Below, in pieces: positions 1-64,000 of a stretch of 64,000 nucleotides of DNA. Both the position numbers and the translations under genes were made by a program. Source of the DNA: a bacterium. GTDB lineage: Bacteria; Electryoneota; JAOADG01. The stretch's first letter is position 1. Every line of letters starts with the position of its first letter. The stretch is taken from the NCBI GenBank assembly GCA_963681965.1, contig OY820579.1, positions 3,616,001 through 3,680,000 of the forward strand, given 5' to 3'. The notes under the pieces were generated by a model. The model did not search any database, was not told the DNA's origin, and saw only the letters and a program-made list of their open reading frames with translations.

Positions 1-15
1 AACGAGCTTCATTCC

Positions 16-696
16 TTACTTCCAGCTAATATTGTTATTGTTGGAATTGGTACCGCTACGATTGATCATCTGAGCCGCTGGTTTTTGATTCGGAATCGTA
101 AACCGTCGGGGCGACAACGCCTGCATCTGCGGATCTTGCGCTGGTTCAGCCGGTTCCTGCTGAGCAACTGGATGCGGTTCATTATCGGAATCGGTGAACG
201 ATCGTAAAAATGCCGACTGTGCCGATGACAAACCAGCGTGATCCGGTTCCGGTTGCGAAACACGGACTTCCGGTGGTTGTGCTCGCGACATTTGCGGTTG
301 CGGAGCGCTGACCACTGGCGCCTGCAATGGTGGCAATGTCGTCGGAAGCGTCAACATGGGTTGCGCCGACCGTGCCGGGGCTACAACTGGCGGTGGTGCC
401 ATTTGCAACACCGGAGGTTGAGTAATCAGTTGTGGCGGAACGGGCGTATGCTGTGCCGGAGCAGGAACCGGTGCCGGAGTCGGCGTCGGAGGATGCTGCG
501 TCGGATGCAACGACGGATGCTGCTGCGTACCCTGCGGAGAAATCGGTACTGGTCGCGTTGCTGGTTGCGTTGCCGGTGCAGCTTTGCTACTACGACGTTC
601 TTTGATCCGGAAGATCACATACGATGCAATCGCAATAATGAATGTGATCAAGGTGATTAAAAAGATAATGGTCGAAAGCAATGGAATGAGTTCCAT
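16..696 (-). CDS. Single-pass membrane protein with long Pro/Gln-rich low-complexity tail
   Basis: Start moved to ATG at 696 (MELIPLL) behind GGAGG at 701-705. N-terminal hydrophobic helix, then RIKERR and a P/Q/A-rich region. Co-oriented downstream of the GT2 gene. Confidence 0.75.
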   Translation of the reverse strand: MELIPLLSTIIFLITLITFIIAIASYVIFRIKERRSSKAAPATQPATRPVPISPQGTQQHPSLHPTQHPPTPTPAPVPAPAQHTPVPPQLITQPPVLQMAPPPVVAPARSAQPMLTLPTTLPPLQAPVVSAPQPQMSRAQPPEVRVSQPEPDHAGLSSAQSAFLRSFTDSDNEPHPVAQQEPAEPAQDPQMQALSPRRFTIPNQKPAAQMINRSGTNSNNNNISWK

Positions 697-891
697 CAGA
701 CCTCCAAGCTGCCGCGAAAATCTGGACAATCTTCACGAGCAAGCGATCATACATGCGAAACGAAATATTAAGGTGAATATCGGTTCAGTTACGAATCCGA
801 ATTCTTTGAAAACTCCCGGTCACCCGGATAGTACTGATCAATGCTACAATTACAATGAACCGATGACGAAAACACTTACAAACGGATCGAT

Positions 892-2343
892 TTACAGACG
901 ACCAACCCGCTCGACCTTACCCCAATTCATCTTGATGCCGAGCAGTTCTTCCACGGTCGCAAGAAGTTTGGCAAAGTCAATCAACTGAATGAAATAGAAC
1001 CGGTAGATAATTGCGAATGGAACCAGTCGTAGTTCTTCTTTCTCAACCAGCACCGAATAAAGTGCCGCTACGGTATCGAGCACGGTAAGTTGAACCCACC
1101 ACAACACGATCAATGGCGACATGCCAAACCAAACTGCGACGATTAAGAACATTCCGTTGGCTAATACGTTCATGCCCGGCCAAAGTACCGATTCGAAAAT
1201 CATCTGCCACATTGTGAAAGTTCCGCGCCATCCGGTGTGAAATGGGTTGAGAAAGGTGCGATGCTTACGCAACGATTGGAGAATGCCACGCGTCCAACGA
1301 TATCGTTGTTTCAACAATTGCAGTAACTTCTCCGGCGCTTCGGTGAAACTGATCGCATCCGGTTCGTACTCAATCCGATACTGCTTCGAAATCATTTTCA
1401 AGGTCAGGTCGCAATCCTCGGCGAAAGTATCGGCATCCCAGCCACCGACATCGATCAACGCGCTCTTGCGAAACAATCCGATCGGACCGGGAATAATGTT
1501 CACTGCCTGAATGTAAGCTTGTGCGCGGCGCACAAAATTCAACCCTTCGACATATTCGAGTGCTTGCAAGTGGGTGATCATATTCACTCGATTGATCACT
1601 TTCACGTTCCCCGCCACACCGGCGATCGATGGATCGGAAAAGTGACGCATTGCCGCTCGCAGGGTATTTCGCGCCAACTTACTGTCACCATCCATGCAGA
1701 CAACCACATCTCCGGTTGCAACGCTGGCGCCGTGATTCAATGCGTGCGATTTACCCATATTGCGCTGAGTTAGTACCCGGACAATGATTGGACCGTACAC
1801 ACCCTGATGAACACCTTCCATCTTTTTCGCGATTTCCAAGGTGTCGTCCTTGGACCCATCGTCGATGACAACGATTTCGTAGTTCGGGTAATTCATCGTC
1901 AAGAGTGATCGGATCGATTGTTCAATCACCGGACCTTCGTTGTATGCCGGGACTAACACGGTCGCACGCAACTTTTCGTATTCCGCCGAGTCCGATGCTT
2001 TTTCCCGCGACAAGTGGAAATAGGACAACAACACCAACACCAGATAACGTCCGATCAACAGGAACAAGAAGAGCAGCAACGAAATCACCGAGACGTTGAC
2101 AATAATCGTCGGAAGCGAAATGTGCGTTCGGAGCAACGTGATATACGTGTAAATCGTAATCGCTCCGAAAATCACCAGTAGAATGATAATGACAAACCAA
2201 TAACCCCATTCCCCGGTGGAAGTGTTGACCAACGATTCGCCGGCAGAAAACGTCTCCGAATGGAGTTGCGCATGCTCATCGACCTGATGCGGTTCATGAT
2301 GTTGATTCTGCTTAGCGCTAGTTACTTTTGGTTCTTCCGTCAT
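892..2343 (-). CDS. Processive GT2 polysaccharide synthase, PgaC/IcaA-like
   Basis: VPAYNE, DDGS, GKSHALN, DGD, AED and QRYRW motifs. Two N-terminal and several C-terminal TM helices. No PilZ domain visible. Confidence 0.9.
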   Translation of the reverse strand: MTEEPKVTSAKQNQHHEPHQVDEHAQLHSETFSAGESLVNTSTGEWGYWFVIIILLVIFGAITIYTYITLLRTHISLPTIIVNVSVISLLLFLFLLIGRYLVLVLLSYFHLSREKASDSAEYEKLRATVLVPAYNEGPVIEQSIRSLLTMNYPNYEIVVIDDGSKDDTLEIAKKMEGVHQGVYGPIIVRVLTQRNMGKSHALNHGASVATGDVVVCMDGDSKLARNTLRAAMRHFSDPSIAGVAGNVKVINRVNMITHLQALEYVEGLNFVRRAQAYIQAVNIIPGPIGLFRKSALIDVGGWDADTFAEDCDLTLKMISKQYRIEYEPDAISFTEAPEKLLQLLKQRYRWTRGILQSLRKHRTFLNPFHTGWRGTFTMWQMIFESVLWPGMNVLANGMFLIVAVWFGMSPLIVLWWVQLTVLDTVAALYSVLVEKEELRLVPFAIIYRFYFIQLIDFAKLLATVEELLGIKMNWGKVERVGRL

Positions 2344-2356
2344 AACGCATCCATGG

Positions 2357-5356
2357 TTACAGATTAATCGTTACGGCACCGAATACGCCTTGATACCAGT
2401 ACTCGCCGTCGGTTCGAACGGTGCGAAGATAAGCGTAGGACAAACCTAACGAGACGCGACGCGAAAAGTGCCAATCGAAAGAACCGGCTAAATTTCGAAT
2501 CTGATCGTTTGTCTTCTGTACTTGTCCCAAGCCACCCTTCAGGTAATATGAAAACTTCTGATTCGTTCGCTTGAATTTCACCCATGCACCAATGGTCGTG
2601 TATTGATCCGGTGACCAATAACTGCTGTCTACTTTTTGAGCAGTCACGACTTCATACCGACCGCCGCAGGTGAAATACTTCGACATATCGTACCCGATTT
2701 CTCCCCAAAATTCAGTCCGGTTCTTATTATTGCTGAAGGAGAGAAAATCAAGTTGCCCTTCGATCGACCAGCGTGGCTGAAGCGAGTGGGACAACCACAG
2801 CTCGACACGCTCCGATCGCAAACGTCGAAGAAAAGTCTGTAATTCCTTCGTTGCAGCGATATCGAAAATCGCTTCCGAATTCGCGTAGGTCAATCGTGTC
2901 TTCATTCCAGATAATTCGGTAATGTCGTCGGTGATTTCGTAATTCAGATCGGCACGAATGGCTTGGGTACGTCGCTTGGCAAATTGATAACCCTTCGCCA
3001 CCAAGCTGCCGTAAGTGTGTTTGTCGAAAGTGTACTCAATCCCAGCCAGTCCAAACCAACCGATTTCGCCATACCCGTTTTGCGAGAGTTCGATATCGCC
3101 ACCGCCCAGTCGCAATCTCAATGGAAGCGTAAAGTTCATCAACAACGAACCGGTTTCTTCGCGCATTGTATAGTCTGAATTGTCGGTGAGATATTGATTG
3201 TCAATCTTTACACCGCGCAAGAATGGTCCATTCAGGTCGCGTAGCGCACGTTTTGCTTCGGTGCTCTTCGGATCAAGTCCCAAAACGCGGTTGTATGCTT
3301 CATAAGCACTGTAGGAATCACCTTTCCAGAGGTAGGCATTGGCGATTCCCAACTGGGCTTCCGTCGATTCCGGTTTCAATCGCAAAGCTCGTTCATACTC
3401 AAGTACTGCATGATCGTTGTCGCCTGCCCACGAAAGCGCCTGTGCGAACCGGAATCGGTAATCAAAGTTTCGCGGTGCCCCATCGGCAAGCTGCTGGTAA
3501 ATGCGTTGCGCTTCGTCGAATTGCTTGTCGGCAGTTAGTTCCAGTGCAAATTGGAACCGAAGTTCATCGTCGGATTGACGGCGTTCGGACGCGTAGCGAT
3601 ACTGAGCAACCGCCTCATTGTGTTTGCCGTTGGCTGAAAGTGCTTGTGCATAAGCAATTCGCAATTCGAGACTATCCGGAAATTCGGCAATACGCTGCTT
3701 CGATTGGAACAACATGATATTATTGTTTTCCAATAACTTTCGATCGATATCTTCGGCTAATGATTTGAGGTAATTGTCTTCAGGATTCTGTTCCAATAAG
3801 ATTTTGATGTGTTGGCGCGCTTCGTAGTAGCGTTTTGCATCGACATATAAACCGGCGAGGCGGCGGCGCATCGAATACGATCCCGGATCGGCTAGAACCT
3901 GTTTCTCCAAATGCATAATCAGTGGCGAAAGATCCTTGTCGAGCATCGTCATACCCTGTTTCGCTGCGGAATTGGTGGTATCGATTGCCAGGATATGAGA
4001 ATAAAGACTCTTTGCTTCGCCGTAATTACCCTGTCGCCGTTTCGCTTCCGCCAGACCATAAAGTGTACTTAAATCGGAGGGGTGGGTCAGCGAATCGAGA
4101 CGGAACAACGTTTCCGCTTCGGGAAGATTCGAATTGGAGTACATCAAAGCATTTGCCAATGCAAGATTAGCTTCGCGATTTCCCGGCAGCGCAGTATTGA
4201 CCATTCGCAATTCTTCGATCGTTTCATTGGATCGACCCATCCAATACATGACGCGCGCACGATCCAGTCGCATGTAGTTATCCTGAGGAACCAATTTCAA
4301 ATAAGTGTCGTACAGTTCCAGTGCGCCTTTGTGATCCGGAATTGTGCTGTAAACCTGTGCCAATTTTCGAATTGCCGAAGAGTCCGTCGGATTGGAAGCG
4401 ATCCGTTTGCGATAATCACCGGTCTGCTCGGTAAATAATTTCTGTTTGAAGGCAGAAATCTCTTCTTTAATTCGTTTAGCAGCAGTATCTTTTGGCGCGA
4501 CACGCAATCGGAGCGATACCAGCGAATCGGCTTCGTAAATCCGGTTTACTTTCAAATAATATTGTGCTAGTTGCGATAACGCCGGACCTTGAGGATCTTT
4601 CCTGACCGCGGTAAGGATCTGTTTCTCTTTATATCCGGGTTGATTCAGGATGTTGGCGATTTTCGAACTGGCTTTGGTATTCTTCGGTTCGATGGCGAGT
4701 ACTTTTCGGTACAATTCTACTGCGGCATCCTCTTCACCCTGCCAGAAAGTGATATCGGCGAGAAACATTCGCGCTTCGATGTTGGTCGGATTTTTTGCGA
4801 TAATCGTATTCAACTCATCGGCACTGGCTTTATAGTTTCGGCTCCAACCCAACACTTTCGCATATTCCAACCGAACGGAGTTGTCTTCCGGCTTCATCTG
4901 CAAATACTGTTCGTACACTTGTGACGCGCGGGTCGACATGCCATTACCACTTAAGTAGCGGGCAAAATCCAACACCGTAGCTGCCGGTACATTCGGTTGG
5001 CGAATTCGGGCTTCGAAATCTTCGATCCGGTTCACCTTCTTTGTCCGTTGGACGCCGGTCTCGGATGTCACCATCGAGGCGATTCGCGGATCCTTGGGAA
5101 ACTGCTGCACTAGATACTTGACGTGAGTATTGGCGCGATCTTTCTGCTTCAATTCTTGTAAGATCTGGATCAGTTGCAGTCGGGTATCGATGTCTTTCGG
5201 TACTTGCAACAAGTATTGTTCATATACCGTTGCAGCTTCCATCATAATACCGCTGTTGCGCAACCGATTGGCACGAGTCAGCAATACTTCGGGAGTATCC
5301 GCCAAGGCTACGGAGAAGAGCAGCAGTGTCAAGAGAGAAATGAGTGTCGTTCGCAT
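2357..5356 (-). CDS. TPR-rich secreted protein with C-terminal outer-membrane beta-barrel (PgaA/BcsC-like exporter)
   Basis: Signal peptide, about 700 aa of TPR-like helical repeats, then about 280 aa of amphipathic beta-strands ending GAVTINL. Lies 13 bp upstream of the GT2 gene. Confidence 0.8.
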   Translation of the reverse strand: MRTTLISLLTLLLFSVALADTPEVLLTRANRLRNSGIMMEAATVYEQYLLQVPKDIDTRLQLIQILQELKQKDRANTHVKYLVQQFPKDPRIASMVTSETGVQRTKKVNRIEDFEARIRQPNVPAATVLDFARYLSGNGMSTRASQVYEQYLQMKPEDNSVRLEYAKVLGWSRNYKASADELNTIIAKNPTNIEARMFLADITFWQGEEDAAVELYRKVLAIEPKNTKASSKIANILNQPGYKEKQILTAVRKDPQGPALSQLAQYYLKVNRIYEADSLVSLRLRVAPKDTAAKRIKEEISAFKQKLFTEQTGDYRKRIASNPTDSSAIRKLAQVYSTIPDHKGALELYDTYLKLVPQDNYMRLDRARVMYWMGRSNETIEELRMVNTALPGNREANLALANALMYSNSNLPEAETLFRLDSLTHPSDLSTLYGLAEAKRRQGNYGEAKSLYSHILAIDTTNSAAKQGMTMLDKDLSPLIMHLEKQVLADPGSYSMRRRLAGLYVDAKRYYEARQHIKILLEQNPEDNYLKSLAEDIDRKLLENNNIMLFQSKQRIAEFPDSLELRIAYAQALSANGKHNEAVAQYRYASERRQSDDELRFQFALELTADKQFDEAQRIYQQLADGAPRNFDYRFRFAQALSWAGDNDHAVLEYERALRLKPESTEAQLGIANAYLWKGDSYSAYEAYNRVLGLDPKSTEAKRALRDLNGPFLRGVKIDNQYLTDNSDYTMREETGSLLMNFTLPLRLRLGGGDIELSQNGYGEIGWFGLAGIEYTFDKHTYGSLVAKGYQFAKRRTQAIRADLNYEITDDITELSGMKTRLTYANSEAIFDIAATKELQTFLRRLRSERVELWLSHSLQPRWSIEGQLDFLSFSNNKNRTEFWGEIGYDMSKYFTCGGRYEVVTAQKVDSSYWSPDQYTTIGAWVKFKRTNQKFSYYLKGGLGQVQKTNDQIRNLAGSFDWHFSRRVSLGLSYAYLRTVRTDGEYWYQGVFGAVTINL

Positions 5357-5366
5357 GATTCTCTCG

Positions 5367-7028
5367 TTAGTTTAACAGAGTCATATTTCGATTGTTGTCC
5401 GAAACCTGCGAGAGCAGATCCTGCTCGTTGATCGCATCGTCCGGAAAAACCGAAATCGAAGTGAATAACATCAACTGTTTGCCAAGAAGAACGCGTTGAC
5501 CGTGCGTTCCACTCTTTAATTCATTGATTACTCTACGGATAAAGAGTTCCGAACCTTCTCGATCACATTCAGTCAACATCACCAGGATCTTGTTCATGTG
5601 CCGGCAAAGTCGGTCACCCGTATTGCGCATCGAAATCCGGATCGTATCGGCTATTTGATGAAATGCTTGAACACCGTCATGAGGGGATTGCTGTCCGGGA
5701 ACTGAAGTGGTCGTATTGACCAACCGAAATGACACTAGCGAGAAGTTGCGTTTATTCGGGTAATCGCGAATGATCTGCATATTCATGATTTCTTTGAAAA
5801 CCGGATAGGTAACGATAGTGTTGTCGATCCCTTTACCGAGTTCGTCGAATTCATTCACACCACTCGGTAATTGCTGAACGGTCATTGCAGGAGTGCGTTT
5901 CGCTACGATCGCATCGAGGGTCTCGTGTTTTACCAGCGTCTTTTCGAATGCTTTGATGATTTCAGCCTTAACGACCGGGTAAACAAATAAGCCATCGGCA
6001 CCAGCCTGCTTCACCGACTGATAATTGATACCACCGGCAAATTCAGTCGCGATCACAAAAATTGCTTGTTTACTATTGTGATCCCGGATTTGTCGAAGCA
6101 CATCAGCCCAGTTGTCGATGGTCGAAGCATTGACTACGATCAGATCGAAATCCCCAATACCGAGATGCGAAACCAATTCTTTGGCGGAACTGTATTGCTC
6201 GATCTGGCTGTCGCGATTGAAGATGTCTTCGATTTCCTCGCGGGTCTCGTCATTCCGGTCGAGAATCGCACAGTTGATCGGTACATCTTGTAGCTGCGGG
6301 GTCAGAGTATACTTACTCTCGTTACTCATCGTCGGCGCCGAGACGTTCAAAATGAAACCGCGACCATATTCGATCTGTACATTGTAGGTGATCGGCGGAA
6401 AGAACGGATTGATCATCTTGTGGATCGAGAAAGTCTTCTGGTCGGGGGAAGTTCGAAGCGGAACGTCCAGAACAAAACTTCCGACTGCGGCATCTTCCAA
6501 CAATTCGACGATACGCGCCGCGGTTGGACTATTCGGATGCCCCGTTATCAGAAGAGTTGTTACGTACAATTGTTCGAGCGATTCAGTGAGCGAGTAGACG
6601 TAATTGGACAACTGCGCCTCATTGACTCGCGCCAACAACGGCACGAAAGTATCGAATACCAGTCGCGTGCAACCGTTATTCTTTACATACTGCTCGATTT
6701 CGCCGAGGAAATGAACAACTCCGCCTAACTGGAAATTGCCACTCAAAATCTCGAAGGGATACTCGAGCAAAATGAGCTTGTTTTCCATTAGTGCAGTTTC
6801 AAGCGGGAATCCCATGGACTCGCTCTTGATAATGAGATTGTCGAGACGTTCGCTGGAGATCAATATACCCGCTTCACCCGATTCGTATCCCGCAAGCAGA
6901 TACTGTAGAGCGAAGGTGGTTCGACCTGACTGAGCGGGTCCTCGTAACAGATAGGTTCGATTTGAGTACAGTCCGCCATATGCTGCATCTATGAAATCGA
7001 AACCGGAACTAATTCTAGTGTAGATCAT
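5367..7028 (-). CDS. KaiC/RecA-like ATPase domain + pseudo-receiver + degenerate GGDEF domain (BcsE-like architecture)
   Basis: ATG at 7028 behind GGAGT. TRISSGFDFIDAAYGGL..GPAQSGRTT and RLVFDT (KaiC-like). REC-like segment DLIVVN..AGADG. C-terminal FSLVSFRL..MRNTGDRLCRHMNKILVML GGDEF-fold pattern without GGDEF. Confidence 0.8.
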   Translation of the reverse strand: MIYTRISSGFDFIDAAYGGLYSNRTYLLRGPAQSGRTTFALQYLLAGYESGEAGILISSERLDNLIIKSESMGFPLETALMENKLILLEYPFEILSGNFQLGGVVHFLGEIEQYVKNNGCTRLVFDTFVPLLARVNEAQLSNYVYSLTESLEQLYVTTLLITGHPNSPTAARIVELLEDAAVGSFVLDVPLRTSPDQKTFSIHKMINPFFPPITYNVQIEYGRGFILNVSAPTMSNESKYTLTPQLQDVPINCAILDRNDETREEIEDIFNRDSQIEQYSSAKELVSHLGIGDFDLIVVNASTIDNWADVLRQIRDHNSKQAIFVIATEFAGGINYQSVKQAGADGLFVYPVVKAEIIKAFEKTLVKHETLDAIVAKRTPAMTVQQLPSGVNEFDELGKGIDNTIVTYPVFKEIMNMQIIRDYPNKRNFSLVSFRLVNTTTSVPGQQSPHDGVQAFHQIADTIRISMRNTGDRLCRHMNKILVMLTECDREGSELFIRRVINELKSGTHGQRVLLGKQLMLFTSISVFPDDAINEQDLLSQVSDNNRNMTLLN

Positions 7029-7447
7029 ACACGACTCCGTGGAGTTGCCATTTGCACGTATATAGTACACTGTGAGCGTTTTAATTAGGGTGAAGAGGGT
7101 GTTATAGAAAGCGTTTAGTTGCCGTTTTAAAAATTTAGCATTCAGTTAAGATCTTAATTAATATTAACATAGAGACCGTTACTCTCTCGGAGATTTCCAC
7201 ATTTTGAATGGAAAATGGGTGGTTCTCGACGAGGTAATTCCCCTTCTAACGATCCAATGGGATATTCAAGACCCTACTCGATCTCGGAAAAACGTGATTC
7301 ATATCACTTTAAATTGTATCTAAGGGGTGTTTTTTTTATTATTTTCAATCACTACTAAAACGTCTCATTGAATGATGGACATATATTAGTATCCAGATCG
7401 ATCGACAACTCAACTTTTGCTGGCAATGAGAAAGGCACCTCGGCGTT

Positions 7448-9190
7448 ATGTCTTCAACCTCTAATTGTATATTCTATTTTCGAATACCAACCGCCGAGGA
7501 ATGGGCTCCCTATCTAGCAAACCTGCAAAGATCCGGTCTTCCAGTCAATCTCCACTCGCTCTATAGTCAAAACTCGGGTATTCTCCCGGAACTAGTTTTA
7601 CCCTCATTATTAGAATGCCTGAAACTGTTTTGCGATAAGGAAGAACAGTACCAGAACCTTCCGATTCAACAATATGCGCTGGACTTTATTACCGACGAGA
7701 CGGTTTTATATCATACTGCGAATGTCTTGGATTACGGGTATCGGGTCACGCTCCGGCAACTAATGATGTTCGCGATGACTGCGGAATCGATCCAACAAGC
7801 CGCAGCTATTCCGACTTGGAGTCAGGAGGGAATTCGCTTTGCAACTTCTGCTGCCACTGCGATACAACAGGGCGATTGGGCGGGATTGTGGGAAGCGATT
7901 CAACTCGGATTGAAGGCAATGCCGGAAAATCCGTTCATTTCGGCATTTGCCGCAGAAGTTGCCTTTATTCGCGGCGATGGATTAGCCGATTTGAATGCCG
8001 CTGCGCTGCAACTCAATCATATCCTCGAGCTTCACCAAGCTCAAGCATTGCCGGAGAATTTGATGAAGACGGTCACTTCGTTGGGTACGATGATCGGTCT
8101 GATTCAACAAGATTATTCGGCTGCCGCGCAATTCATCGCAATCGGTCTGAAGTACGATCCTCAAAATATCAATCAATGGTTTGACAATCTTCGGATTTTA
8201 CTCGCAATCGAATCGCCCGTTAATTTGGAAAATGCTCGACTAGCAATCACCGCGACTTTAAATGGTTTTTCCGATGACCTATATTATCTGTGTATTCTGG
8301 CATTTTCGATCGAACCGCTGTTTCAAAAAATATTTATCCATCAGGACTGGTTTGCCGATTACATCGATCGCTTTACACGGGTTCTGACCGAATTGGAAAG
8401 TCTTGTCGGAACACTAACCAATTTTTACAATGCCGAAGATTCAACGCTTGCAAGCGATATCGTGCCAATTTCGAATATGCTGCAATGGTATCGTGCCGCC
8501 CTTACCACTAAGAAAGCGATCATCGGTCTTCGAGCTCTTCAATTTTATCGCGAAACGCTCAATCAGCGTCTCGGGATTATGCAAACATCGTTACGAACGG
8601 AAGGCATTGATCAGATCCACGAAGAGATCGATATCCTGCTGCAAGTGAATCAACTCGGATTGTCGATCCATATGCCCGAGCACGTTATTTCCCAAGCTCG
8701 GGAATTGTTCAGTTTCGAAACGAACGAACCAAATTCCGAGTTGCAATGGTTCAGTGAGTTGCAGTCGTTTCAGAACCAGTACCAACCATTGTTAGAAACA
8801 TGTCGCTTGGTTATTGCCGAAATTCCTGAAATCAATCAACAAATCCACGACTTGGAATTGAACATCCGTCGTGAGAAACCGAAATCCGGACACTCACTCC
8901 GCTTCGTATTCACCCAACTGTTTTATATTGCTGCAGCGTTAGTGCTCTGGTATTACGTCGGGATTGTTACGATGGAAGGCGGTGTGAAAGGTGCAGCAGT
9001 ATTTATTTCGATGTTTGCAATCGCTTTTTCCGTGCTGATTAAACCGATGGAACTCTTTCGACAACTTGGCGGTGTATCGAGCAACAAACGATTGATTCAA
9101 CAATATCAGATTGAAATATCGAAAAATCAGAGTCGCAAGAACGAACTCGTAACGATGCTTCAAAATACGATTCACCAAGTGACTCATTAA
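7448..9190 (+). CDS. Hypothetical helical/TPR-like protein with two C-terminal TM helices and a coiled coil
   Basis: 580-aa ORF with a helical repeat pattern and hydrophobic segments near aa 485-530. No family recognised. Confidence 0.65.
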   Translation: MSSTSNCIFYFRIPTAEEWAPYLANLQRSGLPVNLHSLYSQNSGILPELVLPSLLECLKLFCDKEEQYQNLPIQQYALDFITDETVLYHTANVLDYGYRVTLRQLMMFAMTAESIQQAAAIPTWSQEGIRFATSAATAIQQGDWAGLWEAIQLGLKAMPENPFISAFAAEVAFIRGDGLADLNAAALQLNHILELHQAQALPENLMKTVTSLGTMIGLIQQDYSAAAQFIAIGLKYDPQNINQWFDNLRILLAIESPVNLENARLAITATLNGFSDDLYYLCILAFSIEPLFQKIFIHQDWFADYIDRFTRVLTELESLVGTLTNFYNAEDSTLASDIVPISNMLQWYRAALTTKKAIIGLRALQFYRETLNQRLGIMQTSLRTEGIDQIHEEIDILLQVNQLGLSIHMPEHVISQARELFSFETNEPNSELQWFSELQSFQNQYQPLLETCRLVIAEIPEINQQIHDLELNIRREKPKSGHSLRFVFTQLFYIAAALVLWYYVGIVTMEGGVKGAAVFISMFAIAFSVLIKPMELFRQLGGVSSNKRLIQQYQIEISKNQSRKNELVTMLQNTIHQVTH

Positions 9191-9305
9191 TCACTACTTC
9201 AACTTGTTGTGGTCGTCACATCCTCGGGATCATATCACCTCGAGAGTATTTATTTAACAATTATATCTACTGTATATTGTCGAGTTTGTTAGTTATCGAT
9301 CAATT

Positions 9306-11093
9306 TTGGTCTTATCGAATTGCAGGTTCAATTTGAGTTCTGAGTACCCGTATACACCCGATCCTTTTCACACCCCGCAACAACCTGTTCAACAGACAGT
9401 TGTAAATCGTCCGCCTCCCACCGATCCGAGAATATTTCACAAACGATTTCTCATTGTATCGTCAGTATTGCTACTCGTAGCGATTGCGTTCATCGCTTAC
9501 CCCTCGCAAAAAGGGGGCGAAACCTATATCCGGATTAATCAAGTTGGGTATCTCCCCGGTGAGACAAAAACTGCAATCATAATGTCGGTCAAGGATATCT
9601 CCGGAGCGAGCTTTCAAGTTCTGAATCAAAATTTAACGGAAGCATACAGCGGTAGTTTGAGCGATGATCGCGGTCCGTATTTGGCATTTCCACACCACTT
9701 CGTCGCGGATTTCAGCGCGTTACAGGAACCCGGTCGATATACGGTGTCGGCTAACGATAATAGTTCTCCTCCTTTTCGTATTGCGAAAGCGATTTATAGC
9801 GATGTCGTCGAAACCACACTCAAATTTTTCCGGATGCAGGAGTGTGGAAACATTAATAATGAATTCCGATCTCCCTGCCACCTAAAAGACGCAACTTCGG
9901 TGATTGGTGCTCAGACAACTATATCCAAACTTGATTTGGTCGGTTCGTGGCACGATGCTGGTGACTATACCAAATACCTTATTACAACCGCATACGCCAG
10001 TTATTTTCTTTTACTTAGTTATCACCAACAACATGCACTTTTGAAAAATGGGTCGCGAAACGTAGCTCAAGAAGCTTTAAATGAAGCAAGAGTGGGCACC
10101 GATTGGTTACTCAAATTGCATTACCAACCCGACCGATTGATCGTTCAGGTTTCCGATGCGCGCGATCACGATGTTGGTTGGCGACTACCCGAAAAAGATC
10201 GATTGGAGAACAATCGCCCGGCTTATGATGAACCTTCACGCGCAGTGTGCGGCATTTACGCAGCGACGATGGCGTTAGCTGCTAAAACTTTTGCCGAGGC
10301 AGGTGATCCAGCCTATGCAGCGAGGTGTTTACAACAGGCTCGGGAAGTATTCGATCTTGCCGATACTGGTATCCCCAATTATAGTGCGGTTGCAGAGCAG
10401 ATGTATTGCGACAAATCGTATCTCGACAATCTTACGCTGGGCGCAACGGAATTGTATCGAATGACCGGTGAACAAAAATATCTTACCCGGGCAATCGGTT
10501 GGTGCGATTCGCTGGAAATCATGCAGTGGTTATCTTGGGGAGATTTAGAGGGACTGGCATTTGCCCGAATTGGTCAGTATCATCCTCCCGCTTTTCAGCG
10601 CCTACATTTAGTTCTTTCCAAATTTGACGAAATTGCCAATTCGAATCCCTTTGGCTATCCACTCGAGTCGTATCCCTGGGGTTCGCTAGGTCAACAAACT
10701 GCAGTTGCAGCGATCGCACTGTTGTATCAGGAAAGTAGCGGACACACTGAGTTTACCAATTTGATCCTGAAACAACGCGATTTTCTACTGGGCTGCAACA
10801 GCCATGGAGTATCGTTTATCGGAGCAGTTGGTACCGAATACGTTCGCAATTTTCACCATCAGATCGCGATGATCAAAGGGAGTTCGCTACCGGGTGCTGT
10901 ATCGGAAGGGTATTGCGCGAAAAGTCTGATCCGGAAATACAATATCGAATTAAAAGATCCCGACCGGTTTGCCCGCTTCCAGACGCCTGATGTGGTCTAC
11001 TACGACGATCGCAACGATTACATCAGCAACGAACCGACGATCGTGACCAATGCCCAGACCGTCTATGTCCTGACCGCGTTTGTCACCAACTGA
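9306..11093 (+). CDS. Glycoside hydrolase family 9 with N-terminal Ig-like (CelD_N) domain and membrane anchor
   Basis: IRINQVGYLP, GSWHDAGDYTKY, HHQ and YYDDRNDYISNEPTI motifs. Start uncertain (TTG 9306 or 9333). Confidence 0.88.
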   Translation: MVLSNCRFNLSSEYPYTPDPFHTPQQPVQQTVVNRPPPTDPRIFHKRFLIVSSVLLLVAIAFIAYPSQKGGETYIRINQVGYLPGETKTAIIMSVKDISGASFQVLNQNLTEAYSGSLSDDRGPYLAFPHHFVADFSALQEPGRYTVSANDNSSPPFRIAKAIYSDVVETTLKFFRMQECGNINNEFRSPCHLKDATSVIGAQTTISKLDLVGSWHDAGDYTKYLITTAYASYFLLLSYHQQHALLKNGSRNVAQEALNEARVGTDWLLKLHYQPDRLIVQVSDARDHDVGWRLPEKDRLENNRPAYDEPSRAVCGIYAATMALAAKTFAEAGDPAYAARCLQQAREVFDLADTGIPNYSAVAEQMYCDKSYLDNLTLGATELYRMTGEQKYLTRAIGWCDSLEIMQWLSWGDLEGLAFARIGQYHPPAFQRLHLVLSKFDEIANSNPFGYPLESYPWGSLGQQTAVAAIALLYQESSGHTEFTNLILKQRDFLLGCNSHGVSFIGAVGTEYVRNFHHQIAMIKGSSLPGAVSEGYCAKSLIRKYNIELKDPDRFARFQTPDVVYYDDRNDYISNEPTIVTNAQTVYVLTAFVTN

Positions 11094-11111
11094 GCTATTA
11101 TCCAATCCAAA

Positions 11112-11139
11112 AAAACGACGATCGCGGGATCGTCGTTTT
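11112..11139. terminator. Bidirectional intrinsic terminator
   Basis: AAAACGACGATC-GCGG-GATCGTCGTTTT between the convergent GH9 and asd genes. Confidence 0.8.
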
Positions 11140-11160
11140 CATTTTAGTCGAATTTCATGT

Positions 11161-12159
11161 CTAGGAAAAAAGTAATTGCGCAATCCGATAGGCGTTCGTT
11201 ACTGCACCGACGCGCACGTTATCTGCAACGACCCAGAGCGACACTCGTCGGCGATCTTCCCGGTCCGATCGAATTCGACCGACAAATACGTCGTCGGAAC
11301 CGACCGCTTCGAGCGGCGTTGGTAACCGGTCTCCGGCAAGTTCATCACGAACAACTAGACCGGGTTCACTGCGCAAGATTTCGATCAAATCATTTCGATC
11401 TAGCGGTTTCAGCAACTTCAGATGTACCGCTTCCCCATGACCGATTGCGACGGGAACCCGCACGCAAGTCGCTTGAACGGGAAGAGACAATAATTCGAAT
11501 ATTTTGCGCGTCTCGTTTCGCATCTTTGTTTCTTCGAAAGTATTCCCTTCTTCGTCGGGACTCGCGATCCATGGCACGACATTCGCATCGATCCGCTCGC
11601 GAAAAACCTTCACTTCATTCGATCCCGCACGCTGTGCTTCCCACTCCGCCAAACCGCCGCGCCCACTCCCCGATACCGATTGATACGTCGCCACGGAAAT
11701 CTCTTCAATCCCAATCGCTAACAGTGGTCGCAATGCACGCACCATTTGAATCGTTGAACAGTTGGGATTCGCAATCCATCCGCGATGTTGCTTTGTCGCA
11801 TGGGGGTTCACTTCCGGCACGATTAACGGTACATCCGGGTCCATCCGGTATGCCGACGAGTTGTCGATAACAATCGCACCGAGCGAATGCCACAAGTCGT
11901 GCGACTGCTTCGTGACGGCATTCGAACAGAATCCAAATAAGAGATCGAATGAGCGATCAAGTGCTGACGCATCTTTGACAATCAGCGAGGAAGCGCCATA
12001 CTGTAACGATTTTCCGGCAGAATGAGCCGTGGCAAATCCGGCGATTTTTTCGACCGGATGACCATGTTCCGCCAACAGCGCGAGCATCGCCGTACCGACT
12101 GTTCCGGTAACTCCAGCGATGGCAATCCTGCAGTCAATCAATTTTTTTACATCAGCCAT
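11161..12159 (-). CDS. asd: Aspartate-semialdehyde dehydrogenase
   Basis: GVTGTVG, IDNSSAYRM, VPEVN, NPNCST, TYQSVSGSG, ATCVRVPV and DNVRVGA motifs. Confidence 0.93.
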   Translation of the reverse strand: MADVKKLIDCRIAIAGVTGTVGTAMLALLAEHGHPVEKIAGFATAHSAGKSLQYGASSLIVKDASALDRSFDLLFGFCSNAVTKQSHDLWHSLGAIVIDNSSAYRMDPDVPLIVPEVNPHATKQHRGWIANPNCSTIQMVRALRPLLAIGIEEISVATYQSVSGSGRGGLAEWEAQRAGSNEVKVFRERIDANVVPWIASPDEEGNTFEETKMRNETRKIFELLSLPVQATCVRVPVAIGHGEAVHLKLLKPLDRNDLIEILRSEPGLVVRDELAGDRLPTPLEAVGSDDVFVGRIRSDREDRRRVSLWVVADNVRVGAVTNAYRIAQLLFS

Positions 12160-12225
12160 GCAGTATACTCATTTCTATCTTCTATAATATAAGTATACCG
12201 ATCCATTAGACAAGACGTTCCATCG

Positions 12226-13749
12226 CTACCGGTCAAGACACCGGTACTGGATTGCTTCGGCAATGTGAACCGCAGTAATGGTAGGCTCACCGGATAGGTC
12301 GGCAATCGTGCGCGAGACCCGCAAGATTCGATCGTGTGTTCGTGCCGATAACCCCAGTCGCGCAAAAGCTTCTCGAAGGAGTTCCATTCCTGCTGGTTCC
12401 GGTTCGCAATATTTTTGAATATCGCGTGTGCCGAGATCGGAGTTGCGGTAGACACCTTTGCGGTGCGCGTAGCGTTCCAACTGTAAGGTTCTCGCCGATT
12501 GCACTCTGACTCTTACGACAGACGATTCTTCACCCGGTTTCAATTGTGCCAATTCCTGAGGGGTTACTCCCGGCACTTCAATCTGCATGTCAATTCGATC
12601 GAGTAATGGTCCCGACAATTTCCTCCGGTAGCGCAACACTTCGGCAGGACTGCATCGGCACTCCTTGCGATGATCACCGAGAAATCCACACGGGCATGGA
12701 TTCATCGCTGCAACCAACATGAATCGTGACGGAAATGTCAGCGAAGTTTGAGCGCGGGAAATTGTAATTTTACCGTCTTCCAGCGGTTGACGGAGTAATT
12801 CCAATACGGCAGCAGAGAATTCCGGAAACTCATCCAGAAACAGCACGCCGTGATGAGCAAGCGACACTTCTCCCGGTCGAGGATAAGCGCCACCACCAAC
12901 GAGACCGGCATCGCTAATGGAGTGGTGGGGATTTCGAAACGGTCGCGCGGGCAGGATACCGGCATCCACCGGAAGCTGTCCCGAAACAGAGTGAATTCGC
13001 GTCGCTTCAAGCGCTTCTTCGAGACTCCATTCCGGTAGAATAGTCGGCAACCGTTTCGCCAACATCGTTTTTCCGGAACCGGGAGGACCGATGAAAAGAA
13101 GATTGTGTCCACCAGCCGCTGCGATCTCTAATGCCCGCTTGGCAGTGAATTGACCCTTTACATCGCTCAGATCGACATCGTAATGTCGCGAATCGGCAAA
13201 TGCTGTCCGCTTATCGACTACTACCGGCATCAATTGAGTCATCCCATTCATAAACTCTGCCGCTGTTTGCAAAGAATCGACCGAATAGACTTCGATACCA
13301 TCGATCATGGCGGCTTCACGCGCATTCTCCCTTGGTACGATTACACCGCGCATCCCCTGCTGTCGTGCCATCAATGCGATCGACAACACTCCTTGTATCG
13401 GTCGAACGGTCCCATCCAACGACAGCTCGCCCACCGTAACAAATTCATTGAGTGCTTCGCCCCGCAACTGACCCGTTGCCGCCAATACTGCCAGTGCTAT
13501 CGGTAAATCGAATCCACTCCCCTCTTTGTGTCGGTCGGCAGGCGCAAGATTGACAATGCACCGTTTCAACGGGAAGATGAAACCGGAATTTTTGATAGCA
13601 GCAGGAACACGTTCTTTCGCTTCCCGTACCCCTTGATCGGGTAAACCGACAATCACCACTGCCGGCAACACCGCTTCCAGATGTACTTCCACCGGAACGC
13701 GAATCGCGTCGATGCCATTTAATGCGGCTGAAAAGGCAAGTCCGAGCAT
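12226..13749 (-). CDS. comM: YifB/ComM Mg-chelatase-like AAA+ ATPase
   Basis: VGLPD, VNLAPAD, GELSLDG, GPPGSGKT, PGEVSLAHHGVLFLDE and AAMNPCPCG motifs. Confidence 0.93.
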   Translation of the reverse strand: MLGLAFSAALNGIDAIRVPVEVHLEAVLPAVVIVGLPDQGVREAKERVPAAIKNSGFIFPLKRCIVNLAPADRHKEGSGFDLPIALAVLAATGQLRGEALNEFVTVGELSLDGTVRPIQGVLSIALMARQQGMRGVIVPRENAREAAMIDGIEVYSVDSLQTAAEFMNGMTQLMPVVVDKRTAFADSRHYDVDLSDVKGQFTAKRALEIAAAGGHNLLFIGPPGSGKTMLAKRLPTILPEWSLEEALEATRIHSVSGQLPVDAGILPARPFRNPHHSISDAGLVGGGAYPRPGEVSLAHHGVLFLDEFPEFSAAVLELLRQPLEDGKITISRAQTSLTFPSRFMLVAAMNPCPCGFLGDHRKECRCSPAEVLRYRRKLSGPLLDRIDMQIEVPGVTPQELAQLKPGEESSVVRVRVQSARTLQLERYAHRKGVYRNSDLGTRDIQKYCEPEPAGMELLREAFARLGLSARTHDRILRVSRTIADLSGEPTITAVHIAEAIQYRCLDR

Positions 13750-13900
13750 ATTTCACCTTGGTTGTTATTTCCGGTAAAATAATACTATCTATATAAGTTA
13801 TTCAAGAATAAATAATCTATTTATAAGATTCATCAATATAATGCATAATTCTGTAACGATAGTATCGTAATTTTAAAAATATCAGTAAACTAGGTTCAAA

Positions 13901-14665
13901 TTAGTGAGATCGTAAACCGATGAATGCCACGGCGGGATCGACGGTTGTGCGGTCGCGGCGATAGGAAGAATGGATTGGTGAGCAGCGCGAGCAAATACCC
14001 GCATCTTCGATATTCTTATCGGGTACACCTACACTCGACAACTGGTTTCGAACGGTTGCAATCAAATCGGCATACCAACTCCCGTCGCGCTGTACAACCG
14101 ATTCGGAAGGAAATTGTTCGAGAATGTCTTCACCAATCTCAAAACAATCTACTCGAATGCCAGGACCGATACCCACCTCTATTTCAGATGGTGAAATTTG
14201 ATATTGATTAACAGCATGCTCAATCATTTTCGAGGGAAGTCCGGCAACAATGCCTCGCCAGCCACAGTGCGCAACCCCTACCGCCGGAACCGTGGGTGCA
14301 TAATAATAGAGCGGTAGACAGTCGGCATGAGTCGTGCAAAGCAGTAGATTCTCTGCACTTGTCCACATTCCGTCGGTCTGCTCGATTGCATTGTGCTTTT
14401 CGAAGGCACCTCGACCTGCATCATCTTCCAATACTTCTTCGACCTTCACGCCATGCACCAGATCGCCCCAGACCGTGCGGTCGAGCTGCCAATCGAATTG
14501 CGAAAAGAGATTTTTGCGCAGAATCAGACACGCTGCCGGATCGCCACGTTTCATCGACATCCCTCCATCTTCGCGACGCGAGAAGCCGACAATTATTTCG
14601 GAATGGGATTCGAACCGATCTAATCCGGGAGCGATGATTTTCAGGAAGGAGTTCACTTCTGACAT
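13901..14665 (-). CDS. pgeF: PgeF/YfiH-family peptidoglycan editing factor (purine nucleoside phosphorylase-like)
   Basis: VHG, ADCLP, AHCGWRG, IGPGI and SYRRD motifs. Start moved to ATG 14665 (MSEVNS), overlapping the mutM end. Confidence 0.85.
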   Translation of the reverse strand: MSEVNSFLKIIAPGLDRFESHSEIIVGFSRREDGGMSMKRGDPAACLILRKNLFSQFDWQLDRTVWGDLVHGVKVEEVLEDDAGRGAFEKHNAIEQTDGMWTSAENLLLCTTHADCLPLYYYAPTVPAVGVAHCGWRGIVAGLPSKMIEHAVNQYQISPSEIEVGIGPGIRVDCFEIGEDILEQFPSESVVQRDGSWYADLIATVRNQLSSVGVPDKNIEDAGICSRCSPIHSSYRRDRTTVDPAVAFIGLRSH

Positions 14666-15453
14666 TTTGGACAGTGGTAAGTACCGCGATTGTGGTGCAT
14701 TCGTTTTTCTATGAGTGAGCCGCAATTCCGGCACGGTTTTCCAGCGCGGTCATAGACTCCAAGTTGGAGCTGGTAATTCCCCGGTTTCCCGTCGGCACCG
14801 CGAAAATCGGAGAATGTCGTCCCTTCGGCGGCAATTGCTTCCGCCATCACATCTTGGATCGCTTGATTAATTCGCTCCGCTTCGCCTTTCTTGACACGAT
14901 TCGCCGGTCGATAGGGCGATATTCCGGCACGAAAACAGATCTCGCAAGCGTAGATATTGCCAATACCGGCAAGAAATTTCTGATCGAGTAAAACATCTTT
15001 CAATGCCACCGAGCGTTGTTTAAATTTTGTAAATAGATCGGAAAAAGTGTAACGATCATTCACAGCATCAACTAAATTGGCAACGGCTTCAGGAATCGCC
15101 GGGTAACAGGCAACCCGCCCCAGAGTACGAGTATCGTCGAACCAGAGCTGCTTGCCATCGTCGAGGAGAAATTCGATCCGGGCAAATTTCGGTTGTTCGT
15201 TTCCAATCAGAAGTCGACCGGTCATGCGCAAATGAAAGTGCAGAAACTTACCGTTGTCCAATTCGTAGAAGAGATATTTACCGATTCGGTGCGAACGCAC
15301 AATTTTTCGATTAACCAGCATCGTCGAGAACTTTTTCGGTGTGGGCGTTTCGACGATACGAGGTAACAAAAGCCGCACCGATACAATGGTGCGGCTGATC
15401 AAAGACGGTTCCAATTTTCTGCGAATGGATTCGACTTCAGGCAATTCAGGCAT
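14653..15453 (-). CDS. mutM: Formamidopyrimidine-DNA glycosylase
   Basis: MPELPEVE, HLRMTG, LLDQKFLAGIGNIY and a C-terminal C4 zinc finger. Confidence 0.96.
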   Translation of the reverse strand: MPELPEVESIRRKLEPSLISRTIVSVRLLLPRIVETPTPKKFSTMLVNRKIVRSHRIGKYLFYELDNGKFLHFHLRMTGRLLIGNEQPKFARIEFLLDDGKQLWFDDTRTLGRVACYPAIPEAVANLVDAVNDRYTFSDLFTKFKQRSVALKDVLLDQKFLAGIGNIYACEICFRAGISPYRPANRVKKGEAERINQAIQDVMAEAIAAEGTTFSDFRGADGKPGNYQLQLGVYDRAGKPCRNCGSLIEKRMHHNRGTYHCPKCQK

Positions 15454-15465
15454 TCAAAATTCCGA

Positions 15466-15963
15466 CTAGTAGTGATGCGGAACGTAATTCGCCGGGCACC
15501 GTTTGCCAATCTCACAAGCGAGATATTCGAGAAATACGCGATCTTCTTCATTGAATGCGTTCAGTTGATCGCCATCGATATCGATTTCACCGATCACATC
15601 GAATTGTGGATTGCCACCCCGATAGATCGGAACCACGATTTCCGATTTCGTATCCAGAAAGCATTGGAGATAGCGCGGATCGCGGGAGACATCGGGTACA
15701 ATAATCGTTTCGCCATTGTAAGCAGCCAATCCGCAAATCCCCTGACCAACCGGAATTGCTGTGTGGTCGGTAGCGGCAGGACCTTTCCAGGCACCTAGAT
15801 ACAGAACGCCATTATAAACCCAATACATTCCAATCCAGGTGTAAGTTGGGTGGGAAATCAACATATCGGTAATAATCTGAGTATAATTGTGAAACTGATC
15901 CGGATCGCTGTTTAAAGGAAATTCCAGAACAAATTGCCACTGATTCTCATCCATATTATTCAA
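15466..15963 (-). CDS. Stand-alone GAF protein, free methionine-R-sulfoxide reductase (MsrC/YebR)-like
   Basis: WIGMY, GQGICG, YLQC, SEIVVP and GEIDID motifs. Confidence 0.8.
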   Translation of the reverse strand: MNNMDENQWQFVLEFPLNSDPDQFHNYTQIITDMLISHPTYTWIGMYWVYNGVLYLGAWKGPAATDHTAIPVGQGICGLAAYNGETIIVPDVSRDPRYLQCFLDTKSEIVVPIYRGGNPQFDVIGEIDIDGDQLNAFNEEDRVFLEYLACEIGKRCPANYVPHHY

Positions 15964-15978
15964 AGCTCCAGTTAAACA

Positions 15979-18597
15979 TTACTGAGGTGATTCAATCTCC
16001 TCTGATAACGGTAATAAATGTAATGAAGTTCCGTCTGCGGACAAATCTACTTTCACTCCAGCCGCTTGGGCAAGTGTTCCAGAAATCAAAATATCTGCCA
16101 ATGGATCCAGCAACGAATCCTGAATAGCCCGTTTTAACGGGCGTGCGCCGTATTCGGTGGTCGTGCCGATCTGAACTAGATATTGCTTCGCAGTATCACT
16201 TACTTCCATCGTAAGTCCCATTGGCTCAATTCGTTCCCGCACGTGATTCAGTTGTAACTCTAGAATATCACTGAGGTGTTTTGCCGAAAGTGGGTGGAAA
16301 AAGACGATTTCATCCAACCGATTTAGGAACTCCGGTCGGAGGAGACGGCGTAGTTGTGAAATTACCTGCTGTTCGATGCTACTCGGCAGATCGCGTTCGG
16401 GATTTTCCCGGAGGTACTCGCCGATGATATCGCTACCGATATTCGATGTGAAAATAATCACGGTATTTTCAAAATGTGCCGTATGACCCTGATTGTCCGT
16501 CAAACGTCCATCATCCAAGACTTGCAGCAATAGATTGAATACTTGCGGGTGGGCTTTCTCGGCTTCGTCGAACAACACGACTGAATACGGTCGTCGTCGA
16601 ACCGCTTCCGTCAGTTGTCCTCCCTCGTCGTACCCAACATAACCGGGAGGTGCGCCAATCAGCCGCGCGACACTGTGTTGCTCAGTGTATTCGGACAAAT
16701 CGATCCGGATCATTGCTGATTCGTCGGTAAACAGCTCTTCCGCCAATGCCTTTGCTAATTCTGTTTTTCCTACACCCGTCGAACCGAGGAAAAAGAAACT
16801 GCCGATCGGGCGATTCTTCTCGGACAATCCCGCCCGCGAGCGCCGGATCGCATTCGACACCGCACGGATTGCTTTATCTTGACCGACTACACGGTTGTGT
16901 AAGCGTTGTTCCAATTCCAACAATCGGTGTTTTTCCGTCTCCAGCATCTTCGATATCGGAATTCCAGTCATCCGGGAAATTACCTGAGCGATATCGTCTT
17001 CACCCACTGCATCCGGCAGTAATGGTGCTTCCCGACCTTTGCTTTCAAGCCGTGCTTTCGCTTCGGTTAGTTCGGATTGTGCTTTCGGAATCAGCCCGTA
17101 TTTCAGTTCAGCCGCACGATCTAAATTGCCGGTTCGCGTCGTCTGCTCTTCCTCTATTTTCAATTTCTCGATCCGCTCGGTAACGGAGCTAATCGCGGAC
17201 AAGACTTCTTTTTCGCGCGACCAGCGCTCGGACAGATCGGCATTTTCCTGCTGTAGTTTCGCGATCTCGCGCTCGATTTCATGCATCTGATGCGTCGCTT
17301 CGGAACCTTTCCCGATCGCAGCTTTCTCGATCTCCAGTTGTCGCAATTGCCGATGTACCGAATCGATTTCTTCGGGAACGCTATCGAGTTCGATGCGCAA
17401 TCGGGCACACGCCTCATCCACCAAATCGATTGCCTTGTCCGGCAAACGGCGATCCGGTAAATAGCGGTGCGACAGCTTCGCGGCTGCTACCAGTGCTTCA
17501 TCGTGAATCGTGACACCGTGGTGGACTTCATACCGCTCCTTCAGTCCCCGCAAGATGGCGACGGTTTCAGCGACGCCCGGCTCTTCGATCAATACTGTCT
17601 GAAAACGGCGGGCGAGTGCAGGATCTTTCTCAATGTTCTTGCGGTATTCGTCGATGGTCGTTGCACCAATGCAGCGTAAATCACCGCGTGCGAGTGGCGG
17701 TTTCAAAATATCGGCGGCACCCACTGCCCCTTCGGCATTACCGGCACTCACAACCGTGTGAATTTCATCGACGAACAGTAGGATGTGACCTTTGGAATTG
17801 ACCACTTCCTTGATGACCGCTTTCAGGCGCTCTTCGAATTCGCCGCGATATTTTGCACCAGCAGTCAGCGCAGCGATATCGAGGCTGATAATTTTTCGTT
17901 TCTTCAGCGATTCCGGCACATCGCCCGTGACGATCCGATGCGCGATTCCTTCGGCGATGGCAGTCTTGCCGACCCCTGCTTCACCGATCAGCAGCGGATT
18001 GTTTTTGATCCGCTTCGACAATACTTGCAGGACGCGCCTGATCTCCTCGTCGCGTCCGATCACTGGATCGAGTTTACCGGCTGCCGCCAGTTCCGTTAAG
18101 TCGCGACCATATTTCTTCAGCGCATTGAGCTTGGCTTCCGGTTCTTCATCGACCACCCGGGCACTACCCCTTACTTTAGAAAGCGCTTCGAGGATCTTAT
18201 CAGTAGTGATTCCAAGTTCGCGTAGGATTCGCGACGCATTGCCATTCGCTTCCGCCAATGCGAGTAGCAAGTGTTCGGTGGAAACGTAGTCGTCGCTCAG
18301 TTTAGCTGCCCACGCCCCCGATTTCGGCAGGAGATCAACCAGATCGCGTCCGAGCTGAACTTCGTTTTCCCCTTGGACAATACTCTTTTTGTCGATCGCG
18401 CTGCTCAATTTCTTTGCCAGCAGTACCCGATCGACCGCCATTTGCGACAATAATTGAGTGACGATCCCCTGATCGTCGGCGAATAGCGCCGTGAGCAATT
18501 CTTCGCCATCGACGGAGGGGGTTCCCCGCTTTTTCGCAAGTGCAATGGCAGTTTCCAGCGCTTCCCGCGCTTTGGTCGTCAGTTTTTCGTTCGCCAT
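15979..18597 (-). CDS. clpB: Chaperone ClpB
   Basis: Clp N-domain, two AAA modules ([16 protein letters not shown]), long coiled-coil middle domain, 872 aa. Confidence 0.95.
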
Positions 18598-18721
18598 AGT
18601 GGTAGACTTTCGAGATATAACTCATTAACTACTATATAATACGAGTGTGTGGGGAGTTCGGGCAAGGGAACGGGCGCGGCAGTTTACTTTTGTTTTTTTA
18701 TTAAATTCTTTTTATCCTGAA

Positions 18722-18978
18722 GTAGGGGCGACCCTCCGCGGTCTCCCGCTCTTGTATCTTGTTTCTTGTGTCCTGTATCCTGATCTGTCGTTGCGAATGC
18801 GCCGAATGGCGCATGTGGCAACCTACTTGTGTTTTTTTAAAAATTCCTGTATCCTAAAGTAGTAGGGGTGGATCCCCGCATCCGCCCGTTTTTTTAATCT
18901 TTTTGTATCTTTTCCCATCACCCACAACCCACCACCCAATCCCCATCCTGCAGGTGGTCAGTACAAGTTCAGACCTGC
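18722..18978. repeat. Mosaic cluster of REP-like palindromes (cluster A)
   Basis: GTAGGGGCGACCCTCCGCGGTCTCCCGC, GTTGCGAATGCGCCGAATGGCGCATGTGGCAAC, GTAGGGGTGGATCCCCGCATCCGCCC, a CA-rich tract and GGTCAGTACAAGTTCAGACC. Each has a counterpart in 44749-45540. Confidence 0.8.
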
Positions 18979-19030
18979 GGAATTACCATTGTTAACGGGA
19001 AATTTTTCGAGTTCCGAAATGAACGAGTAT

Positions 19031-19580
19031 TTATTTCAACACCGTAATTTTCGAGTCTGTATCGAAATTCCTTGTGCGAGCTGAATCAAATAAGTACCCG
19101 ACGATAGCGACCGACCATCGAAATTCAATCGATAACTTCCGGGCTGCCGGTATCCACGATAAAGTGTACCGATCTCGCGACCCTGCAGGTCGAACACCGT
19201 CAGATTGATCGCTCCGCCAGTCGGCAGAGAATACGAAATCGAAGTAGATGAATTGAACGGATTCGGATAATTCGGATGTAGAATCATGCTGCTTGGAACC
19301 GAAAGAGATTTTTTATCGTCGAAGATCAGAAAATAATTATGACTTCGTCAACAGAAATTCAGCTATCAACCCCGGCGATAAAGGCGTAACCCGATTCTAC
19401 CGCAACATTACGGTCGAAATAATATCTTGGTAACACCACTGCACCAATCCGATGCAGCCCCGGCGTGGGTTGGGCATACCCCGATTCCGCACACACGAGA
19501 TTGAGCAACAGCAACCACAGCAACAAATTTACCCGCTTGAGTGAAGAAATATATGAGTGAATGCGAAAATTTCGATTCAT
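19031..19580 (-). pseudogene. Degraded LVIVD-repeat/T9SS-like CTD gene
   Basis: Signal peptide plus one LVIVD-like unit (VAVESGYAFIA) ends in a stop at 19359. A separate NYPNPFN CTD fragment spans 19287-19036. One missing A turns the expected ..RKITVLK* into RKLRC*. Confidence 0.7.
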
Positions 19581-19582
19581 GA

Positions 19583-20140
19583 TTAGGGATTCAAATAGGG
19601 CAAGTCTTCATCATGCTCAAATACAATTTTTTCACAATTAATATAAAGACAGTCATTAATAATGGCAATTACTAAAACAAATATACCAACAAAAAATACA
19701 AGCAAACTATATTGACGTTGATGAAAATTTGAACAATAACCGAGTAAAAGTGCAGCAAAAATTGCCCATGACGTACAATATAGGAAATGACACTGGTCTG
19801 CCCACTCGATCATATTTACTTGAATATTATTTTTTTTTAATTTATTAACCCAGCTATCTATAGATTGTTGGTGCATCGAACTATCTATATTACAATATAT
19901 AAGACAAAATTTATGAGTAATATAAGTACCTATTGCTCTATGTATTGAATAGATCAAACTTCCAACTCCAATTATGAGAAATAGAAAACCTGAAGCTATG
20001 AATACATTATCGAGACTTTTCGTAAAGAATAAATCAGGCTCAACATCAAATGATATAAATAAAGCGACGAAATAAAACATCCCACCAAAACCATACCGCA
20101 GTAATTGATTTAGATTAAACATATTCATATTATTCTCCAA
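19583..20140 (-). CDS. AT-rich hypothetical membrane protein (about 4 TM)
   Basis: 185-aa ORF, markedly lower GC than its neighbours, with hydrophobic segments. Confidence 0.65.
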   Translation of the reverse strand: MENNMNMFNLNQLLRYGFGGMFYFVALFISFDVEPDLFFTKSLDNVFIASGFLFLIIGVGSLIYSIHRAIGTYITHKFCLIYCNIDSSMHQQSIDSWVNKLKKNNIQVNMIEWADQCHFLYCTSWAIFAALLLGYCSNFHQRQYSLLVFFVGIFVLVIAIINDCLYINCEKIVFEHDEDLPYLNP

Positions 20141-20224
20141 TAAGTTTCTTAACGCATTTTCATTTCGTATAATTTAGTTACTTTTTGATTGTATTACAAG
20201 AATATTTTCAAATATTATTAAATA

Positions 20225-20261
20225 CATAAAAAACAGGCAGACGCACCCAAACGTCTGCCTG
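20225..20261 (-). terminator. Intrinsic terminator (copy 1)
   Basis: On the minus strand CAGGCAGACG-TTTGGGTG-CGTCTGCCTG followed by a T-run. Hairpin identical to 21082-21120. Confidence 0.8.
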
Positions 20262-20285
20262 ATATCATCATCCTGACTAGGGTGT

Positions 20286-21002
20286 TCATCTTGTGCAATA
20301 ATAAATGTCTTCTTTCGTACGAATCCCCAGAAGTGTCAGGATACTCGCTTCAAACAAATCAGTTGCTAAAATTACCTTTACCTGAAATCCCGTTTCGCGT
20401 AACCGATCGACATAGTCGGGACCGTAACGTCGCACATGATCGAATTGACCGAATTCGCGCTCGCGCTCTTCAGGTGTGACCAGTGCCGGATTTTCGAACG
20501 TTTGCTCGGCATACACCGGCACCTGAAGAATCGCCCATCCATCCGGTTTCAGAACCCGGTGAAACTCGCGCATCGCCTGTCGATCATCCGGTACATGTTC
20601 CAGCACATGACTGCAATAAATCACATCGAATTGATTGTCCGGAAATTGAATCGACATGATATCCATCTGCACATCGGCCTTTTTCGCGTCTAGATCGGCT
20701 GTCAAATAACCAGCACCGACACGTTCCCGCAATCGTTTTTCAAAACAGATTTCCGGAGCGACATGAAGCATTTTTCGCGGACTGCCATCGAATAGCTTGG
20801 TCAACCACTGAAAGTAAATCCACAAAAGCCGGTGTCGTTCAAGCGAGAGACAATTCGGGCACAAGGCATCGGTGCGTGCACCGAACGGTGCAAATTCTTC
20901 GAAGTGATGTTCGCAAACCGGACACCAGCGCTTCGGTTGGTCTTTGAGCACGCTTTCCTCTACGATACGATCGTCATTGTCAAACTGAATCGTCGATAAC
21001 AA
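20286..21002 (-). CDS. Class I SAM-dependent methyltransferase with N-terminal CxxC pairs
   Basis: CPVC..CPNC, LHVAPE, FDVIYCSHVLEHV and RVLKPDG motifs. Weak TTG start. Confidence 0.85.
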   Translation of the reverse strand: MLSTIQFDNDDRIVEESVLKDQPKRWCPVCEHHFEEFAPFGARTDALCPNCLSLERHRLLWIYFQWLTKLFDGSPRKMLHVAPEICFEKRLRERVGAGYLTADLDAKKADVQMDIMSIQFPDNQFDVIYCSHVLEHVPDDRQAMREFHRVLKPDGWAILQVPVYAEQTFENPALVTPEEREREFGQFDHVRRYGPDYVDRLRETGFQVKVILATDLFEASILTLLGIRTKEDIYYCTR

Positions 21003-21081
21003 ATTTGCCTAATTTGATAGAATATGCTTCGGGTTCCGATCACAGTCAAGCTATTTTTTCCGAATGATATTTTCCCGATTG

Positions 21082-21120
21082 CATAAAAAAAACAGGCAGA
21101 CGCACCCAAACGTCTGCCTG
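21082..21120 (-). terminator. Intrinsic terminator downstream of ftsZ (copy 2)
   Basis: Same 10-bp stem and loop as 20225-20261, followed by a T8 run on the minus strand. Confidence 0.8.
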
Positions 21121-21244
21121 TCGTTCTCTCTATCAGGTGCTTCGAGGAGGGGAAACACCCTTTCTACGAAGTTGAATTGGTAACCTAATCGTAATCCGAT
21201 CGATTTCTAATCGATCCATCATTTTCTTTACTAAGTACCAAGCA

Positions 21245-22453
21245 CTAGTTACTGCGCGAACGCCGCCAAATCGCCGGTACGCCCAGATTCTTCGAACCGT
21301 TACTGCCATGCTCGATCGCCGCCGGATTGATCTGCGGTACGACTGGTTGGAATGTGCGAATTGGTTCGACTACTGGAGTCGGAGCGGCTGCAATCGGCGT
21401 TACAATCGCGTTACCGTTAACCAGCGCATTGCCATTCATGAAACCGTTGTTCAGCGAAAACGTCTCCTGACGCGGCTGCACCTTGCCGTCCTGCCGCAAA
21501 CCGGTGGCAATCAAGGTGATCCGGATCTCGTCGTTGAGATCGTCGTTATATGCGATACCGGCAATCACATTCGATTCGTTGCCGGTGCGATCGGTAATGA
21601 TCTTCACCGCATTGTCGAATTCACGCAACGTGATGTCGCGCGATGCCGACACATTCACCAAAATCGAGCGCGCTCCCGCCACATCGATATCTTCGAGGAA
21701 CGGTGAGGTAATGGCTTCGGTCGCAGCCTGAATCGCCCGATCGTCGCCGCGTGCCGCGCCAAATCCAAGCAGTGCGTCGCCGCCGTTCTTCATCACGGTA
21801 TTGAGATCGTTGAAATCGAGATTAATTTCGCCAGCCGTCGTCAACAGTTCACTAATCCCCTTGGTCGCCTGCATCAAAATTGAATCGGCGCGGTAGAATG
21901 CATCGGTCAATTTCACATCGAGTGCGGTATCAATCAATTTCTGATTCGGAATCACGATCAGCGTATCGGTCACCGTGCGCAACTGCCGGATCCCCTCTTC
22001 GGCACGCATCATGCGTTGCGACCGTTCGAATTGGAACGGACGCGTCACGATCGCCACCGTCAACGCACCGATTTCACGCGCAATCGACACACAAACCGGA
22101 CCGCTGCCGGAACCGGTACCACCGCCGCCGCCGAACGTGGTAATGACGAGATCCGCACCCGAAAGCGCTTCCGCGATCTGCTCGCGATTCTCTTCCGCCG
22201 CCATCCGTCCTACTTCGGGATCGCCACCGGCACCGAGACCGCGCGTCGTCTGCAAACCGATCTGCACGATCTTCTGTCCTTCCAGTCGCTCCAATGCCTG
22301 CATATCGGTGTTGATCGCGATGAATTCAACGCCGCTGACACCTGCTTCCATCATCCGTTTGATTGCGTTTCCGCCCGCACCGCCAATACCGACTACTTTA
22401 ATTTTCGCACCGCGGGTAATTGCATCGACCAAAGAAAAACGTAAACCTGCCAT
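21245..22453 (-). CDS. ftsZ: Cell division protein FtsZ
   Basis: GIGGAGGNA, GLGAGGDP, GGGTGSG, INLDFND and a C-terminal VPAIWRR peptide. Confidence 0.97.
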   Translation of the reverse strand: MAGLRFSLVDAITRGAKIKVVGIGGAGGNAIKRMMEAGVSGVEFIAINTDMQALERLEGQKIVQIGLQTTRGLGAGGDPEVGRMAAEENREQIAEALSGADLVITTFGGGGGTGSGSGPVCVSIAREIGALTVAIVTRPFQFERSQRMMRAEEGIRQLRTVTDTLIVIPNQKLIDTALDVKLTDAFYRADSILMQATKGISELLTTAGEINLDFNDLNTVMKNGGDALLGFGAARGDDRAIQAATEAITSPFLEDIDVAGARSILVNVSASRDITLREFDNAVKIITDRTGNESNVIAGIAYNDDLNDEIRITLIATGLRQDGKVQPRQETFSLNNGFMNGNALVNGNAIVTPIAAAPTPVVEPIRTFQPVVPQINPAAIEHGSNGSKNLGVPAIWRRSRSN

Positions 22454-22490
22454 TTCCTACTCCTCCTCTTTCCTCGAAAAAAAATAACTT

Positions 22491-23723
22491 TCAACCGCCG
22501 TTTACCCAGTCGTACAGCCGGGTCAGATATCCGTGCTTGCCGACCGAAGTGATTTCAAAACCGTAGAGCGCCATGCCCAAAACATTTACTGCCGCCGGTG
22601 ATGCCGCCTCACCAGCTAAATCGAAAATTCCGTTTGGATAACCGATCCGCACCTGACGCTTGGCGTAGTTGGTTGCAAAATCCTGCAATCCGGGCAACAT
22701 TGCCCCGCCACCAGTCAACACCATCGGATCGAATAAAAGTTGATTGACGATCGTCGATAAACTCGATACTGCGCGATCGATGATCTCTTCCGATCGCGCC
22801 GCGATCACATCCTGCAACAACACCGGATCGATTTCCTTATCGATACCCGCCATGACGATCGGTTCCGGAGGTACGGGATTTCCTTCTTCATCTTCGCCCA
22901 TTTTCGGTGCGATCAAACCGTATTCTTTCTTCAATCGATTCGCCATTTCCAGCGGCAATTCGAATACGGTAGCGATATCCATCGTGATGTGATTCGAACC
23001 GATCGGCATCGGAAATACGATTTGCCACAATCCATCTTTCGCATACAGCACATTCGTCGTCTCGAACCCGATATCGACGATGATCACACCGTCTTTTTTC
23101 TCCTGTGGATCGAGTACGATGCGATCGCTGGTCACCGGCGAAAAGAGCAGACTTTTAATCGCTACCGACGCTTTCTTACAGCATTCGTAAATCGTATCGA
23201 TCGTCGTCCGGTGACTGGCAATCGAGAGATAAAACGCCTGAATATGCTGTGCCGGAAGTCCTACCGGCTTCATTGTCAATTCGCCATAATCGACCGAGTA
23301 TCCGGTCGGAACCAATTCCAATTGTTGATAATCGTTGGGAATGAACACGCGATGATGCGAATTGCGCAGTTTCGTAATATCGTCGAACGTGACTGCCAGC
23401 GATTTGTTGCTCCACTTTTTCTGTCGTTGCAATTGCGAATCGGTCGGCGCCGCTTGCATATCCATTCCACCGATACCGACGATCGCCACGCGAATCATTC
23501 CGACATCGCCCAACTGCTGCTTGACCTGATAGAGCGATGCTTCCACCACTTCCGAGGCACGCTGGGTATCGGTGATCTGTCCCGCTTCAAGCCCGCGGGT
23601 ATTGACACAGCCATACGCCAGCAATCGAGTGGTTCCGTCTTCGCTTCGCCCCACAACGGCGGTTCGAACCCGATGTGTTCCGATATCGATCGCGACTGTG
23701 GCAATTGTTTCTTCTTGATTCAT
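22491..23723 (-). CDS. ftsA: Cell division protein FtsA
   Basis: AIDIGT, VDIGFETT, IGSNHITMDI and LTGGGA motifs. Positioned before ftsZ. Confidence 0.92.
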   Translation of the reverse strand: MNQEETIATVAIDIGTHRVRTAVVGRSEDGTTRLLAYGCVNTRGLEAGQITDTQRASEVVEASLYQVKQQLGDVGMIRVAIVGIGGMDMQAAPTDSQLQRQKKWSNKSLAVTFDDITKLRNSHHRVFIPNDYQQLELVPTGYSVDYGELTMKPVGLPAQHIQAFYLSIASHRTTIDTIYECCKKASVAIKSLLFSPVTSDRIVLDPQEKKDGVIIVDIGFETTNVLYAKDGLWQIVFPMPIGSNHITMDIATVFELPLEMANRLKKEYGLIAPKMGEDEEGNPVPPEPIVMAGIDKEIDPVLLQDVIAARSEEIIDRAVSSLSTIVNQLLFDPMVLTGGGAMLPGLQDFATNYAKRQVRIGYPNGIFDLAGEAASPAAVNVLGMALYGFEITSVGKHGYLTRLYDWVNGG

Positions 23724-23787
23724 TCCGCAAATACTTCTTGAAATTGGTTACTGAGTTCGTTCAATTCGAATTCAAATAAATATTCGA

Positions 23788-24636
23788 TCAGGTCTTCCGA
23801 TTCGATTTCCGATCCGGCAACGGTTGTTGTTCCACTTGCGTCAACACCGATTGCAACGGTTGATTATTCAGTGCGACAAAACCCGGTGTTCGGGCATCGA
23901 TATACGCGACATCTGCCCAATTCACCGTCGCGGGAATTCGCTTCAGGAAATTGTCGACAGCGCAAATGCTCTCGCGATGTTTCTTTCCAATCATCAATTC
24001 TATTCGACCATCGTCCATGAACAACCGGTATTGATAGGGATTCACAAACCGGATCTCGCTGATTCGCGCAAACAATTTGTATTGTTTCATCTCCGCCAAT
24101 ACTGCGACCGCTTGTATAAACTGCATGTCCGGTACCTTCTGTCCATACTTCGGCAGTGTACCGACATAGTTCGTGATGACCGGCAGATTAACTACGTATC
24201 CCGATGGTGCCGGTGGCAATAGGTGCCCTTCGGAACTCACCAAATACGGTCGATCTGTCATCAATACCGCTGTGGGATTGAATTCCTCGATCTCCACATT
24301 CAGCATATCCGGCAATGACCGTGTGACTTTCGCCGATCGAACCCAAGTCATTTTTTCGATTTTGCGTTCGAGATTTCGTAGATCGACGACAAACAATCCC
24401 GTCCCATTGCGCAATCCCATCGTCTTGCGCACATCCGCCGCATCGACGCGATGATTCCCGAGCACGTGAATATGCTGCAGCGTAAATAAATTCATCGGTT
24501 CGGAATAAATCCACAGCGTCCATAACCCCGCAATACCGAGAACAACCGAAACCACCACGATCAGTCGTTTGAAGGCGAATTTCTTGCGCTTTTCTACTTG
24601 CGAGCGGAACACCACCATCGACTCATGCTTCGGCAT
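23788..24636 (-). CDS. ftsQ: Cell division protein FtsQ
   Basis: Basic N-terminus, one TM, POTRA (IHVLGN..WVRSAKVTRSLPD) and YIDAR. Between murB and ftsA. Confidence 0.88.
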   Translation of the reverse strand: MPKHESMVVFRSQVEKRKKFAFKRLIVVVSVVLGIAGLWTLWIYSEPMNLFTLQHIHVLGNHRVDAADVRKTMGLRNGTGLFVVDLRNLERKIEKMTWVRSAKVTRSLPDMLNVEIEEFNPTAVLMTDRPYLVSSEGHLLPPAPSGYVVNLPVITNYVGTLPKYGQKVPDMQFIQAVAVLAEMKQYKLFARISEIRFVNPYQYRLFMDDGRIELMIGKKHRESICAVDNFLKRIPATVNWADVAYIDARTPGFVALNNQPLQSVLTQVEQQPLPDRKSNRKT

Positions 24637-25564
24637 CTTCAAACCCCCACAGACACTGTTCCAATTCCAAGCGGATACCGCTATTGTTCATTACTTCCGA
24701 CTGAACAAATTTGATCAATCCAAAAATGTCGGTCGCAGTCGCATTACCGCGATTGACGATGAATCCGGCATGCTGCGTGCTGACTTCGGCATCCCCTGCA
24801 CGCGCCCCTTTCAATCCGGCTACTTCAATCAGTCGACCGGCATATTCATGAGGCGGTCGCTTGAATACTGATCCTGCCGAGGGATAGTGCAACGGTTGTT
24901 TCGATCGGCGTTGTTCCAAAACATCGCGAATGATTGCAAATAGCTCTTCCCGATTTGCTCGCTGCAACTGGAAACCGGCGGCAATCACAATCATATCCTG
25001 CAATTCGGATGCCTTCCGATAACCCCATTGGATTTCATTTTTCTTCAGCGAAACAACCTTGCCACTACGATCGATACACCGAACCCACTCGATACAATCG
25101 GAAATTTCCATTCCGTAGGCACCGCAATTCATTCGAATGCCGCCACCCAGTGTGCCGGGGATCCCCGCCAATTTCTCCATTCCGGCTAGTCCGTGATAAC
25201 AAGCCATGCGGACAACCTTTAACAGCGAACAGCCCGCATCGGCAGTAACCGTCAATCCGGATACATCGATAGTGTGGAAGTATGATTTCAAATCGATTAC
25301 CAATCCGGATACACCGGAATCGCTAACTAGTAAATTCGAGCCGCCACCTAGCACGCGATGAGAAATCTTCCATTCGGTAGCGTATTTCACAGCAGCTACG
25401 ATATCGTCTTCGACATACGGCGAATAGAGCAATTGTGCCGGACCACCCACTCGATATGTCGTGCGATTGGCAAGGCTCTCCTGTTCGCGTACAACCCCGC
25501 TGTTATGCTCATACAGAGCATCGCGCAATTTGGCAATCGGGGTGAGTGACGTATCGCTTTTCAT
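24623..25564 (-). CDS. murB: UDP-N-acetylenolpyruvoylglucosamine reductase
   Basis: TTYRVGGPA, LGGGSNLL, GIPGTLGG, SAGSVFKRP and HAGFIVN motifs. Confidence 0.95.
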   Translation of the reverse strand: MKSDTSLTPIAKLRDALYEHNSGVVREQESLANRTTYRVGGPAQLLYSPYVEDDIVAAVKYATEWKISHRVLGGGSNLLVSDSGVSGLVIDLKSYFHTIDVSGLTVTADAGCSLLKVVRMACYHGLAGMEKLAGIPGTLGGGIRMNCGAYGMEISDCIEWVRCIDRSGKVVSLKKNEIQWGYRKASELQDMIVIAAGFQLQRANREELFAIIRDVLEQRRSKQPLHYPSAGSVFKRPPHEYAGRLIEVAGLKGARAGDAEVSTQHAGFIVNRGNATATDIFGLIKFVQSEVMNNSGIRLELEQCLWGFEDAEA

Positions 25565-26928
25565 TTTCCGACCAACTCCCGCGATACTTTCGTAATGTCA
25601 CCGGCACCCAGCGTGATCACCAGATCGCCCGGTTTCAGCATGGCGCGAATCGTATCGGCACGATGCTCGGCAGGAAGATCGAATACACCGGCGTGACCGT
25701 TTCGGCGCAATGCATCCGAAACCAATTTCCCGGTAATGCCCGCTACCGGTTGTTCGCGCGACGGGTAAACATCGGCAACCCACACGACATCGGCAACGGT
25801 CAGTGCCAATCCAAATTGCTCGTGAAATCGCGCTGTCCGGCTGAACAAATGGGGTTGAAAAATCGCTACAATGCGACCGCGATGGATCGAGCGCGCTGCT
25901 GCCAACGTTGCTGCTACTTCGGTCGGATGGTGCGCATAATCGTCGACAAACTTGATACTGTCGCGTTCGCCGACTACTTCAAACCGTCGTCCGACCCCTT
26001 TGAAGTTGTGAAGCGCGTCCGCAATTTGCTCGAATGAAACATCGATCTGCCGGCTCATTGCCACGACCGCCAAGGCGTTTCGCAAATTGTGAATTCCCGG
26101 AATCTGCAACTGCAAGCGACCCAATAATTCCGAACCATCATACACATCGGCACTCGTCTCACCGGAGCTAGTATCAATGTTGGTAGCCCGTACCCGATTC
26201 GTCTCATTCAACCCATAGGTGATCACTTTGCGTTTGAACCGCGGTTTGATCGCCATCAATCCGGCATCGTCACCGCAGATAATCAAAGAGCCGTAGAATG
26301 GAACGCGATTAGCAAATTGCACGAATGCGTCTTCCATTTCGGCATAGGTCGGATAGGTGTCGATATGTTCGTGCTCGAGATTGGTCAGGATCGCATGAAT
26401 CGGCATTAGATGCAGGAATGAGCGATCGAATTCGTCGGCTTCGGCGACCAGCCACTCCGATTCACCCGCTACCGAATTGCCGCCAGCACTTTGCAACCGT
26501 CCGCCGACAATAATCGTAGGGTCGAGTCCTGCCGCATTCAATGCCGCTCCCAGCATACTCGATGTCGTCGATTTTCCGTGAACTCCCGCTACTGCGATTC
26601 CCTGCTGCAAGCGAATCAATTCGCCGAGCATTTCCGCGCGCGAAATTACCGGAATATCCAATCGACGAGCTTCCACCAATTCGACATTATCCGGACGACA
26701 GGCGCTGGAATAAATCACCAAATCGGCATTGACCACATTTTCCGCACGATGCGAAACTGTGACAGTCGCACCCAGCATCCGCAATCGCGCTGCCACATCG
26801 TTGTCCGCCAAATCGCTACCGGTCACCGTGAAGCCGTGTCGCAGCATCAATTCGGCAATACCGCACATCCCGGTACCGTTTATGCCGACGAAGTGGAGAC
26901 GTTGAAATCGATGAAAGAAATGCTTCAC
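25561..26928 (-). CDS. murC: UDP-N-acetylmuramate-L-alanine ligase
   Basis: HFVGINGTGM, AGVHGKSTT, EADEFD, DDYAHHPTE and FQPHLFSR motifs. Confidence 0.96.
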   Translation of the reverse strand: MKHFFHRFQRLHFVGINGTGMCGIAELMLRHGFTVTGSDLADNDVAARLRMLGATVTVSHRAENVVNADLVIYSSACRPDNVELVEARRLDIPVISRAEMLGELIRLQQGIAVAGVHGKSTTSSMLGAALNAAGLDPTIIVGGRLQSAGGNSVAGESEWLVAEADEFDRSFLHLMPIHAILTNLEHEHIDTYPTYAEMEDAFVQFANRVPFYGSLIICGDDAGLMAIKPRFKRKVITYGLNETNRVRATNIDTSSGETSADVYDGSELLGRLQLQIPGIHNLRNALAVVAMSRQIDVSFEQIADALHNFKGVGRRFEVVGERDSIKFVDDYAHHPTEVAATLAAARSIHRGRIVAIFQPHLFSRTARFHEQFGLALTVADVVWVADVYPSREQPVAGITGKLVSDALRRNGHAGVFDLPAEHRADTIRAMLKPGDLVITLGAGDITKVSRELVGK

Positions 26929-26940
26929 AGTGTTTATTCC

Positions 26941-28155
26941 TTATTTCGGATATAATGGACATTTGGCTTCGGTACTGATCCGCAACAGAATTGCTGCCAG
27001 TCCGAGATTGAATACCATCGCGGTTCCGCCGTGACTGATAAACGGTAACGGCACGCCGGTCGAAGGCATCGCCGATACATTTACGAAAAAGTGAATGAAG
27101 AAATAGGTCAGGAAGTTCATAACTATTCCGAATGCCAATAGGTACTGAAATTGATCCGGCGCATATGCGGTAACACGGATTCCGCGCCACGCCAATACGC
27201 CAAACAGCGTCAGCACAACCACAATTCCCAGTGCTCCCCATTCTTCACCGATGATTGCGATGATACAATCGTTGTAAGCTTCCGGCAGAAAATATTTCTG
27301 TTTGCCGGTTCCATAACCAACGCCGAACAAGCCCCCTTCGACCATTGCAATGACACTCTGGCGCTGCTGGTAGCTAGTCTCTTTCATCACATTCGCGCCG
27401 GTCGGATCGATTGCAAGATTCTGCTCGTAATTCTGCACAGCCGCATACGGATCGATAAACACGCGACTTCTCGCATGTCGGAAACCGGTTCCAAGTGTAT
27501 AAATCGAGCCGAGGCAGATGACGCAACCGATCGCGATGTACACCCATTTCCGAGGAATTCCCGACACCCACAACATCGATCCGACGATCGCTGCCAGAAT
27601 CATGACCGTCGAAAGATTCGGTTGGAGAATAATCGGCAGTGCGATAATCGCTAGAACAAATAACGCTTTCAACACATTTTGCATAATGTGCAGTTGATTT
27701 TTTTTCCGAGCCAGAAAATCCGCCATCCAGAGCACCAGACCGAACCGCGCCACATCCGAAGGCGAAATTTGAAATCCTTTGAAGCGCAACCAGCGGCGAG
27801 CGCCGTTCACCTCCTCGCCGAAGAAATGCACCAGTACAAACAAAATCAGCGATAACACAATGATACTGAGCGGGATTCGAAATTGTCGCCAACGTTCTAC
27901 AGGCACTAAATAACAGAATATGCCGAATGCAATTCCAACCATCACTTTCATCAGATGAGAACGAAATTTCGCATAAATATCGACCTTGTATTTCACATAG
28001 CTTTGCGATCCGATGGAATTGGTATCTGCCAACCGATTCGAGGTCGCCATCAAATTCATCAGCAAACCGGCTGCGATCAGAATCAGAATCGTGATCATGA
28101 TCCATTTATCGAAGGAGAGATTGATGCGATGAAACGCCTGAACCCATTCACTCAT
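26941..28155 (-). CDS. ftsW: SEDS peptidoglycan polymerase FtsW
   Basis: Multi-TM protein with GARRW, QPNLS, LPEAYND, GEEWG and GVPLPFISHGG. Start moved to ATG 28155. Confidence 0.92.
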   Translation of the reverse strand: MSEWVQAFHRINLSFDKWIMITILILIAAGLLMNLMATSNRLADTNSIGSQSYVKYKVDIYAKFRSHLMKVMVGIAFGIFCYLVPVERWRQFRIPLSIIVLSLILFVLVHFFGEEVNGARRWLRFKGFQISPSDVARFGLVLWMADFLARKKNQLHIMQNVLKALFVLAIIALPIILQPNLSTVMILAAIVGSMLWVSGIPRKWVYIAIGCVICLGSIYTLGTGFRHARSRVFIDPYAAVQNYEQNLAIDPTGANVMKETSYQQRQSVIAMVEGGLFGVGYGTGKQKYFLPEAYNDCIIAIIGEEWGALGIVVVLTLFGVLAWRGIRVTAYAPDQFQYLLAFGIVMNFLTYFFIHFFVNVSAMPSTGVPLPFISHGGTAMVFNLGLAAILLRISTEAKCPLYPK

Positions 28156-29533
28156 CCTGTAACTCCTCGACATAAGCGACGAATTTGCGTCCGCGGTCTT
28201 CATAATCGTTGAATTCATCGAAGCTGGCACACATCGGCGAGAGCAAAACCGCATCGCCGCGTGTTGCCAATTCCTTCGCTAACACCATCGCATCTCTCAT
28301 CCCACCAACCCGGTGTACCGGAGCGAAATCGGCGAAAGTATTCGCGACTTTTTCACCCGCCGCTCCGAATGCGATCACACACTTCACGCGTTTCGATGCC
28401 AATTTGCATAACGGCGAAAAATCCATACCCTTGTCGTATCCACCTGCGAGCCAAATCACCGGATTGGGAAATGACAACAACGCCACCCGCGCCGAGTCCG
28501 GTGTCGTTGCCTTGGAGTCATTCACCCATTGCAATCCATCGGTCGAGGGGATCATCTGCAGTCGGTGTTCCAGTCCTTTGAATGTTGTGATCGCTTCCAC
28601 AATGCTATCTTCCGGCAATTCGGCACAGGCTGCTGCGGCAATCACGGCACAGGCATTGGCGAGGTTGTGTCGACCCAGCAATTTGATTTGATTTACATTC
28701 ACCACTGGTGTTGCAGTTTCCTCAGAATCGCGATGATAGATACTGTCTTGACCCATCCATACCCCCCGCTCCAGCGGATGATTGATCGAAAATCCGAAGA
28801 TCCGGCTATTTGCTTTCGTAAACACTTCGCGAACCAAGTCGTCATCCTCATTGCGTATCAATGCCTGATGCGATTGTTGATTCTGAACGATGGCAAATTT
28901 CGATTGATAATACTCTTCGACCGAGTTGTACCGATCGAGATGATCCGGCGTCAAATTCAGAATGACTGCCACTTCCGGCGCAAACCGATCGATCCATGCC
29001 AATTGAAATGACGATACTTCCAGCACTGCCCAATGCGCTTCGGTCAAATCCAACACATATTCCGAAAAAGCGGTACCGATATTTCCCGCTACGACATGCG
29101 GAACTTTCGCACACCGGAAACATTCACCGATCCAGGTTGTTACAGTCGACTTACCATTCGTTCCCGTAATCGCAATTGTCTTGCCGGGATGCAGTCGCCA
29201 CGCCAATTCCAATTCCGTCCAAATCGGAATACTTAGTGCTTTTGCCATTTCAAACAGCGCCGAGCGTTGATCGATTCCAGGCGAGCTGATAATTAAATCG
29301 GTTCCATCAAAAATCTTGTTGCTGTGCTCTCCCAATTCGTATTCGACACCAATTTGATCCAGACTGGCGGCAATCGTTTCAGCCTTTTTTCCCGTTGCGC
29401 GATCGGAAACAAAGACTTCGACACCCAATCGGCGAAGCAAGCGTGTTGCCGCCAATCCGGAACGTACTGCACCTAAAACTGCAACTCGCTGCGGCGAATT
29501 GATGCGCGACAATAGTTGTGCTCGATCGATCAT
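28148..29533 (-). CDS. murD: UDP-MurNAc-L-Ala-D-Glu ligase
   Basis: ITGTNGKST, LEVSSFQL, DHLDRY, NDSKAT and LSPMCASFD motifs. Confidence 0.96.
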   Translation of the reverse strand: MIDRAQLLSRINSPQRVAVLGAVRSGLAATRLLRRLGVEVFVSDRATGKKAETIAASLDQIGVEYELGEHSNKIFDGTDLIISSPGIDQRSALFEMAKALSIPIWTELELAWRLHPGKTIAITGTNGKSTVTTWIGECFRCAKVPHVVAGNIGTAFSEYVLDLTEAHWAVLEVSSFQLAWIDRFAPEVAVILNLTPDHLDRYNSVEEYYQSKFAIVQNQQSHQALIRNEDDDLVREVFTKANSRIFGFSINHPLERGVWMGQDSIYHRDSEETATPVVNVNQIKLLGRHNLANACAVIAAAACAELPEDSIVEAITTFKGLEHRLQMIPSTDGLQWVNDSKATTPDSARVALLSFPNPVIWLAGGYDKGMDFSPLCKLASKRVKCVIAFGAAGEKVANTFADFAPVHRVGGMRDAMVLAKELATRGDAVLLSPMCASFDEFNDYEDRGRKFVAYVEELQDE

Positions 29534-30936
29534 TTCACTCCCGCCGTTTGCAAATGCGCAATTAAAGCTTCGCTAATTCGCTCCAGCGCCATGCCGCGCG
29601 AGCCCTTAATCAGGATCGCATCCCCTTCGCTAACCGTAGCACACAATTCGGCGATGATATCGTCGATCGTGTCGCTATGAAATACATTCCGCATCCCATC
29701 TTCAACCAATCGCTGATGCGCATACCGACACATCTCACCGGTCGTGTAAACTGCCGATAACGGTTTCTTCGCGATCGATTCACCCAGCATCTCGTGATCG
29801 ACCCGCGACCATTTGCCCAATTCGAACATATCCCCGAGGACTGCAATGCGATGCCGGACATTCGGCAATTCGCACAATAAATCGACTGCGGCAATCATTG
29901 AGTGCAACGAGGCATTGTATTCGTCGCGAATAATCCGAACCCCGCCAACATTCACGATTTGACTCCGCATCGGAATATCCTGCAATCCTGCAATCCGGTC
30001 GGCAATTCGATCGAACGATATACCCATCGCCTGACCGATTACTCCGGCAGCCAATAAATTTTCAGTTTGATGGCGTCCCGGAAGCGGCGACCGAATGATC
30101 GTTTTTTCAATCTGAATTCCATAATTCCCTTGATCATCCGGAGCAACAACTTTTGCATGAACTACTCTCCCTTTAAATCCGCTTATCTCGCCATGCAGGG
30201 TGTAACCAACGTCATTGGTTCCCGGATACGCAACTGCGAGATCGCGAATGAAGGGATCGTCGAGATTAACGATCCTCACTGCATCCGGCAACATTTCCGA
30301 AAACAATTCACCCTTCGCTTGTGCGACGCCCCATTCGCTGCCGAAAAATTCCAAATGCGCGCGTCCGATGTGCGTGATGAGTCCAAAATCGGGTCTGCAA
30401 ATACGCGTCAGTTCCGAGATTTCACCGTACCGGTTCATTCCCAATTCGAACAATCCATACTTGTGTTCCGGTACTGCTTTAGTCAAAGTGAGCGGTACAC
30501 CCAGCAAGTTGTTGAAGTTGCCACTGGTGACTAAGCCCTCGCCTAGTTCCTTCAACACTTCCGCAGTAAACGTCTTGACCGTGGTTTTGGCATAGGAACC
30601 AGTGATGGCAATCATCGGACAATGCAGAACATTGCTCCGGAACCATCGACCCAATTCCCGCAGCGCGAGATATGTATCGGGAACTTTAATCACCCGGATT
30701 TGTTCGGGAAGATGCGGCAACATTTCAAGGTGTTTACTGACGATAACCGCAATCGCTCCCTTTTCGATCGCCGCAGTGATAAAATCGTGTCCGTCGCGTT
30801 TTTCTGTCGGAAGCGCAATAAAAAGATTGCCCGGTTGCAATAATCGCGTATCGATTGCAACGCCGGTCAGGACGCCTTCCGACGACCCCTGAAGCACGAC
30901 CGCTTTCGACAATTCTTGCAACGCACGCGACAACAT
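29530..30936 (-). CDS. murF: UDP-MurNAc-tripeptide D-Ala-D-Ala ligase
   Basis: ITGSYAKTT, NFNNLLGVP, ELGMN, DEYNAS, LGDMFELG and KGSRGM. Start ATG 30936 overlaps the murE stop (TAATG). Confidence 0.95.
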   Translation of the reverse strand: MLSRALQELSKAVVLQGSSEGVLTGVAIDTRLLQPGNLFIALPTEKRDGHDFITAAIEKGAIAVIVSKHLEMLPHLPEQIRVIKVPDTYLALRELGRWFRSNVLHCPMIAITGSYAKTTVKTFTAEVLKELGEGLVTSGNFNNLLGVPLTLTKAVPEHKYGLFELGMNRYGEISELTRICRPDFGLITHIGRAHLEFFGSEWGVAQAKGELFSEMLPDAVRIVNLDDPFIRDLAVAYPGTNDVGYTLHGEISGFKGRVVHAKVVAPDDQGNYGIQIEKTIIRSPLPGRHQTENLLAAGVIGQAMGISFDRIADRIAGLQDIPMRSQIVNVGGVRIIRDEYNASLHSMIAAVDLLCELPNVRHRIAVLGDMFELGKWSRVDHEMLGESIAKKPLSAVYTTGEMCRYAHQRLVEDGMRNVFHSDTIDDIIAELCATVSEGDAILIKGSRGMALERISEALIAHLQTAGVK

Positions 30937-32396
30937 TACTGTTTCCACCCCGCATTTTCCAATGACTGCAATACTTCCTGATAATCCGAATAAGAGTACC
31001 GAATCCCTTTTATTTCGACATACTCTTCTGCCCCTTTTCCGAGCACCAGCAATACATCCCCATCGCTCAATTCTCTGCATGCATTCGCAATTGCTAATGT
31101 CCGGTCCGCTTCAATCCGGGTATTCGCCTGAGCCGATTCCAATCCCGGTAGGATATCGTGTATGATATCCATTGGCTCTTCGAATCGCGGATTGTCGGAA
31201 GTAACGGTAATAACGTCGGCGGATGTCGCTGCAGCACCCATCAAGGGTCGTTTCGCACGATCGCGATTACCACCACATCCAAATACTACATGCAATCGAC
31301 CCGGGGTAAATTCCCGTGCGGTTCGAATCACTTTCTCCATTGCATCGGGAGTGTGTGCATAATCGATAAATGCCTTCACTGCGGGATTGGAGGGAATTCG
31401 TTGCAACCGACCTGCTACCCCACGCAAGTTCACTACCCCTTCTACGATCGCTTCCGTCGGTACTCCGATACGATCCATCAATGCGGCAACACCCAGAATA
31501 TTCTGCACATTGTATTTCCCGAAGAATTGTGCTCGGAATTTTACCGGTCCACCAGTCAATCCGGTTACGCTGAATTCGAGACCCATATCGTTGTAGCGGA
31601 TATTCGAGGCTCGATAATCAGCATCCAATTGATCGATACCAAACGATTCAACACCCTTATCTGCCAGCAATCGCGCGGCATAAGGATCGTCTTTGTTCAC
31701 CAGGCGAATACGCGAAATTGCGTCGGTCAGAAACATCATCGCTTTTGCTTGAAAGTACTTTTCCATCGTTTCGTGGAAGTCGAGATGATCTTGCGTCAAA
31801 TTCGTCCACACGGCACCGGCAAACTCAATTCCATACACCCGATGAAGCGCTAGCGCGTGCGAAGAGACTTCCATTGCGACAAATTGATCGCCAGCGGCAA
31901 CCGCATCGGCAAGCAATCCCTGCAGTTCCAGCGATTCCGGGGTAGTATGGACGGCATTGCGATGTTTACCACCGATGATATAACCGATCGTACCGAATAC
32001 GGAACACTTGTAACCCGCTGCTGCTAAGATCGATTGCGCGATGTAGGTACTGGTGGTTTTTCCATTCGATCCGGTGAATCCGAGTATTTTGAGTTTCTTA
32101 GCCGGCTCATTGTACCAGATTGCCGCAGCTTTCGCCAATGCGATTCGCGCATTTGGAACCGAGATGTATTGTACATTCGGTGGTAGAATCGCATCTTTAT
32201 ACTCACCGACAATAACCGTCGCACCTTGCGATACCGCATCGGGAATAAAACTGTGTCCGTCTTGAGCCGTACCGGTAATCGCAAAAAACACACTGCCGGG
32301 AACCACGCGACGGGAATCGTACGCTAGACTGGTAGCCATCCTGTCGCCAAACAGTTCGCGATGTGACGGGAAGAGGTCTGCCAATCGATTACTCAA
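30936..32396 (-). CDS. murE: UDP-MurNAc-dipeptide meso-DAP ligase
   Basis: TGSNGKTT, MEVSSH, DHLDFH, DYAHTPD and DNPR (DAP-type) motifs. Confidence 0.96.
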   Translation of the reverse strand: MSNRLADLFPSHRELFGDRMATSLAYDSRRVVPGSVFFAITGTAQDGHSFIPDAVSQGATVIVGEYKDAILPPNVQYISVPNARIALAKAAAIWYNEPAKKLKILGFTGSNGKTTSTYIAQSILAAAGYKCSVFGTIGYIIGGKHRNAVHTTPESLELQGLLADAVAAGDQFVAMEVSSHALALHRVYGIEFAGAVWTNLTQDHLDFHETMEKYFQAKAMMFLTDAISRIRLVNKDDPYAARLLADKGVESFGIDQLDADYRASNIRYNDMGLEFSVTGLTGGPVKFRAQFFGKYNVQNILGVAALMDRIGVPTEAIVEGVVNLRGVAGRLQRIPSNPAVKAFIDYAHTPDAMEKVIRTAREFTPGRLHVVFGCGGNRDRAKRPLMGAAATSADVITVTSDNPRFEEPMDIIHDILPGLESAQANTRIEADRTLAIANACRELSDGDVLLVLGKGAEEYVEIKGIRYSYSDYQEVLQSLENAGWKQ

Positions 32397-34522
32397 AAAG
32401 AACCCCCCTCACACATCAAGATGACCGCTGAATGTGGTTGAACCGGCGTACCGGCGATCGGATTCTGCGACAGTACCCTTCCGACACCTTTCACCGTGGG
32501 TACTAGTTCGATCGAAGAGAGTTCGTTGATTGCCGTGCGAATTGACTTACTGACGAGATTAGGTACCGTCACCATATCCGATTGCGACACTCCGCTTGCA
32601 AGAATTAACCGGATCCGATTTCCTGTCGTGACAAATCCCGCAGGTGGATCCTGACGTACGATTCGGTTTCCTTTTCCCTCGAACTCAATATTCCAACCCA
32701 ACGACATCCGCCCTGCAACCGTCGGTGAGAATCCAGTTAAATCGGGCGTCACACGTCCTGAAGGCGACATTCCAACATAGCTCACCGGAACCGATTGCGT
32801 CGATGTCGAAGGCAATGTCTTCAATAATCGTGAAACAATTTTCCGCCAGCAGGGTGCCGCTACGATACCGCCGTATTTACTGCCCGCGCGCGGATCGTCG
32901 ACGACGACGGCACAAACCAATTTCGGATTGTCAATCGGTGCAATACCGATGAAGTTGGCGACGGTATGACCTTCCATGTAACCGCCATGCTCGCTCAATT
33001 TCTTCGCAGTACCGGTCTTGCCGCCGACGTTGATCCCTTCGATCAAGGCTTCTTTACCGGTTCCCATAATTGTCACGCGGTGTAACAGTTGCAGCATGGT
33101 CGCCGCAGTCTGCGCTGAAACCGGTCGTGCCCACACTTCCGGATCATATTCGTCGGATACTTGATCGGTCCAATCGATCCGCTTGATCAGTTGCGGATGC
33201 ATTAACACACCTTCGTTCGCCAGTGCGGAATAACCTGCCGTCATCTGCAATGCCGTGACACTGATACCGTGACCGTAGGAGATCGTCGCCTGAGATAGCG
33301 TACTCCAGTTGTCCAGTGACGGCATCATACCCGGCTGCTCCACCGGTAAGCCGGAATGACTGCGTTGCACGAACCCGAATTTTTTAATCCCGTTGCGGAA
33401 TGTTTCCGGACGCAAACGCAACGCCAATTGCAGCGTCACGATATTCGACGATTTAGCGAAACCGTCTTCTACCGATAGCGGACCGCATTTGTGATCGTCG
33501 TGAATTACTTTTCCGCACATCGCATAGGAACCACCGAACGTATTGATAATCTCATCGAGACGGGTATTGGTATTCTCCAACACGGTCGCGAACGTAAACG
33601 TCTTCATCGTGCTTCCCGGTTCGAATAAGTCGTACACGGGGCGCGGTCGGAAGCCGAGTGAGTCGGACGGCGACGGATTGTTCGGATCGAAACTGGGATA
33701 GTTCGCAATGGCAAGTATTTCGCCGGTTTGCGGAATCATCACGATCGCATAACCGCATTGCGCTTTAAATTCGTCGACGGTCGCTGCCAATTCCTCTTCG
33801 ACGATTTGTTGCGCCACGGCATCGATTGTGGTCGTTACATCGGCGCCGTTGATCGCTGGCATAATCGGGTTGTCGAGATCGAGGGTCGAAGCATTCGTCC
33901 CGATCCGTACCCGGTACATCTTTCCCGGAACGCCGGACAATTGCTTATTGAGGCTGCGCTCCAGTCCAAATATTCCCCGGTTCTGGATATCGACTTTTCC
34001 AATCGTCGATGCCGCACAAGCACTGGGATAGAACCGTGCCGATTCGTATGTCTTTACCACCCCGTCGATTTTCAACGCTTCGAATCGTTCTACATCTTCC
34101 GGCATTCGTCGTTTTTCCAACACGACATATCGCTGTGAATCGACTTTCAATCGATCGAGGTAATAACTACTGGGACGATGGAAATATTTCGCCAAGGTAT
34201 CGGCAAGTGCGCGCTGCGAGATCTTCAAACTCTTTTTATCGACGCCAACCGTGAGCACTTTCAGATTCGTTGCCAACGGTACGCCGTTGCGGTCGAGAAT
34301 TTTTCCGCGTTCCGGTTGAATCGGTTCGACATGCTGGTATTGATCGATCGCGATCGCATGCACTTCTTCCCATCGCGCTGTCTGCCAATAGACGTAGCGC
34401 CCGGCACCGATCAACAGCAAACCGACGATGGCAAAAATCATCCATCGAATACGCAAACGGTATTCGGCGTCTTCGATCGCTTTGAAATTTCTTTGAAAAT
34501 CCGGGGGAACCCACCCAAACAT
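32393..34522 (-). CDS. ftsI: Class B penicillin-binding protein with PASTA domains
   Basis: RGKILDRNG, EPGSTMK, SSN and KTGTA motifs plus C-terminal PASTA-like repeats. dcw position. Confidence 0.92.
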   Translation of the reverse strand: MFGWVPPDFQRNFKAIEDAEYRLRIRWMIFAIVGLLLIGAGRYVYWQTARWEEVHAIAIDQYQHVEPIQPERGKILDRNGVPLATNLKVLTVGVDKKSLKISQRALADTLAKYFHRPSSYYLDRLKVDSQRYVVLEKRRMPEDVERFEALKIDGVVKTYESARFYPSACAASTIGKVDIQNRGIFGLERSLNKQLSGVPGKMYRVRIGTNASTLDLDNPIMPAINGADVTTTIDAVAQQIVEEELAATVDEFKAQCGYAIVMIPQTGEILAIANYPSFDPNNPSPSDSLGFRPRPVYDLFEPGSTMKTFTFATVLENTNTRLDEIINTFGGSYAMCGKVIHDDHKCGPLSVEDGFAKSSNIVTLQLALRLRPETFRNGIKKFGFVQRSHSGLPVEQPGMMPSLDNWSTLSQATISYGHGISVTALQMTAGYSALANEGVLMHPQLIKRIDWTDQVSDEYDPEVWARPVSAQTAATMLQLLHRVTIMGTGKEALIEGINVGGKTGTAKKLSEHGGYMEGHTVANFIGIAPIDNPKLVCAVVVDDPRAGSKYGGIVAAPCWRKIVSRLLKTLPSTSTQSVPVSYVGMSPSGRVTPDLTGFSPTVAGRMSLGWNIEFEGKGNRIVRQDPPAGFVTTGNRIRLILASGVSQSDMVTVPNLVSKSIRTAINELSSIELVPTVKGVGRVLSQNPIAGTPVQPHSAVILMCEGGSF

Positions 34523-34531
34523 ATCTGCCTC

Positions 34532-34975
34532 TTAATTACTCGTCGGTCGGGTCGATTTGGAAAATTGCTGTGTGAATGAATTCGGTGACTGATTGCTTTC
34601 ATTGTGCCGTCGCTTCTGATACAGTGCCAGATGGCGTTTGTCGAATTGATCGGTCGGAACCGGCAATGCCTGCGTGACTTGTGTCGAACCGACAAATCCC
34701 AGCGCTTGCGCTTTGTGTGCAATCGCATCGAATTTCATTAATTCGTTCAGTCGCGCCTGCTTGCTCATCTGCAATCGCTTCATCGAGCTGATCGATCGTT
34801 GCGCAATATCGATTTGTTGCACGGTAACCTGATTGTGATAATTGAAATAGGAAATCGATCCGATTCCGGCAAACAGAACCAGTACAAATAGCGTCGTTCG
34901 ACGCAGCCGACGTTTCGTAAGTTCGCGCGACGGTTCGGGAATAATGAAAATGCTGCGAATTACTTGTTCACTCAT
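34532..34975 (-). CDS. ftsL: FtsL-like bitopic coiled-coil protein
   Basis: TM plus coiled coil, AQALG motif, between rsmH and ftsI. Confidence 0.7.
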   Translation of the reverse strand: MSEQVIRSIFIIPEPSRELTKRRLRRTTLFVLVLFAGIGSISYFNYHNQVTVQQIDIAQRSISSMKRLQMSKQARLNELMKFDAIAHKAQALGFVGSTQVTQALPVPTDQFDKRHLALYQKRRHNESNQSPNSFTQQFSKSTRPTSN

Positions 34976-35892
34976 CGGGTACCTCCTCGTACTGCCGAAC
35001 GCAACACTGCCGAAGCGGCGCGGCTATTATTCCGACATTCGCCGGGAACCGCTTTCGCGGGCAGGGTGTTGACTGCAGACCAATACCGCTCACCGGTGCG
35101 GGAGCGTTGGGGATCGAGTGACGGCGAATGTGCCGCGAACTCTGATTTCACGATTTTTGCTTCACCGGAATGAAATGTCAGAATAGCAATTTTTCCGCCG
35201 GTAGCAAGTTTGTCGCGCGCGCATTCCAGCAACGCTTGCAACTCGCCGTATTCGTCGTTCAAGGCAATTCGCAGCGACTGAAGAAAACGCGCAATCACAT
35301 TTCCGGGTAATGTTTCGACTTTTCCGAATCCCGCCTGAAGCGCTTCGCGAATCGTATTGACTTCACCCGCAATTGCCGCCGCGTGGAGTGGATCGGCAAT
35401 CTTGTGTGAATGAATAAAATCGCCTCCGACATCGAGCGCGTGTACGATTTCAGCGCTGGAAACTTGTGCCAACCATTCCGCCGCAGTCATTTGATTCAAT
35501 CCCATCCGGAGATCGAGTGGCGCATCGAGATTGGAAAGAGAAAATCCTCGATCTGTGGAATCGAGTTGAGGCGAGGAGACCCCTAGGTCTGCCAGAACGC
35601 CGTCAATTTGATTCCAGTTCAACATTTCCAATACCTTCCGAATATTTCCAAACCGTTCTTGGATGACTGTCACACGTGGATCGGTTGCGAATTTCGCATT
35701 TAATGCCGTGATCGCTTGCGGGTCGCGATCGAAAATCAACACCTTTGCTGTTGGATCAAGCCGGTTGAGTAATTCCTGCGCATGTCCACCGCCGCCGCCG
35801 GTAACATCGAGATAGCGACCGGTTGGAAGGGAGAGGCAGGCTTCGACTGTTTCCCGCAGTAACACGGGCAAGTGTCGAAACGGCTCGATCAA
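34972..35892 (-). CDS. rsmH: 16S rRNA m4C1402 methyltransferase
   Basis: HLPVL, DVTGGGGGH, DLGVSSPQLD, LDLRM, LRIALNDE and TFHSGE motifs. Confidence 0.92.
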   Translation of the reverse strand: MIEPFRHLPVLLRETVEACLSLPTGRYLDVTGGGGGHAQELLNRLDPTAKVLIFDRDPQAITALNAKFATDPRVTVIQERFGNIRKVLEMLNWNQIDGVLADLGVSSPQLDSTDRGFSLSNLDAPLDLRMGLNQMTAAEWLAQVSSAEIVHALDVGGDFIHSHKIADPLHAAAIAGEVNTIREALQAGFGKVETLPGNVIARFLQSLRIALNDEYGELQALLECARDKLATGGKIAILTFHSGEAKIVKSEFAAHSPSLDPQRSRTGERYWSAVNTLPAKAVPGECRNNSRAASAVLRSAVRGGTR

Positions 35893-36386
35893 CAGATTTC
35901 CTGAAAGAGCTGTGCCGGGTTATCGGCGGATTCTTGAAGCGCGAGGTAGCGATTGAATGCAACCTCGGAAAACAACCAAGCATATTTACCAAAGCCAATG
36001 ACAACTGCGCGGAGGCAATTGTCCCAAGCGAAACTAGTCGGTAAATCTACCAGTTTTGGAAGCGTAAGTCGATAATCTTTGTTAACTTCTATGACGGAGA
36101 AGTCGCGATAAAGTTGTCGGCGGAGGGCGGGACGATCTTGTTCCGGAAGTTGTCCGATGCGATCTTCGATAATGGCATACAGCACAGGTGCCGGGTGGAT
36201 TTGGAGACAATTTTGTTTATCGTTGCGAAGCCAAATAAGTTCGGGCTGATCGGTAACCGGGAGCAACGGGCGTCGAAGTGGAGCTGGCAAGATGATGCGG
36301 TGCGAGGAGGCGGAGTTCTCTTCGAGTGCGATGAAATGCGGTCCCGGCGGTATCGCCCTATATTCTCCAACTGGATTACTATTCAT
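35889..36386 (-). CDS. mraZ: Divergent MraZ-like protein
   Basis: First gene of the dcw cluster. RIILPAPLR and RLTLP repeats resemble the two AbrB-like halves, but the DxxGR motifs are altered. Confidence 0.6.
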   Translation of the reverse strand: MNSNPVGEYRAIPPGPHFIALEENSASSHRIILPAPLRRPLLPVTDQPELIWLRNDKQNCLQIHPAPVLYAIIEDRIGQLPEQDRPALRRQLYRDFSVIEVNKDYRLTLPKLVDLPTSFAWDNCLRAVVIGFGKYAWLFSEVAFNRYLALQESADNPAQLFQEIC

Positions 36387-36755
36387 TCCTAATTCCTCCG
36401 TCCGGGGATAAGTAAGAACATTTTCGAGGGAAAGTCAACTACTTCCTCGCTTGTCCGGCTTTTTATGACTCAAGAAACCTTGATTTTATGTCGATAGCAG
36501 ACAGTTTTCAGTAATGTTTCACAGATTTCGGGGCTTTAAATAAGCATTTCTAATGACATATTGAAAAGTGTTTCAAAAAGAACAAGTTACTAACTCTAAG
36601 AGGTATCAGATGTTAACTCGATCCTCTGGAAAAACAACGTCAAAGTATATGTGACTGTTGCAATCATCGAGTTTAACTAGAGTTTCCAAAACTCTGTCAA
36701 AAATACTTGATAACCTTAGACTTCTGAGGTTCCAAAGAAAGGGATCGTTAGGATA

Positions 36756-38114
36756 GTGATGGGAAAAGTTCGGATTCTAATTGTTTCATTATTGGTTATT
36801 TGGATGTTAACGCCATGTCTCGCCGAGCTGAGCAGCGTCCGGTTGACAATCTTTACCCGCGATTTGATGCAAATCAAAGAAACACATTCTGTTACATTGA
36901 ATTCCGGGATTCAAACCCTCATCTTCCCACAACCGATTCCGCACCTGTCTGTCTCGTCGTTGCGCATCGATCCAGTCGTTTCCGATGCCAGTGTCCGCGC
37001 AATTTCTTCGCTATATCAGCAGGAAGCACTCGACATGGCATCGATTTGGGGTCTATATAACGGTCGCTGGGTCAGTTTTCAGCAGGGTAGTGAAGTGTTT
37101 CGCGGTAAATTAATCCGTGTTACTGACACGCATATCTATTTGCAACCCGATTCGACCATGACCCGGGTAGAAATAATCGATAAAAATGTCCTGAATTCGA
37201 TCGCATTTGACTCCCTACCGGCTCCTGCCGCCGGTAGTTCACGGTTTGAGTGGAAAGCCTTTAGCCGCTTCGATCAAACGATCCCGGTTCGAATTTCCTA
37301 TATGACATCTGGAGCAAATTGGCGCGCTGCCTACCATCTTTGGCTTACCGACCCGAATGCTGGCTTGCTGCAAGGTGAATATTCGATCGAGAACACTACT
37401 AGTCGCAATTTTATGCAAGCCGAGGTAGAATTGATCGCCGGCGATCCCCAGCTAACTCTGGACGATGGACCGATCGAGAAAATGGTCACGGCAAAAAGCG
37501 GTACGAATGCTGCATCGACCGCTTGGCAAGGCTATCAGCGCTATCTCCTCCCCTCACCGGTCGATTTACCGGCGCATAGTGCGGTCCAAATGGAACTTCT
37601 GCCGGTAATTCCGGTTGCCGGTGAAACACGCTATATTCTGGAAAATGCGACGGTGCAAAGTGCCACGATCCATCGTGAGTTTACCTTTCATCTGCCTGAT
37701 TCGCACCAGCAGGCACTGCCGTGGGGCGAAGTTACGATCTACGGCGATACTGTAAACGGTGGCACATTTATTGGCGAGGATTATCTCGGACCAGCATCGT
37801 CCGGAAGTCTGTTATCGGTTTCGACCGGTGGCGTATTCGATCTGTCGGCGAAGAAAGAGCGAATTTCCTATCAGCGAAAAAATCGCAATGATGCCGAAGA
37901 GACATATCGGATTTCGATTTCGAGTGCGATGTCAGAAAATATTACGCTCGTCGTCCGCGAAGCGATTTACGGTAATTGGCGTTTGCTGCATTCAAATTCG
38001 AAAGCCGGAACAATCGATCCAACGACTACAAATGCCGCTGCGATCGAATGGCAATTAAAAATTCCCGCACAAAGTGAAGAGATTTTGGAGTATTCCCTTG
38101 AAAAGACCCGCTAA
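36756..38114 (+). CDS. DUF4139-like secreted protein
   Basis: Signal peptide, LTIF..IKET, SYMTSGANWRAAY, IENTT..ELIAGD and LPWGEVTIY..FIGED patterns. Confidence 0.75.
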   Translation: MMGKVRILIVSLLVIWMLTPCLAELSSVRLTIFTRDLMQIKETHSVTLNSGIQTLIFPQPIPHLSVSSLRIDPVVSDASVRAISSLYQQEALDMASIWGLYNGRWVSFQQGSEVFRGKLIRVTDTHIYLQPDSTMTRVEIIDKNVLNSIAFDSLPAPAAGSSRFEWKAFSRFDQTIPVRISYMTSGANWRAAYHLWLTDPNAGLLQGEYSIENTTSRNFMQAEVELIAGDPQLTLDDGPIEKMVTAKSGTNAASTAWQGYQRYLLPSPVDLPAHSAVQMELLPVIPVAGETRYILENATVQSATIHREFTFHLPDSHQQALPWGEVTIYGDTVNGGTFIGEDYLGPASSGSLLSVSTGGVFDLSAKKERISYQRKNRNDAEETYRISISSAMSENITLVVREAIYGNWRLLHSNSKAGTIDPTTTNAAAIEWQLKIPAQSEEILEYSLEKTR

Positions 38115-38124
38115 CTTGCTACCA

Positions 38125-39114
38125 ATGCCTCTCAAGCGAACCATGTCCGGTTTATTCGGTTGCATCCTGATTTCGGCAATCCTCGTTCTGTCTGGATGTC
38201 CAAAAGACAAGAAGAGTCCGACCGGACCGTATAGTGCGCTGGAACTTCGACAACTCTTATCCAACGGTACACATCCGATCGTCTCGCCCGATGGCGAACG
38301 AATCCTTTTCCGTCGCGGTGGTTCGTGGTATCTTGCCGCGTACGATGGTACTACCACCACCGGATTTTCCATATCGCCGACTCCAACCAGTGAAATCGTT
38401 TGGTTGCGCGATGCCAACCGCAGTAGTTTCCGAGCTGTGTATTCCGCTAGTGGTGCCAGTGGTACCGCGAATAACGGCATCTTCATGATCAACTTGACTA
38501 CCGGTCGCACTGTGCAATTGTACGGTTCCGGTCGCGATCCGCAGCCTTGGGAAATCCCCGACGATACGTTACGAATCGTCTTCGAAGAGACCAATTCGAT
38601 GGCAGGCAGCGGTATCGCAGTTTTCAATTATGTCACCGAACAAGTGCAATACTTGAAGTTACTCGGCAATCATCCCGCCCCTGCCCCGAACGGTCAAATG
38701 ATTGCTTACCTTGGCGGACAAAGTGGCGATAAACCTGCTTATGCCCGGGCTTCCGAGAATTGGACCGAACATCAACTCTCGAACATCACTGCAACCCATA
38801 TTCAGGCACTCGACTCAGCAACCGTCTGTTTCGATTCCTATCCCGGATCGGGAACCGGTCTCAATCCCGCAATTTATCGTGTCGATGTGAATCATCTCCC
38901 TGCGCAAATCTGGTTCGACAATGCCGGATCACCTCATGCTGCTGCGAATGGCGCGCTCGCATACCTCGGCATCATCTCATCCAGTCGCACCGCACTGCGG
39001 CTCTATCGCGCTGGCAATAATTATCAAATCACCGAAAATGCTGTATTCTTCAGCATCAACGCCTCGGGACAAATAGTCTTCGAAGAGGCGGGAAGTTTAT
39101 GGTACACCAATTAA
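38125..39114 (+). CDS. TolB-like beta-propeller lipoprotein
   Basis: Lipobox LSGC. PD40-like motifs PIVSPDGERILF and PAPAPNGQMIAY. Confidence 0.7.
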   Translation: MPLKRTMSGLFGCILISAILVLSGCPKDKKSPTGPYSALELRQLLSNGTHPIVSPDGERILFRRGGSWYLAAYDGTTTTGFSISPTPTSEIVWLRDANRSSFRAVYSASGASGTANNGIFMINLTTGRTVQLYGSGRDPQPWEIPDDTLRIVFEETNSMAGSGIAVFNYVTEQVQYLKLLGNHPAPAPNGQMIAYLGGQSGDKPAYARASENWTEHQLSNITATHIQALDSATVCFDSYPGSGTGLNPAIYRVDVNHLPAQIWFDNAGSPHAAANGALAYLGIISSSRTALRLYRAGNNYQITENAVFFSINASGQIVFEEAGSLWYTN

Positions 39115-40712
39115 TCGGAGTGAAAAATATTTCCCGGCATTTCACTCTTTTCATTCTGCTCGCAGCTTTTCTAGTTCCGACGATTACAGTACTAGCGCAA
39201 TCGTCGACATCCTCTCCGCCTGACCGGTACTGGATCGAAACCGACCGCCAATACTGGCAATCGCATCGAGTATTGATCTCGCCCGACGACGATTCACCCC
39301 GTGCCAAACGACTGCGCCGTGAAGAACAAACGGTCTATTCTTACTCATTGAAACCGGAATATCAATCATTTTTGTTAGCGTGCGGAATCGATTCGATCGA
39401 GTGTATGCACTCGCTTCCCATCGCATTTATCGCGAGTACGAAACAAGCGCTGCAGCGGGCATCACAGCGCGATTCCCTGTTTAAGTCTCATCCATTGCAT
39501 CGTTATCAAGCGATTTCGGCAAAGTCGATTTCCGGCGGTGGTTCCGATTATGGTTCATCCTATGAACAATTGGCACCGCTCGGTATCCCCGAAGCGCAAG
39601 AGTGGGATGGATTGAGTGGAAATGGTGTGCTGATCGGGGTCTTAGACGACGGATTTATTCTCGAACACCGTAGTCTCAAATCGGTGAAGATCGCGGGATC
39701 ACGCAATTTTGTCGCTCCACTTCCCCCCTCGGCAAAGTGGTTCAAGAACGAACATCCCGGTGCGCACGGCACTGCGGTACTGTCACTAATGGCGGGATTC
39801 GATCCGGGAGTATATCACGGTGGTGCGCCGCAAGCATCTTATCTCCTGGCGCGCGTATTCGATGCCCGCAATCAACGCAACGATGACGAGCGCAGTTGGG
39901 TACGTGCAGTCGAGTGGTGTGAAGAAAATGGTGCGGAAATCATCACGTCGTCATTGACCTTCGATGAACCGAAACCACTCACCGATTCGCAGGAGCTATA
40001 TGCGCGTGTTGCTCGGGAAATCCGGCGTCGCGGCGTTATCCTGATCTGTTCTGCCGGCAACGAAGGACCGAAACCGGGATCGATCAATGCCCCTTCGACG
40101 GCTGCGTCGATCTGGTCGATTGCAGCACTCGATGCAGGTAATACCGTGGCGAAATTTTCCAGTCGCGGACCGACTGCCGACCACGCCTGCAAGCCGGAAT
40201 TTGCCGCGCAAGGCGACAATGTCGTGATTGCATCGCTCGATAGCGCCAGCGGCTACACGACCGGTGATGGTACCTCTTATGCGACACCGCTGGTGGCTGC
40301 GACTTTTGCGCTGTTACGCGAGGCGCACCCTGATTGGACGGCTGATAAAATCGAGGATGCGATGATCTCCTCATGTGAGCAAGCGGCTTCGCCGGATAAC
40401 GATCGCGGGTACGGCACACCGTGGTTGCCCGAAGCATTGCTGTATCCCATCGTTTCCGGACAGGTTCTCGTTACGGCACTGCAACCGATTCGCAATGCTT
40501 CCGTCCTGTTACTTCCAGTGCAATCGAACGATTCAATCTCTGCAGCGATGGTACAGACCGATTCCACCGGTCGCTTCGAATTCACGAATGTTGCCGATGG
40601 TACGTATCGAGTTTGGGTACCGCCGCTGCAAAATGTCTTTCCGATCCGTGAACTTATCATCCCCGGTTCGCATTACCTCGATCTTCGAATGCAGTTAGAT
40701 TCTCGAAAATGA
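39099..40712 (+). CDS. S8 (subtilisin-like) serine peptidase with C-terminal beta-sandwich domain
   Basis: Catalytic triad GVLDDG, HGTAV and GTSYATP, plus SAGNEG and FSSRGP. Signal peptide. C-terminal TDSTGRFEF..GTY. Confidence 0.9.
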   Translation: MVHQLIGVKNISRHFTLFILLAAFLVPTITVLAQSSTSSPPDRYWIETDRQYWQSHRVLISPDDDSPRAKRLRREEQTVYSYSLKPEYQSFLLACGIDSIECMHSLPIAFIASTKQALQRASQRDSLFKSHPLHRYQAISAKSISGGGSDYGSSYEQLAPLGIPEAQEWDGLSGNGVLIGVLDDGFILEHRSLKSVKIAGSRNFVAPLPPSAKWFKNEHPGAHGTAVLSLMAGFDPGVYHGGAPQASYLLARVFDARNQRNDDERSWVRAVEWCEENGAEIITSSLTFDEPKPLTDSQELYARVAREIRRRGVILICSAGNEGPKPGSINAPSTAASIWSIAALDAGNTVAKFSSRGPTADHACKPEFAAQGDNVVIASLDSASGYTTGDGTSYATPLVAATFALLREAHPDWTADKIEDAMISSCEQAASPDNDRGYGTPWLPEALLYPIVSGQVLVTALQPIRNASVLLLPVQSNDSISAAMVQTDSTGRFEFTNVADGTYRVWVPPLQNVFPIRELIIPGSHYLDLRMQLDSRK

Positions 40713-40722
40713 GTTTCTGTCG

Positions 40723-40993
40723 GTAGCGGCGAACTTTAGTTCGCGTATTTTTCTTCCGAAGCGGCGAATCATTGCGGTCGCACATCTCTCTTTTTCAGTA
40801 CTGCCGATCTCCGATTCGGCAATCATTTTCATACTAAAAAAAAGCGGACTAAAGTCCGCCGCTACCGTCTTTTCACACCCAAGACCTACCCCCCATCTTT
40901 GTGCAGGGTAGGGGCGGTTCGCGAACCGCCCGTGTCCATTGATGATACACAAATCAATACAGGATGCGGGCGGGCATGGGAGCCCGCCCCTAC
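40723..40993. repeat. REP-like palindrome cluster C, including an 86-bp REPIN-like element
   Basis: GTAGCGGCGAACTTTAGTTCGC and its inverse GCGGACTAAAGTCCGCCGCTAC, AGTACTGCCGATCTCCGATTCGGC, and GTAGGGGCGGTTCGCGAACCGCCC...GCCCGCCCCTAC (40908-40993). Confidence 0.8.
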
Positions 40994-41006
40994 TTCACAA
41001 TATGAA

Positions 41007-42266
41007 TTACTTCAACAACACAATCTTCTGCGTCTGGGAAAATGTTCCCGCATTCAACCTCACAAAATACGTTCCCGCCGCCAGACTCTTGCCTTCGAAA
41101 TGGAATGTGTATTCACCCGGATCCTGATTAAAATTCACCAGCGTCGCCACTTCTTTTCCAGTCACATCGTATACCCGAAGATCGACTTTAACACTCTTCG
41201 CAATCGCATATCGAAGCTCAGTCGTCGCATTGAATGGATTCGGATAATTCGGTTTCAGCGCGAATTTTGTCGGAATGGATTCGCTGGTGCGATCGACCAC
41301 ACCGAGTGCCTGCGAACAGTCGTAGATTCCAAAATTCGAGACGTCGGCGACATATACGTAATTACCGGAAGTACAAACCCCAACCGATGTACCGCGCGTA
41401 TCGTAGAAACCAATTTCATAAGGATGCGCGGGATTGCTGACATTGACGACACGGAGTCCGGAAGTATAATCTGCGATGTATACATAATTGCCCGAAATCG
41501 CAATACCATCCGCATCTCCGGGTGTATCGTAAAATCCTGTTTCGATAGGAGTCGCTGGATTTGAGATATTGATAATCCGTAAACCTGAACCACCATCTGC
41601 AACGTAGGCGTAATTTCCCGAAACGACGATACCGTTTGCCGAACCGGGAGTATCATAATATCCAGTCTCTGCGGGGTGTGCGCGGTCAGCGATATTAATG
41701 ATTCTTAAACCAGCAGTTCCACCTGCAACGAATGCGTAATTGCCCGAAATTGCAACGCTAACAGCAATTCCAGGGGTGATATATGAACCAACTGAAACCG
41801 GACTTGCTGCATTTCCGACATCGAGGATTCTTAAACCTAAACCACCGCAAGCAACATAAGCATAGCCCCCTGCTACCTTGACATCGTAAGCGACGAGCTG
41901 GGTCGTAAAGGAACCGATCTCGGTCGGATTAGCAGGATCGCTGATATTTACTACCCGTAATCCGCCATAAAAATCTGCAACGAATGCTATGTTATTGTTG
42001 ATTGCGACACCGTCTGCCGTACCGGGAGTATCGAAATCGCTTATCTCATCGGGATTGGTTGGATCGGAAACATTGATAATACGCAATCCGGAATAACCAC
42101 CTCCGACAAAAGCATAATTTCCCTGAACCAACACATTGACGATTCCATTCTCAGTGTAATTGATCACCCCGACACGACGGACATTCGAGCTGTCTTGTGA
42201 CCATCCCAAAGTGCTCGATATGAGAAGAACTAAACATACAAGTAGTAACTTTCGCAACGGATTCAT
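41007..42266 (-). CDS. LVIVD-repeat protein with T9SS-like C-terminal domain
   Basis: Signal peptide, about 7 repeats of GNYAYVAD..GLRIINIS.P..P, and CTD NYPNPFN..GTYFVRL..KIVLLK. Confidence 0.9.
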   Translation of the reverse strand: MNPLRKLLLVCLVLLISSTLGWSQDSSNVRRVGVINYTENGIVNVLVQGNYAFVGGGYSGLRIINVSDPTNPDEISDFDTPGTADGVAINNNIAFVADFYGGLRVVNISDPANPTEIGSFTTQLVAYDVKVAGGYAYVACGGLGLRILDVGNAASPVSVGSYITPGIAVSVAISGNYAFVAGGTAGLRIINIADRAHPAETGYYDTPGSANGIVVSGNYAYVADGGSGLRIINISNPATPIETGFYDTPGDADGIAISGNYVYIADYTSGLRVVNVSNPAHPYEIGFYDTRGTSVGVCTSGNYVYVADVSNFGIYDCSQALGVVDRTSESIPTKFALKPNYPNPFNATTELRYAIAKSVKVDLRVYDVTGKEVATLVNFNQDPGEYTFHFEGKSLAAGTYFVRLNAGTFSQTQKIVLLK

Positions 42267-42479
42267 GGTTAACCCCTTAAGAATCAGTTAATGAAGTGAT
42301 TATTACTGATATGAACTAGACTTATAAAGTCGAAAGTATCAATGGTTTGTTGATTTAGCAAGCATTTTTTTTCATATACAAATAATTCTTCAATTTCTGA
42401 CAGATCAAACAATCGAGTACAAAGAAAAAACTGGCAATCCTTTGCCAGCCTCACGATTGAAAAATTTTGGAAGTCCAAT

Positions 42480-44594
42480 TTACTTCAACAACATGATCTT
42501 CTGCGTCTGGGAATATGTCCCCGCATTCAACCTCACAAAATACGTTCCCGCCGCCAGACTCTTGCCTTCGAAATGGAAGGTGTAATCGCCGGGATCCTGA
42601 TTAAAATTCACCAGCGTCGCGATTTCTTTACCAGTCACATCGAACACCCGCAGATCAACCTTTCCACTCTTCGCAATCGTATACCGAAGTTCAGTCGTCG
42701 CATTGAATGGATTCGGATAATTCGGCTTCAGCGAGAATTTTGTCGGAATGGATTCGCTGGTGCGATCGACCACACCGAGTGCCTGCGAACAGTCGTAGAT
42801 ACCGAATTCCTGACCCGATGAAACGAATGCGTTCCGACCGGACAGTGCGACACCATAGGTATAATCTTGTGTTTTGTAGTAACCGACCAAAACAGGAGTG
42901 GCGGGTCGGCTGATGTTGAAAACCTGCAATCCACTATAATTTGTGATGTAGGCATAATTACCGGATACAGCGACACTGATAGCATAGCTTGAATTGGTGC
43001 TATTTCCAATGATCGCTGGCGATGCCGGATTCGCGATATTGCAAATGATTAATCCTCTTCCATAGCTGGCAACATAAGCGTAATTGCCGACAACAGCCAC
43101 ATCATACGCGGTACTTTGTAATCCATAAGTTACAACCAATGAAGGGGAGGCAGGGTTGCTGATGTTGATTATTTTCAGACCATCAAAATAATCAGCAATA
43201 TAGGCGTAATTACCGGAGATACTGACCCCGCGAAAACTGCTGGAGGCAAATAAACTGACTTGTTGTGGTACGTTGGGAATGGTGATATCGATGATACGCA
43301 ATCCCATTTCGTCATCGACTACGTAGGCATAATTACCGGATACCGCTACTTTGAAGGAATAGCCTCCCGAATTGAGGGATCCGATTTCAGATGGCTCGGT
43401 GGGATCGGAAATATCAATCACCCGTAATCCCGAATCCGCAGCGGCAACGTAGGCATAATTACCTGATAGCGCTACATCCAATGCAGTGTTGGGAAGGTAA
43501 CATGATCCCATCTGCGATATGATTGAAGGATTGGTGATATTGAAAATCCGCAGCCCACCCAATCCATCCGCAAGATAGGCGTAGTCGCCGGACATTGCGC
43601 TCCGATGGGCATAACCTGGGACACAAAATTCTCCCGCATGTGTGGGAGTCGATGGATTGGTAATGTTGAGAATCTGTAAACCGTAATAATAGTCGGCTAC
43701 ATAGGCATAATTGTCGGAGATTGCGATACCACTGACTAAATTAGGTGTATTGTACATTCCTACTTGTGTAGGCACTGCCGGATTGGCAACATTGACGATT
43801 CGTACGATCGAAGAATCTGTTGAAAGATAAACATAGTTACCGGAAATCGTCACACAATCTGAGCGAAATCGAGTTGAAAAGGTTCCAGTTGAAATAGGTC
43901 GGGACGGATTGTTGATATCGAGAATGCGTAATCCGACAGACCCATCTACGGTGTAAGCGTAATTACCCGAAACAACCACTCGATGACATGATGAATTGTA
44001 GACTCCGACTTGGGTCGGTACGGCGGGATTGGCAACATTGAGTATTCTCAAGCTGGTCATATCGGCAACGTATGCTAAGTTGCCGACAACCGTAACATCC
44101 ATTGCATTATCCGGCGTATCGTAGAATCCTGTTAGAACTGGCGATTCCGGATTCGTTATATCGACAATCTGTAATCCCGAATCCGACGCAGCGATATAGG
44201 CATAATGACCGGCAACATCCAATCCTTTGGCAAGGCGTGGAATGAGCAGAGATCCGACTTGAACCGGAGCTGCGGGATTCTCAATGTTGATAATCTTCAA
44301 TCCTGCAAAGCCATCGGCGATATACGCATAGTTTCCCGATACGGCAATGTCTTCGGCACAACCGGGTAAATAGAGATATCCAATTTGTGACGGAGTCGCT
44401 GGATCGGTGATATCGACAATTCGCAGACCGGCGTATCGATCTGCGAGATACGCATAATTACCCTGCACTACCACACTGACCGACGCGGTATGCCAGAACC
44501 GGCTGAGGCAACTAACATTCGAACTATCCTGCGCGAAGGCGAGGGAAGCAATGAAGAACAGGCAAAGCGACAATAACCGGTGTGAGTGTCTCAT
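42480..44594 (-). CDS. LVIVD-repeat protein with T9SS-like C-terminal domain (longer paralog)
   Basis: ATG 44594 behind AAAGGA. About 14 LVIVD repeats. CTD nearly identical to the neighbour's. Confidence 0.9.
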
Positions 44595-44748
44595 AACCGA
44601 TCCTTTCGGAAGCAAGCAAAGTGCGGGTAAATAGATGTCTCAATAAGGTATCGATGATCAATAATTAGTGCAACACAAAATCAATAAATACGAAAATAAT
44701 TCAAAAAGAGGTCAAGCATTCGCCTAACCTCCGTTTTCTCTTTCTTTT

Positions 44749-45540
44749 GTAGCCGCAGACTTTAGCCTGCGTTCTGGATCCTGTATCCTTTAGTAGGGGC
44801 GACCCTCTGCGGTCACCCGCTCATGTATTCTTCTTTTGTATCATGTATCCTGATCTGTCGTTGCGAACGCGCCGTAAGGTGCATGTGGCAACCTTCTCTT
44901 TTTTATTCTTTTCGGACACAAGAGGAGTCGGAATAAATTCCGACCTCCTTCACGACACAAGGTAGGGGCGGTTCGCGAACCGCCCGTGTCCTTTGATGAT
45001 ACACAAATCGATATCGGATACGGACGGGCGTGGGAGCCCGCCACTACTGCAGGAGACAGGAAAAAAAGATACAAAATTGGGCGTATGCGATACGCCCCTA
45101 CAGAATAACAAAAAGCGAACTAAAGTCCGCAGCTACCAAAAACGCAGGCTTCTGTCTGCATTTTTTTATTCTTTATCCTGAAGTAGGGGGGCATCCCCGC
45201 ATGCCCTCGTTCTTGTATTTTCTCGTCATTTCCCAATCCCCAACACCTACTCCCACAATCCCATTTTTTAGTAGGGGCGGTTCGCGAACCGCCCGTTCTT
45301 GTTTCTATTTTGTCAATCATTTGTAAAATTAAAATGCCCAATCGGTGTTGGGCAGTACTACAAGAAAAGGACACAAGAGGAGTCGGAACAAATTCCGACC
45401 TACTTCAGGACACAGAAGGCGGTCAGAACAAGTTCTGACCTACCGCAATACGATCGTTACCATCTTTACCCATCACCCAACACCTACCACCCAACCCCTA
45501 TCTTTTCCCATCACCCACCACCTACCACCCAACACCCATT
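44749..45540. repeat. Large mosaic of REP-like palindromes (cluster B)
   Basis: About a dozen hairpins of several distinct families, many with GTAG/CTAC ends. Includes an 86-bp REPIN-like copy at 44962-45047 and two GGAGTCGGAA..TTCCGACC copies. Confidence 0.85.
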
Positions 45541-45542
45541 TG

Positions 45543-48500
45543 TTAGAATTCTGTTCCCAGCGAGATATAATGCTCCGGTCCTTTCGTCGTCAGCCAGTCG
45601 GAATTCCACGCCACATCGTACTTCAAAATCGCAAATCCCAACGATGCCCGTGCTCCGAACCCAAACCCGAATTTCATATCCTTTAGTTGCGTCGCACCAC
45701 TCTCGGTTACGATCGCACCGCGGAATCGATCGTTATCCCACGTGCCGCCCGCATCGATGAAACTGGAGCCGCGAATATTTCCGATATACGCCGGTAGTGG
45801 AAATCCCAGCGCCAGCATCCGGATCAGCGGATAGCGGAATTCAGCATTGAACAACCCGTACCGCGTACCGGACACATCGTATAAATCGAGACCGCGCAAC
45901 GGTGTCACCTGTGTACTGAAAAAGACATTGTCGACATCGCGCACGAACTGGGAATTCTTCACGGTACGATTGAGCGAATTCGCTTCGCCACCGATAAAGA
46001 ATCGTTGCGCCGACTTCCCTTCGGATGCACCACCCGACAACCGCAGTGCCACGCCGTAATCGCGATTAATTCGGATGTACCGCCGGTAATCGCCCATCAC
46101 CGTTTTGAAATCCATCCCCCACTTCGTGCCGTTCTTCTTCCCGGTGTTATCTTGAAATGCGGGAGACCAATACGCCTCGATTCGGTAACGTTCTCCCGTC
46201 GCCGGTCCGGCATAGCCCCACACCGAGTTATCTTTTACGAAGGCGATACCGGGCATCAACACGTGTCGGGATGCCAAAGTCACATAGTCATTTTCGTCGA
46301 GGGTAAATCGCGAGCGAATGATATTGATGTAATTCGCCGACAAATTGAATCGCATGTACTTCGTCAAGGGATATTGCGCAACTGCCACAACGCCGTAACT
46401 CCGGTCGCGCGTCCAATTGTAGTTGAAGAAAAAGACATTGTGGAATCCACCAATACCGTAATCGATCCGGTGTGGTAGATAGTAATACATCGCATTGATG
46501 TTGGTGTTCTCGATGTCGTAGTATAAATCGGTGGCAATTTCGATGACATGATTTCCCAGCACATCGGACAGCATGAACTGCCCCATCCCCTGAAATCCCG
46601 CTAGACTGGAATATCCGGCATTTGCAAACAGCAGATCGGGTGAAATCCGTACCTTGTATTTATTCACTGTAAAGACCGTCTGCGTATCGGCAACTACAGT
46701 GTCGATCTTAACCGGCGTCGTGTTGGCTTTTTTCAATTCTTCCTGTTTAAATTTCTTGTATCGCTCGGAACCAGTTCGTAAATCGTCGAACACATAATTC
46801 GATAACGAGACTGGTTGCGGTTCGGAAATCGTATCCGCTACACTCTTTTTCAACGTTGCCGGGTCAACCGGATAGGTTCGATTCATCGCCCGGAACGGAG
46901 TGTCCGGCGGATCTTTCCACTGCGGTTTCGACAACGGTGTCGACATCATGTAGATGTCGTAACCCTGCCGGTAAAATGACGCAAATGCGATCGAGCGCTG
47001 ATTACTGATCGACGGTTGAAAGATCCCGGTCAAGACATTCGTCAACGCTTTGGAGGATTTATCCGGCAGCGCAAATCGATACAAATTGGCGATACCGGTT
47101 CGATTGGAAACATACAGAAATGCCGAATCGCCGGGAATCCAGACCGGACTGCGCGCGACCGCTCCATCGTGCGTCAGCCGCTCGATTTGTTTCGATGCGA
47201 GATCAATCCGGTATATCTCGAAATATTGCAATGGCTCTTTGGAAATTCCCCGCCGAAATCCTATCGCTTTCGTCGCAACACTATCGGCGCGATCCGAGGT
47301 AAATAGCAACGATTTCGAATCGGGCGACCAACTCGGTTCGAAATCGGTATAAACATCGTTGATCAACCGATGAATCACACCATCGGCAATACAAAAATAA
47401 TAAAGATCGCAGACGCCGTCTTTCCAACCTTGAAACGCTATCATCTTGCCGTCAGGCGACCAACAGGGACTAAATACCCCATCCAGATCGAACATAAATT
47501 CATGCTCGACCTTCCCATTGCGCGTGTCGAGTGTATAGATCGCATCTTTACCGTGTGCCTTTGCCCCAAAGGTGATGTAGGTTCCGGTCGGATCCCAACT
47601 AATGCTTGATTGTAGCCAGTGCATCTCTTCGAAATTGCTGTTCCGCTCGCCACTCACCAATCGCGAAATAATTTTACCGTCGTACGCATTCATTAGATAG
47701 ATATCGAAGTAATCCGATCGATCGGAGAGAAATGCAATCCGGTCGCCTTGCGGTGACAGCGATGGTGCGTTATTGACGAAACTCTCCTGCTTTTTGTGAT
47801 CGGTCAACGGCATCGCGAAATCGGTTGGTGCATCCAGTTTCGCGCCGCTCTTCCACTGTTCGTTCTTGACCCATTTGAGCCAGCGTTCCGACAATTCTTT
47901 AGTATCGATACCGAGTGCCGAACGAACACCACGATCGAAATCGCGATATCGCGGTACTCGGTCGATCAATTCGGATACTTTCTCTTTCCCGTATTTCTGC
48001 TCGAGGAACCAGAAAACCGATTGTCCCCCTTTGTAATCGAGATATCCGCCGAATTGATCGATCGACGGCAACCAATCGTTCACCACGGCATCACGCAAGA
48101 ACATGTCAGCTTCGGTGTCCCATCCGAACCGCGCTTGATATTCAGCCAACCCTTCAGTATACCAGAGCGGAATCGGCATTCGACTCACGCCATTGATGAT
48201 GCTCTGGATTCCGTGTCCGTAATATTTCCGCAACATGATCGCGTGCGTCAATTCATGATGCACTACGTGTCGGTATTTTTCCCAATTCCCCTCGTACGGT
48301 ATCACCACCCGCGATTTCAGGAATTCGGTAAAGCCACCCGTCGATTCACCCGGCGATTCGGTCGAGACATTGGTCTCCTGAAATTGATTGTGGGAAACAT
48401 GCGTCAGAATCGAAATCCGGTCGTCTTTATCCAATTCGAACTTCATGTTGGCAGAAAGGAAACGGTAGGCTAATTCGGCGTAATCAGCCGTTGCAACACC

Positions 48501-48689
48501 TAGATTGTAATTGCTGTCGGGAAAGAAGATTTCAAAATGCTTCGTTTTAATCGTCGACCAGTGAGTCGTGCCATACTGCACTTTATTCTGTCCGAATTGC
48601 GCCTGAACAAGTAACGGCAACAACAAACCGACGAACACCGAAATACGTGCAATCGTCCCTAACAGAAATATTTTTCGATTTCTACTCAT
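45543..48689 (-). CDS. Zn-metallopeptidase (HExxH) + PD40 beta-propeller + Omp85-type barrel protein
   Basis: Signal peptide ending AQFGQNK. HELTH..EGLAE, several P.WSPDG repeats, PLRG..NAEFRYP and C-terminal SLGTEF. Start moved to ATG 48689. Confidence 0.85.
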   Translation of the reverse strand: MSRNRKIFLLGTIARISVFVGLLLPLLVQAQFGQNKVQYGTTHWSTIKTKHFEIFFPDSNYNLGVATADYAELAYRFLSANMKFELDKDDRISILTHVSHNQFQETNVSTESPGESTGGFTEFLKSRVVIPYEGNWEKYRHVVHHELTHAIMLRKYYGHGIQSIINGVSRMPIPLWYTEGLAEYQARFGWDTEADMFLRDAVVNDWLPSIDQFGGYLDYKGGQSVFWFLEQKYGKEKVSELIDRVPRYRDFDRGVRSALGIDTKELSERWLKWVKNEQWKSGAKLDAPTDFAMPLTDHKKQESFVNNAPSLSPQGDRIAFLSDRSDYFDIYLMNAYDGKIISRLVSGERNSNFEEMHWLQSSISWDPTGTYITFGAKAHGKDAIYTLDTRNGKVEHEFMFDLDGVFSPCWSPDGKMIAFQGWKDGVCDLYYFCIADGVIHRLINDVYTDFEPSWSPDSKSLLFTSDRADSVATKAIGFRRGISKEPLQYFEIYRIDLASKQIERLTHDGAVARSPVWIPGDSAFLYVSNRTGIANLYRFALPDKSSKALTNVLTGIFQPSISNQRSIAFASFYRQGYDIYMMSTPLSKPQWKDPPDTPFRAMNRTYPVDPATLKKSVADTISEPQPVSLSNYVFDDLRTGSERYKKFKQEELKKANTTPVKIDTVVADTQTVFTVNKYKVRISPDLLFANAGYSSLAGFQGMGQFMLSDVLGNHVIEIATDLYYDIENTNINAMYYYLPHRIDYGIGGFHNVFFFNYNWTRDRSYGVVAVAQYPLTKYMRFNLSANYINIIRSRFTLDENDYVTLASRHVLMPGIAFVKDNSVWGYAGPATGERYRIEAYWSPAFQDNTGKKNGTKWGMDFKTVMGDYRRYIRINRDYGVALRLSGGASEGKSAQRFFIGGEANSLNRTVKNSQFVRDVDNVFFSTQVTPLRGLDLYDVSGTRYGLFNAEFRYPLIRMLALGFPLPAYIGNIRGSSFIDAGGTWDNDRFRGAIVTESGATQLKDMKFGFGFGARASLGFAILKYDVAWNSDWLTTKGPEHYISLGTEF

Positions 48690-48773
48690 AGCATTCTCGC
48701 TTGCGTCGTTTCGCTGTTCACTTTCGGTTCTGGATATCCATCCCGAGTTCAAGATACATTCCGATCAATCGAT

Positions 48774-50507
48774 CTAAAACTCCTGAATGATGCGGAATGA
48801 AACCTTGCCATCCAACGGTGAATCGAACCGTCCCCACCCCAAATCGAAACCGATCCGGCTCGATTTCAGTCCGATCAGCATTCCCGCTCCCCATCCCGCC
48901 ACTGTGGTCTGGGTCCGCAGGGAATCCCGCGTTCGTTCCAGAAAACCAATATCTGTAAAGAGATACGCGCGCGACGTCGAAAGAATCAACCACCGAGGCT
49001 CAATGGTTCCGATAGCATACCGCGTGGCATAAAACTCTTTCTCGCGATATCCCCGAACCGTACCGGGACCACCGACAGTAAAAAGATCCGGCAACGGTGG
49101 TGCTGGATCGGTCGACTCCAACTCCCCACCCCGAACGCCGAGCAGCAGTGAATAGTGACGTGCCATCGGAACCGATTGTTCCAGTGTCAGGGTCAATTTC
49201 CGGAGCTCGGCATGCTCCCGTAGGGCGTCACTGCGCTGTTGTTTGCTCCATTCCCAATTCACGCTACCCAGCAATCCCTGATACGGATTTGCCGGTCGAT
49301 CCCGATTGTCGAATGTTGCCGATAGCGAGATTCCGGTTGCGCCAATTTGTGAAAATCCAAGAACTTGCTGTGCAGCACTATCGGCACTGATCTCGCGAAA
49401 GAAACTACCGACTCCGACCGACCAATATTCGTTATACTGCCATACCCCGCGTGCTTCTCCCCGCAACTCGCTGTAGAGTGTATCACGCACCACGATTGCT
49501 CCGCTCAATTCCAGACTCACTGGCACCTGAAACAGCCACGGTTCTAGGTACCGAAACGAAAAATCCTGACTCTTACGGTCGGGACGCGACCAATCCACTG
49601 TGAGACGCCGGAATGAATGGAACAATTGCCCCATCGACAGGTGAATTCGCCCGGTTACAGTCCCTTTTTCCGTACCACGAGCCGGAACATACCCGACCGC
49701 ACCATCGATTTGTGTCGGATATTTGATTCGCCCACTGAATTGCAGCATCGTGACCGGACCCATTTTCACCAATCCGGGATTGCCCAAATCATCGAACCGC
49801 TCCGTTGACAGCAGATAGCGCCGGGCACGTGTTATCCGGTCGGGATTGTACCGTGAAGGAAAATGCAGTCGACTCTCGCGTCGCCACAGTTCCGGTCGAA
49901 TACCTTCACCGCCGGGTACCGACAGATCGTTGATCGTCACGATGTTGCCCTGATTGGGTGTCGCCACCAGATTGATTCGCACTGCCGACGAATCTTCTCG
50001 AATCGATCCGCTATCGATCGTGACCGAGGCAAGAGGATAACCTTTCCGCGCTTTGTTATCGAGCCAATCGTCGACCACCGCTACGATTTGCGCGGCATCG
50101 AATCCGGCATTCTTCGATGTGTCGATTCCGACCCACTCCAGCGTATCGGCAGCCGAGCGAAGCGATTGCAAATTTACCGGCACTGCATGCGACCAATACA
50201 ATCGCAAATCGCCACCGTACTTTTTCGACAACCAGAGTGCCGAATCCAATCTGATTGCGGGAAATCCCGTATGAATCAACCGCTCGACACACGTTGCCAA
50301 CGCTTGCTGCAATCGATTGGAGTCGATATCGTCGCCGATTTGCAGCGGGAAACTACTCTGACGAACACTCTTCGCAATGCGGTCGGCACCATGCCATTCC
50401 ACCTTCAGCAATTCACCGCCGATCGTCGCAGCAGCCGCAGCCGATGCGCTTCCGATAAATAATACCGGGAGTAGAATCAAGAGCAGTGTGTTGCGAAGAT
50501 AATTCAT
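48774..50507 (-). CDS. BamA/TamA-like POTRA + Omp85 barrel protein
   Basis: Signal peptide, POTRA-like KGYPLA, YLEPWLF, GGPGTVRGY and C-terminal Phe. Confidence 0.82.
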   Translation of the reverse strand: MNYLRNTLLLILLPVLFIGSASAAAAATIGGELLKVEWHGADRIAKSVRQSSFPLQIGDDIDSNRLQQALATCVERLIHTGFPAIRLDSALWLSKKYGGDLRLYWSHAVPVNLQSLRSAADTLEWVGIDTSKNAGFDAAQIVAVVDDWLDNKARKGYPLASVTIDSGSIREDSSAVRINLVATPNQGNIVTINDLSVPGGEGIRPELWRRESRLHFPSRYNPDRITRARRYLLSTERFDDLGNPGLVKMGPVTMLQFSGRIKYPTQIDGAVGYVPARGTEKGTVTGRIHLSMGQLFHSFRRLTVDWSRPDRKSQDFSFRYLEPWLFQVPVSLELSGAIVVRDTLYSELRGEARGVWQYNEYWSVGVGSFFREISADSAAQQVLGFSQIGATGISLSATFDNRDRPANPYQGLLGSVNWEWSKQQRSDALREHAELRKLTLTLEQSVPMARHYSLLLGVRGGELESTDPAPPLPDLFTVGGPGTVRGYREKEFYATRYAIGTIEPRWLILSTSRAYLFTDIGFLERTRDSLRTQTTVAGWGAGMLIGLKSSRIGFDLGWGRFDSPLDGKVSFRIIQEF

Positions 50508-50522
50508 ATTGTATACTATTTA

Positions 50523-53500
50523 TTAAAAGTACGCCGTCATTTCGGCGCGCCCTTCGTGAATCACCGACGTGGCATTGTCTTTGATGCCTCGATAACTGAT
50601 ACTACCGTTCACATTCGCGCCCAGCCGCATATCGCCGCGAACCGACCAGCGCCAATTGCTGCCGCGTTGTCTGCCCGATGTTAATTCGTAGGGCAATACG
50701 ACCGTGGCATCGGTAATGATCGATCGGAATTCGACATCGGCATATATCCGACCGGAATTCTTCAAGAAATAGGTGTAGCTCGGCAAAGCTCCGAACTCCC
50801 ACCATTTCAAATTGGTGGCACGATCCTTGACATAATTCGCCGTGCCGTCCATCCGCCATTCGTGTTTGAATTTGTAGCGATATCCGATCGATGGCAGCAA
50901 CCGGTAGCTGAGGGCGTCGCGCGATGCGAGTGTCGTTGCGATATAGTTGCGCCATTGCCACTCGCGCTGCGTCTCGCACGAATATGTCACCGGATTGGAA
51001 GTATTCGACCGGAACAGCAGCGACCACAATTCAAACCGCCGATCCTGTCCACCACTCACATACAGATTGTTACGCTCGCGCAACGTATTCCACCGCAATC
51101 GCCAGAGTTGTCGGCGGGGCGTGTCATAGGAGATTTCCTGTCGCAACTCCTGCTTTCCGTATAACGTCGAATCGCCGATGAATTTTCGGAGATCGAGAAA
51201 GATGATCGGTAATGTATGTTCGGTCTTGGTCTGTTCGGCAATTTCAATACGGGTATCGGTCGATATTCCGGGAAGCGGGAATGGTTCGAACCGCTCCCAG
51301 CGCATCCGGTAGCCCACAGTGGCGTTGAGTTCCAGTACCGGTGCATAATCGCCGGATGGTCGCGTGTAGACAACCCATTCGCCATCGGAACTGGGAATAA
51401 ATTGATTCCCGACCCGGATATATTCCCCCTTACCGCGTCCTACCGAATCCGCTACCACCACCAATCGCGAACTACGCGTCTTGTTCAGCGAATAACTCCA
51501 TTCGCCCGACTGCGAATTCGCTTGATCGTGCGCGGTACCGGTCGACTTGATCAGATCGACGATCACCGACGAGGCGGAATCCGCGGAGGCTTGATAGTAC
51601 CGAGTCTCATTGTGATTCCATTCGGTATTCGTCTCGAACAAATTCGATGATGCCGTATGCACAAATTGCGAACCAAAGGCGCGAAGCGATGGCTTCATTT
51701 TGTCTGTCAAGCGCGTCCAATCGTTCCGCCAAGTCGATTGCAACGAGATCGCATGGATCCCAATTCGTTCGATTACAAAATCTGCCTGATGCGTATACTT
51801 CCGGTAACCGGTTTTCATTGACTGCAAAGCATTCACTTCGCGGTCTTCGTAATGCGTGGTATAGGCAGGATGGAAGATCCCGAATTTCCACGCTTGACGA
51901 TGATTGAGGAAAAGCAGTCGATCGCTCGATTGTAAGTCGCTGTTATCGACATCGATCCGATCGAAGCTGGTAGTCGTCGCAACCAGTGGTATCATGTAGG
52001 TGATGCCGGATCCAAATCGCGTCGACTTCGAACCGTCGCTGCGCACCTGATCGCCGACATCCGATTGTACACGCAGTGCGCGGATCGGATTGATTCCGAG
52101 ATTCGCTTCTCGGGTAATCTCACCGACCGTACCCATCGTATCGGTCGAACCCCAGCGCCGATACTCGTCGATTGCTGTGGTTCGTTCCAGTGCCCGGAAA
52201 TTCGACTCGATTTCCCGATAGCTAGTACCCAGCGACCAGCGCGAATAGCCGTTCTCTGCCGGTTGCACGTAGCTGGCATCCCAGATGATCGCACCGCCTT
52301 TCCGCTCGACATTGCGGGAAGACAATTGATTCGGATTGAAATTCGAATACGCTGACTCCATCGACAATGTCATACCGTCGATTGGTTTCAATTTTGATCG
52401 TACACCGATTAAATCGTGTTGTTCCGGCAGTGGTACCCGAATTCGTGGCAGATAATTTCCCCGACCTTTACCAACGAAGACATAAATCGTTCGTGCTGCC
52501 GTGACACTGAAATCCTGATTGTAATCGCCGGCACCGGGAAACCGCGAGAAGACTACTTGCCAGTAACCACTCGATGTTCCCCCAACAGTTGCCGGTTCGA
52601 CAAACACAAAGATCGAATCGTTGCTGAAGACATCGAAGATTTTATTGTAATCGCTCTTGCCGGTACTATCGTATTTCGCTCCCTCGAATTCCGCCGCATT
52701 CGGGTCGTCACCCGCTCTCGAAAGCGCACCACGCGCATCGTTATCGAGTGAAAAACTGACGGGATTCGAGGTATTGTCCGCTTCGTGGAAATAGTCGACG
52801 CCGATATCGAAGATTTTTCCCGGTGTGCGTCCACCGGCGTGGGTCGCGACGATACCGCGATTGTAATTTCCGGGAATCGTTTCATATTCGACAATCAATC
52901 TGGAGTCGTCGTGGATCGGTCGTTTCGGAGTGAATTTCAATTCGCCGGTAGAATAATCGACGGTATAGTCTTCGGTTTCGCCACGCGTCAATTGCGAACC
53001 ATCGAGATACACTTTTTCCGATCCCGGTACGACCGGAACATTCAAATTGTTCGCTTCATCCGATAGGATATACGGTCCCTGATTTCCTTCACTCGGTTGC
53101 AAGATGATCGTGCGAAACTTCGCGCGGGTGATCGCACCGCTCGCCTGCACATCCCAGCGCGGTTGACGCCACTGAAAATCCGCCCCTTGCACTTGCCGGG
53201 TGGTGGTGGCAAATCGATTCCCTTTACCGAATTCAAGTCCGTAATCCCCCATCGTGACTGTTGCCGAAGGGGATTTCGCTTGAATATAAATCTTGTCAAA
53301 TTCGCGCAGTGTTTTCGTATTCCCTTCGGGGGGAATATCGTTGCTCTGATCCGACAACGCCGCATGAATTTCTACATCCTGCGATATTTTCCCGTCGATC
53401 TGCAATCGCAATGCCGATTCAATTCCGACATCCTGACCCGTTCCAACCGTCACTGCGCGTAAGAGACTTCCCGATCGACTTAACTTCGCATCGGCGTTCT

Positions 53501-53921
53501 GTTCGTCTTCCACTTCTTTGCGATCGACCGCTTGAAAATTCTGATTGGCAGCTCCAATCGAATCGGGTGAAACCAGTGGCTTCAACTCCATTCGGAACAG
53601 TCGGCGATCCAATCCCAGTGCGGCAGCGCGATACTTCAGTTGTAAATCGACACCGGGTTGAGGCATAATGAGCCATAATTTTCCGGCAATTTCATCGATC
53701 CGATAATCGATTCCCGATATCAATAGTCGTTCGCCGGCATAGAGTGTATCGGTTCCATGAAATAGATAGGAATAGGGGAGAACAAACGGTCCGAGCGAAT
53801 CACCCGGCGTAATGCTGTATTCGTGGTGACTGGGATCGCGACCGGGCAACATCACGGCGGGTGCTTCCACCGCGAGCACCGGACCAACCAATAAAAGCAG
53901 CAATAGCAGGATCAGCGCCAT
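50523..53921 (-). CDS. Large secreted/outer-membrane protein with SprA-like motifs
   Basis: Start moved to ATG 53921 (MALILLLLL signal peptide). GSEKVYLDG..DYTVDYSTGELKF and GIDYRID motifs. Long amphipathic beta C-terminus ending MTAYF. Confidence 0.7.
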   Translation of the reverse strand: MALILLLLLLLVGPVLAVEAPAVMLPGRDPSHHEYSITPGDSLGPFVLPYSYLFHGTDTLYAGERLLISGIDYRIDEIAGKLWLIMPQPGVDLQLKYRAAALGLDRRLFRMELKPLVSPDSIGAANQNFQAVDRKEVEDEQNADAKLSRSGSLLRAVTVGTGQDVGIESALRLQIDGKISQDVEIHAALSDQSNDIPPEGNTKTLREFDKIYIQAKSPSATVTMGDYGLEFGKGNRFATTTRQVQGADFQWRQPRWDVQASGAITRAKFRTIILQPSEGNQGPYILSDEANNLNVPVVPGSEKVYLDGSQLTRGETEDYTVDYSTGELKFTPKRPIHDDSRLIVEYETIPGNYNRGIVATHAGGRTPGKIFDIGVDYFHEADNTSNPVSFSLDNDARGALSRAGDDPNAAEFEGAKYDSTGKSDYNKIFDVFSNDSIFVFVEPATVGGTSSGYWQVVFSRFPGAGDYNQDFSVTAARTIYVFVGKGRGNYLPRIRVPLPEQHDLIGVRSKLKPIDGMTLSMESAYSNFNPNQLSSRNVERKGGAIIWDASYVQPAENGYSRWSLGTSYREIESNFRALERTTAIDEYRRWGSTDTMGTVGEITREANLGINPIRALRVQSDVGDQVRSDGSKSTRFGSGITYMIPLVATTTSFDRIDVDNSDLQSSDRLLFLNHRQAWKFGIFHPAYTTHYEDREVNALQSMKTGYRKYTHQADFVIERIGIHAISLQSTWRNDWTRLTDKMKPSLRAFGSQFVHTASSNLFETNTEWNHNETRYYQASADSASSVIVDLIKSTGTAHDQANSQSGEWSYSLNKTRSSRLVVVADSVGRGKGEYIRVGNQFIPSSDGEWVVYTRPSGDYAPVLELNATVGYRMRWERFEPFPLPGISTDTRIEIAEQTKTEHTLPIIFLDLRKFIGDSTLYGKQELRQEISYDTPRRQLWRLRWNTLRERNNLYVSGGQDRRFELWSLLFRSNTSNPVTYSCETQREWQWRNYIATTLASRDALSYRLLPSIGYRYKFKHEWRMDGTANYVKDRATNLKWWEFGALPSYTYFLKNSGRIYADVEFRSIITDATVVLPYELTSGRQRGSNWRWSVRGDMRLGANVNGSISYRGIKDNATSVIHEGRAEMTAYF

Positions 53922-54778
53922 CGGATAATACGAACCCCTTCGGAAGCAATGAGCGCGATATGCGATTCGGAAACAGCGGCAGCGGATACTTGATCCAGTG
54001 CAATATCGATCGGGGTGACGGTTTGTTTTTCCGTAAAGGTGTAAAGTGCTTTGGCGGTAAGCAGTGCATAAGAATTGGTGCTGTATGGTGCCAGCAATTT
54101 CGCGGCAATCGTATCGGCAAGTTCCACCCAATGACGCCCGGCACCATACCGCGTGATTGCCAGCAATTGCCTGCCGGGTAGCTGATTATCGAACAAAATG
54201 AAAACCGAATCGCGTGCCGCGACAATCGTTTTCACCGGATCCGATTCCGGCAGCGACACACGCCATGCTTCCCGCCCGAATAAATCGAATGCCAGCAGAT
54301 CGTTGCGATCCCGATCGATCAATAAAATCTCGCCGAAATTCGTTACCGTTAAACACGTTGCCAAGCGAAGGCGATACTCTTCAGGCAATTGAATCGTATT
54401 GACCAATTCGAACCGCCGATTGATCCGCAGCAATTGGTGCGTACTGCGATCGAAACACCAGAACCCGACACCATCGCGCGCCAATGCAATCGGTTCGCGC
54501 AATTTTCCGGGAAATGTCACTTTGCGAACATTCAATGCGGTATCGATTACCGACAATTCGCCGGTTGTGGCATCGGCAACCAACCATTGATCGTCTCCGA
54601 AGAATACGATCGATTGTGCGCGAATCCATTGGTTCGGTTCGGCGTGTACAGCAGGAATGACTAGCATATAAAACATAACGACGGCAATCAACAATCTTAA
54701 CTCAAACCGCGATCCCTGCATGCTGGTTGAAGCATTTATTCTGCTCGATTTCATGGAATCCTCGAACGCATAATACAA
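53912..54778 (-). CDS. Secreted NHL-like beta-propeller protein
   Basis: Signal/TM segment, then EPIALARD..WCFDR and LTVTNFGEILLIDR blades. Overlaps the next gene by 10 nt. Start uncertain. Confidence 0.65.
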   Translation of the reverse strand: MYYAFEDSMKSSRINASTSMQGSRFELRLLIAVVMFYMLVIPAVHAEPNQWIRAQSIVFFGDDQWLVADATTGELSVIDTALNVRKVTFPGKLREPIALARDGVGFWCFDRSTHQLLRINRRFELVNTIQLPEEYRLRLATCLTVTNFGEILLIDRDRNDLLAFDLFGREAWRVSLPESDPVKTIVAARDSVFILFDNQLPGRQLLAITRYGAGRHWVELADTIAAKLLAPYSTNSYALLTAKALYTFTEKQTVTPIDIALDQVSAAAVSESHIALIASEGVRIIRWR

Positions 54779-54843
54779 CTTGGGCGCACCGGTATGGCGC
54801 GCCCGAAATATGCATCGTGACGTTTCATATCCGACACGAATAA

Positions 54844-56322
54844 TTACTTCTCCATCAATTCCCGGAAAATCTGTTCGTACTTGCGTGCACTGACTTCCCA
54901 GGAGTGATCGTCTTGCATGCCATTCACCCGAATCGCGTGTAGGATCGGGGGATTGTTGTAATAGGATAGCGCTCGTTTACAGGCTTTGATGAGTCCGGAT
55001 GCGACATTTTCCTTGAATACAATACCATTTCCGGCTTTCGTCTTTTCATTGAAATCGGATACGGAATCGACTAAACCACCTACCGGTCGAACGATCGGAA
55101 TCGTACCATACTGCAAACTGTACATCTGATTTAGTCCGCACGGTTCGTAGCGCGACGGCATCAGGAAAAAATCCGATGCCGCTTCGATCCGATGTGCCAT
55201 CGCATCGTCGAAATCGAGCGAGACCGAAACGTGTGCGGGATGTTTCTTTTTCAATTCAATCAGCTTATCGGCAAATTTCGCTTCGCCGACACCTAGAATG
55301 ACAATTTGTGCACCTTGCCCAACCAAATCCGGAATCGTATCGATGATTAAATCGATGCCCTTTTGCTCGCTTAACCGACCGATCATCCCGAACATCGGCA
55401 TGGCTGTATCGTTCTTCAATCCGAGTTCGACTTGTAGCATCTGCTTGCAGCGCGTTTTGCCCGTCAAATTCGCTACCGAATAATGTGCCGGAGTATCGGC
55501 ATCCTTCTCGGGATCCCAAACATCGGTATCGATCCCATTCAGGATTCCGACTAAATCTTTTTTCCGATGTTTTAGTACCGCATCCAACCCGCGACCCACT
55601 TCAAGTGTCTGGATCTCTTTGGCATAGGTCGGCGACACCGTGATAATCTTGTCCGCCGTAACGATTCCCGCTTTCAGGAAATTCAATTTGCCGGCAAGTT
55701 CAAGAGTACCGTTCGTCGCATAATCTTTTTTATCGGCATGAATTAAATCGGCATATTCGATCGGGAACGAACCTTGGTACGCTAAATTATGAATCGCCAT
55801 CACCGTTTTCGTTTTAGCGAAGAACGGGTTTTTGTGGAATTTCTTCTTTAATAAATAGGGAATTAATGCTGTCTGCCAGTCATTGCATAAAATAATATCC
55901 GGCGCCCAGTGCAAGGTTTCAAGGGCAACGAACATGCCCAGATTGAACATCGCGAATCGTTCGACATTGTCCGACCAATCCTCATTGGTTACCGGGTCGG
56001 CATAGAGACCGTCGCGATCGAAGAAGCCACGGTGTTCCATCAAATACACTTGAACGCGTTCCGGCAAGAGTGCTGCCGATCGGAGCGCAAACAGCTCCTG
56101 CTGATCGCCCAGCATCACCGGAATTTCCGACAATCGTTTCACTTCCCGAAGACTATGTTTTCGATCGCGAATCACACGATATTTCGGGAGTAGGATGCGA
56201 ATATCGTGACCAAAGGTCTTCAACCGTTTCGGTAATGCGCCCGATACGTCGGCTAATCCTCCAGTCTTGGCAAATGGTACCACTTCCGGCGACACCAGAA
56301 GGATACGCAGTGGTTCGGACAT
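54844..56322 (-). CDS. glgA: Glycogen synthase
   Basis: PFAKTGGLADV, NDWQT, IHNLAYQG, RLSEQKG and MPSRYEPCGLNQ motifs. Confidence 0.95.
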   Translation of the reverse strand: MSEPLRILLVSPEVVPFAKTGGLADVSGALPKRLKTFGHDIRILLPKYRVIRDRKHSLREVKRLSEIPVMLGDQQELFALRSAALLPERVQVYLMEHRGFFDRDGLYADPVTNEDWSDNVERFAMFNLGMFVALETLHWAPDIILCNDWQTALIPYLLKKKFHKNPFFAKTKTVMAIHNLAYQGSFPIEYADLIHADKKDYATNGTLELAGKLNFLKAGIVTADKIITVSPTYAKEIQTLEVGRGLDAVLKHRKKDLVGILNGIDTDVWDPEKDADTPAHYSVANLTGKTRCKQMLQVELGLKNDTAMPMFGMIGRLSEQKGIDLIIDTIPDLVGQGAQIVILGVGEAKFADKLIELKKKHPAHVSVSLDFDDAMAHRIEAASDFFLMPSRYEPCGLNQMYSLQYGTIPIVRPVGGLVDSVSDFNEKTKAGNGIVFKENVASGLIKACKRALSYYNNPPILHAIRVNGMQDDHSWEVSARKYEQIFRELMEK

Positions 56323-56368
56323 TCTTCAATCCATCCCAGTAGTATAAATTTCTTGTTTCGTCATGCCG

Positions 56369-58030
56369 TCAGTCGACGATAGTGTCGATATCCGGCGGTT
56401 TATTTTCCTCGGTAGCCATCGGAACAAATTCGCCTGCGCCCTGACAGAGGTAGACCCGGTTCCGACCGTTCTGCTTCGCTTGATACAGTGCCATATCGGC
56501 AAGATGGATCAATTCCTCGGGCGATTTCACTTCGACAGTAGTACAGGACAAACCGATACTGATGGTAATATGTCCTTCGGGTTGTTTATGAGCATTGACA
56601 AAACTGAACGTTTCGACAATAAACCGCAGTTTGTCCGCTAACGCCGAAGCACCTTCCATCGATGCACCGGGCAGGATGATCGCAAATTCTTCGCCACCGT
56701 ATCGCGCCACAAAGTCGGTTTCGCGCACCGATCGTTTCAACAAATCGGCAATACCGCGCAAGACCTGATCGCCCTGAAGGTGTCCTTCCCGGTCGTTATA
56801 AATTTTGAAATGATCCACGTCGATCATCATTAATGCGACTTCGACGCCAAACCGTTGGAACCGCTTGAATTCGCGCGAGAGCTGATCCGAAAAGGCACGA
56901 CGGTTGTTCACGCCGGTTAATCCATCAACCGATGCCATCTGACTGAGCGACGAGAACAGCCGGGCATTTGCCAAGCTGCGGGTGAAGAGTTCCGCCATAT
57001 CGCTCAACCATTCCAGATCGCGATCGTTAACCCGATTCGTTTCACGGAAAAACAGCTTTAATATTCCGTGAACGCGACGCTCGTACACCAGTGGAAGAAT
57101 TACTGCGCTTTTCAGTTCGGTGATGAACAGTAGTTTGGGGTTCAGAACTGCATCTTCTTTAATCAAATCGGATATCAATACCGCATGTCGATGTCGATAG
57201 ATTGCACGCAGGATCGACGTTTGCAGTTCCAATGTCATCATCTTGCCGCCGTACTTCGTATCGTTGCGGCGCCAGGTAAATCGTTCGACAAATTTTTGTT
57301 TATCGCGATCGAATAGTTGGAGTTCGAAAAAGTCGAAATTGATTGCTTCTTTAAATCGGTCGGTAGCCACTGGAAGTAATTTTCCCAAATCCAATTCCCA
57401 AGCGATCGAATTGGCAAACGAATTCATTCGATCCGACCAGAGGATTCGGAAATCGCGATGTTCGTTACTCTCGTTGAAATGTTCAAGTAGATTCGTAATC
57501 AGTTGGAAGCGACTGCCGGAATTTGACAACTCCAGCCACATCGGATCGATTTTCTCGCCGTACCAATAGGTATGCAGCGCCGAAGAGATGGTCGTGGGAT
57601 CGGACGATACCCAAGTGGTGAAAACCGGTTCCTGCATTTCACGGGTCGAGAGATAGTCGGTCACGATAATCGTGATCGACCAACCCGATGTACAAAACCC
57701 AAAAAAGAATCCAATTTCCGGAACGTTTTGATGAAGAAACGGTAAGGTTTTCGATTGAGTCTTACCGTCGGTTCCGCGTCGAATCGATGTCCAACCGGCT
57801 TCGATCCAATCGTCAGTCACGCGAAAGTTCGGGAGTTTGTTCCGAATTTCTTCGGATTGCCAGCAAAATAGATCAAATGGTTCAGCGGGATTCGCTTCTA
57901 AAGTACTGCCAATCGAATAGAGTAACTGAAGAAAGGTGGTTTTTTTCAGAGGGAGTGAAATCATTCCGGGAAACGGGGGTTCACTCGCGGCAATCGCTTT
58001 TCCCAGCTTGCGCGGTTTCACTGACTGCAC
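56369..58030 (-). CDS. Sensor-GAF-GGDEF diguanylate cyclase
   Basis: DGLTGVNNRR, DVDHFKIYND, GHLQGD, RETD I-site and GGEEF. GAF domain upstream. Confidence 0.92.
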   Translation of the reverse strand: MQSVKPRKLGKAIAASEPPFPGMISLPLKKTTFLQLLYSIGSTLEANPAEPFDLFCWQSEEIRNKLPNFRVTDDWIEAGWTSIRRGTDGKTQSKTLPFLHQNVPEIGFFFGFCTSGWSITIIVTDYLSTREMQEPVFTTWVSSDPTTISSALHTYWYGEKIDPMWLELSNSGSRFQLITNLLEHFNESNEHRDFRILWSDRMNSFANSIAWELDLGKLLPVATDRFKEAINFDFFELQLFDRDKQKFVERFTWRRNDTKYGGKMMTLELQTSILRAIYRHRHAVLISDLIKEDAVLNPKLLFITELKSAVILPLVYERRVHGILKLFFRETNRVNDRDLEWLSDMAELFTRSLANARLFSSLSQMASVDGLTGVNNRRAFSDQLSREFKRFQRFGVEVALMMIDVDHFKIYNDREGHLQGDQVLRGIADLLKRSVRETDFVARYGGEEFAIILPGASMEGASALADKLRFIVETFSFVNAHKQPEGHITISIGLSCTTVEVKSPEELIHLADMALYQAKQNGRNRVYLCQGAGEFVPMATEENKPPDIDTIVD

Positions 58031-58275
58031 TAATCCTCCCGTTGTGGTTCACCTATGGTAATGAATTGATGAATATAAAGGACTTAGTCGAAACCACAGC
58101 TCTCAAAAAGTACGAATTGTCCCGAAAATAATGTAACCACGATTCTCGCGCGCTCAAAGTAACCGGAGAAAAAAAATGAAATTCATAAGGTGATTTATCC
58201 CACATTTTGCGGTTTAACCACTAATAAATCAAAGGTTCGGTTTTTATTGTAGGATTAAATGCAATAATAAAAATA

Positions 58276-58857
58276 TTACTGCGCTTCAGATGCTGTCAAT
58301 AATACTTTTCGATAGACCGGATACATCTCATGATCCCGTTCGAGTTTGAATCCTGCCTTTTCGTAAATTGACAGAGGTCCGGTCCAGAGATCGTCCTGAT
58401 TGACCCGATCCTCCCACTTCACCGGGAAAGCTTCGACGGATTCAAAACCACTCTGCTGCAAATCCGCTAATAGCAATTTCAGAAACGGGAGCGTTAAACC
58501 CCGATTGCGGAATTCGGCGACGAGATACCAACAGGTGATCGCGGCGCAGTGCCGATCCGGTTTCCGCCGAAATTGTTTGGTCAATTTGGTGAAGCGATCG
58601 CGATTGCAGACTTGCACCCACCCGATCGGTTTGTTATCGCCGTAGAGCAGATATCCGTCATATTGACCGGTTGTCATCAGTTCTTCACGCTGCGTGCGAT
58701 TCTCTTCGGCAGTTCGATCCGACCACGACTCCCAGTCGGGTGACCACCACGCCATACAGTAGCAGTAGTCATGCCCGCTAGCAGTACCGTGAATGCGGTA
58801 GAAATCGTCTTTCGTTTCCGCCGAGAGCGGTACAATCGTTAGTGTGGGGGTGTGCAT
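58276..58857 (-). CDS. GNAT family N-acetyltransferase
   Basis: CYCMAW, PIGWVQ, ITCWY..FRNRG, VEAFP and YEKAGF motifs. ATG 58857 behind GAGGT. Confidence 0.85.
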   Translation of the reverse strand: MHTPTLTIVPLSAETKDDFYRIHGTASGHDYCYCMAWWSPDWESWSDRTAEENRTQREELMTTGQYDGYLLYGDNKPIGWVQVCNRDRFTKLTKQFRRKPDRHCAAITCWYLVAEFRNRGLTLPFLKLLLADLQQSGFESVEAFPVKWEDRVNQDDLWTGPLSIYEKAGFKLERDHEMYPVYRKVLLTASEAQ

Positions 58858-58914
58858 CGATACCTCTGAATTGTATTCACTAGTGGCGCAAGCCTCCAAG
58901 CCTGCGATTGCCTT

Positions 58915-59144
58915 GCAGTACTGCCGATCTCCGAATCGGCTCTTTTGTCTGTTTATCCTTTTCGCTTCTCAATCGGTAAAGATATAAAAGATTACAAGAT
59001 GCCCAATCGGAGTTGGGCAGTACTGCCGATCTCCGAATCGGCTCTTTTGTCTGTTTATCCTTTTCGCTTTTCAATCGGTAAAGATATAAAAGATTACAAG
59101 ATGCCCAATCGGAGTTGGGCAGTACTGCCGATCTCCGAATCGGC
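58915..59144. repeat. Tandem repeat, 102-bp unit x about 2.25, built from REP-like hairpins
   Basis: GCAGTACTGCCGATCTCCGAATCGGC at 58915, 59017 and 59119. The two intervening sequences differ at one base. Confidence 0.92.
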
Positions 59145-59363
59145 ATTCTTTTTTATCTTCTCGCAATTCCCAACACTCATTCTCGGCATCGGGCACTGCT
59201 TGCTGCACGAGTCGAATGCGATTGCTTTCGGCGAGTACTTTGTGGATCGCCGCTAAGGAAAAGAGAAAATAAAACGCGGCTAAATGAAGCCGCGCGAGAA
59301 TAAGCAAAATTGTCTGTAATTAAAATACTAAAGAAAGTGAATTAAATCTATCTACCCCTCCAT

Positions 59364-59735
59364 CTACGCGCCGGAGACCTCGAGTAGCATTTTGACTTTG
59401 GTGAGGAACGATTCCTGAGTGAAGGGTTTGATGAGGTAATCGTTCACGCCGGCATTCAGCGCGCTCAGGACTTCTTCGCGTTCCCCTTCGGTAGTCGCCA
59501 TCAAAATTGGCATGTGCGAGAAATTGGGGATATTGCGGACAAATTGAACGAGATGCAACCCATCCATCTTCGGCATCTGCCAATCGGTGATCAACAACGA
59601 AGTCTCTTCATCGAGTATTTTTACGGCAGCCATACCGTCAGCTGCTTCGATCACATGATCGAAGCCGTTCATGTTCAAGACCCGAACCATCATTTTTCGC
59701 TGAATCGCCGAATCGTCGACTACCAGAATTTTCAT
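59364..59735 (-). CDS. Single-domain CheY-like response regulator
   Basis: KILVVDDS, ITDWQMPKMDG and YLIKPF motifs. Confidence 0.93.
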   Translation of the reverse strand: MKILVVDDSAIQRKMMVRVLNMNGFDHVIEAADGMAAVKILDEETSLLITDWQMPKMDGLHLVQFVRNIPNFSHMPILMATTEGEREEVLSALNAGVNDYLIKPFTQESFLTKVKMLLEVSGA

Positions 59736-59964
59736 GCTCGTCCCGAATTGTTAAAATTCGCCGATCAATCTTAAATCGAATAAATTAATGTACAAAAAAA
59801 TCTTTCAACGTCAACACATTAATCTATTTTTCGAAAATTCATTGATCCCTACTTTACCTCATGAGAGTGAATGTCTTTCGATTCGTTTGGATCACTTCCG
59901 ATTCCTACTGGAATTTGGGTCGGTCGCATTCGTCCACCGCGAAACATCAATCGCGCTGTCAGAG

Positions 59965-59997
59965 ACACAAAGCACACTCATAGAGTGTGCTTTGTGT
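59965..59997. other. Perfect 15-bp-stem inverted repeat
   Basis: ACACAAAGCACACTC-ATA-GAGTGTGCTTTGTGT just downstream of the epimerase gene. Confidence 0.75.
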
Positions 59998-60019
59998 AAA
60001 ATTTGTCGAGAAAATCGAC

Positions 60020-60487
60020 CTACCCCATTTTAATATCCCAGTCATAGGGAATTTCCGGATCGTTGAAGGGACGGCGATACTCGTCGGGATTCTGGTAGTT
60101 GTAGGGTTCGGTCACAGTATTGACCGTGATCGATGGATACACTGAAATCCCTTTCCAGCCGTGGTATACGCCCGGTGGAATTTTCACGGCGATGGGATTA
60201 TGCTCGCCGATAAAAAATTCGTTGACGAGTCCCTTTGTCGGCGAACCGTCGCGAGCATCGTACAGCGCCATCTTGATCATCCCGTGGATGCAGGTGGCGA
60301 AATCGGTCTGGATCGCGTGGTAGTGCCACCCTTTGATGACGCCGGGATTGTTCGTCGTCATGTAGACCTGTCCGAATTTTTCGAAGTGAGGATCGTCGCA
60401 GCGGAGGATCTCAGTCAGATGACCGCGCTCGTCGGCGACTTTTCGTAGCGGAACCACCAGGACTCCGTCAATCAATTTCTGGGGCAT
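60020..60487 (-). CDS. dTDP-4-dehydrorhamnose 3,5-epimerase family (RmlC-like cupin)
   Basis: DERG, PGVIKGWHYH, YDARDGSPT and IPPGVYHG motifs. Confidence 0.85.
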   Translation of the reverse strand: MPQKLIDGVLVVPLRKVADERGHLTEILRCDDPHFEKFGQVYMTTNNPGVIKGWHYHAIQTDFATCIHGMIKMALYDARDGSPTKGLVNEFFIGEHNPIAVKIPPGVYHGWKGISVYPSITVNTVTEPYNYQNPDEYRRPFNDPEIPYDWDIKMG

Positions 60488-60546
60488 TGTTTATTCCTTG
60501 GAAATATTCTATATCGTATCTCTTGGAAATAAGTTGTTATCGTTAG

Positions 60547-60573
60547 TAGGGGCGGCTCCCCGCGGCCGTCCGC
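60547..60573. repeat. Single GTAG-type REP-like palindrome
   Basis: GTAGGGGCGGCTCCCCGCGGCCGTCC, related to the copies at 18722 and 44793. Confidence 0.65.
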
Positions 60574-60891
60574 CTGTCAGGCAAAGGCTGACGCCGAAAT
60601 CGACAACTTACTATATCTTAAGAACCACTATACATATTACGAAATTTGACGACCAAAATCGAATGGCACCGCATCATACGGTAATATGTCATCATCCTAC
60701 CGACAATTACTCCGATTCCACAGATATACAAGTAATTTGGTTTCGAATGAATCTATGCAAACAGGTTCAATTCTTGCTCTTGAGCCATCTCATCTCCGCA
60801 AATCTCGTCATCCAGGATAAATTACCAACAAAATATTCGGATTCACCAGTGGCAATACGTCTCCATTAATACGGAGAATCACATCGGTCCA

Positions 60892-61164
60892 TTACTTCGA
60901 GAAATCCTTGATAATCTCGATCACACAAAATACAATTGCGATTATTGTCATCACCCAGCTCAGATATGTAAGGAATTTGAGCTGTTTGGTTCGATTATAA
61001 AACTCATTAATCGCTGTCAAAGCCAGCAGCAGCATTCCCGTACCGATAAAATATGATCGACTCTGATAACTAGTGTATGATAGGAAAACCCACGCCGCGA
61101 GTTGCAACGTCAAAATTAGCTTTGGAGAAATTGGTGCCTTCTTGATCTCTTGTTTCGGTTCCAT
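60892..61164 (-). CDS. Small 3-TM membrane protein (90 aa)
   Basis: ATG 61164 (MEPKQEIKK) behind GGGAG. Three hydrophobic segments. Confidence 0.65.
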   Translation of the reverse strand: MEPKQEIKKAPISPKLILTLQLAAWVFLSYTSYQSRSYFIGTGMLLLALTAINEFYNRTKQLKFLTYLSWVMTIIAIVFCVIEIIKDFSK

Positions 61165-61223
61165 TTGATCTCCCAGTTGTGATGATTCGGTATTCGTTAC
61201 TTCACCAATGATCGAAACACATT

Positions 61224-61496
61224 TCAGAGTTTGGAAAAATTCATTAAGAATAGAATTAATAAAACCAATGCAACAAAGATCGCTGACCGAGATAAGTATT
61301 TGTGTAATTTTGGGTTTTTCTTCTGGATGAGCATTTCGCTCAAACTGATCGCCAAGAGCATCACCCAAACGCCAGCGATCAAATAAAATTTCGAAAGAAT
61401 GAAACAAATAACCACTAACCCATACCCAAACACCATAATCAGGTCGAAGTTAAACCGAGCCTTTTTTTTTGGTTGTACCTCTTGTTCCGGTTCCAC
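61224..61496 (-). CDS. Small 3-TM membrane protein (90 aa), probable paralog of the neighbour
   Basis: GTG start behind GGAGG (MEPEQEVQPKKK). Same length and topology as the neighbour. Confidence 0.65.
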   Translation of the reverse strand: MEPEQEVQPKKKARFNFDLIMVFGYGLVVICFILSKFYLIAGVWVMLLAISLSEMLIQKKNPKLHKYLSRSAIFVALVLLILFLMNFSKL

Positions 61497-61590
61497 ATGA
61501 CCTCCAAAATGACGATCGAATTTCCTTTACCTAATCAGCGAATAGAGTAAAAGCGAAATAATCTTCACTGCTTGAAAATCGTGTTTAATT

Positions 61591-62247
61591 CTACAAAACC
61601 TGCATCCAATCTGCGAGCAAAAAGAAGATCCGGTCGATCAATAATGCGATACGTGTCATCACCGTATAACCGTATCCCGCACCGAAACCGATCATCAGCA
61701 ATCCGGTACCGATCTTTGCAATCGATCCCCAGCTCCCCTTGTGCTCCTTCGAGAAAAAGAAATACACCAGAATCGTCAGCAGACCGACAACCGTGATGAA
61801 ATTAGTGCAGACATGCAGCAGAGTGATGATACCGGGGTGTTGCTGGAACTTGGCAATTTCGGCGGCATCGTACAACGGAATCATGCTGGCACGTATCTGC
61901 GATAGAAAATCGGCTTCGGCGAATGCCACCACCGCCAATCCGGCATAGATCCCGACAATGGCTGCCAGCGACCAGCGCGACAACCACGAGATCTTGTCGA
62001 CAAACCGGGTAAAGAGCAAAACGCTGAAGATCGCCGGAACGATCAACCACCAGTCTTTACCGGAAAAGAGTGGATCAGTCAGATTCGGACGGAGCGTATT
62101 GTGCCACGACAACGCGAGGATATACCCGGCTGCCACACCAACAAACAGATGTTCGGCGAATTTATAAAACGGATTGTCCTTGTACAGAAATGAGAGGATC
62201 ATGAGCGTGAGTGCCGCAGCGATCCAAATGCCGATATCGTGACTCAT
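61591..62247 (-). CDS. Multi-pass membrane protein of the DUF6754-type operon
   Basis: LTLMILSFLYKDNPFYKFAEHLFVG, YFFFS and FGAGYGYTVMTR. ATGA overlap with the upstream gene. Confidence 0.8.
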   Translation of the reverse strand: MSHDIGIWIAAALTLMILSFLYKDNPFYKFAEHLFVGVAAGYILALSWHNTLRPNLTDPLFSGKDWWLIVPAIFSVLLFTRFVDKISWLSRWSLAAIVGIYAGLAVVAFAEADFLSQIRASMIPLYDAAEIAKFQQHPGIITLLHVCTNFITVVGLLTILVYFFFSKEHKGSWGSIAKIGTGLLMIGFGAGYGYTVMTRIALLIDRIFFLLADWMQVL

Positions 62248-63086
62248 GACTGCCCCCCTTTCTTGCGCGATGCGAACCAGGCAATATTGCCGATCACGAT
62301 CAGAACAATGATGAACGTGTGACCGAACGCTTGAGCATCAGTCGCTTTCGCTGCCAGCGCTCGTCTGCCGATCAGCTCCTCATATTCAGCAGCGCCGGTA
62401 ATACCGGTCAGCATTCCCTTCAATTGTCCCGAATTGTAATATGCTGAATACTCCGGTACCGAAACCGCCGCAGCGCCAGCGATTAGATTCAGATTGAACC
62501 GTCCCTGCGCATATTGCACATATTCTTTGGTGCCGGGATATCCGACTGAAATCGAAACGACTGCCTTAAAGCTGTTGTAATTCTCTACCCCTTGCATGAT
62601 CGGCGCTTTCGCCACGGGATTGCCGCGGTAATCGACCGGGAACGCCTTCTGCAGTGCTCGACCCATCTCGACGATCGTCGCTTCGCGACCGTCTTTGTAT
62701 CCAAGATTAATATAGTCGACCCCCTCTTTCAGGTTCGGATACATTTTCTTCATTTCGGCAATCGCGCGTTCCGCCATCGGTGGACTGGATGCGTAAAGAC
62801 TCAAAATCACGACCCGCAATTTCTTGCTGAAGATGTGATACAATACCGCTTCGGTCATCGGATACAGTTCCGCTTTCGAACCGGGGTCGTAATCGTTGGA
62901 GATCATCACCAGCGATCCGGGTGGGAGCGCTTCGATATTCGAGAAGAATTTTTCAACCGGTTCCGAAGCGTGTAGCGGCAGATTGATCGGAAACAACAGC
63001 GGCAGCGTGATCACAATCAGCACGGTTAGATAAATCCACCGTTTGTCGATCGAAGAGACTTTTTCCCAGAAGGATTTTTTCATCAT
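62244..63086 (-). CDS. Membrane protein with large soluble domain (DUF6754-type operon)
   Basis: N- and C-terminal TMs. DYDPGSKAELYP, DYINLGY and SGQLKGMLTGITGAAEYE. ATGA overlap. Confidence 0.8.
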   Translation of the reverse strand: MMKKSFWEKVSSIDKRWIYLTVLIVITLPLLFPINLPLHASEPVEKFFSNIEALPPGSLVMISNDYDPGSKAELYPMTEAVLYHIFSKKLRVVILSLYASSPPMAERAIAEMKKMYPNLKEGVDYINLGYKDGREATIVEMGRALQKAFPVDYRGNPVAKAPIMQGVENYNSFKAVVSISVGYPGTKEYVQYAQGRFNLNLIAGAAAVSVPEYSAYYNSGQLKGMLTGITGAAEYEELIGRRALAAKATDAQAFGHTFIIVLIVIGNIAWFASRKKGGQS

Positions 63087-63709
63087 TCACCCCCTCCGAG
63101 CCAGCTCCGTTCAATCCCGAAAATCATCTTGAGTCCGGTTGCAACCGCACCCATCGCAGCACCGATCATGATCGCGCGTTGCGCTACGGTATTCGGCACA
63201 TTCATGATCCAATCGACCAAGGAGGGAAAATCGCTCCAGAGCATCCGCCCGAACGGCACCCTACCAAGCATCACGATCATCGCCGTCAATGCCAGCAGCC
63301 ACGCCTGCCAGCTTCGAACCCGGAAAGCACGAAATGCCGCCGATGCAATAAAAAACGCCAGTGACGCATACATCGTCGATGCCATCGGTGTGTAGAAATT
63401 GAAATAGATCATGTCGTTGCAGAAGGTACCCGGTTCGATGCCCCAGAAGATCCCGCTGATCGCAGTCACCACCAATGACACCAGAATCACCCATTTATAC
63501 AACCAGTCTTCCTTGCGACCGATTGCCTGACTGAATGACACGCGCGCAAGATTCGCGACGCCGAGAATCGATGCCGCGGAGGTAATGATGATCGCCCACT
63601 GCTGAATTGTGCCGGCAGCATCGTTCACGCGGTAATGCACAAACAGGTACTGCACGATCATGAACAGACCGAAAACAAATAGAATGAAAATTGGAATTTC
63701 CCGTTTCAT
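63083..63709 (-). CDS. Multi-pass membrane protein (DUF6754-type operon)
   Basis: ATG 63709 behind GAGGGG. SLAFFIASAAFRAFRVRS, MLGRVP and PNTVAQRAIMIG. Confidence 0.8.
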   Translation of the reverse strand: MKREIPIFILFVFGLFMIVQYLFVHYRVNDAAGTIQQWAIIITSAASILGVANLARVSFSQAIGRKEDWLYKWVILVSLVVTAISGIFWGIEPGTFCNDMIYFNFYTPMASTMYASLAFFIASAAFRAFRVRSWQAWLLALTAMIVMLGRVPFGRMLWSDFPSLVDWIMNVPNTVAQRAIMIGAAMGAVATGLKMIFGIERSWLGGGE

Positions 63710-63716
63710 GCGCCCC

Positions 63717-64000
63717 TCACAGTTCAAGCAGTTGCGTCAACCAGTGCACGCCGCAGGTTTCTAGCAGCGTTCCGATTCCGATGAAGATCATTGCCGCGAC
63801 TTTCATCCAGTCGGTCCCCTTCAGCGTACCGAGCAGTGCGGGATCGCCACTGATGTAAGAACTTGCGGCAAAAAACTCTTCGCCGATCAGCGTGTAATCG
63901 CACGCCACGACGAAGAACGGCAACTGGTGGACATTCGAGGTACCGGCAATCTGGATCGCGCCGGTCGAAAACCCGACTTCACTGAGGATCAGCGATTCCG
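63717..64000 (-). CDS. DUF6754-like domain protein, C-terminal part (truncated by window edge)
   Basis: Open frame from the edge: ESLILSEVG..IQIAGT..QLPFFVVACDYTLIGEEFFAASSYIS. Confidence 0.72.
   Translation of the reverse strand, partial: ESLILSEVGFSTGAIQIAGTSNVHQLPFFVVACDYTLIGEEFFAASSYISGDPALLGTLKGTDWMKVAAMIFIGIGTLLETCGVHWLTQLLEL

Follow-up and report, generated by a model that had tools for sequence, protein, structure and literature searches.

Which polymer is made and exported by a tight cluster of minus-strand genes that starts inside the window (the whole stretch of 64,000 nucleotides analysed) and runs off its left edge, and to which known secretion system is the cluster related? An earlier note had described a synthase-dependent polysaccharide locus mixing Pga-like and Bcs-like parts, with a regulator, a TPR exporter, a GT2 synthase and a Pro-rich membrane protein on one strand and an anchored GH9 glycoside hydrolase on the other. 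All of these features are present. The first four genes, all on the minus strand, are A (5367-7070, 567 aa), a cytoplasmic regulator; B (2357-5356, 999 aa), a predicted TPR outer-membrane protein; C (892-2343, 483 aa), the GT2 synthase; and D (16-729, 237 aa, likely start ATG at 696), a Pro-rich single-pass membrane protein. The gaps of 10 bp (A-B) and 13 bp (B-C) read as the note gave them, and its suggestion that the operon continues past the left edge proved right: the minus-strand letters TAAGGAATG, at 18-10, contain the TAA that ends D and the ATG (12-10) with which the next gene, E, begins; E is the first of five further minus-strand genes. In the genome stretch left of the window (L001; the window coordinate is the L001 coordinate minus 16000), these are the genes for three membrane-anchored CE4-fold proteins, E (window 1..12 plus L001:13922-16012, 696 aa, with its first 12 bases in the window), F (L001:11796-13931) and I (L001:5132-6904), for the PKD/Ig lipoprotein G (L001:9926-11773) and for the second TPR protein H (L001:6901-9921), F to I lying wholly outside the window. 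The operon thus comprises nine genes over ~17.9 kb, of which 10.9 kb lie beyond the left window edge, and the successive spacings from A to I are 10, 13, 162, 3, -10, 22, 4 and -4 bp (negative values are overlaps), the last five belonging to the genes after D. On the plus strand are found X (7448-9190, 580 aa) and, beyond the operon, the GH9 gene (9306-11093, 595 aa).

Of 40 related genomes, 8, spread over three families, preserve the gene order of the A-B-C-(D)-E-F-(G) core; the named relatives in these families are Calditrichaeota. Orthologs of C with 59-73% identity occur in 8/40 relatives (families f1, f2 and f7); A-B-C was found at all eight loci fetched and a D-like gene at six of them, and at the seven loci that could be assessed an E-like gene was present in six, F in seven and G in five. 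Because this synteny is kept in 8 other genomes, the operon is more than a chance assembly, and its homologous genes do co-occur elsewhere. Literature searches for such an operon returned no paper describing it, in line with the note's view of an uncatalogued operon type. The parts of the operon are of known types, in a combination not described before, and make it a variant of synthase-dependent exopolysaccharide secretion whose product is most likely a biofilm-type sugar polymer. We think it reasonably likely that the locus encodes such a secretion machine and that the machine is confined to some Calditrichota.

The synthase C matched Pfam GT2 families, and the Pfam search gave no PilZ domain. 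Its best curated family was PgaC_IcaA (NCBIfam equivalog TIGR03937, cut-off 422.3 bits), where its 211.8 bits fall short of membership; E. coli PgaC, the positive control, scored 648 bits on this model. NodC (101.8 bits) and CelA (TIGR03030, 71.3 bits, cut-off 699.1) came next. The motifs DDGS, DGDS, AEDCD and QRYRW are invariant in 8/8 orthologs, and TM segments are predicted at 50-68, 80-98 and 386-429 (two N-terminal and about three C-terminal, with a disordered N-terminus), so that C combines the D, DxD, ED and QxxRW motifs and the flanking TM helices of processive membrane GT2s. In a GT2 tree of 29 rows rooted on BcsA/CrdS, the C clade and environmental proteins of 435-466 aa grouped together at 89/97; the sister of this group was formed by GT2s fused to CE4, one of them also GH18-like (87/90), and further out came PgaC (80/79), then NodC plus HasA. 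On these sequence grounds C is on the hexosamine-synthase side of the tree, near but outside PgaC/IcaA and away from BcsA/CrdS, which agrees with its earlier description as PgaC/IcaA-like without PilZ. The candidate identity of C as BcsA was rejected on three counts, the unmatched PilZ, the CelA score and the tree position.

In the exporter B, a signal peptide precedes a TPR stretch of about 700 aa, and a domain of about 285 aa forms the C-terminal end. Its TPR part matched E. coli BcsC (hhalign 98%). The C-terminal domain gave a weak Pfam BCSC_C score (18.4 bits, cut-off 23.5) and no significant sequence match to the BcsC and PgaA barrels (hhalign 1.1% and 0.6%); its Atlas features, at 0.94 to the PgaA_barrel and Slam clusters, are a lead only. 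Curated family scores were 66.8 for PGA_TPR_OMP (cut-off 366.65) and 66.2 for BcsC NF008520 (cut-off 858), and comparison of B with PgaA by hhalign gave 1.5%. The C-terminal domain is a probable outer-membrane beta-barrel serving as export conduit. H is a paralog of B, and G combines PKD/Ig domains with a lipoprotein-like signal. A TPR/probable-barrel protein is paired with a CE4-fold partner three times in this genome, like pgaA-pgaB.

The region left of the window, where a deacetylase or a BcsB-like gene had been thought worth seeking, holds the former fold in E, F and I and gave no family match for BcsB. These three proteins are mutually homologous and membrane-anchored. The model of F comprises an N-terminal TM helix, a GATase1/GH42M-like domain, a CE4 fold (Z 21.7 to 3rxz, rmsd 2.8 Å over 231 aa) and a beta-sandwich, and its top Foldseek match was PelA (6.6e-9; VIA Z 14.1 over 367 aa, rmsd 11.2 Å). 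PgaB and GH153 families were unmatched in E, F and I at E<=0.01. Scored on the CE4 motifs Asp-Asp, His-x-x-x-His, Arg-Pro and His, E, F and I of this genome have lost most catalytic and metal residues, which makes it doubtful that the operon itself carries out deacetylation; none of the three matched Pfam PF01522 (cut-off 23.1 bits). E-type orthologs in G003, G031 and G014 pass the same cut-off for Polysacc_deac_1 (55.4, 28.1 and 59.3 bits, respectively) and retain HGDIED, HGDxH, FRPPE and LNYH, and two CE4 paralogs that look intact by motif and Pfam are encoded elsewhere in this genome. Since the proteins encoded beyond the left edge include three with a CE4 fold that resemble PelA/PgaB, the operon logic is nearer to Pga/Pel than to Bcs, and the Pga/Bcs hybrid of the earlier note gives way to a Pga/Pel-like arrangement.

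The operon resembles Pseudomonas Pel in joining a modifier of deacetylase fold to a TPR exporter, here with a probable porin, and to a regulator with a degenerate GGDEF domain. Pel chains are made by PelF, a GT4 that acts together with PelD, PelE and PelG, whereas the synthase here is a GT2. F lacks the hydrolase domain of PelA, and whereas PelD has a TM-GAF-degenerate GGDEF plan, A is soluble and carries KaiC-like and REC domains.

Three domains were delineated in A: a KaiC-like ATPase (about 19-237), a pseudo-receiver (about 263-386) and a degenerate GGDEF domain (about 413-567). They were recognised by Pfam (KaiC, 1.7e-21), by a PDB profile search (KaiC 2e-21, REC 1e-7, WspR 5.5e-4) and by a fold search with an AF2 model of pLDDT 62.9 (VIA Z of 16.4 for KaiC over 20-237, 16.4 for REC over 264-386 and 16.2 for GGDEF over 413-564); the structure models (pLDDT 62.9 and 68.4) were built on 8-sequence alignments. 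The Walker A motif reads GPxxSGR(T/S), i.e. Lys is replaced by Arg, Asn314 takes the position of CheY D57 and leaves the receiver without a phospho-acceptor, and MDKV/MNKI replaces the GGDEF motif. As modelled, A has the domain plan of BcsE, described in PMC7439463 as a RecA/KaiC-like domain followed by degenerate REC and GGDEF domains. The likeness is one of architecture alone: the note's "BcsE architecture" survives as a domain plan, and sequence similarity to E. coli BcsE was not found (hhalign probability 0.7%; Pfam PF10995, the GIL domain, unmatched at E<=0.01).

D has an invariant TM helix, a variable Pro/Gln linker and a conserved cytoplasmic C-terminal region with the motifs LSxAQSAFLxSF, LRRF and a terminal WK, according to the alignment and TM prediction. 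At a second locus, a D-like paralog adjoins an A-like paralog in this genome (G000:C1:562578-565945) and in G001. By analogy with BcsF, which tethers BcsE at the membrane in enterobacterial type II cellulose secretion (PMC7439463), D is probably a tether for A. The operon and that cellulose system are further alike in that the regulator is encoded by the leader gene, the TPR part of the exporter matches BcsC and a glucanase-family hydrolase is associated. They differ in that BcsA/PilZ, BcsB, BcsQ/R and BcsG are absent here, the hydrolase is a GH9 instead of a GH8 and the synthase is of hexosamine instead of cellulose type.

The ligand of A is the point on which a rival reading has most weight. 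A may be no c-di-GMP receptor at all, acting instead as a nucleotide-independent scaffold or responding to ATP/ADP, a partner kinase or a partner receiver, a reading that we take seriously while leaning against it. The 6 Calditrichota-clade sequences shown read RGxND at the I-site, a change from the canonical motif, and the KaiC-like P-loop keeps GxxxxGR(T/S), so that nucleotide binding may persist there. Against this reading, R482 and D486, with RxxxD spacing, are invariant in 8/8 orthologs, the canonical RxxD is found in 9/9 selected distant full-length relatives, and this genome has genes for two strong GGDEF proteins.

A second rival reading would make the locus a divergent pga system for PNAG (poly-beta-1,6-GlcNAc), with C as PgaC, B as PgaA, E, F and I as the deacetylase part of PgaB, D as PgaD and an unrelated GH9. 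E. coli PgaABCD likewise has a GT2 without PilZ, and PgaC/IcaA is the curated family nearest to C; it likewise has a TPR exporter, whose porin part is probable in B, periplasmic partners with a CE4 fold, here in the recurrent pairing noted above, and a gene for a small membrane protein after the synthase. We nevertheless regard PNAG as unlikely. C falls well short of the PgaC equivalog and is separated from PgaC in the tree by the CE4-fused clade, B and PgaA are not matched by hhalign, and the operon's CE4-fold proteins, mostly degenerate in their catalytic residues here, have their own layout of TM anchor, GATase1-like domain, CE4 fold and beta-sandwich. The flanking genes complete neither a standard pgaABCD operon nor any bcs operon so far described, PgaB/GH153, PgaD, BcsB, BcsZ and PilZ all being undetected. 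Beyond the parts of pga the locus has a PKD lipoprotein, a second TPR protein, a GH9 and a BcsE-like regulator, the last not known from pga systems. GH9 is a beta-1,4 family, and a beta-1,6 product fits poorly with it.

The GH9 protein was identified by Pfam (1e-81; 276 bits, cut-off 27.7), together with an Ig-like CelD_N domain (3.6e-18). It has a predicted N-terminal hydrophobic signal-anchor, HDAGD at residue 216 and NEP at 575; NEP is kept in 8/8 orthologs and DAGD in seven (DAAD in G039). Its best solved matches are endo-beta-1,4-glucanases. Across 41 related, non-independent genomes, GH9 and operon were both present in 8, both missing in 31 and found one without the other in 2, namely G009 (GH9 without operon or A) and G016 (operon without GH9, 77% complete). 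Of the 9 genomes with the operon, only two have the GH9 next to it, this one and, differently arranged, G004, so that the link rests on co-occurrence and not on operon membership. The note's candidate hydrolase is kept as a probable accessory hydrolase of the system, outside the operon. A nutritional or unrelated glycanase, near the operon here by accident, would account for G009 and for the 5 of 7 operon-bearing relatives with GH9 in which the ortholog lies on another contig beside a stand-alone receiver gene. We find this rather doubtful given the agreement in 39/41 genomes, including f1 and f2 members without both, the second, different adjacency in G004, the signal-anchor or lipoprotein-like N-termini of the orthologs and a search of this genome's GH9 protein in which no T9SS sorting domain was detected.

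A cellulose-like beta-1,4-glucan, with GH9 as BcsZ/KORRIGAN, B as BcsC and A as BcsE, could draw on the co-occurring GH9 and its endo-beta-1,4-glucanase relatives, on the TPR match to BcsC and on the domain plan of A, but is very improbable, as C branches with PgaC/NodC/HasA in the tree and scores only 71.3 bits for CelA, PilZ and BcsB are absent and the CE4-fold partners point to an acetylated amino sugar.

For the Pga/Pel-like system that we favour, we infer the following pathway. C would build a chain from a UDP-sugar, an N-acetylhexosamine being the likeliest, and thread it through the inner membrane, where E and F (and I), anchored in the membrane and exposed to the periplasm, would receive the chain. 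An E-type protein with all CE4 motifs, as in some relatives, would de-N-acetylate the polymer; E, F and I of this genome are probably binding or scaffold subunits. G and the TPR-barrel proteins B and H would then convey the chain to and across the outer membrane; its trimming or release is probably the task of the GH9, a periplasmic enzyme whose gene lies two genes upstream. A would set the output post-translationally. The conserved cytoplasmic tail of D probably keeps A at the membrane, much as BcsF does for BcsE, and A may sense c-di-GMP via the RxxxD variant of the I-site. A bolder version, which we consider improbable as a whole, has a beta-1,4-linked N-acetylhexosamine (chitin- or chitosan-like) polymer trimmed by GH9, the synthase being switched by the BcsE-type A docked on the Trp-Lys-ending C-terminal tail of D. 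If true, BcsE/BcsF-style control would gate a non-cellulose synthase and CE4 pseudo-deacetylases would act as periplasmic polymer guides.

The closest named sister clade of C, the plasmid-encoded GT2-CE4 (GH18-like) fusions of Deinococcus and Sphingobium, had neither a TPR exporter nor an A-type regulator among its annotated neighbours. The same GT2 type is coupled there with a CE4 deacetylase, in one protein of about 1100 aa as against the separate genes found here.

The window covers positions 3616001-3680000 of contig C1 of the source genome (G000), and its left edge falls within a minus-strand operon. Inside the window, the ORF listing gave four minus-strand genes, encoding a KaiC-like/REC/GGDEF regulator (A; 5367-7070, 567 aa), a TPR protein that is the exporter candidate (B; 2357-5356, 999 aa), a GT2 synthase (C; 892-2343, 483 aa) and a Pro-rich single-pass membrane protein (D; 16-729, 237 aa). 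The ORF coordinates place A and B 10 bp and B and C 13 bp apart, and TAAGGAATG was read at positions 18-10 of the minus strand, all as claimed in an earlier note, which had also expected the operon to continue past the left edge. This was borne out by the adjacent 16 kb (L001), in which five more minus-strand genes were listed: E (L001:13922-16012, 696 aa) and F (L001:11796-13931, 711 aa), both encoding CE4-fold proteins; G, a lipoprotein with PKD/Ig domains and a lipoprotein-like signal (L001:9926-11773, 615 aa); H, a paralog of B (L001:6901-9921, 1006 aa); and I, a third CE4-fold protein (L001:5132-6904, 590 aa). The successive junctions from D to I have gaps or overlaps of 3, -10, 22, 4 and -4 bp. 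As these five genes are tightly joined to A-D, the unit comprises nine genes over ~17.9 kb. Base composition was unremarkable, and a promoter/terminator scan of positions 6900-9400 gave no information (6 promoter-like sites compared to 5.3 expected). The gene X (window 7448-9190, plus strand; 580 aa), located between the operon and the GH9 gene, encodes a TPR-like protein according to Atlas leads, with two C-terminal TM segments; it was left out of the system, having a single match of 19% identity (in G002) among 40 related genomes. To the left of the operon, two minus-strand genes (L001:1649-2659 and 3293-4636) encode proteins with T9SS C-terminal sorting domains, and the organism therefore uses type IX secretion.

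We are highly confident that the locus encodes machinery for making and exporting a polysaccharide. It is best explained as a synthase-dependent exopolysaccharide system, probably making a hexosamine polymer, in which the periplasmic and outer-membrane parts would be Pga/Pel-like, a BcsE-like regulator would act post-translationally and the GH9 would be a probable accessory. Judged by the features that define the Pga, Bcs and Pel families, the system belongs to none of them. Detailed knowledge of synthase-dependent secretion comes from four paradigms in proteobacteria (Bcs, Pga, Pel and Alg); at this locus, a sediment phylum that has been little studied shows the same logic with other components. 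The locus is distinguished by a PgaC-like but distinct synthase, an expanded CE4-fold family of which most members look catalytically dead, and a regulator that has the domain plan of BcsE but no sequence relationship to it that could be detected. Calditrichota are abundant in marine sediments, and the polymer could be a new component of their biofilm matrix. Literature searches returned nothing relevant by title or abstract on Calditrichaeota and exopolysaccharide, nothing on synthase-dependent exopolysaccharide with GH9, and only unrelated work on Caldithrix glycosyltransferase with polysaccharide deacetylase; in that on KaiC, GGDEF or receiver domains in exopolysaccharide, an A-type protein was not described, the BcsE paper aside.

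Orthologs of C with 59-73% identity are present in 8 of the 40 relatives (G002 and G003 of family f1; G004, G014, G027, G031 and G039 of f2; G016 of f7), and in G001, which belongs to the same genus, only a 35% match to C was found. The earlier note had called for a check of co-occurrence in gene neighbourhoods; A, B and C were syntenic in all eight loci fetched and a D-like gene was found in six of them. As the G039 contig stops after D, the following genes were assessed in seven loci, with E-like present in 6/7, F in 7/7 and G in 5/7; H and I are extra to the source genome (G000). In G016, A and B form one 1566-aa frame without a stop (L025:603-5303) and the synthase frame is interrupted by a TGA (L025:5653-6954), which may reflect assembly error, decay or recoding in this 77% complete genome. 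Across the phylum, a scan with the A profile found homologs in 18/79 genomes: G000 itself, f1 (3/3), f2 (10/16), f3 (3/16) and f7 (1/1), with 0/42 in f4, f5, f6, f8 and f9 together. Profile searches of a 5.8-billion-cluster protein collection retrieved 14 relatives of F and 12 near-full-length relatives of A, all unnamed or Calditrichota-labelled. Related public loci carry Calditrichaeota or Caldithrix labels; the scan of public contigs used one F peptide pattern and gave 10 loci, which does not show absence outside the phylum.

C is a membrane GT2 with TM segments flanking the catalytic domain on both sides and with invariant DDGS, DGDS, AEDCD and QRYRW motifs. Among curated families, it scores best with PgaC_IcaA, although its 211.8 bits fall far short of the 422.3 cut-off; NodC (101.8) and CelA (71.3) come next. 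A domain search detected no PilZ domain; the description of C as a PgaC/IcaA-like GT2 without PilZ thus holds. The GT2 phylogeny that had also been proposed was built from 29 rows and 443 columns (LG+G4, rooted on BcsA/CrdS). It included the eight Calditrichota orthologs of C, 13 environmental proteins picked from 120 matches listed, the GT2 portions of two fusion proteins from plasmids, two PgaC, NodC, HasA, CrdS and the BcsA core. The C clade groups at 89/97 with proteins of 435-466 aa from Myxococcota, Ignavibacteria and metagenomes, which likewise reach only ~200-217 bits against PgaC_IcaA. Next outward are CE4-fused GT2s, one of them also GH18-like (87/90), then PgaC (80/79), then NodC and HasA. 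C is therefore near but outside PgaC, and its side of the tree is split from the glucan synthases BcsA and CrdS at 100/100; the deep branching order is tentative because the tree program warns of long branches. We have moderate confidence that the sugar of the polymer is an N-acetylhexosamine. In family f2, the synthase frame extends upstream by ~100-345 low-complexity residues and reaches the end of gene B (L024:10008-12389, L023:8461-10398, L021:10491-12380); the extension may form a long disordered N-terminus in the cytoplasm or be simply an open frame.

B combines a signal peptide with a long TPR array, and hhalign aligned it with E. coli BcsC at 98% over the TPR part; the whole B profile did not match PgaA (1.5%). 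Weak signs suggest that the last ~285 residues resemble an outer-membrane barrel: BCSC_C scored 18.4 bits, below its cut-off, and Atlas features matched PgaA_barrel and Slam clusters at 0.94. The barrel part gave no significant hhalign match to the barrels of BcsC (1.1%) or PgaA (0.6%), and no match in a PDB profile search.

The three membrane-anchored proteins E, F and I are mutually homologous (22-26% identity) and none reaches a Pfam or NCBIfam gathering score; their best sub-threshold matches include AuxB for E and GH42M for I. The AF2 model of F, built like that of A from an eight-sequence alignment (pLDDT 68.4, pTM 0.69), comprises an N-terminal TM helix, a GATase1/GH42M-like domain, a CE4 deacetylase fold and a beta-sandwich. 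Its CE4 part superimposes on 3rxz with Z 21.7 and rmsd 2.8 A over 231 aa, and a known CE4 pseudoenzyme is among the structure matches of this part; the top Foldseek match of F is the Pel modification enzyme PelA (6.6e-9). E has in addition a C-terminal TM helix and a cytoplasmic tail. In G003, G031 and G014, the E-type orthologs score above the Pfam Polysacc_deac_1 cut-off of 23.1 (55.4, 28.1 and 59.3 bits) and keep HGDIED, HGDxH, FRPPE and LNYH. Most CE4 motif residues are lost in the E-type proteins of G002, G004 and G027 and in E and I of G000, and F lacks them in every genome. Two further family members in G000, 604 and 611 aa long (L060:9667-11481 and L061:9174-11009), look intact and score above the PF01522 cut-off in hmmscan, at 42.9 and 49.3 bits. 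Both are encoded outside the window, each beside a gene for a 1036-aa TPR protein (pairs at L060:9667-14606 and L061:6039-11009), and neither pair has a synthase gene next to it; counting H-I, the TPR/CE4-fold pairing therefore occurs three times in this genome. These recurrent pairs recall pgaA-pgaB.

In PMC7439463, BcsE is described as a RecA-like N-domain modelled on KaiC, followed by REC* and by GGDEF* with an RxxD I-site. A has the same domain plan. KaiC is the only Pfam family matched by A, and its profile, made from eight orthologs, retrieved KaiC (2e-21), receiver domains (1e-7) and WspR (5.5e-4) from the PDB. The model of A (pLDDT 62.9) matched KaiC CI (Z 16.4, rmsd 3.2 A over 191 aa), receivers (Z 16.4, rmsd 2.4 A over 121 aa) and GGDEF domains (Z 16.2, rmsd 2.3 A over 130 aa). 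The BcsE architecture attributed to A thus stands by fold and does not extend to sequence: hhalign of the A profile with E. coli BcsE gave no similarity (0.7%), and BcsE was absent among the best 50 structure matches listed for the model. In all eight orthologs, the Walker A box, GPxxSGR(T/S), has Arg in place of Lys. As a PDB search with the receiver part as single sequence was uninformative, hhalign with CheY was used instead (90%) and placed Asn314 at the position of the E. coli phospho-acceptor Asp57. MDKV or MNKI replaces GGDEF, and R482 and D486, which come before it, are invariant. When 1.84 billion representatives were searched exhaustively with an HMM of A, 20 proteins were found at E<=1e-30, along with a thin tail of distant proteins spanning most or all three domains. 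Nine of these distant relatives were chosen (P0189, P0192, P0200, P0205, P0266, P0195, P0237, P0220 and P0221); all nine have a canonical RxxD, and several have both the Walker Lys and the Asp of the receiver. In the same alignment, six Calditrichota-clade sequences have RGxND or RNTGD instead of RxxD. The G000 genome has two strong GGDEF proteins, one of which is encoded in the window (~56456-56935, minus strand), where a bona fide GGDEF domain of 172.9 bits lies in a 559-aa frame.

In D, the proposed tether for A, the TM helix is invariant and the Pro/Gln/Glu linker variable; the cytoplasmic C-terminus has conserved motifs and ends in Trp-Lys. A second A paralog of G000 (42% identity; C1:562578-564269), outside the window, is followed by a 186-aa ORF and by a D-like protein that shares its TM helix, linker and C-terminal motifs with D (trio at C1:562578-565945, i.e. 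L062:9579-12946). Genes for a PglF-like dehydratase, a DegT aminotransferase and a methyltransferase adjoin this second locus. G001 carries the same trio (L063:9390-12472) though it has no synthase ortholog, and A-type and D-type proteins therefore travel together independently of the synthase, which mirrors the regulator-tether pair BcsE-BcsF. We infer that A and D interact mainly because regulator and tether travel together; our confidence that A binds D, or that it senses c-di-GMP, is low to moderate. A complex prediction of C (residues 45-483) with D gave no support (score 0.01, mark 0.32), which is not evidence either way. If A and D act like BcsE and BcsF, a regulator with its tether would be no peculiarity of enterobacterial cellulose but a general gate for polysaccharide synthases.

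The GH9 gene (window 9306-11093, plus strand, ORF listing) had been put forward as the candidate hydrolase of the system. Among G000 and the 40 relatives, GH9 is present in nine genomes and the operon in nine, with both in 8 and neither in 31; G009 alone has GH9 without the operon, and only G016 (77% complete) the operon without GH9. The agreement extends to f1 and f2 genomes having neither, and the count overstates independence because the genomes are related. Co-occurrence thus favours the proposal, but GH9 adjoins the operon in only two genomes: in G000 it is divergent and lies two genes upstream, and in G004 it is convergent and lies after G. The catalytic signatures are kept, with NEP in 8/8 orthologs and DAGD in 7/8 (DAAD in G039); the orthologs have signal-anchor or lipoprotein-like N-termini, and no T9SS sorting domain was detected in the G000 protein; the best solved relatives are endo-beta-1,4-glucanases (~100 bits). 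A membrane-bound GH9 works with the cellulose synthase of plants, and the link would give a bacterial counterpart of it. In five relatives (G002, G003, G004, G014 and G027), the gene after GH9 encodes a stand-alone, CheY-like receiver (123-145 aa, 39-65% mutual identity; L054:7522-7935, L055:3590-3991, L056:9923-10294, L057:7449-7886 and G004 contig C26); the best G000 match to this receiver (63%) lies far off, near C1:889100-889495.
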